Below are positions 1 through 64,000 of a stretch of 64,000 nt of DNA, piece by piece (within the stretch, counting starts at the first letter, position 1; each line of letters starts with the position of its first letter). The notes beneath the pieces are model-generated. The model saw only the letters and a list, made by a program, of their open reading frames with translations. It had not been told where the DNA came from and searched no databases. Source of the stretch: Acidobacteriota bacterium (GTDB lineage: Bacteria; Acidobacteriota; UBA6911); NCBI GenBank assembly GCA_963664705.1, contig OY761556.1, positions 1,888,001 through 1,952,000 of the forward strand. The letters are read 5' to 3'. A program made the translations under genes and the position numbers.

Positions 1-618
1 GCGCAGAGGGACAAAAATGGAAAATACATTGCCCTGGCTGGGACGCAGGGAGAACTCCCCGAGCATGCCTTCAGATAGAATTTTTCCGCACTTCAGGCGA
101 ATGGTTCTTCCGGCGGTATCGCGGCGGCCGTACAGCCACTCCTTCGGAATTGCCTGCTGGGTCTCCACCCGTAACAAAAGTCCATCGCCCGGGCGGAGTC
201 CCAGCTGATTCGCCAGGGATTCCCCTACCAGGGCGGTCTGCCCGTCGGCTGATTCCGGGAGTGGCAATCCGTTCAATTTCCAGAAGCGCTCATCAATGCC
301 ATAGACATTCACATTGTGTGCGCGGACCTGGGTTGCTTCCTGAGCCAGAACTCCCTTAAGAAATATGATTGGACTGGTATGGAAATTCGGGCCGAGCTTA
401 TTGGCGAGATCTTCACCAAAAAAACTGGCGGATGAAACGATGTAGTCGACGGACCCGATCCTCTGGTATAGGAGTTGCCGCAGGCTGTCCCGAACGGACT
501 GGCCTACAAGGAGGGCACCCGTGAGAACGGCCACTGCTACGGCGATGCCGAGAAGGATGGCAATATTTGTTCTCCAGAAAAAAACCAGGTTTCGCAAAAT
601 CAGTTTTCTGGTTTTCAT
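1..618 (-). CDS. ABC transporter permease (FtsX/MacB-like), N-terminal part; runs off the left edge
   Basis: Not in the ORF track. Manual translation from ATG at 618 gives MKTRKLILRNLVFFWRTNIAILLGIAVAVAVLTGALLVGQSVRDSLRQL, typical of an FtsX-like permease start. It lies directly downstream of an ABC ATPase. Confidence 0.85.
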   Translation of the reverse strand, partial: MKTRKLILRNLVFFWRTNIAILLGIAVAVAVLTGALLVGQSVRDSLRQLLYQRIGSVDYIVSSASFFGEDLANKLGPNFHTSPIIFLKGVLAQEATQVRAHNVNVYGIDERFWKLNGLPLPESADGQTALVGESLANQLGLRPGDGLLLRVETQQAIPKEWLYGRRDTAGRTIRLKCGKILSEGMLGEFSLRPSQGNVFSIFVPLR

Positions 619-651
619 GTTTCATCCACGCGCATCGCGATCATAAGATGC

Positions 652-1317
652 CTAAACCCGGCAGATTTGAGTGTCCGCGAGTTTGTATTGGTTTTCAAAA
701 CGGGAAGCGACTTCAAGGTTGTGCGTTACGACGATAAGTATGTTTTGCTGAGCTTTGTGAAGGTTGAGAATCAATGCGGATACGGTCGCCGTTGAAGCGC
801 GATCCAGATTTCCTGTAGGTTCATCGCACAGCAGAAGGCGTGGTTGCATGATAAGCGCGCGCGCCAGTGCGACTCGTTGTCTTTCTCCCCCGGACAATTC
901 CTGTGGATAGTGCCCGATTCGCTGGCTTAACCCTACCTGTTCGAGAAGATCCCTCGCGCGGGATTCGGCTGAGGCATCGGGCGGTGCTACCAGCGTGGGG
1001 ATGAGAACATTCTCAAGAACCGTGCATTGGGGGAGCAGGTGATGATCCTGAAAGACAAACCCGATCTTGCGGTTGCGATAGGCGGCAAGGTTCTTTTCAT
1101 CCATCTCATAAGGGTTTGCTCCATCCAGGCGCACGCAGCCGCTGCTGGGTGGCTCGAGGGCTCCGATTGCATATAGCAGCGTACTCTTGCCACTGCCCGA
1201 AGGACCTATAATGGAAAGAGATGCTCCCGAATCCAAATTCAGGTTTACTTCTGAAAGAACACGGAGCGTCTTTCCCCCGACAAAATATTCTTTTGAGAGC
1301 TTGACAACTTCGAGCAT
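652..1317 (-). CDS. ABC transporter ATP-binding protein (LolD-like)
   Basis: Walker [10 protein letters not shown], signature LSGGERQR, Walker [14 protein letters not shown]-loop VVTH. Confidence 0.95.
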
Positions 1318-1350
1318 TGAATCACCCAGGTTAACAATTGGACGCGGCTT

Positions 1351-2649
1351 CTACATAGCTGAGGCTGTTTCCTGTTTCAGGAGCGTGCGATACACGGCAA
1401 GCACAGATTCGGCCATTCGGGTGGCGCTATAGTGTTCGCGCACTCCCTGATACGCCCGGAGTCCGAGTTCTCTTCGTTTCTCCGGATTGTTGTAAAGCTC
1501 AAGAAATGCATGAGCAAGTTGCTCCGGGTTATCAGGCTCTACCAGAACGCCGCCTCCGGTAGTCTCGATCACCTCGGCAAAAGCTCCCTTGCGCGGCTGA
1601 ACCACCGGGATGCCGGCTGCCATGGCCTCGAGAAGATATAGACCTTTGGGATCGGCATAAAGCTCAGGAACGGAGAGGACGCTCAACTGATGAAGAAAAT
1701 CAACTTTCGCGCGACGATCGATTTCGCCGTGGTAATGAAAGTCCTCGGACAAGCCCCAGGCGTCCAGGTCTGCTCGAATACCTTCAAGGTAAGGCTTATG
1801 TTCCGGAGCCAGGTAACCGGCCGCGCTTAGCCTTCCTTCCGGGATACGGGCTCGGAGAATATGAAACGAGTCGCAAAGAAAGCGCAAACCTTTCTCCGGG
1901 CTGATGCGGGCAAGGTATCCAATGGTAAATTTCTCAGGCTCAGAGACGCGCGGCTCAAATCCTGCCAAATTGATTCCCAGGGGAACGACCCGAATGCGAT
2001 TCTGATCAATTCCCAACAACTCTGCCATGCTGCGAGCTCCATAATGGCTCACGGCAATGAAGGCGTCTACATGGGATGCATTCTCACGAATGATGCGAAT
2101 GGATTCGCTTCGATAGGGCTCTCGAAGCTCGCCTAGGAACAGATCTTCTCCCTGCAGGGTACAGCAGACCGGTACTTTCATTTCGGCCTTTATCGCGGGA
2201 GCAAGGGATATGAGCATCGAGTTTGGCAGATTGACAATCTCGGGCTTGATTTCGGAGGAGAGAAATCGAACCAATTTGATGATCTCTTTGCGGAGAGCGC
2301 CGTTGGCACCCCGCAGCATGGACACGGTCAACTGTCCAAGATCTGCCGGGTCTACGCTCAATCCCAATCGGGCCAACACGTGGAGAAGGGGCTTGAAATC
2401 AAAGAGCCGATCAAGAAAAGAGGGAGAGTTTCGGAAAAAGCCGAAATGCTGCTGCAGGTAGATATTAATGCCGCCGAGAAAAACGCGGGGCATGCTCACG
2501 TTTTCCTCATCCGTGCGAGTAGGCGTATACGTTGGGATGAGCAGGACATCCTCGCCCGCATCCAGAAGAGCTTTTGCCAGCGCGTTGTCGCGCAGGCAAC
2601 TGCCGCAATACATCCTTCCGGCTCCGGCGGTAATGCAGGCTATTCTCAT
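1351..2649 (-). CDS. Glycosyltransferase family 4 (GT-B)
   Basis: GYLARISPEKG and GLYLLEAMAAGIPVV motifs; N-terminal YCGSCLRD. Confidence 0.9.
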   Translation of the reverse strand: MRIACITAGAGRMYCGSCLRDNALAKALLDAGEDVLLIPTYTPTRTDEENVSMPRVFLGGINIYLQQHFGFFRNSPSFLDRLFDFKPLLHVLARLGLSVDPADLGQLTVSMLRGANGALRKEIIKLVRFLSSEIKPEIVNLPNSMLISLAPAIKAEMKVPVCCTLQGEDLFLGELREPYRSESIRIIRENASHVDAFIAVSHYGARSMAELLGIDQNRIRVVPLGINLAGFEPRVSEPEKFTIGYLARISPEKGLRFLCDSFHILRARIPEGRLSAAGYLAPEHKPYLEGIRADLDAWGLSEDFHYHGEIDRRAKVDFLHQLSVLSVPELYADPKGLYLLEAMAAGIPVVQPRKGAFAEVIETTGGGVLVEPDNPEQLAHAFLELYNNPEKRRELGLRAYQGVREHYSATRMAESVLAVYRTLLKQETASAM

Positions 2650-2655
2650 GTGTGT

Positions 2656-3831
2656 CTAGTTCCCAAAGCAGTAAAGGACTCCATCCTGAGATCCAATAAC
2701 CAACGATCCCGGAACTGCCGCCGGAGATGCGGAAAGCGGCGCGCCGGCTGTGAAGCTCCATGTTTTCTTCCCGGATAGAAGATCCAATTCATATAGCAGG
2801 CCGTCATTGGAGCCGACAAAAACGCGATTCCCGGAAACCAGCGGTGACGATTCAACACGAGCCTTTGTGAGAAAACCCCACAGCTCTTTTCCGGTCGTTC
2901 GGTCCAGGCAGTGAACCATTTTGTCACGGCCGCCAAGAATCACTCGCTCGGCGGTTACAGCCGCAGATGAGTAATAGGGAAAACTGCGCGTCGGATGCTT
3001 GTAGGTCCATTCCACTTTGTGTTGAGTCAAATCTATTCCAAGAACTTCGTTCGCGAAAGTTCCCACATAGGCCTCATTGCCATATATAGCCAGGGAAGCT
3101 CCCGTGTAGCCTCCAAGCTGCAATGTGTAGTTCTGCTGACCGGAAATAGCATCAATCGCCCTGAAGGTTTCATCGCAGCCGGAAATATAAACATTTTTCT
3201 TATCGATCGACGGGGTGCAGTGCACCGGCCCATCGGTGGAGTATTTCCAAAGCAAAGCCCCGGTTTCGGCAGAAAGGCAATAGAGGTTTTGATCGTAACT
3301 GCCGAAATACACGCGGTTGCCGACAGCATTTGGCGAAGATTTGATCTCCGCGCCCGCTTTAAACGTCCAGCGGGCTTTTCCGGTGGAAGCATCAACGGCA
3401 TGGAAGATGCCGTTGAGATCCCCAATGTATACCAGTCCGTTATGGATGCATGGTGAGGATTCCTGTATTCCCGCCGACGTCGGATAGCGCCACCGGAGTT
3501 TTCCGGTCGCAAGCTCGATGGCGTAAAGAGCGCCTTCCATCGTCCCAACAAAAACGCTGCCTCCGGCGATGCATGCCGAAGACTCGATGGAATCCTTGGC
3601 TTGAAAGCTCCAGCGAAGCTTCAGAGGAGACGGCAGGTCCATGTTACCGACGCCGGTAAGCGTCGAAGATCCACGGAACATCGGCCAATCGATATCTTTG
3701 TCCAGGGAAATGCCTATCCCTGCCACTAGGGCAAGTAGAGCAAAGAATCGGAGGGAGACAGCAGGGAACTGGCGCAATACATTCATCCGATTGCGATGGC
3801 CTTTCTTTCCTTCGAGATTCGCCAATGCCAT
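2656..3831 (-). CDS. PQQ-like beta-propeller repeat protein (BamB-like), exported
   Basis: WPMFRG and repeated SSP...G..Y.G..DG.LYA.D..TGK..W units; hydrophobic N-terminus; start uncertain (3846/3831/3786). Confidence 0.88.
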   Translation of the reverse strand: MALANLEGKKGHRNRMNVLRQFPAVSLRFFALLALVAGIGISLDKDIDWPMFRGSSTLTGVGNMDLPSPLKLRWSFQAKDSIESSACIAGGSVFVGTMEGALYAIELATGKLRWRYPTSAGIQESSPCIHNGLVYIGDLNGIFHAVDASTGKARWTFKAGAEIKSSPNAVGNRVYFGSYDQNLYCLSAETGALLWKYSTDGPVHCTPSIDKKNVYISGCDETFRAIDAISGQQNYTLQLGGYTGASLAIYGNEAYVGTFANEVLGIDLTQHKVEWTYKHPTRSFPYYSSAAVTAERVILGGRDKMVHCLDRTTGKELWGFLTKARVESSPLVSGNRVFVGSNDGLLYELDLLSGKKTWSFTAGAPLSASPAAVPGSLVIGSQDGVLYCFGN

Positions 3832-3835
3832 TTTG

Positions 3836-5251
3836 TCACTTTGCACTGATAGCGTAGAGTTCGTTGCGATTCATAATGTAGAGCACGCCATTAGCGGCAA
3901 CGGGGGTGCTATAGACAGCGCTGCCCATGTTGGTTTCAAAAAGCTTCTTGAGCTCTTTTCCGGTTTGGAACACAGCGACATCGCCGTCTTCGTCTCCGAG
4001 GTATACCCTGCCGTCAGCGACAAGGGGCGACCCCCAAATGGCCGCCAGCATGTCAAAATTCCAATAAGGCTTGCCGGTATTGGCATCGAGACAATGCAGA
4101 AAACCGCTGAAATCGGAAATGTACACAAGCCCGTCCGATACCGCCGCCGTGCTGATGGATCGACGAATCTTGTCGAACTGCCAGATGCGTCTACTCTCGG
4201 TAATATCCCCGCGCTTGGTTGGATCAATGGCATACATGTGACCGGTGCCCTCACCGTTTTCGGGATCCTGACCGACTGCAAGGAATACTTTCGAGTCGGA
4301 CAATACAGGCGTTGCAATAACGTAATTCCTGGTCTTCGGAAACACAGAGCCCTTAGGATTCAAATCGAAGCTCCAGAGCTTGTTTCCGGTCTTTGCATCG
4401 AAACCATACAGGATGCCATCGCCACCCGGAAAAAACGCCTGCAGCACGCCGCCAGCTTCGCCTACTGCAGCAGAAGCCCACTGCCCATGCAGAATATTTG
4501 CGCCAGGCGAGTTGTCCTGCCAGGCAACCTTCCCCGTGTTCTTGTCTACGGCAATAAAGCTGGGCGCTTTGGGCGCCGGCACCTTTTCATTGTTCTCATC
4601 CACACCATTTGAAGTCTCCAGATAAACCAGATCTCCGACAATGACTGGCGAGGAGTTGGACATGTTGTGTGGCATTACGCCCAATTCCTTCACCATATCC
4701 AGTTTCCAGATGATATCGGCGTCGGTCTGGCTCTTGTAGACTTCGTCCTGGAAGGGCCCGTCGTTTTTGCCATCCATAAAGCCCTCGGTATCCAGGCAAA
4801 CCAATTCTCCGCGGTTGGTAACGTAATAGACTCTCTTCCCCTCGACTGCGGGCGAGGAGCAGACTCCCTGTTCGGCCCAATCGTAGGCTGATTCCAGTTT
4901 GTCGCTGACAGCCTGCCAGAGGAACTTGCCGTCGGACTCGCGAAAACACATCAGGATTCCTTTGTCTCCGGCAATCGCTGGGTTTTTCGGATTTTCATTA
5001 TTCGTTCCAAGGAATATCTTTCCATCGGCAACGACCGGGTTGCCATACGATGTTCCCCCGATATCGGCTTTCCATTTAATGTTCTCTTTAGTTTTGGCGT
5101 TCCAGGAAGATGGCAGATTCCTGGCTTGAGACACCATATTGCGTTGCGGGCTTCCTCCCCACATGGGCCAGTCTTGAGAAATGAGAGGGAGGGCTGCAAG
5201 CCCGAGAATTATTCCGATAAGCCAGCGTTTGGGATGAGATGCGAAATTCAT
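3836..5251 (-). CDS. PQQ-like beta-propeller repeat protein, exported
   Basis: Signal peptide then DWPMWGGSPQRN and PQQ_2-type repeats; start probably ATG 5251 (ORF opens at 5281). Confidence 0.88.
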   Translation of the reverse strand: MNFASHPKRWLIGIILGLAALPLISQDWPMWGGSPQRNMVSQARNLPSSWNAKTKENIKWKADIGGTSYGNPVVADGKIFLGTNNENPKNPAIAGDKGILMCFRESDGKFLWQAVSDKLESAYDWAEQGVCSSPAVEGKRVYYVTNRGELVCLDTEGFMDGKNDGPFQDEVYKSQTDADIIWKLDMVKELGVMPHNMSNSSPVIVGDLVYLETSNGVDENNEKVPAPKAPSFIAVDKNTGKVAWQDNSPGANILHGQWASAAVGEAGGVLQAFFPGGDGILYGFDAKTGNKLWSFDLNPKGSVFPKTRNYVIATPVLSDSKVFLAVGQDPENGEGTGHMYAIDPTKRGDITESRRIWQFDKIRRSISTAAVSDGLVYISDFSGFLHCLDANTGKPYWNFDMLAAIWGSPLVADGRVYLGDEDGDVAVFQTGKELKKLFETNMGSAVYSTPVAANGVLYIMNRNELYAISAK

Positions 5252-5347
5252 AGCCACACCCTTTACATTTGGGAAACTCAATCTCCAGTATTCATTCTAT
5301 CGCATGCGGGATGGATGTGCCGCTTTTCCATGCGCAGTCATGGGTTG

Positions 5348-6859
5348 TCAGGATTGCCCGGGATTTGCCTTTTTCCTCATTTGTGCCAATACGCTATGCC
5401 GCCGGCCATAGCTAAAATAAATGATGAAACCAAGTCCCAGCCAGATGATGAGTCTCCACCAGTTTTCAGGCGGAAGGGAAAACATGAGCAGCAGGCACGA
5501 AAGGATTCCCAGGATTGGGACCAGCGGCACCAAAGGTGCGCGGAACGGCCGTTCCGCCTCGGGATGCTTATATCGCATAATCAAAACGGATGCGCAGACA
5601 ATGACAAAGGCAAGCAAAGTTCCGATGTTGGTAAGCTCCGCCAGGATTCTCAAGGGAAGAAATGCAGCCATTACCGATACAAAAATTCCTGTGAGAATAG
5701 TGGATTTCCACGGAGTACGAAATTTGTCATGAATCGAGGCAAAAAGCCCTTCTGGAAGAAGTCCATCGCGGGCCATTGCCAGCAGCACGCGCGGCTGACT
5801 CAGCATCATTACCAGTAAGACCGAGGTTATGCCGGTGATGGCGCCAATATCGATAAGGCGTTGAGCCCACGGCAGTCCTTTTTGACGGAAGGCATCTGCA
5901 ACTGGAGCATTGATGTCGATCTGATCATAGGGAACCATTCCGGTCAAAATGGCCGAGACCGCAATATACAGGAAGGTGCAAATGATCAAGGATGCGATGA
6001 TGCCGATGGGAACATCGCGTTGAGGCTGTTTTGCTTCCTCCGCATGGGTGGAAACGGAATCAAATCCGATATAGGCGAAGAAAATAATGGCAGCCCCGGC
6101 CATTACTCCCAGCGGAGCTCCTCCGCTACCCGTCTGTCCGAAAAGCGTATGGCCAAAGAAACTGATTCCTGTGTAGCCATAAGGGGCAAACGGCGTCCAG
6201 TTTTTGGGGTCGATATAGAACAACCCGACGAGAATAACAAAAAACACAATAAGCAGCTTCACTGCCACCATGATGGTGTTGAAGCCGGCGCTTTCACGGA
6301 TTCCCTTGACCAGAATAGCCGTGATGATAACCGTGATGAGAATGGCCGTAAGATCGAAATAGGCGCCGGTGGCAAAAAAACGGCCCTTATCCGGATCGAA
6401 ATCAAAGGGTGCATTGCTGAAGGCATAGGGGAGGCTTATCCCAAAACTTTTCAGGAGATCCTTAAAGTGAGCAGACCAGCCATGGGCCACAGTGGATGAG
6501 CCAACCGCATATTCAAGCACAAGGTCCCATCCGATGATCCAAGCGAACAATTCGCCCAAGGTTGCATAGGCATAGGTATATGCCGAGCCGGCGACCGGCA
6601 CCATGGATGCAAATTCGGCATAGCACAGTGCAGCAAAGACACAGGCCAGTCCTGCGGCGGCAAACGAAAGTATCAGCGCGGGTCCGGCTTTATCATGCGC
6701 GCCGACTCCAGTCAGGACAAAAATCCCTGTGCCGATGATAGCTCCGACTCCGAGACTTGTAAGAGTGACCGGGCCAAGTATGCGCCGCAAGCGGTTCTCC
6801 CCTTTCATTTCCTCGAGCAGAAGGGCGAGCGGTTTCCTTGCAAAAAGCGGATTTGCCAT
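5348..6859 (-). CDS. Amino acid permease (APC/CAT family)
   Basis: LGVGAIIGTGIFVLTG, YAEFASMVPVAGSAYTY, FFAYIGFD; ATG 6859 preceded by GGAGG. Confidence 0.93.
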   Translation of the reverse strand: MANPLFARKPLALLLEEMKGENRLRRILGPVTLTSLGVGAIIGTGIFVLTGVGAHDKAGPALILSFAAAGLACVFAALCYAEFASMVPVAGSAYTYAYATLGELFAWIIGWDLVLEYAVGSSTVAHGWSAHFKDLLKSFGISLPYAFSNAPFDFDPDKGRFFATGAYFDLTAILITVIITAILVKGIRESAGFNTIMVAVKLLIVFFVILVGLFYIDPKNWTPFAPYGYTGISFFGHTLFGQTGSGGAPLGVMAGAAIIFFAYIGFDSVSTHAEEAKQPQRDVPIGIIASLIICTFLYIAVSAILTGMVPYDQIDINAPVADAFRQKGLPWAQRLIDIGAITGITSVLLVMMLSQPRVLLAMARDGLLPEGLFASIHDKFRTPWKSTILTGIFVSVMAAFLPLRILAELTNIGTLLAFVIVCASVLIMRYKHPEAERPFRAPLVPLVPILGILSCLLLMFSLPPENWWRLIIWLGLGFIIYFSYGRRHSVLAQMRKKANPGQS

Positions 6860-7070
6860 AAGCCTCCATTTATTTAATGCGGACAGTATACAGGAACTGC
6901 AATTTCTTTTGGAACAACGGGGTTCGTTAACTTTTGATATTCCGCGAAGGCCGGTTCTTTCGCAACTTTGCTGACTGTTTTGAGCAGATTGCGAGAAGGC
7001 CGATATTTTGTCTGGGATGACCGATAGTTCCTGGGATAGGATGGGCAGCACCATCTATGGAGATATTACA

Positions 7071-8513
7071 ATGGCAAAGGAACTCAGCCGAAGAGAACTG
7101 ATTCGCACAATTACCGCCGGAGGATTGGTTGTGGCCGGCAGCATGACGCCCCTATCTTCCTTGTTGGAAGCGGCGCAGCAGGCGCCGGCAAGAGGGCCTC
7201 AGCCGCCGGGTCCCGCCGTTTCGCGCACGCCCGCCGTTATCAACAATGGCAGGGTTGTCCAGCCGCAGCGGGAATTGTCCATCCTAAAGAAGACCGGCGT
7301 GCTGGTCGTAGGTGGTGGACCGGCGGGAACCGCAGCAGCACTCTCCGCTCGCCGTCTTGGCGTCGACGTGACGATTGTGGAGCGCTATGGATATCTGGGC
7401 GGGCTGGCAACAGGTGGGCTGGTGCTGGCAATTTTCCCCTTGTATGACCGGAATAACCGACAGGTGATTCAGGGTATTGGGGAAGACATGATGAAGCGGC
7501 TGGATAAGCTCAAGTTCGGAATCATTGAGCGCAGCACCAAGGCTCCATATCCCACCGTGGATGCAGAGGCCTTTAAATTTGTCCTGGCCGATATGGTCCT
7601 CGAATCCGGAATGACCGCCTTCCTTGATTGCTGGGGAGTTGACGCAATCCTCGACAATCGCGGAGCCGTTCGTGGGGCTGTATTTGAAAGCAAATCCGGG
7701 CGACAGGCCATTCTTGCCGATGTGGTCGTCGATGCCTCCGGTGACGGGGATATCTATGCTGCGGCTGGGGCCGGTTTTGTAAAAATAAAGGATAGCATCG
7801 GCCTGGTCAGCAGGATCGGAAACCTGGATGTCGAAGACATGATGGTGGTTACTGAAGGGGGAGCGCAGCGCAAGGTGGAATACAAGAGCGGTGTCAGAGA
7901 TAAAGTCCCGGGAGGACGGCCGACGCGCGGCGGACCGGTGGCTGTATTGGAAGGCCAGGTCGGAAGCCCAACTCCGGCGCCGCATGTAAACTGGCTGAAC
8001 ATGAAGGGCCCGATTGGAGATGGTCTGAATGTTGCCGAGCTCAGTATGCTGGAATTAAAACATCGACGCGCATTGTGGGCAAATTTGGAAAGAGCCAGGA
8101 AAAAGCCGGGCGCCGAGCAGGCTTTCATCGTCGAGACCGCCCCACAAATGGGCGTTCGCCTGACTCGTCTGCTGGAAGGAGTAAAAACCGTTACCATGCA
8201 GGAAGCCAAAGCGGGAGCCAAGTTCAAGGACGTCATCGGGTATGGCGGCAGTTATGGTTCAGCTCCCGAATTCCAGATTCCGTACGGCTGCCTGGTGCCG
8301 GCCAAGGTGGATAACATTCTGGCCGCGGGCCGTTGCGTTTCAGCGGATTTCCCGCTGGCGGATACTCTTCGTTTGATCCCGATATGCTGGGTTACGGGAC
8401 AGGCAGCCGGAATCGCAGCCGCGATGAGCCTTAAGGATAAATGCAAGCCGCGGGATGTCAATGTTTCCAAGCTGCAGACCCTTCTCCGGCAGCAGGGAGT
8501 TTATCTCGGATGA
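7071..8513 (+). CDS. FAD-dependent oxidoreductase (FAD_oxidored-like) with Tat-type leader
   Basis: SRRELI twin-arginine leader; VLVVGGGPAG, GGLATGG, VDASGDGD, IPYGCLVP, LAAGRCVS; GGAGA before ATG 7071. Confidence 0.88.
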   Translation: MAKELSRRELIRTITAGGLVVAGSMTPLSSLLEAAQQAPARGPQPPGPAVSRTPAVINNGRVVQPQRELSILKKTGVLVVGGGPAGTAAALSARRLGVDVTIVERYGYLGGLATGGLVLAIFPLYDRNNRQVIQGIGEDMMKRLDKLKFGIIERSTKAPYPTVDAEAFKFVLADMVLESGMTAFLDCWGVDAILDNRGAVRGAVFESKSGRQAILADVVVDASGDGDIYAAAGAGFVKIKDSIGLVSRIGNLDVEDMMVVTEGGAQRKVEYKSGVRDKVPGGRPTRGGPVAVLEGQVGSPTPAPHVNWLNMKGPIGDGLNVAELSMLELKHRRALWANLERARKKPGAEQAFIVETAPQMGVRLTRLLEGVKTVTMQEAKAGAKFKDVIGYGGSYGSAPEFQIPYGCLVPAKVDNILAAGRCVSADFPLADTLRLIPICWVTGQAAGIAAAMSLKDKCKPRDVNVSKLQTLLRQQGVYLG

Positions 8514-9709
8514 TCAGCAGGAAGCGCTTGCCGCGTCTGCTTGTGCAATTGGCATGTTTTGCCGCGGCAAGCGCCATTTTGTGGCCGATATTTCCACAAA
8601 CCAGTGCAGCAAAATCCTTACTGCAATTAAGTCCGTTTACTGCTTTTTGCTCCTTTGTTGCCCTTAAGACTATGGGCGCGGCCATGGCTTGCGGTTTGCT
8701 GTTTGCCCTGGCTGCTGCTTTCAATCCAAGATATTTATGCCGCTACGTCTGCCCTGCAGGGCTTGTGCTGGAAGAGTTGGGCAAGGTGGGGCTTCGGCGA
8801 AGTGGGTGGTGGCGAAGGTGCCCACTGCTCGGTAAATATATCGCAGGACTCACATTCGCCGGAGCCTTGATCGGATATCCGGTGTTTTTATGGCTGGATC
8901 CCTTTTCCATTTTCAGCAGCATGCTATCCATTAGAACGGCTGCGACGGTGGTTTCAGGCGTTCTTTCGGGTTTTACGCTGTTGGTTTTGCTGGTCCTCAG
9001 TGTGAGTTCAGGATCGCTTTGGTGTTCGCGTCTTTGTCCCCTCGGTGGAATGCAGGATCTGCTTGCTTTGCTTGGGTCAACTTTCTGGAAAAGCCGCGCT
9101 CCGAAGCCTGCTGGGTCCTGGCCCCGGATCGTGATGGCCCGCCGCATCTTTCTGGGGATAGCAGCCGGGATGGGGCTTGGGTTTTTTGCTGGAAAACTCA
9201 GCGCATCGCGTGGAGACAATGCGCCGCTGCGTCCTCCGGGGGCGGTGCGAGAAGGGAAGTTTACCGGGCTGTGTCTGCGCTGTGGCAACTGTATACGCTC
9301 CTGCCCATCAAGGATTATCCAGCCCAACTTTGAGCTGGCCGGCATTACCGGGCTGTTTGCTCCCGAGATTTGTTACAGGACAAAATACTGTCTTGAAGAC
9401 TGCTGTGCCTGCACCCGGGTTTGCCCGAGTGGGGCAATCCAGCCGCTTGAGCTTGAACAGAAGAAACGCTATGTGATTGGGGAAGCGCTTGTGGATGGAT
9501 CACTCTGTCTGCTTGCGTTAAACCGGAAAGACTGTGATGTCTGTGAACGCGCATGCCCATTTGATGCGGTTCACACGCAGTGGGACGAGGATCGATATAT
9601 TGCCTATCCGGTCGTGCAGACCGACAAGTGTAATGGCTGCGGCGCCTGCGAAGTTGCCTGCCCGACGGATCCGACCAAGGCGATTCGGGTCTGGAAAAGA
9701 ATCGATTAG
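8510..9709 (+). CDS. Membrane polyferredoxin, NapH/MauN-like domain fused to NapG/MauM-like domain
   Basis: CRYVCPAG and WCSRLCPLG in a TM region; LRPPGA, CLRCGNCIRSCP, CNGCGACEVACP; ATGA overlap with the upstream gene. Confidence 0.85.
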   Translation: MISRKRLPRLLVQLACFAAASAILWPIFPQTSAAKSLLQLSPFTAFCSFVALKTMGAAMACGLLFALAAAFNPRYLCRYVCPAGLVLEELGKVGLRRSGWWRRCPLLGKYIAGLTFAGALIGYPVFLWLDPFSIFSSMLSIRTAATVVSGVLSGFTLLVLLVLSVSSGSLWCSRLCPLGGMQDLLALLGSTFWKSRAPKPAGSWPRIVMARRIFLGIAAGMGLGFFAGKLSASRGDNAPLRPPGAVREGKFTGLCLRCGNCIRSCPSRIIQPNFELAGITGLFAPEICYRTKYCLEDCCACTRVCPSGAIQPLELEQKKRYVIGEALVDGSLCLLALNRKDCDVCERACPFDAVHTQWDEDRYIAYPVVQTDKCNGCGACEVACPTDPTKAIRVWKRID

Positions 9710-9781
9710 CTTGGTGCTTCAGATAGTATGCGGATTAACCGGGACGGCAGAGCCCCGTGTGATTGGAAAGAGTAGATTGAA

Positions 9782-9819
9782 GCCGGGAGGCTGCAAGCAT
9801 TGCGCCGCAGCCTCCCGGC
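9782..9819. terminator. Hairpin between convergent genes, probable bidirectional terminator
   Basis: Perfect 13-bp inverted repeat GCCGGGAGGCTGC / GCAGCCTCCCGGC. Confidence 0.6.
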
Positions 9820-9828
9820 CATCAGCTT

Positions 9829-13029
<3,201 letters not shown>

Positions 13030-13088
13030 AACTCGCTCCTTTTTGAAGTGGGATGGTTCGCACGGGTCTTGGAGACCTCGGCGATCCG

Positions 13089-13919
13089 TTACTGTTGACG
13101 ATCAACAGTTGAATGGTTTCTGATGAAATAGGCGCAAATCTCTTTGAGAAGAGACGCTATCGTGCTTTCTCCCGGTACGATCTCCGCACGCTTGCCAAAT
13201 GATTCAAGCGTACCTCCCGTAACAGGTCCAAGAACAGCCACAACAGTTTTCAGAAGGATACTATTTCCATCTTCAGGACCCAGAATGTCAATCATATTCC
13301 GTACGGTGGAGGAACTAGTGAAAACAAACAGATCGGGAGGCATTCCTTTCAGACGGACAATCAGGTCTTCGTCTGTCTGCGGTTTTACATTCCGGTAGCA
13401 GGGTACAACATCCACCTGTGCGCCTGCGGCATTCAGTGCAGCAGGGATTACATCGCGTCCTTCCCTGGCTCGCGGGATCAGGAAATGCTGACCTGAGAGG
13501 GGATGGCATCCGCCGGCATATTTCTTAAGGGAATCCACAACCCCCTCTGCAATAAATGCTTCCGGTATAAGCGAGACGGCGTAGCCGGCTTCGTTCAGTG
13601 CCCTGGCAGTGCCAGGCCCGATAGCGCAGATTTTGGGGAGAGGTGTGAATCGGGAGTGCCGGAGGCCAAGATGCTGCAGAAAAAAACGAACACCATGGGC
13701 GCTGGTGAAAACGATCCAATCATAGGTGTTAAGGGATTTGATCGCCTTGTCCAGCAGAGAAGTGTCTTCCAGGGCCTGAAGCTCGATGACTGGAACCGGT
13801 AGAACGCGGGCCCCGAGTTGTTCGAGCCCTCCGGACAGTTCCTCGAGCTTCGTCTTGCTGCAGGCAATTGCAGCCGTAAGTCCCAGCAGTGGTTTATGCG
13901 GATCGAAGGAAGAATCCAT
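13089..13919 (-). CDS. hemD: Uroporphyrinogen-III synthase
   Basis: YDWIVFTSAHGV, AIGPGTA, FTSSSTVRN; follows hemC. Confidence 0.92.
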   Translation of the reverse strand: MDSSFDPHKPLLGLTAAIACSKTKLEELSGGLEQLGARVLPVPVIELQALEDTSLLDKAIKSLNTYDWIVFTSAHGVRFFLQHLGLRHSRFTPLPKICAIGPGTARALNEAGYAVSLIPEAFIAEGVVDSLKKYAGGCHPLSGQHFLIPRAREGRDVIPAALNAAGAQVDVVPCYRNVKPQTDEDLIVRLKGMPPDLFVFTSSSTVRNMIDILGPEDGNSILLKTVVAVLGPVTGGTLESFGKRAEIVPGESTIASLLKEICAYFIRNHSTVDRQQ

Positions 13920-13972
13920 AGAAAGCCAATAAAGCCTCTATTCGAGCTGTTGCATGAAGCGCGCGGGTGCAA

Positions 13973-14908
13973 TCACAGCGCATCCAGAATGGCGCGCCCT
14001 CCGCGCTCAAGAATGCGATCGGCCAGGGCGCGCACGGCGTCATTGGCCATTTCCGAGCGCTGCCACACGGACTCCGCGATAACAGTCTTCCCATCAGGAC
14101 TGGCGACCAGCCCGTCTATTTGCATCATGCCAAGGCTGAATCGGGCATAGGCGGCGACCGGAACATTGCATCCGCCTCCCATGTGCTGAAGAAAGAGCCG
14201 TTCGGCAGAAACAGCCGTGGCGGTTGGAATATGATTCAATATCGAGGTGAGAGTAATGGCGTGTTGGTCATCCATCCGCACTTCAATGGCAAGCGCCCCC
14301 TGGCCTGGAGCCGGGAGTATTTCGCTGAACTCAAAGGCGGAGCAGATCTGTCCATTCAGCCCCAGACGATTTAGTCCCGCGCAGGCCAGGACAATAGCAT
14401 CATAGGCGCCTTCGTGAAGCTTCTTAAGGCGCGTGTCCACGTTGCCCCGAATGTCCAGGACTTTAAGATCCGGCCGCATCACCAATAGCTGGGATTGGCG
14501 GCGGATGCTCCCCGTACCCACAATGGACCCGGAGGGAAGTTCTGTCAGTTTCCTGGCCTTATCCGAGATAAATGCGTCCCTGGCATCTTCGCGCTCCGGA
14601 ACTGCCGAGATCGTGAGGCCGGGAGACAGGGAAGTAGGCACATCCTTCATGCTATGGACGGCAATATCAATTTCCTTCTCGATCAATGCCTGTTCCAGCT
14701 CTTTTACGAAAACGCCGACAGATGAGCCGGCGCGTATCGATGCCGTAGGATTCCTGTCCGCAGATGTTTTGATCACCTTGATGGCAATCTGTTCATCAGG
14801 AAATTTTGCGGAGATCTGATCTCGGACCCATCCGGTTTGGGCCAATGCCAATGCGCTTCCGCGGCTGCCGATTGTAATCATATTCAAATCCATGAGGGAT
14901 CCGGACAA
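13973..14908 (-). CDS. hemC: Hydroxymethylbilane synthase (porphobilinogen deaminase)
   Basis: IGSRGSALALAQ, AVHSMKDVP, IRGNVDTRL, PAPGQGAL, GGGCNVP. Confidence 0.97.
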   Translation of the reverse strand: MSGSLMDLNMITIGSRGSALALAQTGWVRDQISAKFPDEQIAIKVIKTSADRNPTASIRAGSSVGVFVKELEQALIEKEIDIAVHSMKDVPTSLSPGLTISAVPEREDARDAFISDKARKLTELPSGSIVGTGSIRRQSQLLVMRPDLKVLDIRGNVDTRLKKLHEGAYDAIVLACAGLNRLGLNGQICSAFEFSEILPAPGQGALAIEVRMDDQHAITLTSILNHIPTATAVSAERLFLQHMGGGCNVPVAAYARFSLGMMQIDGLVASPDGKTVIAESVWQRSEMANDAVRALADRILERGGRAILDAL

Positions 14909-14933
14909 GAGGTCCTTTCCCCTCGGAAGGTTA

Positions 14934-16211
14934 TTACTCTGCGTCTTTGGGCTTAAATGTGCGCTTGATCAAATCCATATAGGCCGCAGATTCATTTTGC
15001 GATCCCTGTTCGCTCCGTAGCTGCACTACCAGTGGATGAGCAATCTTGCCGGCAATGCGCGCGATCATGGCCTCGAGTTCCTGAATCTGCTTGGGCTCCA
15101 TGGCGCCGGTCTTGCGCAGATATCGTTCAAGCTCATTCTTGCATATATCTTCGATGTGTCCCTGAACCTGGCGGACGACGGGGCCAACATCCGGGGATTT
15201 GGCTCTCTTGCAGAAAGTCTGAACTTCCTGCTCAATTATTTTTTCCGCAGTAGCCGCCGCTTTGACTCTCTCATGCTGATTGGCTTCAACCACCGCCCCG
15301 AGATCGTCTATATCGTAGCAAAAGACATTGTCAATTTTTCCGATGCCGGGATCGATGTTTCGGGGAACCGATATGTCGATGAAGGCTATCGGGGCGCCCT
15401 TTCGGTCATGCATCACGCGTTCAACCATGGAACGGTTGATCAGCATATCTGTGGCGGCGGTTGAGGTGATGACAATATCAACCCGACCAATCCACGCATT
15501 CAGTTCCTCAAAAGGCACTGCAATTCCGTTAAACTTCTCCGCCAGGTCTCTTGCCGCCTCCGGGCTGCGATTGGTGACATACAGGGCAACCGCGCCAATC
15601 GCCGCCAGATGATTCACGGCAGCTTCACCCATTTTCCCCGCGCCAACGATCAGAATACTTTTCTTCTGAAGATCGCCGAAAATCTTGCGAACCAGCTCCA
15701 CTGCGGCCGAGCTGACGGAAACCGGGTATTCCCCGATGCTGGTTTCGGAACGGATCCGTTTTGCGATGCGGAAGGCAGACTGGAGCAGCGAATTGAGAAA
15801 ACTTCCCACGGTCTGAGCATCGACCGCGGTGGTATAGCAGGACTTCAACTGTCCAAGAATCTGCGGCTCGCCCAGAATCATGGAATCCAGCGAACATGCA
15901 ACGCGGAAAACATGTCGCACGGCCTGTTCGTCATCATAGCGGTAAAGGGACGATTCCAGTTGCGGCGCCTCGATTCCGCTGTACTCGGAAAGAAAATCCC
16001 GGACCGTGCTGGAGGCTTCCTCATGGGATTCCACACGTGTCAGTATCTCGACCCGGTTGCAGGTCGAGACAATCATGGCTTCTTTGATTCCGGGCCGTCC
16101 CGAAAGGCGCAGCAGCTCTTCAGGCAATTGTTCTGCCTTGAAAGACGCCCGCTGGCGGATATCCACTTTTGCCGTCCGGTGATTCAATCCAACTAATAAC
16201 AGGTTGTACAT
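14934..16211 (-). CDS. hemA: Glutamyl-tRNA reductase
   Basis: GLNHRTA, STCNRVE, SLDSMILGEPQILGQ, GAGKMG, DISVPRNID. Confidence 0.97.
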   Translation of the reverse strand: MYNLLLVGLNHRTAKVDIRQRASFKAEQLPEELLRLSGRPGIKEAMIVSTCNRVEILTRVESHEEASSTVRDFLSEYSGIEAPQLESSLYRYDDEQAVRHVFRVACSLDSMILGEPQILGQLKSCYTTAVDAQTVGSFLNSLLQSAFRIAKRIRSETSIGEYPVSVSSAAVELVRKIFGDLQKKSILIVGAGKMGEAAVNHLAAIGAVALYVTNRSPEAARDLAEKFNGIAVPFEELNAWIGRVDIVITSTAATDMLINRSMVERVMHDRKGAPIAFIDISVPRNIDPGIGKIDNVFCYDIDDLGAVVEANQHERVKAAATAEKIIEQEVQTFCKRAKSPDVGPVVRQVQGHIEDICKNELERYLRKTGAMEPKQIQELEAMIARIAGKIAHPLVVQLRSEQGSQNESAAYMDLIKRTFKPKDAE

Positions 16212-16298
16212 CTACAACTCACACCTTAATAGTTGCCTGCGCCCACGATGCGGAAGGTGAACCAAGTAGACTCCGCCGGGCGCCTCATTCAACACTCT

Positions 16299-17099
16299 TT
16301 ACAAATATGTATGCAGTCCCCAGTTAACCCCGAAGGTAAACAGGGTAGATACAAAACCAATGATACTGATATACGAGGCTCGCCGACCACGCCATTTTGT
16401 GGACAATCGATAGTAGACGAGAAAAAGATAAATGGCCCAAGTAATCAATGACGCAGTTTCCTTGGGATCCCAGCTCCAGAAACTTCCCCAGGCCTGCTGT
16501 GCCCAGATCGCTCCCGAAATGATGGTCAGACTCATCAGAAAAAAACCCGCGAACAGCGAGCGCCGAAGCAGTTCGTCGCATACCTGAAGGGAGGGGAGTC
16601 GGAAATAGAGAAAGCGGAAGTTCTTGTCCTTCAGTTCTTTTTCCTGGATGAGATACATGATTCCGGAAACAAATGTCAGGAAAAACGCAGAGTAGGAGAG
16701 GAACGCCACCGTGACATGAAAATGTACCCACGCGCTGTTCAGCGGCGCCGGGATAGCGTGGTTATCCTCCCAAATCAGCTGGGAAATGATCGTGAGCAGG
16801 GAGACCAGGGGCAGAATAAATGCGCCAAGGACATTGATCTTGTAGCGAAGGTTCGCAATCATGAAGATCAGCGATATGCACCAGGCGAAAAAGCAAAGGG
16901 ATTCCGGCAGATTTGTAATAGGAAAGTGACGTCGCTGAACGCTCAATACGATGAGAGAGACGGTATGGAAGACGAAGCCGCCCGCAACCATCCCGAGCGC
17001 AATTCGGACGAAAATTTCCCGTTTTTGAAAAAAGCCGAAAATGGAGTGGAGCAAGCCCAACCCATAAAGCCCAATTGTAACTGTAAGTGTCCAACCCAT
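16299..17099 (-). CDS. ccsA: Cytochrome c biogenesis protein CcsA family
   Basis: WWD domain GAIWAQQAWGSFWSWDPKE; multiple TM segments. Confidence 0.9.
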   Translation of the reverse strand: MGWTLTVTIGLYGLGLLHSIFGFFQKREIFVRIALGMVAGGFVFHTVSLIVLSVQRRHFPITNLPESLCFFAWCISLIFMIANLRYKINVLGAFILPLVSLLTIISQLIWEDNHAIPAPLNSAWVHFHVTVAFLSYSAFFLTFVSGIMYLIQEKELKDKNFRFLYFRLPSLQVCDELLRRSLFAGFFLMSLTIISGAIWAQQAWGSFWSWDPKETASLITWAIYLFLVYYRLSTKWRGRRASYISIIGFVSTLFTFGVNWGLHTYL

Positions 17100-17280
17100 A
17101 TATTTAGCCTAAGAAGTGAAAATACTATCATTTGCATGGAACTGCGGCAAGGTCGTCGCCATCAGCGATCTGAATTGCAGCCGCACAGGCCGCGTCCGGC
17201 AAAAATGTCCGTACACCGACAAGCTGGTAGGTGCCGGGCTGATCCCATGATATATTGAAGCATTTTAGCGAGAACGGACT

Positions 17281-17976
17281 GTGGACTTTCTTCGGAACAT
17301 TGATTTGGGCATCATTGCCATTCAATTTGCGGTGTTGCTCTTCTCTTTAAGCCTGCACGAGGCTGCGCATGCCTGGATGGCAGACAGGCTTGGAGACTAC
17401 ACAGCGCGATATCTCGGACGTGTAACCCTGAATCCGCTCCCCCACATTGACCCTTTTGGAACAATTCTGTTCCCCTTGCTGCAGTTCTTTGTTCACTTTC
17501 CGCTGATCGGGTGGGCAAAACCTGTTCCCGTGAATACGGCGCATTTGCGGAATCCGCGCAAAGACCACATTTTTATCTCGATCGCGGGCCCATGCTCCAA
17601 CCTTCTTGCCGGCGGTATTGCCTTTATCCTTCTTGTCGTGGTCAAGCTTAGCGTGCCTCAAGCGCATGAAATGATTGAGAATATGACCGTTTTCGGGCGC
17701 GTGGCGGCGCCGCATTCGGTGCTGGCTCCTATCCTGATGATTTTGTGGTATGCGATGATTATCAATCTGCTTCTGGCGTTTTTTAACATCATCCCGATTC
17801 CGCCGCTGGATGGTCATTGGGTCCTGTATGGGCTTCTTCCTCCGAATGCGGCGGCAGCTTTTGAGCGCATGGGATCCTATGGATTCATTATCTTGTACGT
17901 GCTGATGTATATGGGTACGCTTCGATTCATCACCATTCCGGTTAAGCTGGTAATCGGACTGTTGCATTCATTTTAG
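17281..17976 (+). CDS. Site-2 protease family (M50) membrane metalloprotease
   Basis: HEAAH, AGPCSN, FNIIPIPPLDG. Confidence 0.93.
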   Translation: MDFLRNIDLGIIAIQFAVLLFSLSLHEAAHAWMADRLGDYTARYLGRVTLNPLPHIDPFGTILFPLLQFFVHFPLIGWAKPVPVNTAHLRNPRKDHIFISIAGPCSNLLAGGIAFILLVVVKLSVPQAHEMIENMTVFGRVAAPHSVLAPILMILWYAMIINLLLAFFNIIPIPPLDGHWVLYGLLPPNAAAAFERMGSYGFIILYVLMYMGTLRFITIPVKLVIGLLHSF

Positions 17977-17978
17977 GG

Positions 17979-18761
17979 TTGATCCGAATGGAAAGCGGCG
18001 AAAACACCGAAACCCCCAATCAGGAATTCCAATCTCAAACCGAGGGATCGGGAATTACGATCCGTCTGGAAGCGTTTGAGGGACCGCTCGACCTGCTCCT
18101 TCACTTGATCAAGAAGGAAGAGATCGATATCTGGAATATCCCGATTGCACATATTACCGAGCAGTACCTGCAATATCTTCAGATCATGACGGATCTGAAC
18201 ATCAACCTGGCAGGCGAATGGGTGGTAATGGCCGCTTCGCTGATCTATATCAAATCCCGCATGCTGGTCCCCCAGGAGAAAACGAACGAAGCGCAAGCCG
18301 AGGAGGAGGATCCCCGGAACGAACTGGTCTATCAGTTGCTCGAGCATCAGAAATTCAAAAATGCCGCGGAAATGCTCTATACGCGCGAAGAGGTTGAAAA
18401 CGCTATCTGGAACAAACCTCCGCCGGATATTCTTGAAGAAGGCAATGAAGTGGTCTCCGTCACCTTGTTCGACCTTCTGCAGGCATTCAACGAAGTCGTC
18501 AAGCGCTTTGACTCTCAGCGGGTCATGGAGGTGAATCAGGAGGAAGTGACGATTGAGCAGAAGATCTCGGAGATACGCACCATTTTCCTGGTCAAAGATA
18601 AAATGCTCTTTTCCACCTTCTTCGCAGAGGCGCGATCCAAGCGGCATCTGATTGTCATCTTCCTGGCGTTGCTCGAACTGGTACGGTTGCACGAAGTCTT
18701 CCTGCTTCAAAAGAAGGCTTTTGAGGAAATTCAAATCTGCAAAGCGAAGGAATCAGCATAG
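17979..18761 (+). CDS. scpA: Segregation and condensation protein A
   Basis: FEGPLDLLLHLI, C-terminal FLALLELVR. Confidence 0.95.
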   Translation: MIRMESGENTETPNQEFQSQTEGSGITIRLEAFEGPLDLLLHLIKKEEIDIWNIPIAHITEQYLQYLQIMTDLNINLAGEWVVMAASLIYIKSRMLVPQEKTNEAQAEEEDPRNELVYQLLEHQKFKNAAEMLYTREEVENAIWNKPPPDILEEGNEVVSVTLFDLLQAFNEVVKRFDSQRVMEVNQEEVTIEQKISEIRTIFLVKDKMLFSTFFAEARSKRHLIVIFLALLELVRLHEVFLLQKKAFEEIQICKAKESA

Positions 18762-18764
18762 CCT

Positions 18765-19304
18765 ATGGACATTGTCGAGATGCAGGCCATCATGGAAGCG
18801 GTCATCTATGTTGCCGATGACCCTGTAAAATCGGACCAGTTTAAAGAGGTGTTTCCGGACGAGACGATGGAGACCCTGGAACAGGCCTTGAAAGGCATGG
18901 TGGAGAATTTCAATGCGCGCCCCGGCGGCATGATGATTCGCGAAGTTGCCGGCGGATACCGAATGACGACGCGGCCGGAGCACCATGAGCAGATTCGCGC
19001 CTATCTCAAGACAAGGCCGAACGCCAAGCTATCGATGGCAGCGCTCGAAACGCTCGCGGTTATTGCCTACAAACAACCGATAACACTGGCTGAGATTCTT
19101 GCGATTCGCGGAAAAAAATCCTCGACGGCCCTCCAAACCCTTTTGGAGCGAAAACTGGTATCGATCCAGGGCCGCAAACCTGTGGTCGGGCGCCCCATTC
19201 TTTATGGTACGTCCAAGGAATTCCTGGTTCACTTTGGATTGAATAATCTTTCCGATCTGCCCACCCTGGAGGAATTCTCCCAGCTGGCCGGCGAGCAGCT
19301 ATAA
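18765..19304 (+). CDS. scpB: Segregation and condensation protein B
   Basis: LSMAALETLAVIAYKQPIT, GRPILYGTSKEFL, LSDLP. Confidence 0.95.
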   Translation: MDIVEMQAIMEAVIYVADDPVKSDQFKEVFPDETMETLEQALKGMVENFNARPGGMMIREVAGGYRMTTRPEHHEQIRAYLKTRPNAKLSMAALETLAVIAYKQPITLAEILAIRGKKSSTALQTLLERKLVSIQGRKPVVGRPILYGTSKEFLVHFGLNNLSDLPTLEEFSQLAGEQL

Positions 19305-19308
19305 AGCT

Positions 19309-20046
19309 ATGGACGGGCAGGAACGGCTTCAAAAAATCATTGCTGCTGCAGGTATCGCATCCAGAAGAAAAGCGGAACAGCTTATTCAGGAGGGACGCGT
19401 TACAGTCAATGGCCGGATAGTCATTGAGCTGGGAGCAAAAGCTGACCCGGCGCAGGATTACATCAAAGTCGACGGCAAACTTCTCCGCCGCGAGATCGAA
19501 AAAATTTACATCCTTCTGAACAAGCCCCGGGAGGTTATCTGTTCCGTCTCCGATCCGGAAGGACGGGTCAAGGTTACAGACCTTGTGAATAAAAGCAAGA
19601 TTTACCCGGTTGGGCGTTTGGATTACAACACGGAAGGGCTGATCCTGCTAACCAATGATGGCGAATTCTCCAAAATCGTCTCATCGGCAGGCAAACACTT
19701 ATCCAAGGTGTATGAGGTCAAGGTTCGGTCCACTCCTACAGCGGGGGAAATGGCTCGTCTGAGGGAGGGAATTCGAATGAAGACCGGGGAAAAACTGGCA
19801 CCCTGCCGTATCACCCCGATCAAAGAAAGCGCGAACAGCTGGTACGAAGTGATCCTGACTCAAGGCAAAAACCGTCAGATTCGTGAGATGTTCGAATCGA
19901 TCGGACACCCGGTTGTAAAGCTAAGACGGACGCGCATCGGATTTCTTACGGATCATGGGTTAGCCGTGGGAAAATACCGCAACCTCACGGGTATGGAAGT
20001 TCAGCGCATCCTGCAATTGGGGGCCAGAACTCGCAGCAGCAAGTAG
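19309..20046 (+). CDS. rluB: rRNA pseudouridine synthase (RluB/RsuA family)
   Basis: S4 domain ERLQKIIA..GIASRR; VGRLDYNTEGLILLTNDG; scpAB-rluB synteny. Confidence 0.9.
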   Translation: MDGQERLQKIIAAAGIASRRKAEQLIQEGRVTVNGRIVIELGAKADPAQDYIKVDGKLLRREIEKIYILLNKPREVICSVSDPEGRVKVTDLVNKSKIYPVGRLDYNTEGLILLTNDGEFSKIVSSAGKHLSKVYEVKVRSTPTAGEMARLREGIRMKTGEKLAPCRITPIKESANSWYEVILTQGKNRQIREMFESIGHPVVKLRRTRIGFLTDHGLAVGKYRNLTGMEVQRILQLGARTRSSK

Positions 20047-20136
20047 GGCAATTGCCGGTATCGGCAATGTCCTTCATCTGTCGAGTAGGCCGGGAACATT
20101 TTTCGGGTTATATTTACTAGGATTACAGGAGCGAAC

Positions 20137-20790
20137 GTGTTCACTGGAATCATCGAGGAAGTTGGACTCATCCAAGAGCTGCGTTTCGCGTCTCAGGGTG
20201 CGGTTATAACCGTATCGGCGGAAAAGTGTACGACAGGCTTGAAGATCGGTGACTCCATTGCGGTGAACGGGGTCTGCCTTACCGCCACTCGAATCGGGAG
20301 CGGATTTTTCCTGGCCGATATCTCGGCGGAAACCCTTCGCATCAGCAGCTTCAAGCAGCTAAAACAAGGCAATCGGGTCAACCTGGAGCGGGCATTGATG
20401 GTGGGGGACCGCCTGGGTGGACACATCATGCAAGGGCATGTCGATGGAGTCGGAAGGCTTGTTTCCAAAGCGCGCAGCGGGGAAGGCTGGGAGGTTACGT
20501 TTGACTTTCCGCGCGAGCTTGAACGCTACATGGTATATAAGGGGTCCATCTCGGTAAATGGCATCAGTCTGACCCTTGCTTCGCTGTCCAAGGGACTCTT
20601 TTCCGTGGCAGTGATTCCGCACACTTTTGAGGCCACCAACCTGAATCTATTAATGGCCGGAGATCTCGTAAATCTGGAAGTCGACATACTCGGTAAGTAC
20701 TTTGAGAGATTTTTCCAGCTTGGAATTACCTCCAACGAGAGGGGCGGGGCGCGAATGACGCCTGAATATCTAAAGGAACAGGGGTTCTAA
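20137..20790 (+). CDS. ribE: Riboflavin synthase (alpha chain)
   Basis: MFTGIIEE, GDSIAVNGVCLT, VNLERA, GGHIMQGHVD. Confidence 0.96.
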   Translation: MFTGIIEEVGLIQELRFASQGAVITVSAEKCTTGLKIGDSIAVNGVCLTATRIGSGFFLADISAETLRISSFKQLKQGNRVNLERALMVGDRLGGHIMQGHVDGVGRLVSKARSGEGWEVTFDFPRELERYMVYKGSISVNGISLTLASLSKGLFSVAVIPHTFEATNLNLLMAGDLVNLEVDILGKYFERFFQLGITSNERGGARMTPEYLKEQGF

Positions 20791-20791
20791 T

Positions 20792-21421
20792 ATGCGCTTT
20801 CTGCAATGCGCAATTGCTTTTTGCATGCTATTGCCCACCTGTCTGCGGGCAGAATCCCCCCTTCCTGCTTTTGGGCGGGATACAGTTCTGGTCTGGAATG
20901 ATAAGAACCAGGACTACAGCGCCGAGTTCGTGGTACGGATTGCCGAATTTCTCCCCGATCGATATGTCGAATGGGAAGATGCCAAAACACAGGGCACTAT
21001 CTTTATGCCCAGCCGTGACATCAGTTCGGCAAAGGGATTTGTGGGCGCCAACCTCTTTCAGTCAGGAACAGATACCAAAGGAAAGGACACCACCACGCTG
21101 TGGTTGAGCCAACGCCTTTTCGAAGATCTGAAAAACAAGAAGAAGCTCAAATGCAACCTCGATGGCGTCGCCGCAACGCTGACGTATCAGGGAGAAGGCG
21201 AACTGGAGGTCGAGGTAAATCGCGTGCCGCAGCGCCTGCCCGTCATCAAAGTAGCTGATGATCGTGGCTCAGAACGATGGTTTCTGGACCGCCCGGATAA
21301 TCCGCTCATGCTGAAACTCATCGTGCGCAGCTATTCCCAGGTGCTGACAAGCATTACCACGGATCGACCCAATACGCTGCGCTGGATAAAAGGGAAGAAG
21401 CTCAATAACCTGCCGCAATAG
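20792..21421 (+). CDS. Hypothetical exported protein
   Basis: Starts 1 nt after ribE; signal-peptide-like N-terminus. Confidence 0.75.
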   Translation: MRFLQCAIAFCMLLPTCLRAESPLPAFGRDTVLVWNDKNQDYSAEFVVRIAEFLPDRYVEWEDAKTQGTIFMPSRDISSAKGFVGANLFQSGTDTKGKDTTTLWLSQRLFEDLKNKKKLKCNLDGVAATLTYQGEGELEVEVNRVPQRLPVIKVADDRGSERWFLDRPDNPLMLKLIVRSYSQVLTSITTDRPNTLRWIKGKKLNNLPQ

Positions 21422-21485
21422 TTTTTCCGGGCGCAAAAACCTCTCCTGCGCTCTTAGGTTCAAAAATGCGCTATATGCGATCAGA

Positions 21486-22196
21486 TCAGATTCCGTCGGG
21501 AGGTAATGCGGAGGCGATGGCTTCACGCGTGAGTTGAACGAGGTCATTGCGTTCCTCGGTGGTCATTCCTGTGGTCGCGATGGGATCATGGAATATGACC
21601 TCCACGCGTCCCGGCCTTATCGCATATTTGCCCGGCGGATTGATTTTTGAGCTATTGAGAATTGTGATAGGGACAATCGGAGCCTGTGCCTTAATGGCCA
21701 TCAGAAAAACTCCCTTTTTGAAATCTCCGAGGCGACCATCCCGGCTTCGCGTCCCTTCAGGAAAAGCGACAAAATCTCTCCCCTGCATTAGAAGCCTGGC
21801 TCCCATTTCGATGCCGGCATGCGCATCCTTTGCATTGGTACGCTCGATGGGTACAAATTGAACCTTTTTGAGAACCAGGGAAAAAACAGGAAGGCTCATC
21901 ATTTCTTTTTTGATCAGAGCGCTCCAATCTCGCGGGATGGCATGCAAGAGCACGGGGCCATCAAAATTACCCTGATGGTTTGAGAGAAAGACATAGGTCA
22001 CGCCAGGAAGGATCTTCTCGATCCCCCGGATCGTGACTCGAACGCTGCATAGCAGGCCGGCCACGCGAACGCAAAAGCGCGCGAGAGTATGGACCAGAGC
22101 GTTGTTTCCGGACAGAGCAGTCCAAAGAATTCCAATTGGACCACAAATCAGGATGAAGAGTCCCACAAACAGGTATACCAGCGACGCTCGAATCAT
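21486..22196 (-). CDS. plsC: 1-acyl-sn-glycerol-3-phosphate acyltransferase
   Basis: NHQGNFD (HX4D) and FPEGTRS. Confidence 0.9.
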   Translation of the reverse strand: MIRASLVYLFVGLFILICGPIGILWTALSGNNALVHTLARFCVRVAGLLCSVRVTIRGIEKILPGVTYVFLSNHQGNFDGPVLLHAIPRDWSALIKKEMMSLPVFSLVLKKVQFVPIERTNAKDAHAGIEMGARLLMQGRDFVAFPEGTRSRDGRLGDFKKGVFLMAIKAQAPIVPITILNSSKINPPGKYAIRPGRVEVIFHDPIATTGMTTEERNDLVQLTREAIASALPPDGI

Positions 22197-22220
22197 AGGC
22201 GCATGATTTTTAGGAAGAAG

Positions 22221-22248
22221 CCAGAAGTAAGAAGTCAGGAGACAGAAG
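22221..22248 (+). repeat. Heptamer tandem repeat (nCAGAAG-like x4)
   Basis: CCAGAAG TAAGAAG TCAGGAG ACAGAAG; same unit as 37402-37428. Confidence 0.55.
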
Positions 22249-22304
22249 AAAAATGCTTACTCCTGTCTCCCCATGATCAACAAAATCCGCATAATCGTAA
22301 ATCG

Positions 22305-24059
22305 TCAATTTCCCTGTCCCAGTTTCGCTACCTGCTGCTCAATAACGGAATCCTCGATTTTGCTGAATAGAATCTCACGTTTTCCCAGCGCGTGACCTTC
22401 CGGCAGTCTTAGTTTGGGGACATCCGACCAGCGCTGTTCCCGATGCGAACCCGGCGCATTCAGCATTCGCCAGAGTTTTTCGGCGGAGAAGGGGAGAAAC
22501 GGTTCCATCAGCACCGCCAGCGCAATATGCAACTGCAGCGTGGTATAGAGCGTGGACGCGCAGCGGGCACGATTCGTCTTCAGGGAACTCCAGGGGGCTT
22601 CATCATTGAAGTATTTATTCCCGGTTCGAGCGAGATCCATTAGTTCTCCGACGGCTCGACGTACCTGAAAATCCTCGAGGGCGGCGCCGATCTTCTTTGT
22701 GCTTTCTTCAATTGCAGTCAGAATAGCGCGGTCTGAATCCGCGAGATCGCCCGCGGGCGGAACTTTAGCTTCGAAATTCTTCTCGATAAAGGCAAGACTG
22801 CGGTTAATGAGATTCCCTAGAACATCGGCCAATTCGCTGTTATTGCGGACCTGAAAATCCTTCCAGGTAAAATCCGCATCCTTGTTTTCCGGCGCATTGG
22901 CTTCCATCCAGTAGCGAAGCGGATCGGGGGGAAGGACATCGAGATACTCGTCGACCCATACAGCCCAGTTGCGGCTGGTGGAGATCTTCTTGCCCTCAAT
23001 GTTCAGGAACTCGTTGGCAGGAATTTGCGACGGCAGAATGAATTCCTGATGTGCCATCAATGTGGCTGGCCATACGATGGCGTGAAAGACGATGTTGTCC
23101 TTGCCTATGAAATGAATCAGCTTCGTTTGCGGATCAAACCAATAATCCCGCCAGCGATCCGGTGTGCCCTGTTTCTGGGCCCATTCCACCGAGGACGAGA
23201 TATAGCCGATCGGGGCATCGAACCATACATAAAGAACTTTCCCTTCCGCGTCCGGAAGTGGAACGGGAATGCCCCAGTCAATGTCCCGTGTAATCGGCCT
23301 GTCGGTCAGGCCCTCCTGGAACCAGCCTGAGCAAAACTCTCGAACATTGCTTTTCCAATTGGTCTGCGCGCTCTGCCAGTCCTCGAGCTGCTTCTGGAAA
23401 GCGGAGAGGCGGAAATACCAGTGTTTGGTTGTACGGAACTCCGGAGTGGAACCGCAGACTTTGCACTTCGGAGATACCAGTTGCTCGGGCTCAAGCCAGC
23501 GGCCGCAAGCTTCGCACTGGTCGCCGCGGGCACCCTGCTGATGGCAGTGTGGACACTCCCCCTCGATGTATCGATCGGGCAGGAATCGTTTACAGCTGGT
23601 GCAATAGTATTGGCGGATCGACTGCTCCTTAATAAATCCCTTTTCATTCAGATTGAGAAAGAAGTCCTGCGAGATCTTGTGATGCAGGGGCAGCGAGGTC
23701 CTGGAGTAGTTGTTGAAAGCCACCCCCATGCGCTGGAAACTGGTCTGCATCAATGCATGATAGCGATCAACGATTACCTGTGGGGTGACATTTTCCTTAT
23801 CCGCGCGAATGGTGATGGGGACACCATGTTCATCGGAGCCGCAGATGAATAGAACATCGGCACCGCACAGGCGTTTGTAGCGAACGTATACGTCCGCTGG
23901 AATGTATGCCCCTGCCAGATGCCCGATGTGCAAAGGGCCGTTAGCGTAGGGAAGTGCCGCAGTCACCAGAATTTTTTCGGCCTGATCCACTGAAATATTC
24001 CTTTCTGCCGTTAGGTTGCACGATCCCAAAGAGACGGGATCGCCATTGTCATTCGCCAA
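22305..24059 (-). CDS. metG: Methionine--tRNA ligase (no C-terminal tRNA-binding appendix)
   Basis: ALPYANGPLHIGH, GSDEHG, zinc knuckle, YVWFDA, KISTS; start may be slightly downstream. Confidence 0.97.
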   Translation of the reverse strand: MANDNGDPVSLGSCNLTAERNISVDQAEKILVTAALPYANGPLHIGHLAGAYIPADVYVRYKRLCGADVLFICGSDEHGVPITIRADKENVTPQVIVDRYHALMQTSFQRMGVAFNNYSRTSLPLHHKISQDFFLNLNEKGFIKEQSIRQYYCTSCKRFLPDRYIEGECPHCHQQGARGDQCEACGRWLEPEQLVSPKCKVCGSTPEFRTTKHWYFRLSAFQKQLEDWQSAQTNWKSNVREFCSGWFQEGLTDRPITRDIDWGIPVPLPDAEGKVLYVWFDAPIGYISSSVEWAQKQGTPDRWRDYWFDPQTKLIHFIGKDNIVFHAIVWPATLMAHQEFILPSQIPANEFLNIEGKKISTSRNWAVWVDEYLDVLPPDPLRYWMEANAPENKDADFTWKDFQVRNNSELADVLGNLINRSLAFIEKNFEAKVPPAGDLADSDRAILTAIEESTKKIGAALEDFQVRRAVGELMDLARTGNKYFNDEAPWSSLKTNRARCASTLYTTLQLHIALAVLMEPFLPFSAEKLWRMLNAPGSHREQRWSDVPKLRLPEGHALGKREILFSKIEDSVIEQQVAKLGQGN

Positions 24060-24624
24060 TCTCGCTAGGGTGCTTAAATTTTACGTATTCCTGAAGCGCG
24101 TCTCGAGTCGAAGGAAATGCAAGCTGGGTCCAGGGAATGTCCTCAAGCGCAAACGACCGGACCTCTTTGCTTTCCGGCGTGCATCCGGCTACGCCGCCAG
24201 TTACGGTTGCTCGAAAAACAACCAAAACAATTCCAACGTTCGCGTAGGAATACACATTCAACATGCCGTCAAGCCGCACGTTCAGAAGTGTCTCCTCGTG
24301 CGTTTCCCGGATAGCCGCATCCTCGACCCGTTCACCCAGATCGACATAGCCTCCGGGAAATGTCCAACTGCCCCAGGACGGCTCGACGTTCCTTCGCACC
24401 AGCCAGATCTTCCCGTCCTGTTCCGGTATCGCTCCTGCCACGACCTTAGGATTCATGTAAAAGATGAATCCGCAGGACTCGCAAATTTTGCGAACGTGCT
24501 GTTCCTCTTCAAGGTAGCGTTCGACAAGGGACCCACCGCAGCGCGGACAATATTTTGCCCACGCTGAATCTGGCGGGTGTTGAAGCCAGATATGGCGGTG
24601 CCGGTCTTCCATAGTCAACCTCAA
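24049..24624 (-). CDS. NUDIX hydrolase with N-terminal zinc ribbon
   Basis: YCPRCG, CESCG, Nudix box GGYVDLGERVEDAAIRETHEET. Confidence 0.92.
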   Translation of the reverse strand: MRLTMEDRHRHIWLQHPPDSAWAKYCPRCGGSLVERYLEEEQHVRKICESCGFIFYMNPKVVAGAIPEQDGKIWLVRRNVEPSWGSWTFPGGYVDLGERVEDAAIRETHEETLLNVRLDGMLNVYSYANVGIVLVVFRATVTGGVAGCTPESKEVRSFALEDIPWTQLAFPSTRDALQEYVKFKHPSEIGE

Positions 24625-24680
24625 TTATTCCTTTGGGCGCCAATTGCAATGAGCCTGCCCGTGAGAAGTATAATATCAGC

Positions 24681-25148
24681 ATGCTGAAGATTCGCAATTT
24701 TCATGTGGGGGATTTCGAATTTCTCTATCGGATGGATCACATCTGCTTTGAGCCGGGAATTGCCTTTTCCAGGGGAGAACTTGCGCTTTATCTGAATCAC
24801 AGGCATGCGATAGCAAGAATAGCAGAACTATCCGGAGCGATCGCGGGATTCATCCTGGTTCGTATCGAAAGGCGATCCATCGCCCATATGATTACCCTGG
24901 ACGTGCTGCCGCAATACCGTCGAATGGGAATAGGAACAGCCTTGATGGAAGATGCGCATGGCGAACTTGCGCGCCGCAGGATTGCCACTGCAATCCTGGA
25001 AGTAGCGGTCGAAAATGTCGGGGCTCAACTGCTGTATAAGAACCTTGGTTACAGGGAAGGAGCCCTTCTAACCGGATATTACCGCGGCAGGGAAGATGCC
25101 TATCGCATGGAAGCGAAGATCCCATGCGAGGCCCAGACTCCCGGGTAG
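24681..25148 (+). CDS. GNAT N-acetyltransferase (RimI-like)
   Basis: LDVLPQYRRMGIG, LEVAVEN..AQ.LY..LGY, YY...EDAY.M. Confidence 0.88.
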   Translation: MLKIRNFHVGDFEFLYRMDHICFEPGIAFSRGELALYLNHRHAIARIAELSGAIAGFILVRIERRSIAHMITLDVLPQYRRMGIGTALMEDAHGELARRRIATAILEVAVENVGAQLLYKNLGYREGALLTGYYRGREDAYRMEAKIPCEAQTPG

Positions 25149-25171
25149 TACCCGAAGCCCATCGGGAAAGA

Positions 25172-26332
25172 CTATGATTCCTTCGCCATATAGCCTTTGC
25201 GGGTGACCACCTTGAATTTCAACGGCTTGCCCTTTTCATCCTTGAGGTCGGCGTTCACATCCACGCGAATCTTCCTGAATTTCCCATCCTTGACGGTGTT
25301 GCTGGATGCATAGGCAATGCTGTATTGGCTTCTCAGCAGCTTTGAGATATTGTCGAATATCGCCGGGAGTTCAGTTTCGAAGCGCGGAAAATAGGCGGCT
25401 CCACCCGAATAATCCGCGAAGGATCGAAGCCGATTATCCGCCATCAGGAGATCGAGATTGGCGGAACTGCTGATGGCTCCGGCCGCTTCGGCGCGAATCC
25501 TGAAATTTTGCCCCAGCCCGATGGCATAGACCGAGGCATTCGCCTGTTTGCATTTATTCAGAGCTTCATCGTATGTATGACGGCTGAAAGTATCCAACCC
25601 TGTGCTGACAAGAAGGACTGCCACCTTCCCCTCAATTTCCTGCGTCCGGTCCAAGGCAAAAATGAGCGCGTCCGAGAGATTACTTTCATAGTACGCCGGG
25701 TAAGTAAAGCGTCGCAGCGCTTCCTGGATTTTGCTTCGGTCCTGAGTGAAATCGCACAGGATGGTTGTATGCATGTCGTATCCCACGACCGCAACCCAGT
25801 CGCCTTTGCGCAGGCTGTTGGCGAAGTAGTACATTGCATTCCAGACCTCATCAATAAACCTGGAAATATTGCGACTGTACTCTGTAAGCATCACAACCGT
25901 GACGTTGGCTTCCAGCGGAGAAAAATTTGAAATCTCTTGCTTGACGTTATCCTCGTAGATGGTAAAGTTCTCAGGTTTTAGGCCGGTAATCGTATTGCCT
26001 TTTGTATCGGTTACCAACACCTGGAGCGAAACGAGATCCACCGCCACCGAAATTGACGTTTGTCCCTGGGGTTTGTCCTGATCCTCCGTATCGGTGGGAG
26101 CCGGTCGCTGACGCCGGGGTTTTGGATCCTGGCGTGGAGTGTCCTGGGCAAAGACCGCGGCCGGAGCGAATAGGGTAGCGCGATTTTGCACGCAGGCTGC
26201 CACGATGGATAAGGTCAGGAAGCAAAGCAATAGAAGACGTATCTTTTTCAGGCAGGTCATACGGTGGCTCCGGTTTTTCGATGCTTTCGCGGAAGTTTTC
26301 TTGACGTCCGACACTCCGAAATGGTAGCACAA
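25172..26332 (-). CDS. VWFA-related Acidobacterial-type VWA domain protein (degenerate MIDAS)
   Basis: VTDTKGNTITGLKPENFTIYEDNVKQ, LRSQYSIAY, DGKFRKIRV; MIDAS position reads TEYS; start uncertain. Confidence 0.85.
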   Translation of the reverse strand: MCYHFGVSDVKKTSAKASKNRSHRMTCLKKIRLLLLCFLTLSIVAACVQNRATLFAPAAVFAQDTPRQDPKPRRQRPAPTDTEDQDKPQGQTSISVAVDLVSLQVLVTDTKGNTITGLKPENFTIYEDNVKQEISNFSPLEANVTVVMLTEYSRNISRFIDEVWNAMYYFANSLRKGDWVAVVGYDMHTTILCDFTQDRSKIQEALRRFTYPAYYESNLSDALIFALDRTQEIEGKVAVLLVSTGLDTFSRHTYDEALNKCKQANASVYAIGLGQNFRIRAEAAGAISSSANLDLLMADNRLRSFADYSGGAAYFPRFETELPAIFDNISKLLRSQYSIAYASSNTVKDGKFRKIRVDVNADLKDEKGKPLKFKVVTRKGYMAKES

Positions 26333-26374
26333 TCATTACCGGGTCTCAAAGGAACGTCCGCGGGACAAATTGAT

Positions 26375-26403
26375 TTGACCTTGAAATTTCAGGGTGCTAA
26401 TAA
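26375..26403 (+). promoter_or_regulatory. Candidate sigma70 promoter with an overlapping palindrome
   Basis: TTGACC-17 bp-TAATAA with TGn extension; imperfect palindrome CCTTGAAA/TTTCAGGG overlapping the -35 end and the spacer. Confidence 0.45.
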
Positions 26404-26470
26404 TTCAAAGGGTTAGACAGAAAACATCAATCGTCTCGGTCTCCGGGATTGCCTTAATTGGAGGTACACT

Positions 26471-26725
26471 GTGAGCTACTGTCCGGAATGCGAAGCCGTT
26501 ATTGACGAAGAATTCGAGGACGTAGGAGAACTCATTACCTGCCCAGAATGCGGGGTTGAGCTGGAAGTAATTTCGATCGATCCCGTGGAATTCGATCTTG
26601 CTCCAATCGACGACGAAGACGAGGATGACGAATTCCGCTTCGAGGATGGCGATGACGAAGAAGAAGAATGGGACGATGATGATTCCTACGACGAGGATGA
26701 AGACGACGAAGACGAAGATATGTGA
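26471..26725 (+). CDS. LysW-like zinc-ribbon protein with long acidic tail
   Basis: CPECEA...GELITCPECGVELEVISIDP as in LysW; GGAGG RBS; lacks the terminal EDWGE. Confidence 0.8.
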   Translation: MSYCPECEAVIDEEFEDVGELITCPECGVELEVISIDPVEFDLAPIDDEDEDDEFRFEDGDDEEEEWDDDDSYDEDEDDEDEDM

Positions 26726-26810
26726 TTCTCCCCTGCCGAGCTTTCAGGTCCCGCCGGGTGCTGCGGAGGAGTGTGTTTTTATCTGCAAGAAACGGAGCAA
26801 TAGCCCTTAA

Positions 26811-27500
26811 GTGTTGCAGCATATCCAATTGATAATCCTTGATCTCGACTATGTCGTATTCGACTGCGCAAAGCTGAAGCTGCAGTCCTTGCGGCAGAGT
26901 CTGATCTCACTAGCCGATATTATTCCTCCCGATGTCCGACTTCCCGATGAAGTTGACGTTGGCGAAGCCTTCCAGCAGCACGGCCTTCAGTGGCTCGATA
27001 ACCTGGAACTCGGATTTGATGAAGAAAACCTGGACGCTCTTCGCCAGTCTTATGTGCTGAACGAGAGCCGTCTGGTAGCGGCTGGCGTTGGTTCGGTCTT
27101 CCCGGGGCTGCGGAGCTTTATCCAGGAATACAGAGAGAAGGGCATTGCCGTTGCTCTTGGAGCCGAAGCCACGAGAGATTACCTGGTTGCGGTATCCGAG
27201 CGGCATCAATTGGAGGAAATGTTTCAGATCTCCCTGTGCACCGAGGAATATGGTTCTGGAGGCTCTGAGGAAATGCTCGAGGAAATCATCCACTTTACGG
27301 AGGTAAACCCAAGCGAAGCGCTTGTGCTTGGCGCACGCCCCAGGCTTTTCGAAGCGGCGCACAACCTGGAAATGCTGGCAATCGAGTGCGGTTGGGGAGT
27401 CCGGCAACCTTCCGGGGACGCGGACATTCAGGCTCCGATAATTGCCCAGTTAAATTCCGCAATCGTGAAGGCCGATCAGCTCGCGTCTGAGAAGTATTAA
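26811..27500 (+). CDS. HAD-superfamily protein with degenerate catalytic motifs
   Basis: IILDLDYVVFD motif I; motifs III/IV not canonical. Confidence 0.75.
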   Translation: MLQHIQLIILDLDYVVFDCAKLKLQSLRQSLISLADIIPPDVRLPDEVDVGEAFQQHGLQWLDNLELGFDEENLDALRQSYVLNESRLVAAGVGSVFPGLRSFIQEYREKGIAVALGAEATRDYLVAVSERHQLEEMFQISLCTEEYGSGGSEEMLEEIIHFTEVNPSEALVLGARPRLFEAAHNLEMLAIECGWGVRQPSGDADIQAPIIAQLNSAIVKADQLASEKY

Positions 27501-27565
27501 AGAATGGCGAGGCCGCCCGGGCCTGATTTCCGTCGTCTTCTAAAAGACGTGGTACAATAAAATTC

Positions 27566-28399
27566 ATGACCCTGGAAGAAAAAGAAAAACAATTAGAGCA
27601 AATGCTTAAGAGTGTTGCGCCTGTCATCGTTGCCTACAGCGGCGGTGTTGACAGTTCCTACCTTGCCTACAAGGCGCACCAGGTTTTGGGCGATCGCGCA
27701 TTGGCCGTGACGGCGGAGAGCGCTTCGGTGCCATCCAGCCAGAGAAAAATGGCCGCGCAAGTTGTGAACCAATTCGGGATTCCGCATAAAATTGTTCATT
27801 CGAAGGAAATAGAGAATCCTCTATACAGTGCCAACCCGACCAACCGTTGCTACTACTGCAAAGACGAGGTTTATACTATCCTGCGATCCGTTGCCGGCGA
27901 GTTGGGAAATGCTACCATTCTAGATGGGTTGAATTCCGATGATACCGGTGATTTCCGTCCGGGCAGAATCGCCGGGAAAGAGCACAGCGTTCGCAGTCCG
28001 CTTCTGGAAGCGGGCCTGAACAAAAATGAAATCCGGGAGCTATCCCGCCGCGCCGGTCTTCCCACCGCGGATATGCCTGCTTCGGCTTGCCTGTCTTCCC
28101 GTTTTCCCTATGGAGTCCACATAACGGAAGAGAAGCTGAAGATTGTGGATCAGGGAGAAGAAACCCTGCGCGAAATGGGTTTCCAGGTATTCCGCGTGCG
28201 GTACCACGAAAACATGGTACGGCTGGAATTCGGAGCGGAAGACATGAAGAAGGTTCTGAATCCCGAAATGGCTGCTTCGTTGGCGCGGGCATTCAAGGCC
28301 TTGGGCTTCAAATATGTCGCGCTTGATCTGGAAGGGTATCGGACCGGATCCGCAAATGAAGTGCTCAGTTCCGAAGAAACCGTAAAATTCAGCGTGTAG
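27566..28399 (+). CDS. larE: ATP-dependent sacrificial sulfur transferase LarE family
   Basis: AYSGGVDS, NRCYYCK, DFRPG, ACLSSRFPYG, LDLEGYRTGS. Confidence 0.92.
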   Translation: MTLEEKEKQLEQMLKSVAPVIVAYSGGVDSSYLAYKAHQVLGDRALAVTAESASVPSSQRKMAAQVVNQFGIPHKIVHSKEIENPLYSANPTNRCYYCKDEVYTILRSVAGELGNATILDGLNSDDTGDFRPGRIAGKEHSVRSPLLEAGLNKNEIRELSRRAGLPTADMPASACLSSRFPYGVHITEEKLKIVDQGEETLREMGFQVFRVRYHENMVRLEFGAEDMKKVLNPEMAASLARAFKALGFKYVALDLEGYRTGSANEVLSSEETVKFSV

Positions 28400-28550
28400 A
28401 CAACCACGGCCGCTGCCCCACTAATAGGCGCTCCGGAATGGGAACGGTGGAGTACTGCGGGTAGCTGCCGCCTTTGAAAACCATAAACGCCGAAGGCGAT
28501 AGAAAGATACTGCACTGCGAAGGCCGCCCGAGGTCCTGGGGTAGTTGTTC

Positions 28551-31082
28551 TCACACCACTTTGAGCACCTGCTGAACGACTTCCTTCACTTCCTCAATTT
28601 TGAAGGGCTTGGCAAGATAGCGGCTTTGATTGTCTTCAAAGAACGATCGTGTATCCATGCTTACGGTATCCCCGGTGACAAAAACGATGCGGCTCGCAAG
28701 CTTTGGACGGTTTTCCTTGATCCACCCATAGAGGTCTTTTCCGCTCATCTGCGGCATCTTGAAGTCGCTGATGACCAGGTCATATTGCGTTGTCTGTATC
28801 TTGTCCATGGCCATCCGGCCATCGCTGGCCGTGTCCACCTGCTTCGGTAGAGTGCCAAAAACCTCCACGAAGAAATCGAGTATGTATTTCTCATCATCGA
28901 CCACAAGAATCGTCTTGTCCCGGATGAGTTTATCGAATTCATAGGCGGGAGGCATGAGTTCAGCGGCAATGCTGAACTCATCCTGGAGCTTTGAAATGAC
29001 GGGGAGCTCAATGATAAACGTAGATCCCTCTCCTATGCGGCTCCGGGCGTAAATATTGCCTCCGTGCTCTTTGATCATGCCGTATGAAAGGCTCAGACCC
29101 AGCCCGGTTCCTTTGCCCACTTCCTTCGTGGTAAAGAACGGATCGAAAATCCTCGTCAGATAATTCTCCGGAATCCCAGGCCCATCGTCTTTGATTTCGA
29201 CAATCACGCGCGCATTCTGATTGTCGCTATGGGTGCGGATATGCAACTGGCCGCGTCCATGTGCTTCCAGCATGGCTTGCTCGGCATTGGTCAGAACATT
29301 GAGAAAAACCTGCTGCAGTTGATGAGCATCGGCGATGGTTTTGGGAAGGTGCCGATCCAAATCGCGGCCTATTTCGATGTTATTGACATGAAGATCATAA
29401 CTTCTCAGTTCGATTGTCTTCTCCAGGATGTCGTTAATATCCGAGAGCGTTCGTTCGGGCTTCTGTTTGCGCGCGAAGGAGAGCAGATTCTGTACAATTT
29501 TCTGGCACCGTAACGCGAGATTGTTGATCTTCAGCAGGTTCTCTTTTACGCGATCATCCAGATCCTTGCGCATCTGCAGCAATTGCGAATAACCCATTAC
29601 GCCCGTGAGAGGATTATTCAGCTCATGGGCAATGCCGGAAATCAGCTCGCCGATCGCCGACAGTTTTTCGGACTGAATGAGCTGCTGCTGAAGCAGCTTT
29701 TCATTGCTGATATCTTTGGCAACATGGATCGATCCTACCAGCCGTTTGCCCTTGTCATACCACGGGCTGACGGAAATCTGGAAAACGCCTCCCATGACAG
29801 GCAGCGTCATTTCCTCAACAAGAAGCGTTTCAGATTTCAAGGGGCGTGTGTGTCGGCAGGCACTCTGTCCGGATGTTTCGTGATTGTAAATCTCGGAACA
29901 GTACCTCCCGATCACCTTCTGCGGAATAGTATTCAACCGCCGTGCCAGAGCGACGTTGGCGCGGATGACTTTGCCGGTTGTATCATGGACCGAAACGCAG
30001 TCCTGCATGGCATCAAAGGTCGTTTCCCATTCACGCTGGCTTCGCGAAACGCGCTGGAATAGACGGGCGCTTTCCAAAGCAATGGAAGCCTGGTGGGCAA
30101 GGGTTTCGGCGCGACGAATCTCCTCTTCGGAAAATTTTCTTTCCCGCGAATCATCGCTGCAGACAAGCACTCCGATCGCCTGCTCCTTGGTCAGCAGCGG
30201 CGCGATAATCGCCGCTCGCCATCCCAGCCGTTGCATCAGCTCGCTGCTGTTGCGTCCGTCCCTCGAAATATCCTCAATGGCAATCACGCGCTTTCCCTCG
30301 AGCGCGGTAACGGCAATCGAGGCCTCCGAATAGCGGATTTTTACGCTTCGGATATCGAGGTTCTCCGTCTGGGTTGACGCAGACCCCGCGAGATACTGGT
30401 TTTCATCCTCCAGCAGGAACAGGTGGCATTGATCGGTTTTTGCCAGTCGCTTTCCCTCAACGACGATTCTTTGGATGATGTCTTCAAGATTCAGGCTCTG
30501 AGAGATGATCTTATTCAATTCCTGCATGGCCACAAGATCTTCGGAGAACTTGCTGTACTGCTCACTGAGCAGCGAGTTTGCCGAGGCAACCCCGATCATG
30601 TCGCAAAGAGCGAGAATGAATACCTCCTGGCCCGCACTGATTGCCGTTGCGCTTTTGCGCGCAAGAGATAGAAATCCTATTCGCTGATTGCCCGATTGAA
30701 TGGGATACTCGCCAAAAAACTTCAAATCGGAGGCACGCAGCGCATCCGAGAATGGACCCGGTCCCCACTTTGAAACACTTCCGGAAACCGGCGCAGGTGA
30801 AAAATGTGCGCTGTCGGTCACGCTACAACTTAATAGAGACAGAACTTGTTTGCGAAAACCCTTGCTGACAACCGCGCCATCCGCTTCCTGAATCGACGGT
30901 ATTCGAAACATCCCGGCATCGATCTTCACGATTTCCCGCAAGGCATCAAGCGCCGCGGAAAGGATGACGCGGAGATTCGTGGATCGGCCAATCAATGACG
31001 AGATCTTTCTGAGGGCCTCTGTTTCGTTTGTCTTGGGCTTGGAACTCGGTCGAGCAGATTTCTTTACAGAGGTGATTGCCAC
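28551..31082 (-). CDS. Hybrid sensor histidine kinase (GAF-GAF-PAS-HisKA-HATPase-REC)
   Basis: AHELNNPL, NVLTNAEQA, DDGPGI, FFTTKEVGKGTGLGL, receiver LVVDDE...DFKMP...KPF. Confidence 0.93.
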   Translation of the reverse strand: MAITSVKKSARPSSKPKTNETEALRKISSLIGRSTNLRVILSAALDALREIVKIDAGMFRIPSIQEADGAVVSKGFRKQVLSLLSCSVTDSAHFSPAPVSGSVSKWGPGPFSDALRASDLKFFGEYPIQSGNQRIGFLSLARKSATAISAGQEVFILALCDMIGVASANSLLSEQYSKFSEDLVAMQELNKIISQSLNLEDIIQRIVVEGKRLAKTDQCHLFLLEDENQYLAGSASTQTENLDIRSVKIRYSEASIAVTALEGKRVIAIEDISRDGRNSSELMQRLGWRAAIIAPLLTKEQAIGVLVCSDDSRERKFSEEEIRRAETLAHQASIALESARLFQRVSRSQREWETTFDAMQDCVSVHDTTGKVIRANVALARRLNTIPQKVIGRYCSEIYNHETSGQSACRHTRPLKSETLLVEEMTLPVMGGVFQISVSPWYDKGKRLVGSIHVAKDISNEKLLQQQLIQSEKLSAIGELISGIAHELNNPLTGVMGYSQLLQMRKDLDDRVKENLLKINNLALRCQKIVQNLLSFARKQKPERTLSDINDILEKTIELRSYDLHVNNIEIGRDLDRHLPKTIADAHQLQQVFLNVLTNAEQAMLEAHGRGQLHIRTHSDNQNARVIVEIKDDGPGIPENYLTRIFDPFFTTKEVGKGTGLGLSLSYGMIKEHGGNIYARSRIGEGSTFIIELPVISKLQDEFSIAAELMPPAYEFDKLIRDKTILVVDDEKYILDFFVEVFGTLPKQVDTASDGRMAMDKIQTTQYDLVISDFKMPQMSGKDLYGWIKENRPKLASRIVFVTGDTVSMDTRSFFEDNQSRYLAKPFKIEEVKEVVQQVLKVV

Positions 31083-31282
31083 AGAAGTAATCCCTTCTCA
31101 AATCATTGACAGGATGCGGTTCGATGGAATGGAAATTATAAAAATAAGAAAGAATAAACGCCAGCGAAAAGGGGAGGAGCGGGGAGACACAAGTAGCAAG
31201 TCGGGACACATAGGGTTCATCTGAACGTTGTGCCGGCTTGAAACCAGGCTTCCCGTGCGGCCCCTCCTGCCTAATGCTTTTC

Positions 31283-32359
31283 TTACTTCTTTGTCAGCTC
31301 CGCTTTCGGAGCATAATAGCCGCGGCGATAGCGCGCCGTAATGTTTGGGGCGCCATTCAGCTCGATTTTCACGCGCCGGAAAGAGCCGTCACGTGCGGCA
31401 TTGCCGGAAAAATACGCAAGGCTGTACTGGCTTCTGAGATCAGTGGCGATCTCGGTAACGATCGAGTGTATATCGGTGAGCCGCGAGGGGAAAAATGCCT
31501 TCCCACCGGTTTCTTCCGCAATTTTGGTCAGCGCGTCGCGCGCCTTCTCGGGAGCACTTTTGGACCACTTGCCGAAAAATCCCTTGTCGGGAATCTCATC
31601 GAGGAAACCAACGCTGAAGACCTGAACATCCGATTCCTGGACTTTAGCCAGGAGTTCGTCAAGCTTGTAGTAGCTGTCCCTGTCCTCGCCATCCGTAATC
31701 ACCACGACCGCTTTTTTGGGCTTGGAACCGGTGTGTGCCTTCTGAACCCCAAGATAAATGGAATCATAGAGTGCTGTTCCGCCGGTTACGATAGTGTTCT
31801 CGAAAGCATCGGTAATCTCATCGATGTCGCTGGTGTAGTCCTGCAACAGTTCCACTTCGTCGTTAAAGCCGATAAGAAACACCTGATCCTTCGGATTGCT
31901 TGCTCGAATGAAAGCCAGGGCTGCTTTCCGCACCTGGTCGATTTTGCCCTTCATGCTCCCACTGAGGTCGATAAGAATGCCCATACTGACAGGAACGTCT
32001 TCCTGCGAGAAGGATTCCAGCGCCTGCTGGATTCCATCTTCATATAATTTGAAATTCTCCTTCTTCAGGCCTCCGACAAAATGTCCGGATTTGTCAAACA
32101 CCGAGGTATACATGACAACCATGTCGACGCTGACGCCGATCGTGAAGCCTTTATCCGCGGCGGGAGTGTCCTGTGGAATTCTGGATTCGAGTTCCGGCTT
32201 GGTTTGCCGCCGTCGTTCCTGTTGTGTTGTATTCTTGTCCTGGGCGCGCAGCGTGCGGAAAACCGGCAGGGTCCCCAGCAAAAGGATCGCTGCGAGTCCC
32301 AATTTGATTCGGAGTCCCCAGGCATTAGTTTTTGGGCGCATAGTAACCCTCTTTGGCAT
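31283..32359 (-). CDS. VWFA-related Acidobacterial-type VWA domain protein
   Basis: DLSGSM MIDAS, TALYD, VITDGED, LRSQYSLAY. Confidence 0.9.
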   Translation of the reverse strand: MPKRVTMRPKTNAWGLRIKLGLAAILLLGTLPVFRTLRAQDKNTTQQERRRQTKPELESRIPQDTPAADKGFTIGVSVDMVVMYTSVFDKSGHFVGGLKKENFKLYEDGIQQALESFSQEDVPVSMGILIDLSGSMKGKIDQVRKAALAFIRASNPKDQVFLIGFNDEVELLQDYTSDIDEITDAFENTIVTGGTALYDSIYLGVQKAHTGSKPKKAVVVITDGEDRDSYYKLDELLAKVQESDVQVFSVGFLDEIPDKGFFGKWSKSAPEKARDALTKIAEETGGKAFFPSRLTDIHSIVTEIATDLRSQYSLAYFSGNAARDGSFRRVKIELNGAPNITARYRRGYYAPKAELTKK

Positions 32360-33314
32360 GCACCATCAGCTTGGGAAGGCCTTGGGGCGCATCAAGTTTG
32401 ACGCGTATTCGACGCCATTTCCCATCATGAGACTTGTTGGTCGGAATGTAGCCAATGACATATTGAGTACGAAGTTCGGCGTGAATGAGGTCGATATAGT
32501 AGTCGAGCTCGTTGAAGTTGTTCGGGAAAAAGGTTCGTCCCCCTGTTGTGCTGACAAGGTTTTGAATTTCGGCGCGGCCATACCCCAGCTTGCCTTCTTC
32601 GCCAATGGCATAAATCTGAACATCCGATTCCTTCGCGAATTCGCGGACTTCGTTGGCTGAGTATCGGGAACTGTTATCTTCACCGTCCGTGATGACAATC
32701 AGCGCTTTCTTCTCATTTTTCGCATTCTTAATCTGGTCCAATCCCATGTACACCGCGTCATACATCGCGGTTCTCCCGCCGGGCTTCTGGAAGGCCACGT
32801 CATTCTGCAACGAGGAACTCTGGGCAGTGAAAGATTGTACCAGCGTGGTCTTTTGATTGAAGGTGATCAGGAAATACTCATCGTCCGGATTACCGGACTG
32901 AAGGAAGCGCGAGATCGCATTTTTGGCCTTTTTGATGTTGTTGTTGTCCTTCATGCTGCCGCTGACATCAAAAATCAGGCCGACGCTGATAGGGGCAGAT
33001 TGCTGATGGAAATGCGAAATGGTCTGTTCTACCTTATCCTCGTAGATCTGGAAGTGCTCTTTTTCAAGCCCTGTGACGTACCGGTTCAGCGGATCGGTAA
33101 CCGAGACTTTTACAAAAACCGTTTCAACCCCGACTTTGAACAGAGGAGTTGTAGCCGGCCTCTGTGCTTGGCCCATCAAGTCAAGCGCATAGGTCAGAAA
33201 GGCAGCTACAAACAATGCGGAAACAGCCCGAAATCTCAAACTCACGTTAGTGCCTCGTGCGCCAGGTCGCGACGACGCAAATTCAATTAACAGTTTAACA
33301 TCCGGCCCATGCAA
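32325..33314 (-). CDS. VWFA-related Acidobacterial-type VWA domain protein
   Basis: DVSGSM, TAMYD, ITDGEDNSS, LRTQYVIGY; tandem paralog of the downstream gene; start uncertain. Confidence 0.9.
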   Translation of the reverse strand: MHGPDVKLLIEFASSRPGARGTNVSLRFRAVSALFVAAFLTYALDLMGQAQRPATTPLFKVGVETVFVKVSVTDPLNRYVTGLEKEHFQIYEDKVEQTISHFHQQSAPISVGLIFDVSGSMKDNNNIKKAKNAISRFLQSGNPDDEYFLITFNQKTTLVQSFTAQSSSLQNDVAFQKPGGRTAMYDAVYMGLDQIKNAKNEKKALIVITDGEDNSSRYSANEVREFAKESDVQIYAIGEEGKLGYGRAEIQNLVSTTGGRTFFPNNFNELDYYIDLIHAELRTQYVIGYIPTNKSHDGKWRRIRVKLDAPQGLPKLMVHAKEGYYAPKN

Positions 33315-33347
33315 GTCAAGAGTGCGGACGGGTCCGCACCACGCGGA

Positions 33348-35600
33348 TTATTCGGCGTTGAGTCGTTCGAGAAACTCCAGTCCAACCAAAACTTCCCGTG
33401 GTTTGGATCCGTCAGCTGGTCCGACAATTCCATTGTGATACATCATGTCAACCAGTTTGGCCGCCCGCCCATATCCGATGCTGAGCCGACGCTGCAGAAG
33501 GGAAGTGGATGCCCTCCCTTCACCAACGACCACTCGCACCGCATCTTTGTAAAGGCTATCCTGCAATCCCGGGTCAACAGGATTGCCCGCTTCGTCCACT
33601 TCCTCCTGCCCGTAGGTAAGGACCGATTCGTCATAGGACGGCCTGCCTTGCTTGCGCAGGAATTCGACAATAGCCTGTGCTTCCTTTTCACTGACGTAGG
33701 CGCCGTGAATGCGCGTAAGACGAGCCGTCCCGGGCGGAATAAACAACATGTCTCCGTTGCCGAGCAGCTGTTCCGCTCCGTTGCCGTCGATGATCGTGCG
33801 CGAGTCCACCTTCGATGCGACTTTGAAGGCGATGCGGCAGGGGAAGTTGGCTTTAATGATACCTGTAATAACATCCACTGACGGGCGTTGGGTCGCGAGG
33901 ATCAGGTGAATACCTACGGCGCGCGCCATGGCAGCCAGGCGCGAAATCGATTCCTCTACCTCTCGGGAAGAAACCATCATCAGGTCGGCGAGCTCGTCAA
34001 TGACAATCACGATGTAGGAAAGCGGCCGCTCCAACTCGCCTTCCGCTTCTTTTTCGAGGAAGGACATCTGGCTGCTCGAGCTACGGATCAGCGTGTTGTA
34101 TTGGTCGATATTGCGCACGCCGCGCAGCGCCAGCTTTTTATAGCGGCTCTCCATTTCGCTGGTGGCCCAGCGGAGCGCATTGGCCGCCTCGCCCGCGTCC
34201 GTGACAATAGGGGTCAGGAGATGGGGGATATCCGAATACAGTCCGAGCTCAAGACGCTTGGGATCGATGAATACAAAACGGACTTCCTCTGGAGTCGCCT
34301 TGTATAGGATCGACGTAATCATGCAATTGAGCGCCACGCTCTTTCCTGATCCCGTGGCCCCGGCAATCAAAAGATGCGGCATGCGCGCAAGATCTGTTAC
34401 AAAGGGGCTGCCGTTGATCAGCTTTCCAAGCGACAGCGTCAGCCTGGAAGCAGACTTTTGGAAGACCTCGGACTCCACCAGTTCGCGAAGCATGATGGTT
34501 TCGCGCTGGCTGTTGGGTACTTCAATCCCAACGGTAGCCTTGCCCGGAATCCGATCGATTCGAACCGATTCTGCCTTGATCCCGAGGCACAGGTCATCCA
34601 CAAGCCCGGTAATCCTGGCATACTTGATTCCGGCATCCGGCTTGAATTCGAATGTGGTAACCACCGGCCCAGGATGGATCTGCGTAATGCTTCCATTGAC
34701 ATCGAACTCCGCGCACTTGTCGGAGATCATACGGGCGCGTTCCATCAGGTCGGCTTCATTGACAGGGAAGGGATTATCCGCAGGGCTCAGCAGAGATACC
34801 GGCGGCAAAGTGAATTTGCGCGATTTCGAGCCGTCCTGTTCGGGACCCTTGGTCTGCGCCGGTTTTTGCGGCGGCGGATCAGGTGTGCGCACCACAGGGG
34901 GCGGTGCAGACGGTTTGGTATCGGCAGAAGCGATGGCGGCCTTCACCGGAACAGGGCGCGGATCAGGCTTTATGACAGGCGCCGAGGATGGCTTAATATT
35001 GACAACCGCCGGCTTTCGATTCTCCCGCCATTTCTTGAATCGATCCCAAAGCTTTGGCCGCGGTATTCCAGCCTCCGGCGCAATCCGCGTAAAAAATCGA
35101 TTTAGCGAAAGCGTCGTGGCCGCCAGAATTCCCAGAAGCAACGCCCCTGCGATCACTATAATCGTGCCGGTACGATTGAGGTTAGGCAGAAGCAAGTCAT
35201 CGACGATCAGAACCCCTATGAGCCCGCCAGGTTTGAGGGCTCCATCCTTCACCCGCAGGGGAGTCAAATGCATAACGGCACTGGCACTGACAATCAGCAG
35301 GAACAGTCCAATCGTTCTCAGGTAAGGCGTCTGAATTTCACGGGCAAAGATATATTTCCAGCTCAATATGAACAGTGGAACCGGAAGAAGAAAAGCAGCA
35401 AAGCCAAAAATCTGGAAAAGAAAATCACTGGTATACGCCCCGATTCTTCCTATCCGGTTGTCGGGCATCTTAGCCGACAGCACATTGAAGCTGGAATCAT
35501 GCGGGTTATAGGATAAAAGACAAAGTAAAACCAATACTGCAACTAATAATAGGAAAACACCTATGAATTCATGTCTTTTTGCATTCGTTTCGTGCGGCAT
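33348..35600 (-). CDS. ftsK: DNA translocase FtsK
   Basis: N-terminal TM domain, PHLLIAGATGSGKS, IDELADLM, ATQRPSVDVITG, gamma domain STSLLQRRLSIGYGRAA. Confidence 0.97.
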   Translation of the reverse strand: MPHETNAKRHEFIGVFLLLVAVLVLLCLLSYNPHDSSFNVLSAKMPDNRIGRIGAYTSDFLFQIFGFAAFLLPVPLFILSWKYIFAREIQTPYLRTIGLFLLIVSASAVMHLTPLRVKDGALKPGGLIGVLIVDDLLLPNLNRTGTIIVIAGALLLGILAATTLSLNRFFTRIAPEAGIPRPKLWDRFKKWRENRKPAVVNIKPSSAPVIKPDPRPVPVKAAIASADTKPSAPPPVVRTPDPPPQKPAQTKGPEQDGSKSRKFTLPPVSLLSPADNPFPVNEADLMERARMISDKCAEFDVNGSITQIHPGPVVTTFEFKPDAGIKYARITGLVDDLCLGIKAESVRIDRIPGKATVGIEVPNSQRETIMLRELVESEVFQKSASRLTLSLGKLINGSPFVTDLARMPHLLIAGATGSGKSVALNCMITSILYKATPEEVRFVFIDPKRLELGLYSDIPHLLTPIVTDAGEAANALRWATSEMESRYKKLALRGVRNIDQYNTLIRSSSSQMSFLEKEAEGELERPLSYIVIVIDELADLMMVSSREVEESISRLAAMARAVGIHLILATQRPSVDVITGIIKANFPCRIAFKVASKVDSRTIIDGNGAEQLLGNGDMLFIPPGTARLTRIHGAYVSEKEAQAIVEFLRKQGRPSYDESVLTYGQEEVDEAGNPVDPGLQDSLYKDAVRVVVGEGRASTSLLQRRLSIGYGRAAKLVDMMYHNGIVGPADGSKPREVLVGLEFLERLNAE

Positions 35601-35695
35601 GTGCTAGTCCACTTCCAGTATCGCTGGTTTGACGGGCTATCCGAGATCCAACGCATCGCATTCCTTGACCGCTGGAGTCCTATCAAGCAAGAAAA

Positions 35696-37357
35696 TCAGA
35701 TTTCATAAATCACCGGAACAATCATGGGGCGTGTTCCGGTTTGTTTGCGAAAATATCTTTTCAACCCGGCCCGGATGGCTTCGCTGAGAACGAGGGAATC
35801 CGCGCGCTCTTCCTGGCTGCATTCCTCCACGGTCTTGATCACGATATCGCGTGCTTCGGAAAGAAACGCGGCCGCTTCTTCCTCCTGCACATGGCCGCGG
35901 CTGACGAGTTCGGGCAAGCCTTCGAGGTTGCCGGTGGATTTGTTAATCGCGACAACGGCAAGAACAACGCCCTCTTCAGACAGGTGCTGGCGGTCCCGGA
36001 CCACGACTTCATCGAGTTCGGCAACGCCTCCTTCGTCGATAAGGCGACGGCCAACGGGAGCTTTGCCCTCAATCCGGACGGACTCGGGTTCCAGGACAAG
36101 AATGTCACCCGTTTCAGCCAGCAGGATTCGCTCCTGGGGAATTCCGACTTCGCGGGCAAGGAGGGCATGAGAGTAGAGTTGTCGATATTCCCCGTGGACA
36201 GGAACAAAGAACCGGGGCCGAGTCAGGTTGAGCATTAACTTCAGTTCTTCCTGGCTGGCGTGTCCCGAGACATGCATGGACCACTGGCTCTCGTCAAAGA
36301 CGCGGGCTCCTCGGCGGCAAAAATGATTGACGAGGCGCGACACGCGTCCTTCATTTCCAGGGATGACGCGGGCGCTGATGATGACGGAGTCCCCTTCCTT
36401 TACACTCAGCTCCTTATGTTTGCCGAAGGCCAGCCTCGTAAGGGCGGCCAAGGGCTCTCCCTGGCTGCCTGTGCTAAGGATGACTAGTCGGTTATCGGGA
36501 ATGCCCTGACATTCGGAACTGTCGGCCAAAACACCGGCCGGGATATTCAAATAGCCGAGCTGTGAAGCAATGCCGATGTTTTCCTTCATGCTCCGGCCCA
36601 GCGGCACCACGCGTCGTCCAAACTTCTGCGCCAGTTCCAGGATGATCTGAATCCTGTGAATGCTGGATGCAAAGCAGGCCACCACGATCTTGTTCGGGCT
36701 GCTGAAGAAGACCTGTTCGATATGCCGGCGGACGTGATTCTCCGACGGGGTGAACCCGGGTCTTTCGCTATTGGTGCTGTCGCTGAACAGTGCCAGTACG
36801 CCATTCTCCCCGAAATAAGACAGCCTTGCGTAATCGGTCAGATTGCGGTTTGGCGGGGACTGATCCAATTTGAAGTCACCCGTATGGATAATCGTGCCGA
36901 CCGGTGTCGTGATGGCAAAGCCGATGCTGTCCGCAATGCTATGGGTCATACTAAGGACTTCAACGTGGATATCACCAAAATCCATGGCATCGCGAGGACT
37001 GACTGCGTGCAATTCAGCCGAATCGAGAATCCCATTTTCCTCAAGCCGTCCTCGGGCGAATCCCAGGGTCAGCGGCGTCCCATAGACGGGTGCGGAAACA
37101 TCTTTCAGGAGATAGGCTAGAGCCCCAATGTGATCTTCGTGACCATGGGTCAGCAGAACCGCGCGGACTTTATCCTCGTTTTCCAGCAGGTAGGCAAAGT
37201 CTGGAATAACCAGGTCGACTCCCAACATGTCGTCACGGGGGAACATTAATCCGGCATCGATGACGATGATGTCATCCCCGTAACGAACCGCCATCGAATT
37301 CATTCCAAATTCCCCAAGTCCGCCCAGGGGAATGATTTCCATTTGATTAGACATCAC
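35696..37357 (-). CDS. rnj: Ribonuclease J
   Basis: PLGGLGEFGMN, THGHEDHIG, HTGDFK, HVSGH, PVHGE. Confidence 0.96.
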   Translation of the reverse strand: MMSNQMEIIPLGGLGEFGMNSMAVRYGDDIIVIDAGLMFPRDDMLGVDLVIPDFAYLLENEDKVRAVLLTHGHEDHIGALAYLLKDVSAPVYGTPLTLGFARGRLEENGILDSAELHAVSPRDAMDFGDIHVEVLSMTHSIADSIGFAITTPVGTIIHTGDFKLDQSPPNRNLTDYARLSYFGENGVLALFSDSTNSERPGFTPSENHVRRHIEQVFFSSPNKIVVACFASSIHRIQIILELAQKFGRRVVPLGRSMKENIGIASQLGYLNIPAGVLADSSECQGIPDNRLVILSTGSQGEPLAALTRLAFGKHKELSVKEGDSVIISARVIPGNEGRVSRLVNHFCRRGARVFDESQWSMHVSGHASQEELKLMLNLTRPRFFVPVHGEYRQLYSHALLAREVGIPQERILLAETGDILVLEPESVRIEGKAPVGRRLIDEGGVAELDEVVVRDRQHLSEEGVVLAVVAINKSTGNLEGLPELVSRGHVQEEEAAAFLSEARDIVIKTVEECSQEERADSLVLSEAIRAGLKRYFRKQTGTRPMIVPVIYEI

Positions 37358-37401
37358 TTGTTTTTCCGGATGGTTAAGGGCGAAGTATAGCCCAAAAAAA
37401 T

Positions 37402-37428
37402 TCAGAAGTCAGGAGTCAGAAGTCAGAA
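37402..37428 (+). repeat. Heptamer tandem repeat TCAG(A/G)AG x4
   Basis: TCAGAAG TCAGGAG TCAGAAG TCAGAA in the rsmA-rnj spacer. Confidence 0.65.
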
Positions 37429-37432
37429 TAAA

Positions 37433-38302
37433 TCAAAGATTTGTCGATTTTTGTCCGCCGTTCTGAAATTCCTCCCAATACACCGAGGCGAGATGTTCAT
37501 ACTGCTGGATGGTGAGCTCCTCGGCCCGCGCGGAGCCATTGATTCCGGCATGGGAAATGAGAGCATCGGATACCGCGCCGAGAGCGGCATGTCTGGAAAG
37601 CGAATTGGACAGGGTTTTGCGCCGGTAATTGAAGGCCGCTTTGACTACTTCATCAAAGGCAGCTTCGAAAGGCGGGTTCCACACTCGCTGTTTTGGATGG
37701 AGCGCTACCATAGCGGAGGTAACCTTGGGTCGCGGGACGAAGCATGCGGAGGATACCTTGAAGCCCATCTCGACATGCGCATGGTGCTGGCAATATACGG
37801 AAAAGAAGCCATATTCTTTTGAGCCCGGATTGGCTGTGATGCGCTGGGCAACCTCGAGTTGCACCATGAAATGCATATCTTGAACAGGATGGGCATTTTG
37901 AAGCAGCTTTTCTATGATGACCGTGGCGATGTTGTAAGGTAGATTCCCTGCCACCCGGATTTTTTCGCTCGGCGGAAGCTGCGCAGCCAGGAAACCTGAG
38001 AGCTCAAGCTGGAGAAAATCACCCGGAACCACGATGGCGGAAGGGAAGGGGCTCAGGGTTTCTGTCAGGAGCGGGATGCGATCCAAGTCTATTTCCAATG
38101 CAATATACCGGGAAACGCGGGGTGCAAGCAGTTTTGATATCGCACCGTCGCCGGCTCCAATTTCGAGAAATGAATCGACGGAGCCCGGCTGAATCCACCG
38201 GACAATACGGTCGATAACTCCCGTATCTCTTAGAAAATGTTGCCCAAAGCGCTTTTTTGCGCCCGGAGCATTGGGCTTGACAAGGTCTGAGTACACTTCC
38301 AT
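37433..38302 (-). CDS. rsmA: 16S rRNA dimethyladenosine transferase
   Basis: KKRFGQHFL, LEIGAGDG, GNLPYNI, MVQLEVAQR, FVPRPKVTS. Confidence 0.96.
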   Translation of the reverse strand: MEVYSDLVKPNAPGAKKRFGQHFLRDTGVIDRIVRWIQPGSVDSFLEIGAGDGAISKLLAPRVSRYIALEIDLDRIPLLTETLSPFPSAIVVPGDFLQLELSGFLAAQLPPSEKIRVAGNLPYNIATVIIEKLLQNAHPVQDMHFMVQLEVAQRITANPGSKEYGFFSVYCQHHAHVEMGFKVSSACFVPRPKVTSAMVALHPKQRVWNPPFEAAFDEVVKAAFNYRRKTLSNSLSRHAALGAVSDALISHAGINGSARAEELTIQQYEHLASVYWEEFQNGGQKSTNL

Positions 38303-38365
38303 AATAACTTTCTATTTTATAGGGGCGGAAGTTTGCCTTCAATGTAAGTTAGGAGAATTTGAAAG

Positions 38366-38716
38366 ATGAGCGGAAAAGTATCAGAGGTCGGGGATCAGAA
38401 TTTTGAGGCAGAGGTCCTGAATTCTCCAATGCCGGTCCTAGTGGACTTTTGGGCTGCATGGTGCGCACCTTGCCGGATGCTCGCCCCTGTGGTAGAAGCG
38501 ATCGCCGAGCAGTATGACGGGCAGGCGAAGGTGGTAAAAGTGAATGTGGATGAAAACACCCTGACGTCCGGGAAATACAACATCAAAGGGATCCCAACCC
38601 TGTTGCTTTTCAAAGACGGAGTCATCAAAGAACAGATCATCGGCAATACGACCAAGGGTACGATCTCCAAGATGATCGATAACCACCTGGAATCGGATGC
38701 CGTTCAAAACTCCTAA
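38366..38716 (+). CDS. trxA: Thioredoxin
   Basis: VDFWAAWCAPCR, GIPTLLLFK. Confidence 0.95.
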   Translation: MSGKVSEVGDQNFEAEVLNSPMPVLVDFWAAWCAPCRMLAPVVEAIAEQYDGQAKVVKVNVDENTLTSGKYNIKGIPTLLLFKDGVIKEQIIGNTTKGTISKMIDNHLESDAVQNS

Positions 38717-38810
38717 TAGAAGCAGCCATCTGCGTTGCGCCTGGATTTTGTGAGCACGGATAATTATCCGCGGAGCAGTGGAAGCGTGCTCGCGGGATTC
38801 GCGCGCCTGA

Positions 38811-40148
<1,338 letters not shown>

Positions 40149-40163
40149 TACTGCACGAAATTC

Positions 40164-40204
40164 GTGAAACTCGCGGCAATAACTCCTTTGGTCGCGAGTT
40201 TCAC
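40164..40204. terminator. Stem-loop downstream of purA
   Basis: Perfect 12-bp inverted repeat GTGAAACTCGCG / CGCGAGTTTCAC; no immediate U-tract. Confidence 0.5.
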
Positions 40205-40298
40205 AATCGCTGTCAACTTTCAGCGACTCCTCTTTTTGTTTGCGGTCACGCCGAACCTGTGAAAAAATCATAATGATACTTTTCTCAGTCAAAGGACT

Positions 40299-41051
40299 GT
40301 GGCGATGATTCGTAAGAGCGCGGTCGGCGTTGCCCTTCTTTTCACAATTCAACTGGCTTTTGCACAGAGCTTTCAGAAAAGCTACGACCTTCCTGCCAGC
40401 GGTCAGATTTTTATCGACAACTTTCTGGGCGATATAAGGGTTTCTGGCTCTGCCGGCAAGAGTATCGAAGTAAAGGCCATCCGGAAGGGACCGGAAACGG
40501 ATTCCGTCCAGATCAATGACATGAGCTATGGAAGCCGGATTCAGATCATGGTGCGTTATCCGAAAGAGCCGGGTGGAACAACCATTGTTGACCTCGAGAT
40601 AAAAGTGCCCAATACGGTTCCATTCAACTTCGATCGATTGACCTCTTTTGCAGGGAATGTTTCAGTTGCGAATATTGTCGGCCGCCTGCGGGCGGAAAGT
40701 GTTCGGGGCAGCGTTGAGATCAAGGATGTGCGTGGTCTGGTGAGTGCCTTTTCGGTAAGCGGCTGTGTAACGGCCGATATCAACAAGGTGCAGGATCCGA
40801 GCAACATGCGCTTCCGATCCATCAGCGGCGATGTTGCCGTTTCGGCGCCGGCAAATCTGGACGCCTTGATTTTCATGTCCAGTGACAGTGGCATGCTACG
40901 GAGTGATTTTCCAATAGATATTCAGGAGAGGCGTTACGGACCGGGAAGAGAAGCTCGCGGAAAAATTGGTTCCGGGAAACAGGTTTTATGGATCAATTCC
41001 AATTCCGGCCGTGTCAGCCTGATCCAGAAGCCGGAGAAACAGGCATCATGA
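40299..41051 (+). CDS. DUF4097-like beta-strand repeat exported protein
   Basis: Signal peptide; repeated S..G.V units (SVRGSV, SISGDV, SNSGRV). Confidence 0.75.
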   Translation: MAMIRKSAVGVALLFTIQLAFAQSFQKSYDLPASGQIFIDNFLGDIRVSGSAGKSIEVKAIRKGPETDSVQINDMSYGSRIQIMVRYPKEPGGTTIVDLEIKVPNTVPFNFDRLTSFAGNVSVANIVGRLRAESVRGSVEIKDVRGLVSAFSVSGCVTADINKVQDPSNMRFRSISGDVAVSAPANLDALIFMSSDSGMLRSDFPIDIQERRYGPGREARGKIGSGKQVLWINSNSGRVSLIQKPEKQAS

Positions 41052-41494
41052 GCGATCTTACCTATGAAACTCTCCGGAAGCGTATTTCGGACGAGCTGAA
41101 TGTGCGCGTGAAGGAATTCGGCAAGACGGTAGAAGAAGTGGACCGGCATTTCCGTTATCTGGGCTTCGCGAAAACGGTTTGGATTCCGGACAGAATACAT
41201 GTGGCGGATATCGGCGGGTTGGATGCCGAGAGCTATGTCGGGTATGCGCGAATTGAGGGAAAATGGAGCCTGAGCATTCGGACCGTCGAACGCGATCGCG
41301 AGACGCGTTCCTTTGTCAACCAGCGCGTCTACTCCGTTGCCACCAGCGGCAATATGGAAATCGTCGTCAGCGCGCTGAAAAAGGTTCCCGATTTGTTGCG
41401 CTCGATTGACAAGGCGGTAACACAGCAGATGAAAACGCTCTCGGAGGCCGGTGCCGAGTACGACTGGCTGCGCGATCCGGACTGCAGGTTTTAG
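41048..41494 (+). CDS. Hypothetical protein
   Basis: ATGA-coupled to the upstream gene; 148 aa. Confidence 0.75.
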   Translation: MSDLTYETLRKRISDELNVRVKEFGKTVEEVDRHFRYLGFAKTVWIPDRIHVADIGGLDAESYVGYARIEGKWSLSIRTVERDRETRSFVNQRVYSVATSGNMEIVVSALKKVPDLLRSIDKAVTQQMKTLSEAGAEYDWLRDPDCRF

Positions 41495-41541
41495 GGACGA
41501 ATCCATTTTCAAATTAAATATAAAAAAAGCAGAAACTACCT

Positions 41542-41569
41542 TTGAAACCACGCGTAAGCGTGCTAATCT
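41542..41569 (+). promoter_or_regulatory. Candidate promoter of tRNA-Lys
   Basis: TTGAAA-16 bp-TAATCT with TGn extension, AT-rich UP-like tract upstream. Confidence 0.45.
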
Positions 41570-41614
41570 TTTCGCTCGTTGCCCGAGGCTTATGGGCAAC
41601 AGCCTCGTTAGAAT

Positions 41615-41690
41615 GGGCCGTTAGCTCAGTCGGCAGAGCATCTGCCTTTTAAGCAGAGGGTCGTTGGTTCGAGTCCAACACGGCTCATCA
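41615..41690 (+). tRNA. tRNA-Lys (TTT); 3' end encoded as TCA rather than CCA
   Basis: Acceptor GGGCCGT/ACGGCTC, D-arm GCTC/GAGC, anticodon stem TCTGC/GCAGA with loop CTTTTAA, T-loop GTTCGAG. Confidence 0.96.
41646..41690 (+). repeat. attL core (45 bp, 3' half of tRNA-Lys)
   Basis: CTTTTAAGCAGAGGGTCGTTGGTTCGAGTCCAACACGGCTCATCA, identical to 51488-51532. Confidence 0.95.
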
Positions 41691-41758
41691 CACAAGCACA
41701 ATCCAATCAAACGTTTAGCCATTCTGAAATCTGCAGGCTTCTCTTGTTTTGGCGTCAC

Positions 41759-41777
41759 TGTGCCCTGAATTGTGCCC
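41759..41777 (+). promoter_or_regulatory. Putative integrase arm-type site pair (left)
   Basis: TGTGCCC-N5-TGTGCCC about 70 bp inside attL; same motif inside attR. Confidence 0.7.
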
Positions 41778-41866
41778 TAGGAGGCTATGTATGGTCCTTT
41801 GGTTTTCTCATAATGGAACCACAGGTGGCGTAACCTTAGATAATTGAGCAAAATTTGCACATTTGA

Positions 41867-44110
41867 TCACTCAACACCAAAAACAGCATTGCGTTGAACT
41901 ATTTGATTCGACCTGCTTTCTTTGACGGTGACACGCAATTCATAGATGCCTGGATCCAAACTGCTGAGATCCATATCATCGTGAACCTCAAACCATCCTT
42001 TGCTATCGACCTTTGTCTCGTCCTCGAAGATTGCAAGCCAAGGCTCAGCCTTGACCGCCTTTCCTCCCTTTAGCAACTCACGCATGAACACTATTTCCGC
42101 ATCCTGTGAGGTAGTCTTTCCTGGATGTATGCGGAAGGAATATTCGCAGAATATGTCTCGCCCATATAAAGGGATCCCTTGGGCTATTTTGATTTGCTCA
42201 AGGTCCCTCTTATCATCTTCACCTAACTCAGAATTCTTATTAAGTGGATTTCGTAAGATAATGCTGCTCATGTCAAATTTTTGATTCTCAGGCTCTCGTA
42301 CGTCAACCCAGGCGGTGGCGGTACCAAATTTATCGGTTCCTTCTTCCCGAATCCCGATGCGTGCTTGATAAACGCCCGGTTTAAGAAGCAGCCTTCGCGA
42401 AAAACGGTATCCATTATTCTCGGCTTGCGACACACGTTCTGGCGTCAGTTTCCCGTTCACGGTTGCTGAGATCGCTTCCACCTGCTTAGATTCAGCATCA
42501 TAGATATAGCTAATAATTTCAAATCCGATATTTGCAGTCTGCCTTTGTTCCGTTTGTGTGGATTTGTACCCTTCAAAATCGATTGTCAGGGTCACATTCT
42601 TGTCATCGGACTGGTTTGTCATGAACTCTGATGTTGCCGAAACATTCAATTGATTTAGAGAGTATCCAGCATTAATGGAATTAATTAGGCGTTGATGCGG
42701 CGAAATTACAGCCTCACTTTCAGATTTGCTTTTTAACGCAGAGGGATAGAACCCGCGGGCCGTTTGGACCGCATATTCGGGATGATTTCGAACCCGCAAC
42801 CTTATTTTTCTGAATTTTTGACCGTTGTCGTTGGCTTGCAAATAATAGGCAAGAACATAGTAGTACCGATTTGCGTCTAGAGCCTCATCAACCAATCGAT
42901 CAATGTTATTCGTTGCACCAAACAGTTTTCCGCCAGTTTCCTGTGCAATTTGCGAGAGTCCATTCAATTCTTCGCGTTCGGATAAGCTCATAATCCTATT
43001 TATTTGTCCAGGGTCTGGTGCCTCGCAACGAGGCTCTGTTGTGCCATTACAATTTGTTTCGACGCTATCTGGGGTAGAAGACGATCTATTCTTTCCTGCG
43101 TCAACAGTTGGTGGAATCTGTAGGCCCTTCGCATCAATGGCATAGACCGCCACTCCTGATTTTACAGCGAGGTCGATAATCGGTCGAAGTTGATCAGAAT
43201 GAGTACCGGAGTCGTTGTCATAAAGGGTAAACCCGTCCGAAAAGATGATTATCATCTTTTTCCCCGGCAGATTGATCATTTGTTCTGAAAAATCCCTAAT
43301 AGCAGAAACGGTACTTTTGCGATAAAAGGATTGTTCGGAAAGCACCTGCAAAGCTCTATTGCGTGCAAGCGTCCGTAGCATGCAGCAGTCCCTGAGGTTT
43401 TGCTCACCCCTTATAAGATCTATCGCTAGTCTGTAGTCATCCACTTGGTTTGCAAGAACTCCGGCTGCCAGGAGAGGCGTAAATGCTTTTTCAGAGCCGA
43501 TTGGACCTAGACGAATTTGCTCAATAGCATAATTGAGCAGTTTTTTATCTTGCGTAAACTGCTGGGCGATTCCGAGGGTCTGACCGCTGGTTGCTATTGC
43601 AGCCATGTCTCGGTCAGTCATCCTAACAGATGTGAAATGTCTCAGAGCTTCCTTCACGCGATTGAGACTTGAGATTGATAAATGCAGAGTATCAACAAAA
43701 AGTAACGTACTCCTGTCGGGAGTTTGGCTCTGCTCTTTTTGTGTGACATGGCCCAAGCGCGGTTCATTTTCAACGCTACCTTGCTTTTTTTGATTATCAT
43801 CCAGCCTGGAGATGTTAAAGAAACTGATCTCCTGCGGTTTTTCATCTTCATATAACTCAAAGTCTTCCTTTTTGAGATTTTCAACCACATGGCCTGAACG
43901 ATCCAGAACAACTGTACGCAACTGCATAAGTTCTGTTTTGGTCTTGATCAGCAACCCTTCTTGCTTCTCTATGGAGCCGTTCTGTGCTGCCGTCTCCCTG
44001 GTTTCATATTGCATAGCTACAAAAAGTGCTAAACCCAGAGTACAGAGGATACGATAGTTGATCACACTCTTTCCCCTCCAAAGAAAACAACTTGCGGCAA
44101 CGCAGTTCAA
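41867..44110 (-). CDS. Large VWFA-related Acidobacterial-type protein (element cargo)
   Basis: VLDRSGHVVENLKKEDFELYEDEKPQEI, FVDTLHLS, FSDGF, AVYAIDAKGL, YYVLAYY, C-terminal Ig-like PGIYELRV; start probably near 44065. Confidence 0.85.
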   Translation of the reverse strand: MNCVAASCFLWRGKSVINYRILCTLGLALFVAMQYETRETAAQNGSIEKQEGLLIKTKTELMQLRTVVLDRSGHVVENLKKEDFELYEDEKPQEISFFNISRLDDNQKKQGSVENEPRLGHVTQKEQSQTPDRSTLLFVDTLHLSISSLNRVKEALRHFTSVRMTDRDMAAIATSGQTLGIAQQFTQDKKLLNYAIEQIRLGPIGSEKAFTPLLAAGVLANQVDDYRLAIDLIRGEQNLRDCCMLRTLARNRALQVLSEQSFYRKSTVSAIRDFSEQMINLPGKKMIIIFSDGFTLYDNDSGTHSDQLRPIIDLAVKSGVAVYAIDAKGLQIPPTVDAGKNRSSSTPDSVETNCNGTTEPRCEAPDPGQINRIMSLSEREELNGLSQIAQETGGKLFGATNNIDRLVDEALDANRYYYVLAYYLQANDNGQKFRKIRLRVRNHPEYAVQTARGFYPSALKSKSESEAVISPHQRLINSINAGYSLNQLNVSATSEFMTNQSDDKNVTLTIDFEGYKSTQTEQRQTANIGFEIISYIYDAESKQVEAISATVNGKLTPERVSQAENNGYRFSRRLLLKPGVYQARIGIREEGTDKFGTATAWVDVREPENQKFDMSSIILRNPLNKNSELGEDDKRDLEQIKIAQGIPLYGRDIFCEYSFRIHPGKTTSQDAEIVFMRELLKGGKAVKAEPWLAIFEDETKVDSKGWFEVHDDMDLSSLDPGIYELRVTVKESRSNQIVQRNAVFGVE

Positions 44111-44185
44111 AGCTTAGAGTATTCTTAAATTGAGATTCAAAAGACAAGCTGTAAGTTCAAAGAAACTCAAAAAGGGGGATATAAA

Positions 44186-45160
44186 ATGTTTGTCAAATCA
44201 AGCATGTGCTTGTTTTTCTTTATCATGCTTATTTGTCAGCTTGTTATGACGAATGCCCCTGCACAAAACCTGCCAACCGGTAACCTTTCGCGGCTTTCGC
44301 AAGCTCGAGCATTGACCGCTCCTGAAAAACAAATGCAGGTGCTTCCTAAAGATAAGACCGTTGTCGACATGGATTCTAAAGAGTTGCACCGATATTTCCC
44401 GTCCGAGCTCCGACGAGTAACCTTCGACCTGAACCAGGACGTATTAAGCTCAATAATGGAAAAAACGGGAGAATGCGTGCAAGCGTTCTTCAAAGATTTT
44501 GCAAACACATCCTCAAAAGAGGCTGTTTACCTGGAAAAGCCGGGGAATAGCGGCAGCACTAGTCGTGAATTCAGCTACTTGATTGTTTATCATCCTGATG
44601 CGAACAAGCCATTACTTGAGGAATATAGGACCGATAAACAAAATCATCCGATTGCTCAGAAGGCACTAAAAGATGTTTTTATAACGTCCGGTTACTTGGG
44701 ACTCAGTTTAAATTTTCATCCTGCGTATCAGCAATATTCTCGTTTCAGGTATTTGGGAACTCAGGCATCCGATCCTCATGCTCTTATCATTGCCTTTGCC
44801 CAGAAGCCAGAAATGAGAGATCTGCAAATCGAATACACTGATACCAATACTGGAAACAGGTTCCGTCTTCCAATACAGGGAATTGCATGGATAGATCCAA
44901 GCTCTTTTCAAATATTGCGTTTGCGCACAAACCTCCTGGGCATGGGAAATCAATCCTTCATTTCGGAACAAAGCACCGATATTAAGCTCGGCGCAGTCCG
45001 CTTTGAGGAAAATCAGAAGCAGTTATGGCTACCACGCGAAGTTATGGTTATGACTCAAATCTCCGGTTATGTTTTTCGAAATCAGCACCGCTATTCTGAC
45101 TACAAATTGTTTGCTGTTGATAGCGACTTCACAATTGACAAGACAAAGCCAGGCAAATAG
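44186..45160 (+). CDS. Hypothetical exported protein (element cargo)
   Basis: Signal peptide; GIAWIDPSSFQILRLRT, LWLPREV, HRYSDYKLF resemble Acidobacterial exported beta-proteins. Confidence 0.8.
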   Translation: MFVKSSMCLFFFIMLICQLVMTNAPAQNLPTGNLSRLSQARALTAPEKQMQVLPKDKTVVDMDSKELHRYFPSELRRVTFDLNQDVLSSIMEKTGECVQAFFKDFANTSSKEAVYLEKPGNSGSTSREFSYLIVYHPDANKPLLEEYRTDKQNHPIAQKALKDVFITSGYLGLSLNFHPAYQQYSRFRYLGTQASDPHALIIAFAQKPEMRDLQIEYTDTNTGNRFRLPIQGIAWIDPSSFQILRLRTNLLGMGNQSFISEQSTDIKLGAVRFEENQKQLWLPREVMVMTQISGYVFRNQHRYSDYKLFAVDSDFTIDKTKPGK

Positions 45161-45209
45161 GACTGCATTAAGACATCAAGATCCCGGAAACGGCTACATA
45201 GCAAATTAC

Positions 45210-46316
45210 TCATCTAGACATTGAAAAGGCATCCAGACGCACTGCTGCATCCCTGAGATCGCCCTCGGACACGATGTTGTATCTCTCAAACACGGATCTT
45301 GTTTTGTGGCCGGTCATCTTCATCGCAACTCCTTCCGGCACTCCTGCTCTGACTAGGTTTCGGACAGCTGTCCTCCGGAAGTCATGCACCAGGCGGCCGG
45401 GGACTCCCGCCGCTTTGCACGCAGCTTCCCAGCTATGTTTGAAGTCGACGAATGGTCTGCCTTTCCGAACCCCTTTGGTATAGAAGAAGACCCAAGGCGT
45501 GATGATCCCTTTTTCCTTGAGGCCATCTGCCCGAGTCCTCTGCAGATTCAAGACGGCCTCGAGTTCATCAGTGAAAGGGAAGACTCGTCCCTTCCGGTTT
45601 TTTGTGGTGCCGACATCTAGGATTACGACCCGTGCCTCGAAATCGACCTGGCGCCACTGCAGTTTGAGGATCTCATTCTTGCGCCATCCGGTGACATAGG
45701 CAAACCTTGCCACCGGCTCAATGCGGCTGCGAACCTCTTTGCCGCCGCTAACATCAGGAAGATGCTTTAGGACGGCTTGGAACTGGTCAAGTTCGAAAAA
45801 ACCGGTCCTCACGTTGTCCTCCTTGAGCATGGTTATGTGAGGCCGGTCCGAGACTATGCGTTTCTGGATGCCAAGGGAGAAGGCGCGCTTGATCGTAGCT
45901 AGTTCGCGATTGATGCTTGCATTGCTGGATCCCTCTTCTCTCCGCTGCAGGATGTAGTCGTCAATGGTGGTCTCGGTGATCTGCGTGACCTTCATCTTCC
46001 CAAAGAATGGAATAATGTGAAGCCTATGCCGCAACTCAATGTCAGCAGCAGACCGATAGCCATTCAGTTCGTAGTCCTTCTCGACGAGCGAAGCCAGTTC
46101 AGAGAATATGACCTTGCGCTCAAGGCTCTTTGTCGGACGTCGCTTCGTCGCCTCTCCCTCACGTTGCTTCAAGTACTCTTTTGCTTCCGCGTAGTCTGCC
46201 GTCCCCGCAGTCTCGCGGATGACGCGACCGTGTGAGTAGTACTTGATCCACCATATGGCCAAAGTCCGCTTTTTGCCATCCTTGTCTTTGAATGTTCGTC
46301 TGAACACACTTCCCAC
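45210..46316 (-). CDS. Tyrosine recombinase/integrase
   Basis: Catalytic set intact: TGWRKNE, TKN, HDFRRT, TGH, ERY; GTG 46316 with AAGGAG RBS (ORF opens at 46394). Confidence 0.95.
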   Translation of the reverse strand: MGSVFRRTFKDKDGKKRTLAIWWIKYYSHGRVIRETAGTADYAEAKEYLKQREGEATKRRPTKSLERKVIFSELASLVEKDYELNGYRSAADIELRHRLHIIPFFGKMKVTQITETTIDDYILQRREEGSSNASINRELATIKRAFSLGIQKRIVSDRPHITMLKEDNVRTGFFELDQFQAVLKHLPDVSGGKEVRSRIEPVARFAYVTGWRKNEILKLQWRQVDFEARVVILDVGTTKNRKGRVFPFTDELEAVLNLQRTRADGLKEKGIITPWVFFYTKGVRKGRPFVDFKHSWEAACKAAGVPGRLVHDFRRTAVRNLVRAGVPEGVAMKMTGHKTRSVFERYNIVSEGDLRDAAVRLDAFSMSR

Positions 46317-46407
46317 GTGGGTCTCCTTTATTTTCAAGGTGGATTTAATGGGATTCGATATTAGAATCGAGGGAGCCATGTTTCCTTCCACCAAGGAGTC
46401 ATGGTTA

Positions 46408-46707
46408 GGGGCTCACCTGGCGCTCAGAACGCCAAGTAGCCCCGTAGCGCGAATTATGTCGTGTTGCTTTCTGCAAACCTGCTCTAAAACGGCCCAGGGC
46501 GCGTGAAGTCCCGAGGGCAGTGGCGGGCCAACTCGTAGAATTGACCCGCCCGTTGCAGGGTTCCTGCTCTGCACAGTCGGCGCATGGCTGAATGCGATCG
46601 CCGAAGCCGCATCTGGGATCGTCCCGCCCCAACATCGGAAAGAACGGAACACCGCCCAGCCCGGAAGAACATCTGTGGCGGACCCCGATGTGTCGTCGGA
46701 GCCCGCC
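46408..46707 (-). ncRNA. Candidate structured RNA between the capsid and integrase genes
   Basis: At least four hairpins (46408-46443, 46522-46550, 46591-46613, 46677-46707) whose irregular pairs are G-U on the minus strand; one has a C(UUCG)G tetraloop. Confidence 0.5.
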
Positions 46708-46720
46708 TTGGGCACTTTTC

Positions 46721-48034
46721 TTATCGCTTGCCGAGGACCACGCACCAACTGAGCGAGTCGCCATTTTTCGGAGTTATCGCAGCGTTCCACGTTCCTTTGC
46801 CGTCAACCCGCATGATCGCGCGATAGGCCTTTTGGTCCTGTTGCCAGCCAACATGTATTGAGGTATCGAGCGTGACCTCGCGCCGCATGCCGACTGCGTA
46901 CTGGGTAAAGTCGACCAGCGCGATATCGCCCTCAGAACCGAGCGCAGGCGCCTTCTCCGTGAAAACACAGGGCCTCGTCAGGATTGAGAATTGACCATTG
47001 CTTTGCGAGAGAACCGGAACAGGCGCACCGGCATCTCCGATCACTTGATAAAGCTGGAGCAGCTGCGGGATACACGTTGAGTTCGCGAGCCAGATGCTGT
47101 TGGCCAGGCACTGCGGAGCAAGTCTGGCAAACATCTTGGTGAGATTGATGTAGTTGATGGTTGCGGCATTTTGATTCTGCTCTTTCGCGACGACAATTCG
47201 CGCCGGATCGCGGAGTGCGCCAAGCGGCTGGCCGGCTCCGGATCCGTTCAAAAAGCTATGATCAAGAGCCCAGCCGAGGGTTTTGGTCATTGCGGCATTG
47301 ATCTGAGCCTCGAAGCCCAGGCCATCCTGAACCAGCTCATTGGACGCGCGGCAGAACGCGGCCAACTTGTTCGCCTTCAGGCCGAGCAGGAGGAGTTTCC
47401 CGGTGACGTCAGCAGCCTCGCCGTTCTCGGGCAACCACTGCGCTGATATTCCGCCGAACAGGGAATTCGAATGGTCTTTGCTGTCCCATCCCGGGATCTT
47501 CTTGGTGTCGGACGTCATGGGCCAAATCTGGCATCGCGATCTAACGATTTCGTCCTCGAGCGACGAGTCGAGCCAGGTTGCGCTCAATTCTTACGGAACG
47601 GCATAGCCACCCAAAGCGTCATTGCCTTCCTGTTGAACTGATGCTTGGATAAGCCGCTCGTCAAATCTGCCAGAACTGACGGCCGCCAGGAACTCATTCC
47701 CATCGCGGAATGCGGATCCCCTGATCGTGCCGAACATTGCGGAGAACGTGCGTCCCGTAGCCGGACCCTTAAACTCCTGGCTCAGATCGACCTTGTAGAA
47801 GTGGCCGTTGACGTCCTGCCGGTACTTGACCACGGGAGTTGCTTGGCGTTCGCGTTCCATCTCCTCCTCCCACGCAGTGATTGCCTCCTCATTCCGGGCT
47901 CGCGCCGCGTGCAGCTCGTCGATCTTCGCCTTCTGGTCGGCGGTGAGCGTTTCGCCCGCGCCTGCGAGAATCTGGGAGATCTGATTTTTAATGACAAGAC
48001 GCCGTTGTCTTAGGTCCTTGATGTTTGCCGTCAT
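46721..48034 (-). pseudogene. HK97-fold phage major capsid protein interrupted by one in-frame TAA (47591-47593)
   Basis: The 147-aa and 288-aa ORFs are in frame: ...LGGYAVP*ELSATWLD...; motifs WLPENGE, FLNGSGAGQPLG, GDIALVDFTQY, AYRAIMRVDG; N-terminal coiled-coil delta-like domain. Confidence 0.88.
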
Positions 48035-48244
48035 AACTAAGTCCTTTCACGCCCGCATAGGCATATTTATATATTGTGAGTTGTTGGATTTATCACTGCG
48101 TGGCGGGCGGACAGGTCTCAACGGAGCCTGTGCCAGTCGTTGCACTCGGGCAGATCGTGGCGTCTACGGACCCACTCGCTGCGAGTGCCTTAAGCTGTGC
48201 TTATCCTAACATAAGAATAAATTCTAATTGAACTATAAAATGTA

Positions 48245-48466
48245 TTAATTCATAGAATTTCTTTCCTCGACCTTTTTTGCCACGACAGCCGGGAGTCCAG
48301 CTATCACCTGCTTAACACCGAGGAAGAGCCTGCCGCATGCTTTCCAGTTCCCAGCCTCAATAAAGCGGCGGAATGCGTCCGCCAGCAACACTGGGATCGC
48401 CTCCTCCTCGGGCACTTCCAACCCATCGTCATTGCCGTCCTCAATTCGCATGTCGATCATCCCCAA
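48245..48466 (-). CDS. Small hypothetical protein
   Basis: About 70 aa, co-oriented with the element operon; GGGG RBS-like before internal ATGs. Confidence 0.55.
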   Translation of the reverse strand: MGMIDMRIEDGNDDGLEVPEEEAIPVLLADAFRRFIEAGNWKACGRLFLGVKQVIAGLPAVVAKKVEERNSMN

Positions 48467-48841
48467 TTAATGTTGTTTTAACCCCGTTTTATGCTCGGGA
48501 TTTTAGGCTGTTTCAGCACTGTTCCGATGCTGCAGGACATTGACTCGATCACCGTAACCGTTTCTGATGCGGATAGATCCCCCGGAATCCGCGTATCCTA
48601 TTCACCGGTGCATCTGAGGCGTAATGCCCATCTGACCCCCCGGTTGCTGATGCGGGAAACTTTCGGGGGCCTTGCGCGCCCGGTCTGCGGCCTTACCTTC
48701 CTAGATATTGCAGGGGCCCTACCGCCCTAGTTGGGTAAACAACTCTACGATTGCCGAAACCCTCGTCCTAAACTCCTTCACCGGTTGCCTGACTACCGGA
48801 TCGGTACGATGCTCGTAAAGGTCTCCTTGGATTCCGTCAAT

Positions 48842-49044
48842 GGATCGTCTACGGGATCGTCTGCGCTTATATAGAAAAGCATCATAGACAGTCGATTGGA
48901 CGTTACACTTCGTTCCACGTCCATATCGCCTCTCTGTACCCGGCTGATAGTCAATAGATGTAAAAGGCAGTTCAGACGATTTAGTCATTGTAAAGACTCA
49001 TGTTGGATTCGATTGTCTGAAGCCTCTCGGACACCTCAGACGGT
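48842..49044. repeat. Iteron-like cluster (putative replication origin)
   Basis: Six AGAC(G/A)(A/G)T copies in both orientations near TATATA (48868-48873), at the helicase 3' end. Confidence 0.55.
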
Positions 49045-50534
49045 ATGATGCGATACTGCGTCGCCGATCCTTTACCCTTCCTCTCAACCTTTCCAGCATC
49101 GAACAGCCCGGAGAGATGCTTCGCTACCGTAGCCCGTGCAAGCCCTGTGCCCATCGAAATTTCCTTTGGCTGTGCCCAGGAACCGGAAACAAGAGCGAGC
49201 GCGTCCAGCACCTTCTCCTTGTTCTTGTCACCCACGATCTTCATGTTCTTGGCGATTCGCTCGACGTCACCGGCCCATGTGAACTTCGGTCTGCCGGATC
49301 CCTTGGGTGACATGTCAACGAAAAAACTCGGCCGGTCGTCGATGTCCTTGTTCTCGGAATAGACATGGAGCCGTCCCTCCTGCGGGGTTCTCGCAAGGCA
49401 GATCATGAAATCGGCGCAACCATATTTGCCGATGCTGCCCTTGAGGTCGAACGGGTTTGGTTCCTGGCTATCACGCCCGAGGTTCTTGCCGATAGGCTTG
49501 CGGGTGTGGTCGACGCACAGAATCGTTACGCCCAGGTCCCGGTTGACCTCCTCCAGGATGGAAACCATCTTCGCCATGTCTTTCGCGTTCGACTCGTCGA
49601 GGTCCGGAATCATGCGGTTCAGCACGTCGAGGATCAGGAAGTCGAACCCGTTGTCCCGTACCTGGCTCTTCAGCCAGGCCAGGTGCGCGGCATCAGTCAG
49701 GTTCATCCGTTCGCGGACGAGGAAACGAAGTCGGCCTTCGGATGGATAAGGCAGGAGATCTCCATACCCTTTCGTGATTTCCTCAGCACGCTCCTTGAGC
49801 CTATAGACAGGATCTTCGCGAGCTATATAGAGGACACGAGAAGAAGTGACGACATACTTGCCCAGCCAGAGGCGCTGCTGCCGAGGCTGCGCCAGATGAA
49901 ATGCGGCGTCCTCGGCGAGCAGGCTCTTGCCGGTCTTCGGCGCCGCGCTTAGGAACCCTATGCTGCGTTTGGGGACCAGTGGTTCGATTGCCCAATCCGG
50001 AGGAGAGGTGGGCATGGACTTGAGACTTGATGCGTCCAATAGCTGCCAGGAGATTTCCTTGCCTCGGAAAGCTGTGGCCTCGGCGAGCGACTTCGCCAGC
50101 GCCGCCTTCGCTATTTCAACGGAACCGGTCCCACCGATAACTGCCTGAATAAAGGCATTCGCATCTGTGACAGCCCGCCGCATCTGCGCGAGTCGGACAA
50201 CTCGTTCAGCATAGACTCCCACGGCCATTGCGCGTGCTACGCCGTCCGTAAGGCTTACCAGCATTGCAGCCCCGCCGACCCGTTCAAGATCGCCGGTGTC
50301 CTGCAGGTCGGACTTGACCGTCACAAGATCGATTGGGATCCCGGCGCTGGCAAGCCTGAGCATGCTCTTAAGCACAAGCCGAAGAGGCTCCTGATAGAGA
50401 TCAGAGAAGTCGAGCCCGGTGCTCAGAGCCTCTTCCATCTTCTCTGGGGCGACGAGTATCCCGCCGATCAGGCTGCGCTCGGTTTCAGGATCATGAGGGA
50501 GTAGACCGGTGACGGCAGAGTGGGCAGTCGTCAT
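48981..50534 (-). CDS. Replicative helicase: DnaB N-terminal domain + AAA_25/RepA-like ATPase + wHTH
   Basis: PHDPETERSLIGGIL...PIDLVTV...LERVGG (DnaB_N); AAPKTGKS; LILDVL; DHTRK; DLKGS; C-terminal HTH. Confidence 0.88.
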   Translation of the reverse strand: MTTAHSAVTGLLPHDPETERSLIGGILVAPEKMEEALSTGLDFSDLYQEPLRLVLKSMLRLASAGIPIDLVTVKSDLQDTGDLERVGGAAMLVSLTDGVARAMAVGVYAERVVRLAQMRRAVTDANAFIQAVIGGTGSVEIAKAALAKSLAEATAFRGKEISWQLLDASSLKSMPTSPPDWAIEPLVPKRSIGFLSAAPKTGKSLLAEDAAFHLAQPRQQRLWLGKYVVTSSRVLYIAREDPVYRLKERAEEITKGYGDLLPYPSEGRLRFLVRERMNLTDAAHLAWLKSQVRDNGFDFLILDVLNRMIPDLDESNAKDMAKMVSILEEVNRDLGVTILCVDHTRKPIGKNLGRDSQEPNPFDLKGSIGKYGCADFMICLARTPQEGRLHVYSENKDIDDRPSFFVDMSPKGSGRPKFTWAGDVERIAKNMKIVGDKNKEKVLDALALVSGSWAQPKEISMGTGLARATVAKHLSGLFDAGKVERKGKGSATQYRIIPSEVSERLQTIESNMSLYND

Positions 50535-50824
50535 CGGGCCCCCTGCTCAGCTTTAAGCCGTTCGATCAGCTTGTCGCAATCCTCGCGATCAATGAGGAGT
50601 TTGTTCATGGTCCGTTGGCGAGGCCTCGCAATGACCGTCTTGTTCTCACCGCGAATTTTGGCACCGGGCAGTTTGACCGGAGTGAGGATCCCGTCTGCAA
50701 TGTAGTCGCGCACCGACTGCTCGCCTACTGAGAGATAGGCTGCAGCCAAGTGGATGTCCAGCAGCCGCGGCCACGTCAGCATCGTCAAGCCGGCACGGGA
50801 AGATCGGCCGAGACGATCATTCAT
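50531..50824 (-). CDS. Excisionase-like HTH (HTH_17/AlpA-like)
   Basis: RLLDIHLAAAYLSVGEQSVRDYIADGIL..., LIDREDCDKLIE; GGAGG RBS; ATGA-coupled to the helicase. Confidence 0.8.
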   Translation of the reverse strand: MNDRLGRSSRAGLTMLTWPRLLDIHLAAAYLSVGEQSVRDYIADGILTPVKLPGAKIRGENKTVIARPRQRTMNKLLIDREDCDKLIERLKAEQGAR

Positions 50825-51050
50825 GGGAACCCTCCCGGAAGAGTTCCGGAAATAAAAACTGGGGATCCGCACTCAGAACCTTGCAGATCTTCTGCGCTTG
50901 TTCATGGGTGGGAAGGGCGCGGCCGGTCTCGAAATAGGAGATATCCGGCTGCTTGAGGCGCACGGCTCGTGCGAGCTGGGACTGGTCTAGTCCCTGCATG
51001 ACTCTTGCTGCACGGAGTCTACGGTTTATCGTAGAACACTGCTTCTTCAT
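50817..51050 (-). CDS. XRE/Cro-family HTH regulator
   Basis: LRAARVMQGLDQSQLARAVRLKQPDISYFETG. Confidence 0.85.
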   Translation of the reverse strand: MKKQCSTINRRLRAARVMQGLDQSQLARAVRLKQPDISYFETGRALPTHEQAQKICKVLSADPQFLFPELFREGSHE

Positions 51051-51357
51051 GGTACTTCACGGTCTCCAAACAAAACCCAGTTGGCGGAGCATGCGCGAGC
51101 GAGGCATGCAACGCCGGGGCTTAATTTATCAGGCCGCGAAGAACCGATCGCGGCGGCTATTGTGGAAAGTTGCTTAAAGCCGCATAAAAGCGAACCAGGC
51201 GGGAATGCACTGGAAGGATTCTAACCTTTTTGTTCAGTGTAAAGCGGATTCCATAATATATCTTGCGATATGGATGTCCAGAACTTTTTGGGCCGGGACC
51301 AACCATCGACACTCCGGGAAAGAGAGAAGTCCATGCCGTAATTATCTAACTTCCTAT

Positions 51358-51376
51358 TGTGCCCAGAAGTGTGCCC
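51358..51376 (+). promoter_or_regulatory. Putative integrase arm-type site pair (right)
   Basis: TGTGCCC-N5-TGTGCCC about 110 bp inside attR. Confidence 0.7.
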
Positions 51377-51487
51377 AGGCACATCGGATGATATCGAAAA
51401 ATATCAGGAAATAGCAGAGAGGTCACAGAATGCCGCTTTGTGGATTAGCGCTTTGGTATCAATATTTTGGGCTTCGGTGTGGACGGG

Positions 51488-51532
51488 CTTTTAAGCAGAG
51501 GGTCGTTGGTTCGAGTCCAACACGGCTCATCA
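51488..51532 (+). repeat. attR core (45-bp duplicate of the tRNA-Lys 3' half)
   Basis: Exact copy of 41646-41690; the tRNA 5' half is absent. Confidence 0.95.
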
Positions 51533-51896
51533 TGATTCCGCTCCACCTCCGAATGCCGCCGTCGTATTGCAGGATCATCTCCTTTCCAACCCTTCCGCGA
51601 ATTCCGAATAGATGAAAACCGCAGGAATTGCCAAGGCGGAATAAGAAGGCAGTATCTGACCAATCTCCGCCTGCTCATAAGAATTACGTTTTTAAGCTGC
51701 GCAGCTTGGTACGGAAAGTTTGGACGCCTTCCACTGACTGGTTTTATCGGAAGTGGCTTCTTTTTATGTTTGGCTATATTCTATTTACTTGATTAACTGC
51801 AATCTCTTCGGGTGTCCGCTTATAGGAAGTACCAGCGGCGGTGTGCGCTGCGGACATTGTGGGATTGGACCACTTAAAAACCTAATGGGAGTCACT

Positions 51897-52916
51897 ATGC
51901 CAGTTCGCCTTAATCGCAAGTCAGGTGCCCTCTCACCTTTGTTCATTTGTATGGTTATATTTTTTGCCATCGAATTCGCTCATGCTCAAGGAGGATGGAG
52001 ACTAGTCCGAACTGAAGAATTCCAATCGCCAGTCTACAACTCCGCAGCCGCCCCCACTAATATGCGCGATCCCTACTGTTCCCAGCACACGATTGATATC
52101 GGTCCCGGCCGTGACACCCGAGCCTTCAGCATCAAAGAGGTCATCCCCGGGAACTGCCATAACAGAGCCGGAAGTCGGGGGGTACAAGCATTCAGTCATC
52201 AATGGACCAACCCTCCCGCAGTATTGCCGGCAGGTCAGGTAATGCCGTTCACGCTATCTTCCAAAGTAGTAACTGTTGAGAATATATCGAATGGGCGTGG
52301 AAGTTCTGGGGTATATGCCGGTTTTCTTGACTACAACCAGCCCAATGGCCCCTATGGTCCCGGATCTAATGAACCAACTTACAAGATTGCTACCGTTGTT
52401 GCCGAAGGACCGGCAAATGCCGGAATGGTCTTCAACAATGAACGGGCCGAGAAGCCTTTCATAATGCCTCCACATCCATGGATGGGGAGTGACCGCAATA
52501 ACGGACAAGTTCGTTTTCGTATCTGGACTACGCATGTTGCCCCTTGGCGGGCAGTAGATTATATCTACAAATGGGATCCCTCCGTTTCAACCGGTGCGGC
52601 CCAATCGACAGCAAATAGCTCAGCCTGGCCGGGTCAGATTTGGAAGGTAAGGGAATCTGCTCCTGATGGCCGCTATTGTGATGGAACCTGGACTCGGATC
52701 GGCAACACGAATCGATTCTCAGGAGAGTGGACCTGCTCTTGGGGTGCAAATGTTAAAGATAATCTTACAATTCATCCTCTAAAGGGGAACCAAGTCACTG
52801 TGCTCCGCGAAAGTCTGGGCGAAAACTATCGGGGTACCTTATCGGTTGATGGCAGTACCATTGATGGGACCACGTGGGGGGCCGGCGGAAAATGGAAAGT
52901 CCAGATTCAAAAATAA
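51897..52916 (+). CDS. Hypothetical secreted two-domain protein
   Basis: Signal peptide ending AHA-Q; Ser/Ala/Thr linker; Trp/Gly-rich C-terminal beta domain. Confidence 0.75.
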   Translation: MPVRLNRKSGALSPLFICMVIFFAIEFAHAQGGWRLVRTEEFQSPVYNSAAAPTNMRDPYCSQHTIDIGPGRDTRAFSIKEVIPGNCHNRAGSRGVQAFSHQWTNPPAVLPAGQVMPFTLSSKVVTVENISNGRGSSGVYAGFLDYNQPNGPYGPGSNEPTYKIATVVAEGPANAGMVFNNERAEKPFIMPPHPWMGSDRNNGQVRFRIWTTHVAPWRAVDYIYKWDPSVSTGAAQSTANSSAWPGQIWKVRESAPDGRYCDGTWTRIGNTNRFSGEWTCSWGANVKDNLTIHPLKGNQVTVLRESLGENYRGTLSVDGSTIDGTTWGAGGKWKVQIQK

Positions 52917-52939
52917 TAATAGGCCTGATTCGGGGCTAG

Positions 52940-53246
52940 TATTACTAGCGGAACAAGGCGGCTAATCCGGAATGGGATTCCAGCCGATTCTACTCCGTCC
53001 CCAACAGGGGCCATTGCGGAGATGGAGGACTGGAATTATTCGACATGCGAACCCCTCTGGTGGACTTGGGTTGAAACGGGTAAAGCACCGGGCGGAATTG
53101 TCGCGCACGACTGGGCGGGACAGTTCCCCCGCCGCCCGCTTTGCCCATGGCCGAGCTATGCGCTTTATACGGGTAGCGGCGATACCAAAGATGCCGCCAA
53201 TTTCGAGTGCCGAAATGACCCGTCAGCAGTATCATCCGACTGCTGA
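52940..53246 (+). pseudogene. Remnant of a tannase/feruloyl esterase gene (C-terminal part)
   Basis: YY*RNKAANPEWDSSRFYSVPNRGHCGDG...FDMRTPLVD, then a +1 frameshift into WVETGKAP...RPLCPWPSYALYTGSGDTKDAANFEC. Confidence 0.75.
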
Positions 53247-53399
53247 TCCTATCGTACCCTCGTCGATAGGTTGCCAGAGAAAACTCAAGAAAACGAGCGC
53301 GCCGCGGCACGTTTGTTTTGAGAAAAAGCCATTCTCCGTGTTCTCCGTGGCCTGTTCGTTTAAACGCTGCCGATTAATCAAAATTCGCGCTATTTTGCG

Positions 53400-54794
53400 A
53401 TGAGGTTGAGGCTTAGAATAGAGCTTCTGAAACCACCTGTGATGCAGCATCAACGGAGAGGGGTCAAAATTATGCGGTGGATGCGATTCTGTTTGCTCGT
53501 CCTGTTGTGTGTCCTTGGTGTAACTGCCTGGGCTGATGATTGGCCGCAATGGTTGGGAGCGCAACGAGACAGCGTCTGGCGCGAAGATGGAATTGTGCAG
53601 CGAATTCCGGAGAAGGGGCTCCCAGTTCTTTGGCGAACAAAGATTGGCCTTGGTTACGCGGGGCCCGCTGTGGCGGATGGACGCGTCTACGTGATGGACT
53701 ATTTGTTGAAATCGGGGAAGGTTACTAACAACCCGGATGTTCGCGATAAGACGACGGGCAAAGAACGGGTGCTTTGTCTCCAGGCCGCGACTGGAAAGAT
53801 TTTGTGGAAGCATGAGTATGACCGCTCTTACAACCTGTCGTTCGCCGGCGGCCCAAGGACTACGCCTACGGTTGTGGACGGGAAGGTATACGCTCTGGGG
53901 GCGGAAGGGAACCTATGGTGCCTCGATGCTCGCACCGGCAAGGTGATTTGGAGCGTTGACTATGTCAAGGATTATGGCGCCAAGGCTCCGATATGGGGCT
54001 TTGCCTCTCATCCCCTGGTAGATGGTGATCTGCTTTACTGTGTCGTGGGCGGTGAAGGTTCGGTTGCCGTTGCTTTCAACAAGAATACGGGCAAAGAAGT
54101 CTGGCGAGCGCTTTCGGCGCGCGAGCCGGGTTACTGTGCTCCATCGATTATCGAGCACGCCGGTGTTCGGCAGTTGTTGATCTGGCACGCTGATTCACTC
54201 AACAGCCTTGACCTAAAGACAGGCAAAGTCTACTGGACGGTCGCGGTAAAGCCGTATGTCGGAATGGCAATCGCCGTGCCTCGAAAGTGGGAATCTTTTC
54301 TCCTGGCATCGAATTTCGGTGTGGCGGCTTTGTTGAAGCTGGATGATGTCAAACCTGGTGCCGAGATTCAATGGCGGGGCGAGCCCAAAAACGCGATCTA
54401 TTCGGCGAACGTCACGCCGTTCATCGAGGATGGCACGATCTACGGTTGCGACATTGAAACCGGGGCGCTGATGGGCGTCGATCTGAGAGATGGGACGCGC
54501 CTATGGCAAACCACGGCGGCGACCTTTGGGGGGCCTGGACGAGCTCGCTACGGAACGGCATTTGTCGTGAAGAATGGCAACCGTTTCGTTTTGTTTAACG
54601 AGAAGGGGGATCTGATTCTGGCCAACCTGACGCGAAAGGGCTATGAGGAACTTGGACGTCAGCATGTGCTGGAGCCGACCAACGTGGTATTCGATCGCCC
54701 TGTTGTCTGGAGCCATCCGGCATTTGCCAATCGTTGCCTCTACGCTCGCAACGACAAAGAGCTGGTCTGCGTTTCAATGGCCGGCGTGAAATGA
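53400..54794 (+). CDS. PQQ-like beta-propeller repeat protein, exported
   Basis: DDWPQWLGAQRD, GPRTTPTV, WSHPAFANRCLYARND; real start probably MRWMRF near 53472. Confidence 0.88.
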   Translation: MRLRLRIELLKPPVMQHQRRGVKIMRWMRFCLLVLLCVLGVTAWADDWPQWLGAQRDSVWREDGIVQRIPEKGLPVLWRTKIGLGYAGPAVADGRVYVMDYLLKSGKVTNNPDVRDKTTGKERVLCLQAATGKILWKHEYDRSYNLSFAGGPRTTPTVVDGKVYALGAEGNLWCLDARTGKVIWSVDYVKDYGAKAPIWGFASHPLVDGDLLYCVVGGEGSVAVAFNKNTGKEVWRALSAREPGYCAPSIIEHAGVRQLLIWHADSLNSLDLKTGKVYWTVAVKPYVGMAIAVPRKWESFLLASNFGVAALLKLDDVKPGAEIQWRGEPKNAIYSANVTPFIEDGTIYGCDIETGALMGVDLRDGTRLWQTTAATFGGPGRARYGTAFVVKNGNRFVLFNEKGDLILANLTRKGYEELGRQHVLEPTNVVFDRPVVWSHPAFANRCLYARNDKELVCVSMAGVK

Positions 54795-54972
54795 CCTAGA
54801 GTGGCAGCGCGGTCCCCTCAGTACGCATGGCGGGCAAAACTTTGAAGCAACCCGGAAGAAGCGAGGTCGTCCAAAGTAATAGCCAGCCGTTTAGCATCAG
54901 CCGGGACCGCCAATCCACACCCTTAAACCTGCACGCCGTCCACAGATACGATCGGTTGAACGCCCGCTCAGC

Positions 54973-55989
54973 TCAGTTTTCGGTCGGCTCTTTCTCTGCG
55001 CTGTCGACGACAATTGTGTCCGTGGGAACTTTTCGGGCATCGAGGCTCAATCCGAGTTGCTTGACGGACTGAAATATTGACCCGCCGCTCGGATCCGATG
55101 CCGCACCTCCCGCGAGGCCGTTCGAAGGAGCTGCGCCGCCGCCGAGAGCACCCGCATATTCCGGCATCAGTTTCTTCGTCATATTCACAAGTTCCTGGAC
55201 AGGGAGCTCCAGTACAACCTTGTAATTGCCCTTCAGTTCAGTCAGGTCAACGACCTGGCGATCGGTAAACTGGCTCAAGACTTCGGCAAAATCGGACATG
55301 CTCATCTTTGGCATTTCCCATCGTACGAATGGATTCTCACCGGTCATTATTACCTGCATCTTGCCGGCTTTGCCCATGTCCATGGATACGCCGCTGCTTT
55401 CGCGTTTCATGTTTAGCGTCATTTCCCCGGCAGGGGTGTTGGGCGACGTTTCTTCTTTTTTGCCATCTTCTTTTTCTGTCGCTTTCGCAGCGCCGGCATT
55501 GGGAGCCGTAGCGGATGGTTCCTCTTCCGCCTCCTTGATCTTCAGCCCTGCTTTCGCAACGGTGAGCGCGTAAACCGATTGTTCTCTGTTTTCTCGATGA
55601 AAAGTTAGCTTGAACCTTTCAGCAAGAAGAGACTGCAGCATTTCGTTGATCTGTTCCTTTTTGCTGCCGGGCGGGAGCTTTGCGTGAATTTCCCAAAGTG
55701 TGGATTTCATCCACTCCGGACCCGCAATCTGATGAGGCTTCAGTTTGTAGGCCATCGCGATCATGCTGCTCAGCGACATGAACTTCATATCAAACTGGGC
55801 TGCATCCATTCTTATTCCAAGGTCAATCTTGCCGGATGCCGCTTGCGTGGCAAGGCTGGAAAGTGGCGGCGAGGGCTTAATTGTTGCCACCTCAAAAGCC
55901 AGTTTGGCGGGAGTCTGTTGCGCGCAAAGTGATGCATGAAAGGCTAATAGTATAATGAAGCTGGTACACACAAAACGAAACGGATTCAT
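54973..55989 (-). CDS. Acidobacterial TIGR03435-like exported protein
   Basis: FEVATIKPS, MLQSLLAERFKLTFHRE, VVDLTELKGNY, QLGLSL, IVVDSAEKEPTEN. Confidence 0.85.
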   Translation of the reverse strand: MNPFRFVCTSFIILLAFHASLCAQQTPAKLAFEVATIKPSPPLSSLATQAASGKIDLGIRMDAAQFDMKFMSLSSMIAMAYKLKPHQIAGPEWMKSTLWEIHAKLPPGSKKEQINEMLQSLLAERFKLTFHRENREQSVYALTVAKAGLKIKEAEEEPSATAPNAGAAKATEKEDGKKEETSPNTPAGEMTLNMKRESSGVSMDMGKAGKMQVIMTGENPFVRWEMPKMSMSDFAEVLSQFTDRQVVDLTELKGNYKVVLELPVQELVNMTKKLMPEYAGALGGGAAPSNGLAGGAASDPSGGSIFQSVKQLGLSLDARKVPTDTIVVDSAEKEPTEN

Positions 55990-56235
55990 CCTTAAACTCC
56001 TGTCTTACGGCATCAGAACCACGGGCGCCCGCCAAAATTCCGGCCTCTGGCCTGATGGGTCGATAATGCTTACCAGCCAATTGTATGGGTCCGGCGCAGG
56101 ATTTCCCAGAAAAAGAATGAATTTACAGAGGCGTGGTTTTGAGTTCGTGTGCTGAGAGACCGTAAAGCTGGCAGACCCCATCCCTTTGAATGCCGGGACG
56201 CATTCTGTTCGAAGCATATCCTCTCAGGTAAACCC

Positions 56236-57333
56236 TTAATTGATTGCGGTCATGGTGAATTGACCCGTTCCGCCATTTCCGGGCGGGTCAAGATTCCACA
56301 GCTTGATCGTTCCGGTCAGACTGCTGGCCGAAAAGGAAAAGGGATTCACCGTCAGGCATTCAAATATCGGCTTATCCAGGTCATCGAGCGTATGAATATG
56401 GATTTCCAGCACATTCCCAATAAGAGTGCCGGTGACATAAGTCGGGTCCCCGGAAACCGTCTGCCCGTTATGCGTCAGGCTGAGTGCACGCACCTCGGCT
56501 ACCGTTCCACTGATCCGGATATTCAGACTGGCTACAATGGTCAGCCCTGGAAAATCAATCTTCAGATTATAGGCTTTGACCGCAGGAGTCATGGGAAGGG
56601 ATGAAAACTGCCCGCCCGTGTCAGTGAGTGCCGTTCCTATAATGGGCACATCGGACTGTATGTCCACACGACCGCCGCCTGTCATCTGCACCCCTGGGAA
56701 ATACTGCCATAGATATTTGGGAATCTGCTGGCTCGGCTGCAAAAGAAGTGGGGATACCAGTGTGCCCAAAAGCTCATTTGTCGAGGAATAGAGCTTCATC
56801 TGTACTGTCGCCGCGGTAGAGGCTGCATTGGCCAGAGCTAGGGCCAGGGAGGAAAAACTGTCAAACGGGATGACAGTCAAGTAGGTCTGAACCGAGGGCA
56901 GAACTCCGATGCTATCCATCAATTGTCCCCCGGATTTGATGTAGTAGGTAAGGGTCCCTTCGATGAAACTGGTTTCCTCTGAATTGCTAGACCTTATGGT
57001 ACCGAAACCCGTTTCCGTTGAGCCGGACCCGATAATTCGGAGAGTCCTGGTTTCACCGGGTCCAAGAGAAATGCTCAGTTTTCCATCGGTGACCACACTG
57101 CCGCTGATCGCCGGGCTCCATGGTTGTCCTGCAGTCTGTTCGGAACTGCGAAACAGGCTGAGTAAGCCCTGGTAAGTGGTTGTTCCACGATTGGTAACAT
57201 TCACAACCGTCTCCAGTCCGCCTCCGGCAGCAATTTGCGCGAAGGCAATTTCCCTGGCAACGGTGGGAAACTGCGCAAAACCTCCTGCGGAAACAAGCAA
57301 AAGCCACAGAAGCAAAGCAATTGAATTCCTCAT
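56236..57333 (-). CDS. Hypothetical exported protein
   Basis: Signal peptide; FAQIAAGGGLET and beta-rich sequence; AAGGAG RBS. Confidence 0.75.
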   Translation of the reverse strand: MRNSIALLLWLLLVSAGGFAQFPTVAREIAFAQIAAGGGLETVVNVTNRGTTTYQGLLSLFRSSEQTAGQPWSPAISGSVVTDGKLSISLGPGETRTLRIIGSGSTETGFGTIRSSNSEETSFIEGTLTYYIKSGGQLMDSIGVLPSVQTYLTVIPFDSFSSLALALANAASTAATVQMKLYSSTNELLGTLVSPLLLQPSQQIPKYLWQYFPGVQMTGGGRVDIQSDVPIIGTALTDTGGQFSSLPMTPAVKAYNLKIDFPGLTIVASLNIRISGTVAEVRALSLTHNGQTVSGDPTYVTGTLIGNVLEIHIHTLDDLDKPIFECLTVNPFSFSASSLTGTIKLWNLDPPGNGGTGQFTMTAIN

Positions 57334-57791
57334 ATACCTTTCTCCTTTTGCAGGATATTGGACGATTGGCGCCGGCCGACTTGCACCGTGCGCTGAAGAG
57401 ATTCAAAGGCACTTCGCTCAAAACAAATTCACAAGAGGAGGGGGTCGTCAGTAGCTCAGGAATCGGAGTGGCACGTTGATAATGCTGAGTAATGGTTTTG
57501 TGCGTGCATTAGGAAATTTGAAATATTTTCCGCTTCCAATGGGAAAGAGTCAAGCCATTTTCCGAATACCAGGCACGCCAGACGGATGTGCACACATCAG
57601 TTCCAAATAGGATGGTTCGGGGATACTACAAGAAGTTCACCAAATGAGTCTGAAGATTCCTTATTGGTAATTCAGGCGCCACAGATGTAGCCGGTGCGGT
57701 TATTGCGTTAATCAATAGATTCCGTCATTCCAGTCTGATAGGCTGCCTGCTTTTTGCCATCATTGTTTTTTAAGGGGACTGGATCCTGGTC

Positions 57792-58460
57792 ATGAATAGC
57801 ATTAGAGCTGTCGCCTTCGATTTGGACGGATTGCTTCTCGACACCGAGACCGTAGCGTTGGAAACATTTGTTGAAGCCTGCCGGGCAAATCATTTTGAGC
57901 CGGATATAGAGATCTATTCCCGCTGCATCGGAACAACATATTCTGATGTGGAGACCATACTCAAGACCGGATACGGCAAAGATTTTCCCTATGATGCAGT
58001 CATGGCACTCTGGAACAGGCGGTATGCCGAAGAAGCGCTGCAAAAACCCGTTCCGCTGAAGGCAGGAGCGGTGAACCTGCTTCAACGACTGGAAGATCTC
58101 CAAATTCCGAAGGCTGTGGTCACCTCGTCAAAAACCGCCAGCGCGAAACAGAAGCTGCGTAATGCCGGGATCCTCGACTTTTTCCAGGTCATTGTTTGTG
58201 GCGATCAGATCTCCCGGGGCAAGCCGGATCCGGAGATATATCGAACTGCTGCTCATAAACTGGGAGAAGATCCGACCGCCTGTGTAGCACTGGAGGATTC
58301 TGACAACGGTGTCCGTTCAGCCGTGCAGGCAGGCTTTATTGTGGTGCAAATACCGGATATAAAGGAGCCTTCCGCGCAGGTGAAAAACTTGGGACACAGA
58401 ATTGCGCTCTCTCTGGCCGAGGCACAGACCATCCTGCTGGACCTATTATCGATCCGCTGA
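57792..58460 (+). CDS. HAD-family phosphatase
   Basis: FDLDGLLLDTE, VTSS, GKPDPEIY, LEDSDNG. Confidence 0.92.
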   Translation: MNSIRAVAFDLDGLLLDTETVALETFVEACRANHFEPDIEIYSRCIGTTYSDVETILKTGYGKDFPYDAVMALWNRRYAEEALQKPVPLKAGAVNLLQRLEDLQIPKAVVTSSKTASAKQKLRNAGILDFFQVIVCGDQISRGKPDPEIYRTAAHKLGEDPTACVALEDSDNGVRSAVQAGFIVVQIPDIKEPSAQVKNLGHRIALSLAEAQTILLDLLSIR

Positions 58461-58578
58461 TGCCGGCCGTGAAGTGCGGCGGCTTGCCACCGCTCTAAAG
58501 GACTTCGCCCTTTGACAAAAAACTGTGGTATTAGGCCCGGAACCGTGACGCTTTCAGGAGGGATCTCCCCACGCTTTT

Positions 58579-59145
58579 TCAGTTCTTGGACTCGGGATTG
58601 TAGTATTCATCAATATCCACCCATCCGACAAACCCTTTGGGCGGATAGGGAGATTGCACGCGCGTAATGCACTGGGTCGCTCCCGGCATTCCTCCTCCGC
58701 CTGCCAGCAATGAACAGTAGCCATCATAGACATCGAGAATAATGCCGACATGCCGGAACGGAATTTTCACAACAAACAAATCACCACTGTTGGGGGACAG
58801 GTCTGCATCTCCAGCGGAGTGCCACCCCTTTCCTCTTTTTGTGACTTCGAGGTTATAGGGGCTTAGCGTGAATTTGTTTTCACCTTTGCGTCTACAGAGC
58901 TTCGCATCGCAGATCCGGCTGTGAATATTCTGGATAAAATCGACGCAGGTGGAGTATCCCGGATGGGTTTCCCACCATGTCATCCACTCATCAGCCGTTT
59001 TATTGGTAAACTGGCTGAACTTTGTCTCACGCAGCCCAACCTTCATTCCATCATTTGGGAAATTCAAATCCAGCAGGCGATTCACAAAATTGCGAACATC
59101 CGTGTAATAGGGATTTTCGATATATTCAGTAGCATCATCCGCCAT
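58579..59145 (-). CDS. Putative CHAP/NlpC-P60-like cysteine hydrolase
   Basis: STCVDF ... PNSGDLFVV ... HVGII ... GWVDID; GAGGA RBS. Confidence 0.6.
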   Translation of the reverse strand: MADDATEYIENPYYTDVRNFVNRLLDLNFPNDGMKVGLRETKFSQFTNKTADEWMTWWETHPGYSTCVDFIQNIHSRICDAKLCRRKGENKFTLSPYNLEVTKRGKGWHSAGDADLSPNSGDLFVVKIPFRHVGIILDVYDGYCSLLAGGGGMPGATQCITRVQSPYPPKGFVGWVDIDEYYNPESKN

Positions 59146-59334
59146 AGAATCCTCGCAAAGTGAAGGTGTTGATGATCTGATACTACAGTATTGTCACTGG
59201 CAACGTCATAAATTTCCTTATGGGCCACACCCGGGAAAATAGCCGAAAACCTTCTTTCGCGACACGGATGATTGGAGCGTATATTATTTGGTGCGAATTC
59301 GAAGAGGGCGGATGAATGGATGGAGATTGAGCCT

Positions 59335-60030
59335 ATGATACCCAAAGGGGTGTTGATTGATTGCGGAGGAACTCTTCTGGATGAAATATCCTACAATCTC
59401 CCGGCCGGGGATGCGTGGATGCTGTGCCATTCCCTGCAAAATCCCTCAAATATTGATCTCAAGCAAATCTCCGAACGCCGTGCCTTTATTGAAAGGGAAG
59501 TCGTTGTCCGCCGCGATCAATGTCGGATCGAGACGCCATGGACCGTCATCACAAGGCTGGTTTACGACTATTTCAACATTCAGCTCGGGACGGACTGGGA
59601 AAATCTGGAACTGGAATTCTAGAAGGCATCGATGACGACGCGGGCGATGAGCGGAGCAGCCGAAACGCTTGCCGAGCTTTGTCGTCAGAACATACCGGTG
59701 GGAGTACTCAGCAACTCCATTTATCGACCGGCTGTGCTTACTTATGAACTTGAGAAGCAGGGGCTGGCCGAACACCTGCAGTTTGTGATGTCTTCCGCCG
59801 AGCATGGTATTCGCAAACCGGATCCGCTGCTCTTTGAGCTTGCGGCAAAGAAGCTGGGTCGAAAATCCGACGATATATGGTTTGTCGGGGATAAAGCGGA
59901 GATCGATGTAAATGGCGCCAAATCAGCAGGCATGATCCCTGTATGGTTTCAGCCGGACGCTACCTCTCCGCTACCATGCGCTGGTATTACTGGCTGGCAT
60001 GAATTTCTTTCGCTGTTCTTGAATGGATAG
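59335..60030 (+). pseudogene. HAD-family hydrolase split by an in-frame TAG (59620-59622)
   Basis: VLIDCGGTLL...LELEF*KASMTT...VLSN...RKPDP...FVGDKAEIDV; both ORFs share one frame. Confidence 0.8.
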
Positions 60031-60110
60031 GGGGATTTCCGATCCAGGGTTCCGGATGGAACTGGAATCCTGAATCGGAAATCATCTCCCTTTTCCCGTG
60101 AGAAAGATTG

Positions 60111-60836
60111 CTATTTCGCGGAAGTGTTTTTGGGCGATTTCTTATTTAGCAGCGAAATAAGGGAGCTTCCGGCAGGAGGGGTTTTGACCGCGCCTTTTTG
60201 GATGATATCCTCGGCATCGAGCTTCTTGCCATAGAGATTCTCATTCGCACCGCCGTCGGAACGCAGTGTCGAGCCTTCGAGAGACACCCCGGCAAAAAGA
60301 CCACGGGACCGCGAATAGCTCAAAAGTTCTGCTTTCATGACAACATCGGTGGAAGCGGATGCGGTTCGCCCTTTGGGTCCGGCCGCTGCTGCGGCATCCG
60401 CGCCCAACTTCACTTTGCTGTTCAGAATAGAAGTGGCGCCCTTCGAGTTCATCACGAGAATTACAAAGTCTGTGGCGTTGGCGCCCAGCTGAATACCGAT
60501 ATTACCCCCTTCCAGCGCATACATAGCCGGTGCGCCCCAGGGTCCTGAATAATCTGCGCCGCTGCGGCATACCAGGGCTCCGCGGCCATAGCTGCCGCCA
60601 ATGCCAATGGCGATTTTTTTTACGGAAGGGAAGATAAGAACGCATTCTGCTTTATCCAGAAGTTCCTGCGGTATACCGTCAGGGATGCCCAATATTTCGG
60701 TCATCACCTCGCCGCACTGTTTCAGCCTGTTTTGTTCCTTTTCCTGTCCCCACCCCGTCATGCATACCAGTGCGACAGAAAGCACGCACATCCATACTGT
60801 TCTCATGTTCATCTCCTTGAAATAGGGCAAAAACAT
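60111..60836 (-). CDS. Lipid-binding SYLF/Ysc84-domain protein
   Basis: IPQELLDKAEC, GGSYGRG, LGADAAAAAGPKGR, YSRSRGLFAGVSLEG. Confidence 0.9.
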   Translation of the reverse strand: MFLPYFKEMNMRTVWMCVLSVALVCMTGWGQEKEQNRLKQCGEVMTEILGIPDGIPQELLDKAECVLIFPSVKKIAIGIGGSYGRGALVCRSGADYSGPWGAPAMYALEGGNIGIQLGANATDFVILVMNSKGATSILNSKVKLGADAAAAAGPKGRTASASTDVVMKAELLSYSRSRGLFAGVSLEGSTLRSDGGANENLYGKKLDAEDIIQKGAVKTPPAGSSLISLLNKKSPKNTSAK

Positions 60837-60947
60837 ATAACAACTATACGCCTACCGGCAGGAACAGTCATCCTATTCGCCCCCATATTTGAATGGGTAT
60901 TTCTGCGCATTGCCATTCATTTCATGAAATATCACCATAGTCAGAGG

Positions 60948-61364
60948 ATGTATAAGGAGCCTGTGCAAAGAAATTCCGCAACAAGGAAGTTCAGAATCGT
61001 AATTGCCGACGACGATGACATGACACGGGTGCTGTTGACGAATCTTTTCGGTAATTCCGAGGATGTAGAAATCGTTGGAGAAGCACCCGACGGAAAAGTT
61101 GCGCTGGAGCTTGCGCGAAAACTTCTTCCCGATGCAGTGATCATGGATGTGGGTATGCCATATATGAATGGTATTGATGCAAGCCGCCAGATCCATATCG
61201 AGCACCCGGAAATCAGAGTCATTGCTCTTTCAATGTTTGAGGAAGAGGAAATGGCAAGGGAAATGAAGGAAGCGGGGGCCATCGGATATTTCTGCAAAAA
61301 CGAACCCTGGGATGAAACGGTGGAAGAGATACACCAGGTTCTGTCCGCGCATCCTGCTCATTAG
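60948..61364 (+). CDS. Single-domain response regulator receiver
   Basis: IVIADDD, VIMDVGMPYMNG, ALSM, GYFCK; no output domain; start approximate. Confidence 0.85.
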   Translation: MYKEPVQRNSATRKFRIVIADDDDMTRVLLTNLFGNSEDVEIVGEAPDGKVALELARKLLPDAVIMDVGMPYMNGIDASRQIHIEHPEIRVIALSMFEEEEMAREMKEAGAIGYFCKNEPWDETVEEIHQVLSAHPAH

Positions 61365-61513
61365 TTCGGATTCCGCTGGGCGGAACGGGCCGCGGGCAAT
61401 AGCCTGATTCGCAGACAAACTCGAGGCGCAGATAGTAAAATTTCTGTACTGAATGGCTACTAAATCTTGCATTCAAGGGACAAAAGTGCAAGAATGTCGT
61501 GCCTTTGAGCCGC

Positions 61514-61590
61514 GTCCCCATCGTCTAGTCGGCCTAGGACACCGCGCTTTCAATGCGGCAACACGGGTTCGAATCCCGTTGGGGACGCCA
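61514..61590 (+). tRNA. tRNA-Glu (TTC)
   Basis: GTCCCCA/TGGGGAC acceptor, anticodon loop CTTTCAA, GGTTCGAATCC, encoded CCA. Confidence 0.96.
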
Positions 61591-61832
61591 AAACCCGCCA
61601 AATTCCTGAATTTCCAATCCATAACACATATAGTCAGGATAAAGGACGTTCCCGTTGAAATCGGTGAGCATACGCGATGCCACGATAATTGAGAGAATCG
61701 ATACGGGACCTGAAAGTTACCGAATTCGCTGGGTTCTTCGAGATTGAGTATAACTACGTATATTCACAGCATGAAACCAAGTCGATAGGTTTTAAAAGGC
61801 CGAAAAGCTTTTTGGCGAACCAGTCACCCCGA

Positions 61833-62339
61833 ATGGCAGGAAAGAGGGTCCATATGCCCGCATTACATCTTCATGCGGCAGACGATGAACCTACCGCACC
61901 GCGGCACGCATCCATTCTCGACCATTCTTCCTTCCTGACCATATGCCCTCATTGCAGCAAAGTCATTTCCCAAAATTTGTACCGTTGCGGCTGGTGCGGA
62001 AAGGAATTGCCCGGAAAACAGGACCGCAGGGCCGCTCCGAGAATAACCACTGCCATGGATTGCCAGCTGATCTTCGAAGGTATGCTGCACCGGGCGTTTC
62101 TACTGGAAATTTCCATGAAAGGAGCTCTCGTTTTGACCCGATTGCAGTTGCCCAACGATTCAGAGGTCCTCGTCCAGATAGACGCGCGCACCCCTTTGGG
62201 CTCATTAACCTTAACGGGAAAAACCATGCAGCGCGATCCGTCGGAAGGCGAGCGCAGCCTGATAAAGCGCCTTGTGGTCAAGTTCAATCACGGTTCCCAG
62301 GAGCTGATTGAATTCATGGATAGGCTAGCGCGCCTTTAA
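61833..62339 (+). CDS. PilZ-domain protein with N-terminal zinc ribbon
   Basis: CPHC...CGWCG; DRRAAPR (RxxxR) and EISMKG ((D/E)xSxxG); start uncertain. Confidence 0.75.
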   Translation: MAGKRVHMPALHLHAADDEPTAPRHASILDHSSFLTICPHCSKVISQNLYRCGWCGKELPGKQDRRAAPRITTAMDCQLIFEGMLHRAFLLEISMKGALVLTRLQLPNDSEVLVQIDARTPLGSLTLTGKTMQRDPSEGERSLIKRLVVKFNHGSQELIEFMDRLARL

Positions 62340-62494
62340 TTGCAAGCTCGCCTGCTTAGCCAGACTGCCTCTTTTCGAAATCCGCCGCAAAACAAAAACT
62401 TCATGCCAGATCCGCATTCGCCAAAGCAAATAAATATCCCTCTCCCCTGCATAACAGCGTAAAATTATTCCAAAACGTTCCGGGGGATACCGCC

Positions 62495-62890
62495 ATGCGA
62501 AGAAATACATGCATTGCGCTGTTCATCCTTTTCATGATTTCGGTCTTCGGCTTCTACGTTTCCGCACAGATTCAAATCCAACAGCCTCAGGGAGAAGTGC
62601 GGAAAGCTTTGCAGGAAATTGACAGGTTCCAACAAGAAAAGCGGAAAATGGTGCGGGACACACTGCTGATCAAGAACACTCTGCGCCCAGCGGTGTTGCC
62701 CGTCGCGGGCACAATACAAGATGAAATAACTCTGTTCATCGGCATTTCGCAGGATGGTCGCATAGCTCATGCCGTCGTTCGCCAGTCAAACAGTTCGGTG
62801 TCAAACGTTGAGAAACTGAGAATTGAAATGCTGGATGGGTCCGTGCGGGAAGTAGACATGAAGCAGATAAAGAGGATTACGGTGCGATAA
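62495..62890 (+). CDS. Hypothetical exported protein
   Basis: Signal-like N-terminus; 131 aa. Confidence 0.65.
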   Translation: MRRNTCIALFILFMISVFGFYVSAQIQIQQPQGEVRKALQEIDRFQQEKRKMVRDTLLIKNTLRPAVLPVAGTIQDEITLFIGISQDGRIAHAVVRQSNSSVSNVEKLRIEMLDGSVREVDMKQIKRITVR

Positions 62891-62964
62891 TCGATGTTCC
62901 AGGCTCAACGTAGATCAGGCCGAATGCATAGGCTGTCCGCAATTTGCCACAGGGAACGACCAAA

Positions 62965-64000
62965 CTAGATTTCGTGCGGATCGAAATCTGGAATATCCTG
63001 CAACTGCTCCAGCCATAGAGCCGCGCTGTTGTCGCTGGGAGCGCGCCAATCTCCACGCGGAGATAAGGATCCTCCCGATCCCACCTTGGGTGCGTTGGGG
63101 ATGGCACTGCGCTTGTATTGACTTGTCTCGAAGAACCTTTTCAGGAATACGCCGAGCCAATGCTTGATCTGTCCGATGGAATACTCATTGCGCCGGTCTT
63201 CCGGAATTTCCGGCCAGGATCCGCGCTCTCGATGGCGCCACGCGCAATATTCCATAAAAGCAACCTTGGGAGGGTTCATTCCAAAGCGCAGCGTGTAATA
63301 TAAATTGAAGTCCTGCAGCTCGTATGGACCGATCACGGCTTCCGTGCGCTGGACCGGCTCTTCTTGGTTCCCCGGGATGAGTTCCGGACTAATTTCGGTT
63401 TCGAGCACCTCGGCCAAGACCGCACTGACGTCTTTGCCCAACTCACCCGTAGCAGCTTCATAGCGTATCAGGTATTGAATCAGAGTTTTGGGCACGCTTG
63501 CGTTGACGGCATAATGCGCCATTTGATCACCAACGCCATAGGTGCACCAGCCCAGCCCCAGTTCGGACAGATCTCCCGTACCCACGACCAGCGCGTTGTG
63601 CAGGTTGGCGAGGCGGAACAAATGACTGGTACGCTCGCCTGCCTGGACATTTTCAAAGGTCACGTCATAAACCGGTTGATTCAGAGCGTACGGGTGCTCA
63701 ATGTCCCGCAGCATTTGCATGCAGGCCGTGCGAATATCGATTTCACTGGCGTTGCACTCAAGCGCCTCCATCAGGCGCCAAGCCTGGCGAAGCGTGCGAT
63801 CGCTGGTCGCGAATCCGGGCATGGTATAAGCCAGAATATTTCTTCGGGACACGCCCAAAACATCCATGGCTCGGGCACAAACGATCAAAGCCTGTGTGGA
63901 ATCGAGTCCTCCGGAGATTCCAATCACAACCTTATCGGTACCGACCGCGCGAAGGCGCTTTACAAGGCCTTGCACCTGAATTTCGTATACCTCCCGGCAA
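62965..64000 (-). CDS. nadE: Glutamine-dependent NAD(+) synthetase, C-terminal part (5' end beyond the window)
   Basis: [51 protein letters not shown]. Confidence 0.95.

Follow-up and report, generated by a model that had tools for sequence, protein, structure and literature searches.

A predicted antisense RNA module at the integrase start of a capsid-bearing island in Acidobacteriota

The island and its genes

The window, i.e., the whole stretch of 64,000 nt of acidobacterial DNA analyzed here (its genome is designated G000), carries an island of 9,842 bp with an exact 45-nt direct repeat at both ends, and the features assigned to it are listed in Table 1. The genes on the minus strand are an HTH regulator gene, an excisionase-like gene, a DnaB-N/AAA_25 helicase gene, an HK97-fold capsid gene and, behind a spacer, a tyrosine integrase gene. 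The cargo between the integrase gene and the att site (3.5 kb) is lower in GC, and its 747-aa and 324-aa ORFs (41867-45160) have no Pfam match. In several relatives the tRNA gene lies immediately beside the integrase gene, unlike the cargo-separated layout of the window island. Portal, terminase and tail genes were not detected in the island by ORF and family scans, and two short ORFs, of 73 and 89 aa, are without family. Judged by this gene content (att flanks, integrase, xis-like gene, repressor, helicase and capsid), the island is classified as a capsid-only phage satellite. According to the available text of two reports, a lone HK97-fold capsid gene is known in a satellite, SaPIbov5 Ccm (PMC5052747), and portal-less HK97-fold mini genomes of about 9 kb with an integrase are known as well (PMC13669383); the window island resembles these in carrying integrase, excisionase-like, repressor and helicase genes and a lone HK97-fold capsid gene within less than 10 kb, but differs in that its capsid gene is broken and that no cos site or helper was identified in the island.

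The closest relatives of the capsid are 65–67% identical and those of the integrase protein 62–70%, and the named relatives of the integrase are from Acidobacteria. The capsid gene is interrupted by an in-frame TAA, which showed no difference in contigs of four runs from one sample (this sample may be the window's own source), and capsid homologues are mostly continuous, with 400–490 aa. The TAA lies close to the point where an N-terminal helical, delta-like portion gives way to the HK97 fold; an in-frame TTG follows at 47587. The pieces could be separate scaffold-like and shell proteins, but simple decay is likelier because the homologues are mostly unsplit. The end of the integrase (45210-45230) is without the basic C-terminal tail found in homologues, and this, together with the broken capsid gene, indicates that the island may be decaying. 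A prophage in the same genome (L007, C1:2563000-2583000) encodes a capsid 34% identical to that of the island, and terminase-like, portal-like, protease-like and tail genes could be read from its ORF sequences; this prophage is a candidate helper for the island. Capsid matches in genomes of the same genus are full prophages.

Table 1. Features of the island and of the spacer between its capsid and integrase genes (positions in the window)
Feature	Position	Strand	Basis and remarks
tRNA-Lys TTT gene	41614..41689	+	tRNA search
att repeat	41646..41690	+	3' part of tRNA-Lys TTT; 45-nt exact direct repeat
Tyrosine integrase	45210..46316	-	PF00589 E 1e-20; homologues begin MGS at GTG 46316
Leader of 21 codons in frame with and fused to the integrase	46317..46379	-	frame check
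RepX/SymR/FinP-like two-hairpin module over the integrase RBS (mRNA side)	46354..46448	-	R1 38.7 bits; RF00043 38.1 bits
Predicted antisense -10 box TAGAAT, inside the reading frame at AUG+13..18	46362..46367	+	AnnnTA family position; sequence match
Predicted ~73-nt cis-antisense RNA, two stem-loops	46374..~46446	+	5' end from SymR geometry; 3' end uncertain
Module hairpin SL1, over SD GGAAGGA (46389-46383) and AUG (46379-46377)	46376..46404	-	MFE
Module hairpin SL2 (last long stem of the sequence-only reading)	46408..46443	-	MFE and family covariation; divergent in the window
5-bp and 13-bp hairpins	46522..46567	-	z -5.68 minus, -2.19 plus for 46522-46570 (segment picked around the stems)
UUCG hairpin of the sequence-only reading	46591..46613	-	weak; z -0.08 for 46575-46640, not significant
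Hairpin of 12 bp, 13 nt behind the capsid stop	46677..46707	-	MFE of minus strand; no U tract
HK97-fold major capsid gene, interrupted	46721..48034	-	family scans; in-frame TAA at 47593-47591
HTH regulator, excisionase-like HTH_17 gene, DnaB-N + AAA_25 helicase	48981..51050	-	ORF list and family scans
Second att repeat	51488..51532	+	45-nt exact direct repeat

The spacer behind the capsid gene had been described in a sequence-only reading as one structured, strand-biased RNA of about 300 nt (46408-46707), on the strand of the capsid operon. Because homologous integrases start at GTG 46316, the non-coding spacer amounts to about 400 nt and is longer than that reading assumed. This GTG has its own SD, and pairing probabilities predict that the GTG and most of this SD are paired. 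The spacer sequence is identical in run X5 of another study, which has no coverage of the capsid stop, and this identical copy gives no covariation.

A two-hairpin module with relatives in many genomes

A scan of the spacer against Rfam gave nothing at the gathering level; at E<=10 only a partial P17 match (E 0.46) and RF00043 (R1162 antisense RNA) were obtained. The latter is a full-length match at 46444-46372 with E 4.9e-5, but its 38.1 bits do not reach the gathering score of 55 bits. It spans the last stem of the sequence-only reading and a further hairpin with an SD and an AUG; that stem is half of a two-hairpin module continuing to 46354, 54 nt past the end previously noted, so that the boundaries of the unit had to be redrawn. 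In the class to which the window's genome belongs, sub-threshold RF00043 matches were found in 14 of 137 genomes, with none of the 137 over the cut-off and none in 14 control genomes; the stricter filters of this class scan missed G000.

The 22 RF00043 matches and the regions upstream of related integrases have one common layout, consisting of a hairpin, C-T-R-A-C-C-A, a hairpin over the SD and ATGGCT, and then AnnnTA. Model R1 was made from 20 of these 22 matches, leaving out two atypical ones (L317 and L318) and not including the window; its training was seeded by RF00043 and its E-values are rough. In the window, R1 matches 46448-46354 of the minus strand with E 7.5e-10, which is the best site in the 64 kb, and the next unrelated site scores 8.6 bits. 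When the 20 training sequences were aligned with MAFFT, 15 of 21 pairs were found to change on both sides, on a consensus structure set by hand from the same sequences; none of 500 shuffles reached the observed values, and slid controls brought the covariation score down to a quarter or less. On the 56 model-aligned matches the number rises to 18 of 21 pairs. Within the spacer, covariation is present for the family of the 3' module, and the 5' part is without homologues among 201 capsid-relative loci and the 137 class genomes.

Model R1 finds the module at E<=1e-4 in 59 of the 137 class genomes (training genomes included) and in 8 of 121 genomes sampled across the phylum, 4 of these 8 being outside the class; G000 has five sites. 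Upstream of related integrases in the class genomes it is present in 7 of 29 cases, on the integrase strand, and absent from the other 22, and a search of 42 viral integrase loci found it in none. In a set of 95 loci, mostly of capsid genes, there are three matches, none of them directly behind the capsid gene.

In the window, fold prediction for the mRNA strand gives an unpaired probability of at most 0.03 for five of the seven SD bases and at most 0.01 for the AUG. The AUG at 46379 is in frame with the integrase gene, 21 codons ahead of its GTG. Two other arrangements were found in the family: in six copies (L271, L362, L295, L329, L351 and L321) a separate leader of 25–38 aa ends within 10 nt of the integrase start, and in two (L354 and L207) the module AUG directly opens an integrase. 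In L207 (2095-5563) a capsid gene is followed by 1.4 kb, the module (50.6 bits) and the integrase starting from the module AUG, which is the nearest parallel to the window layout. The targets are not restricted to integrases: when 55 ORFs downstream of the module, taken from some 85 distinct candidates, were scanned, 11 matched tyrosine-integrase families, 7 resolvase, 6 RadC and 4 ArdC families.

Strand of the RNA and its predicted promoter

Stem cells on the mRNA strand, counted over 51 non-redundant copies of the 56, comprise 947 Watson-Crick pairs, 86 A·C, 4 G·U and 21 others, and in the 34 copies outside the training by id, A·C exceeds G·U by 57 to 1 (one of the 34, L335, is at the same place as training row L314). 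Because an A·C on the mRNA strand is a G·U on the antisense strand, the fold of the family is kept on the antisense strand. A second sign is the motif AnnnTA, or TAnnnT on the antisense strand, which occurs at AUG+13 or +14 in 49 of the 51 copies; a T at AUG+6 is found in 50 of the 51. The window has ATTCTA in the mRNA sense at AUG+13. There is no consensus -35 sequence for the antisense promoter on the plus strand of the window, and the TAGAAT promoter was not called by a promoter scan, which also misses the symR promoter. Both signs, the wobble direction of the family and the fixed -10 box inside the reading frame, are the grounds on which the opposite-strand reading was adopted: the module likely makes a plus-strand antisense RNA of about 73 nt that represses integrase translation.

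The predicted RNA (46374-46446) folds with -35.7 kcal/mol and has GUUA at the stem-loop junction, and 46372-46452 of the plus strand has z -3.44. For the module as a whole the folding is equally good on both strands (z -4.22 on minus and -4.37 on plus). SL2 is likely the 3' terminator-side hairpin of the predicted antisense RNA. In five copies (L219, L221, L223, L299 and L300) both hairpins and the AnnnTA box have been kept and the AUG has been lost; these copies suggest, as far as can be read from their sequences, that the antisense RNA and not the leader is what is conserved.

The strand bias claimed in the sequence-only reading therefore has to be divided. It stands for the three long stems of the window copy, which have six G·U on the minus strand, but not for the module, where SL1 has two A·C on that strand, the z values of both strands are alike and the family favours the antisense strand.

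Comparison with known antisense RNAs

RepX is a 75-nt RNA of two stem-loops, antisense to the repA RBS, with linker GUUA and about 50% identity to FinP; the study of RepX, in its available text, found 24 sequences resembling RepX, of which five were unique (PMC8136791). R1 picks repA of pRSF1010 with 54 bits, but since the training set grew out of RF00043 matches, there is some circularity in this. The window module resembles RepX and RF00043 in having two stem-loops that cover the RBS and AUG of a gene on a mobile element, a length of about 75 nt, the GUUA linker, the start context ATGGCT and the AnnnTA box inside the reading frame. Many module copies follow a small repressor gene, just as repA follows gene F. 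The differences are that the target in the window is the tyrosine integrase of a capsid island and not repA of an IncQ replicon, that the 38.1 bits are below the 55-bit cut-off, and that no repressor gene is upstream of the window copy.

SymR is a 77-nt cis-antisense RNA that starts opposite the 6th base of symE from a promoter within the coding sequence, and the change of CATTCT to CACTCC in symE abolishes SymR, according to the available part of the report (PMC1891008). R1 matches symE with 24 bits (E 1e-6), SymR not being in the training, and symE has ATTCTA at +14; the window likewise has the ATTCTA/TAGAAT box inside the coding sequence. In the window no symE-like gene or LexA control was seen, however, and the target is an integrase. 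R1 also matches traJ of pSLT with 19.4 bits (E 8e-4), and FinP too was not in the training. FinP/traJ (RF00107) is similar as a two-stem-loop antisense RNA to a translation start, and two copies of the family have sub-threshold RF00107 matches on their antisense strand, but RF00107 has no match in the window.

In five genomes including G000, RF01809 (symR) had no match at E<=1, and neither RF02221 (sRNA-Xcc1) nor RF01760 (traJ-II) was found. With respect to the features of this class of RNAs, the window module has two stem-loops that are complementary, in the gene they overlap, to the SD and the start codon, and an antisense -10 box at fixed spacing in the first codons (a sequence match only, with no -35); selection on the antisense strand is seen in the family and is mixed in the window copy, SL1 favouring the antisense and SL2 the mRNA strand. 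Judged from these features, the module appears to work like RepX and SymR but falls outside RF00043, RF01809, RF02221 and RF01760. The titles and abstract openings of the literature searched describe no broad RepX/SymR/FinP family and no integrase control by one. One paper (PMC2864571) cites, in its available text, the R1162 paper, and the supplements of it that were searched do not name the module motif.

Proposed mechanism, and the possibility of a relic

The 300-nt unit is a composite of capsid-side hairpins followed by the 95-base module. We think it reasonably probable that the last 95 bases of the spacer are an antisense module that blocks integrase translation, and that the first 260 bases are no more than a structured 3' end, of an ordinary kind, on the capsid message. 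By analogy with RepX, SymR and FinP, RNA polymerase would use a promoter located within the integrase reading frame and begin plus-strand transcription near 46374, and the two-stem-loop antisense RNA, presumably constitutive as in these systems, would pair with the mirror-image leader of the mRNA and keep ribosomes off the AUG. On the mRNA, the SD and AUG as well as the downstream GTG start are predicted to be paired. Integrase, in the long form or in the GTG form by coupling, would then be made only when the mRNA outruns the antisense RNA, and such an excess of mRNA might arise, for instance, through induction or when the island enters a cell still free of antisense RNA; a burst on entry is a role suggested by the gene set. 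The replication-capsid transcript could run through without integrase being made. The sequence-only reading was thus right to take the spacer as non-coding and structured, and it is likely right that the spacer uncouples the integrase from the upstream operon.

The window copy departs from the family in several points. A sense sigma-70 promoter within 300 nt accompanies 28 of the 56 copies, vs 3 in control stretches, and no such promoter is present within 300 nt for the window mRNA. Ribbon-helix-helix or ParG families were found in 13 of the 28 upstream ORFs scanned for other copies (28 of 42 were scanned), and the window has no ribbon-helix-helix gene upstream of the module. Lacking both its own sense promoter and this gene, the window integrase is probably expressed from a message of the upstream operon.

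The main alternative is that the window copy is a relic or acts on the mRNA only: the antisense RNA would be lost or weak, and SL1 alone would damp integrase translation, or the spacer would be drifting along with the broken capsid gene. The copy ranks 54th of 56 by score, the flank is TACG where 42 of the 56 copies carry AGCG, and the two U·G pairs of SL2 on the mRNA strand, which are A·C in the antisense RNA, favour the mRNA strand. The nonsense codon of the capsid gene and the missing integrase tail point in the same direction, and the SD and AUG are already paired without antisense RNA in the predicted fold. On the other hand, TAGAAT is intact, as are the spacing of 12 nt and the T at +6; the two A·C of SL1 on the mRNA strand pair only on the antisense strand, and folding of the module is as good on the plus strand as on the minus. 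We accordingly regard a relic as unlikely, though as the most serious competitor of an active antisense module.

Folding of the spacer and the proposal of a single RNA

The folding of the whole region (46408-46707) was examined by comparing its MFE with those of 200 shuffles per strand. It is better than expected on the minus strand (z -4.20, none of 200 shuffles as good); the contrast between strands is only partial, the plus strand being also low (z -2.80, 1 of 200 shuffles). Most of the stems listed in the sequence-only reading are present in the minus-strand MFE: the 12-bp stem 46707-46677 (10 Watson-Crick pairs and 2 G·U), GCAGG/CCUGC at 46567-46555, the 13-bp stem 46550-46522 (11 Watson-Crick pairs and 2 G·U), the UUGC-AGAAA-GCAA hairpin at 46476-46464 and the long stem 46443-46408 with its 2 U·G. 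The exception is the hairpin with a C(UUCG)G tetraloop at 46613-46591, for which the MFE gives a 5-nt loop on 2 bp. Among GC-matched 260-nt non-coding stretches behind long host ORFs (167 of 309 candidates were folded, with 12 shuffles each), 19 of 167 reach z -4.2 and 37 of 167 match or exceed the z -2.44 of the region without the module; the folding alone is therefore not exceptional.

These results bear on whether the spacer can be taken as one RNA of about 300 nt from the capsid strand, an attenuator or processed regulator like P4 CI that uncouples the integrase. The better minus-strand folding (z -4.2 vs -2.8), the six G·U in three long stems and the absence of a coding frame agree with it, but the long-range pairs that would join the hairpins into one RNA differ between the MFE and the centroid structures, only the 3' module has homologues and covariation, and this part reads as antisense; the 5' part alone has a z of a kind common in the host genome. 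P4 CI is processed from a sense leader and acts through premature termination by means of short target sites. The likeness to P4 CI and C4 RNAs consists in a small structured RNA taking part in life-cycle control of a satellite; the evidence in the window points instead to an opposite-strand RNA acting on translation, no Rfam family of the C4 type matches 46300-46800 at E<=10, and no U-tailed terminator was called on the minus strand of the spacer by a terminator scan. A single sense RNA of the P4 CI type is thus quite improbable, and the other role suggested for it, in capsid assembly, finds no support; the conserved features of the module point to an RNA of the opposite strand acting on translation initiation. 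Inverted repeats between the spacer and the rest of the island are chance-like.

The 5' part behind the capsid gene

The remaining 260 nt are probably a structured 3' UTR of the capsid message. Their z of -2.44 on the minus strand is carried by two hairpins. The first, of 12 bp, is a probable 3' stabilizer of the mRNA or a weak terminator. A hairpin of at least 10 bp starting within 45 nt of the stop was found behind the capsid genes of 27 of 87 relatives (non-redundant, at least 44% identity, full C-terminus, from 200 loci) vs 75 of 500 host ORFs, so the first hairpin is a common feature behind capsid genes. Searches for the sequence itself gave nothing of note: the best other match of the whole spacer in G000 by blastn had E 0.73, the best in 201 capsid-relative loci by blastn and nhmmer E 1.2, and the best upstream of related integrases E 1.4; plasmid and phage collections gave only matches of 23–34 nt at E>=0.04. 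The 5' part has, in the 137 class genomes outside G000, four matches of 29–37 nt, all in unrelated contexts, and local alignment, run for both strands against 152 non-redundant regions downstream of capsid genes, had a gappy top match. No integrase was detected less than 896 nt behind the capsid gene among the 201 capsid-relative loci; found separately, L214 (G115:C144) has a capsid gene followed by an integrase gene, with a 70-nt spacer carrying one GGCGGG...CCCGCC hairpin and no module.

The 13-bp hairpin and the first hairpin share GGCGGG...CCGCCAC ends, and CCGCCAC occurs on the minus strand at 46681 and 46526, the ends of these strong hairpins, and at 48106 just before the capsid gene, against a genome rate of 0.09 per kb. 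This recurrence raises the question of whether both hairpins (46707-46677 and 46550-46522) are operators or packaging signals, as RNA or DNA, for the capsid protein or a helper terminase. The hairpin of L214 between capsid and integrase genes would fit, and so would the island's having no portal or terminase gene, the packaging of such elements being an open matter in the available text of PMC13669383. But CCGCCAC is not enriched behind other capsid genes (2 times on the coding strand vs 13 times on the other, counting the 300 nt that follow the capsid in each of 200 loci), the 5' part folds weakly as ssDNA (z -1.15 and -0.66), and capsid genes are commonly followed by strong hairpins whose sequences are unrelated, which makes operators or packaging signals very improbable. 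Least of all is the spacer likely to be a coding frame or a decayed gene: open frames of 119 and 125 aa overlapping the capsid end do exist on the minus strand, but the 119-aa ORF has no protein homologue at E<=0.01, the two longest minus-strand spacer ORFs have no Pfam or PHROG match, and a six-frame tblastn search of all loci yielded nothing beyond short matches at E>=0.002, in keeping with the non-coding character first ascribed to the spacer.

Wider occurrence and meaning

A broader interpretation, which we put forward tentatively and hold to be possible rather than probable, is that RepX, SymR and FinP are three members of one large unrecognized family of start-codon antisense RNAs on integrative elements and satellites, which gates establishment genes and allows their burst on entry, the window being the case of a satellite integrase. 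If this is true, the module, often located behind a ribbon-helix-helix repressor gene, would gate integrases, resolvases, ArdC anti-restriction proteins and RadC/JAB proteins, with a burst when a new host is entered, shut off as the stable RNA accumulates, and in the window it would let the capsid operon run into the integrase gene without integrase production. Three loci, of plasmids or a toxin, have already made this class of mechanism known. The new point would be its reach, to 59 of 137 class genomes and 4 genomes among those sampled from the phylum's other classes, before integrases, resolvases, ArdC and RadC genes; wherever RF00043 was applied, all cases stayed below the Rfam cut-off, which none of 137 genomes exceeded. 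The family would then provide many natural variants for the study of two-stem-loop antisense RNAs, and a single -10 box would bear on the timing of integrase by islands.

The window's own genome has further copies, at 1044678, 1547704 and 2125987, and a much stronger one of 70 bits (L329, G000:C1:5692608-5692702), where a ribbon-helix-helix gene is followed by the module, a 25-aa leader and an integrase-family gene; the RNA of this copy could cross-talk with the copy in the window.
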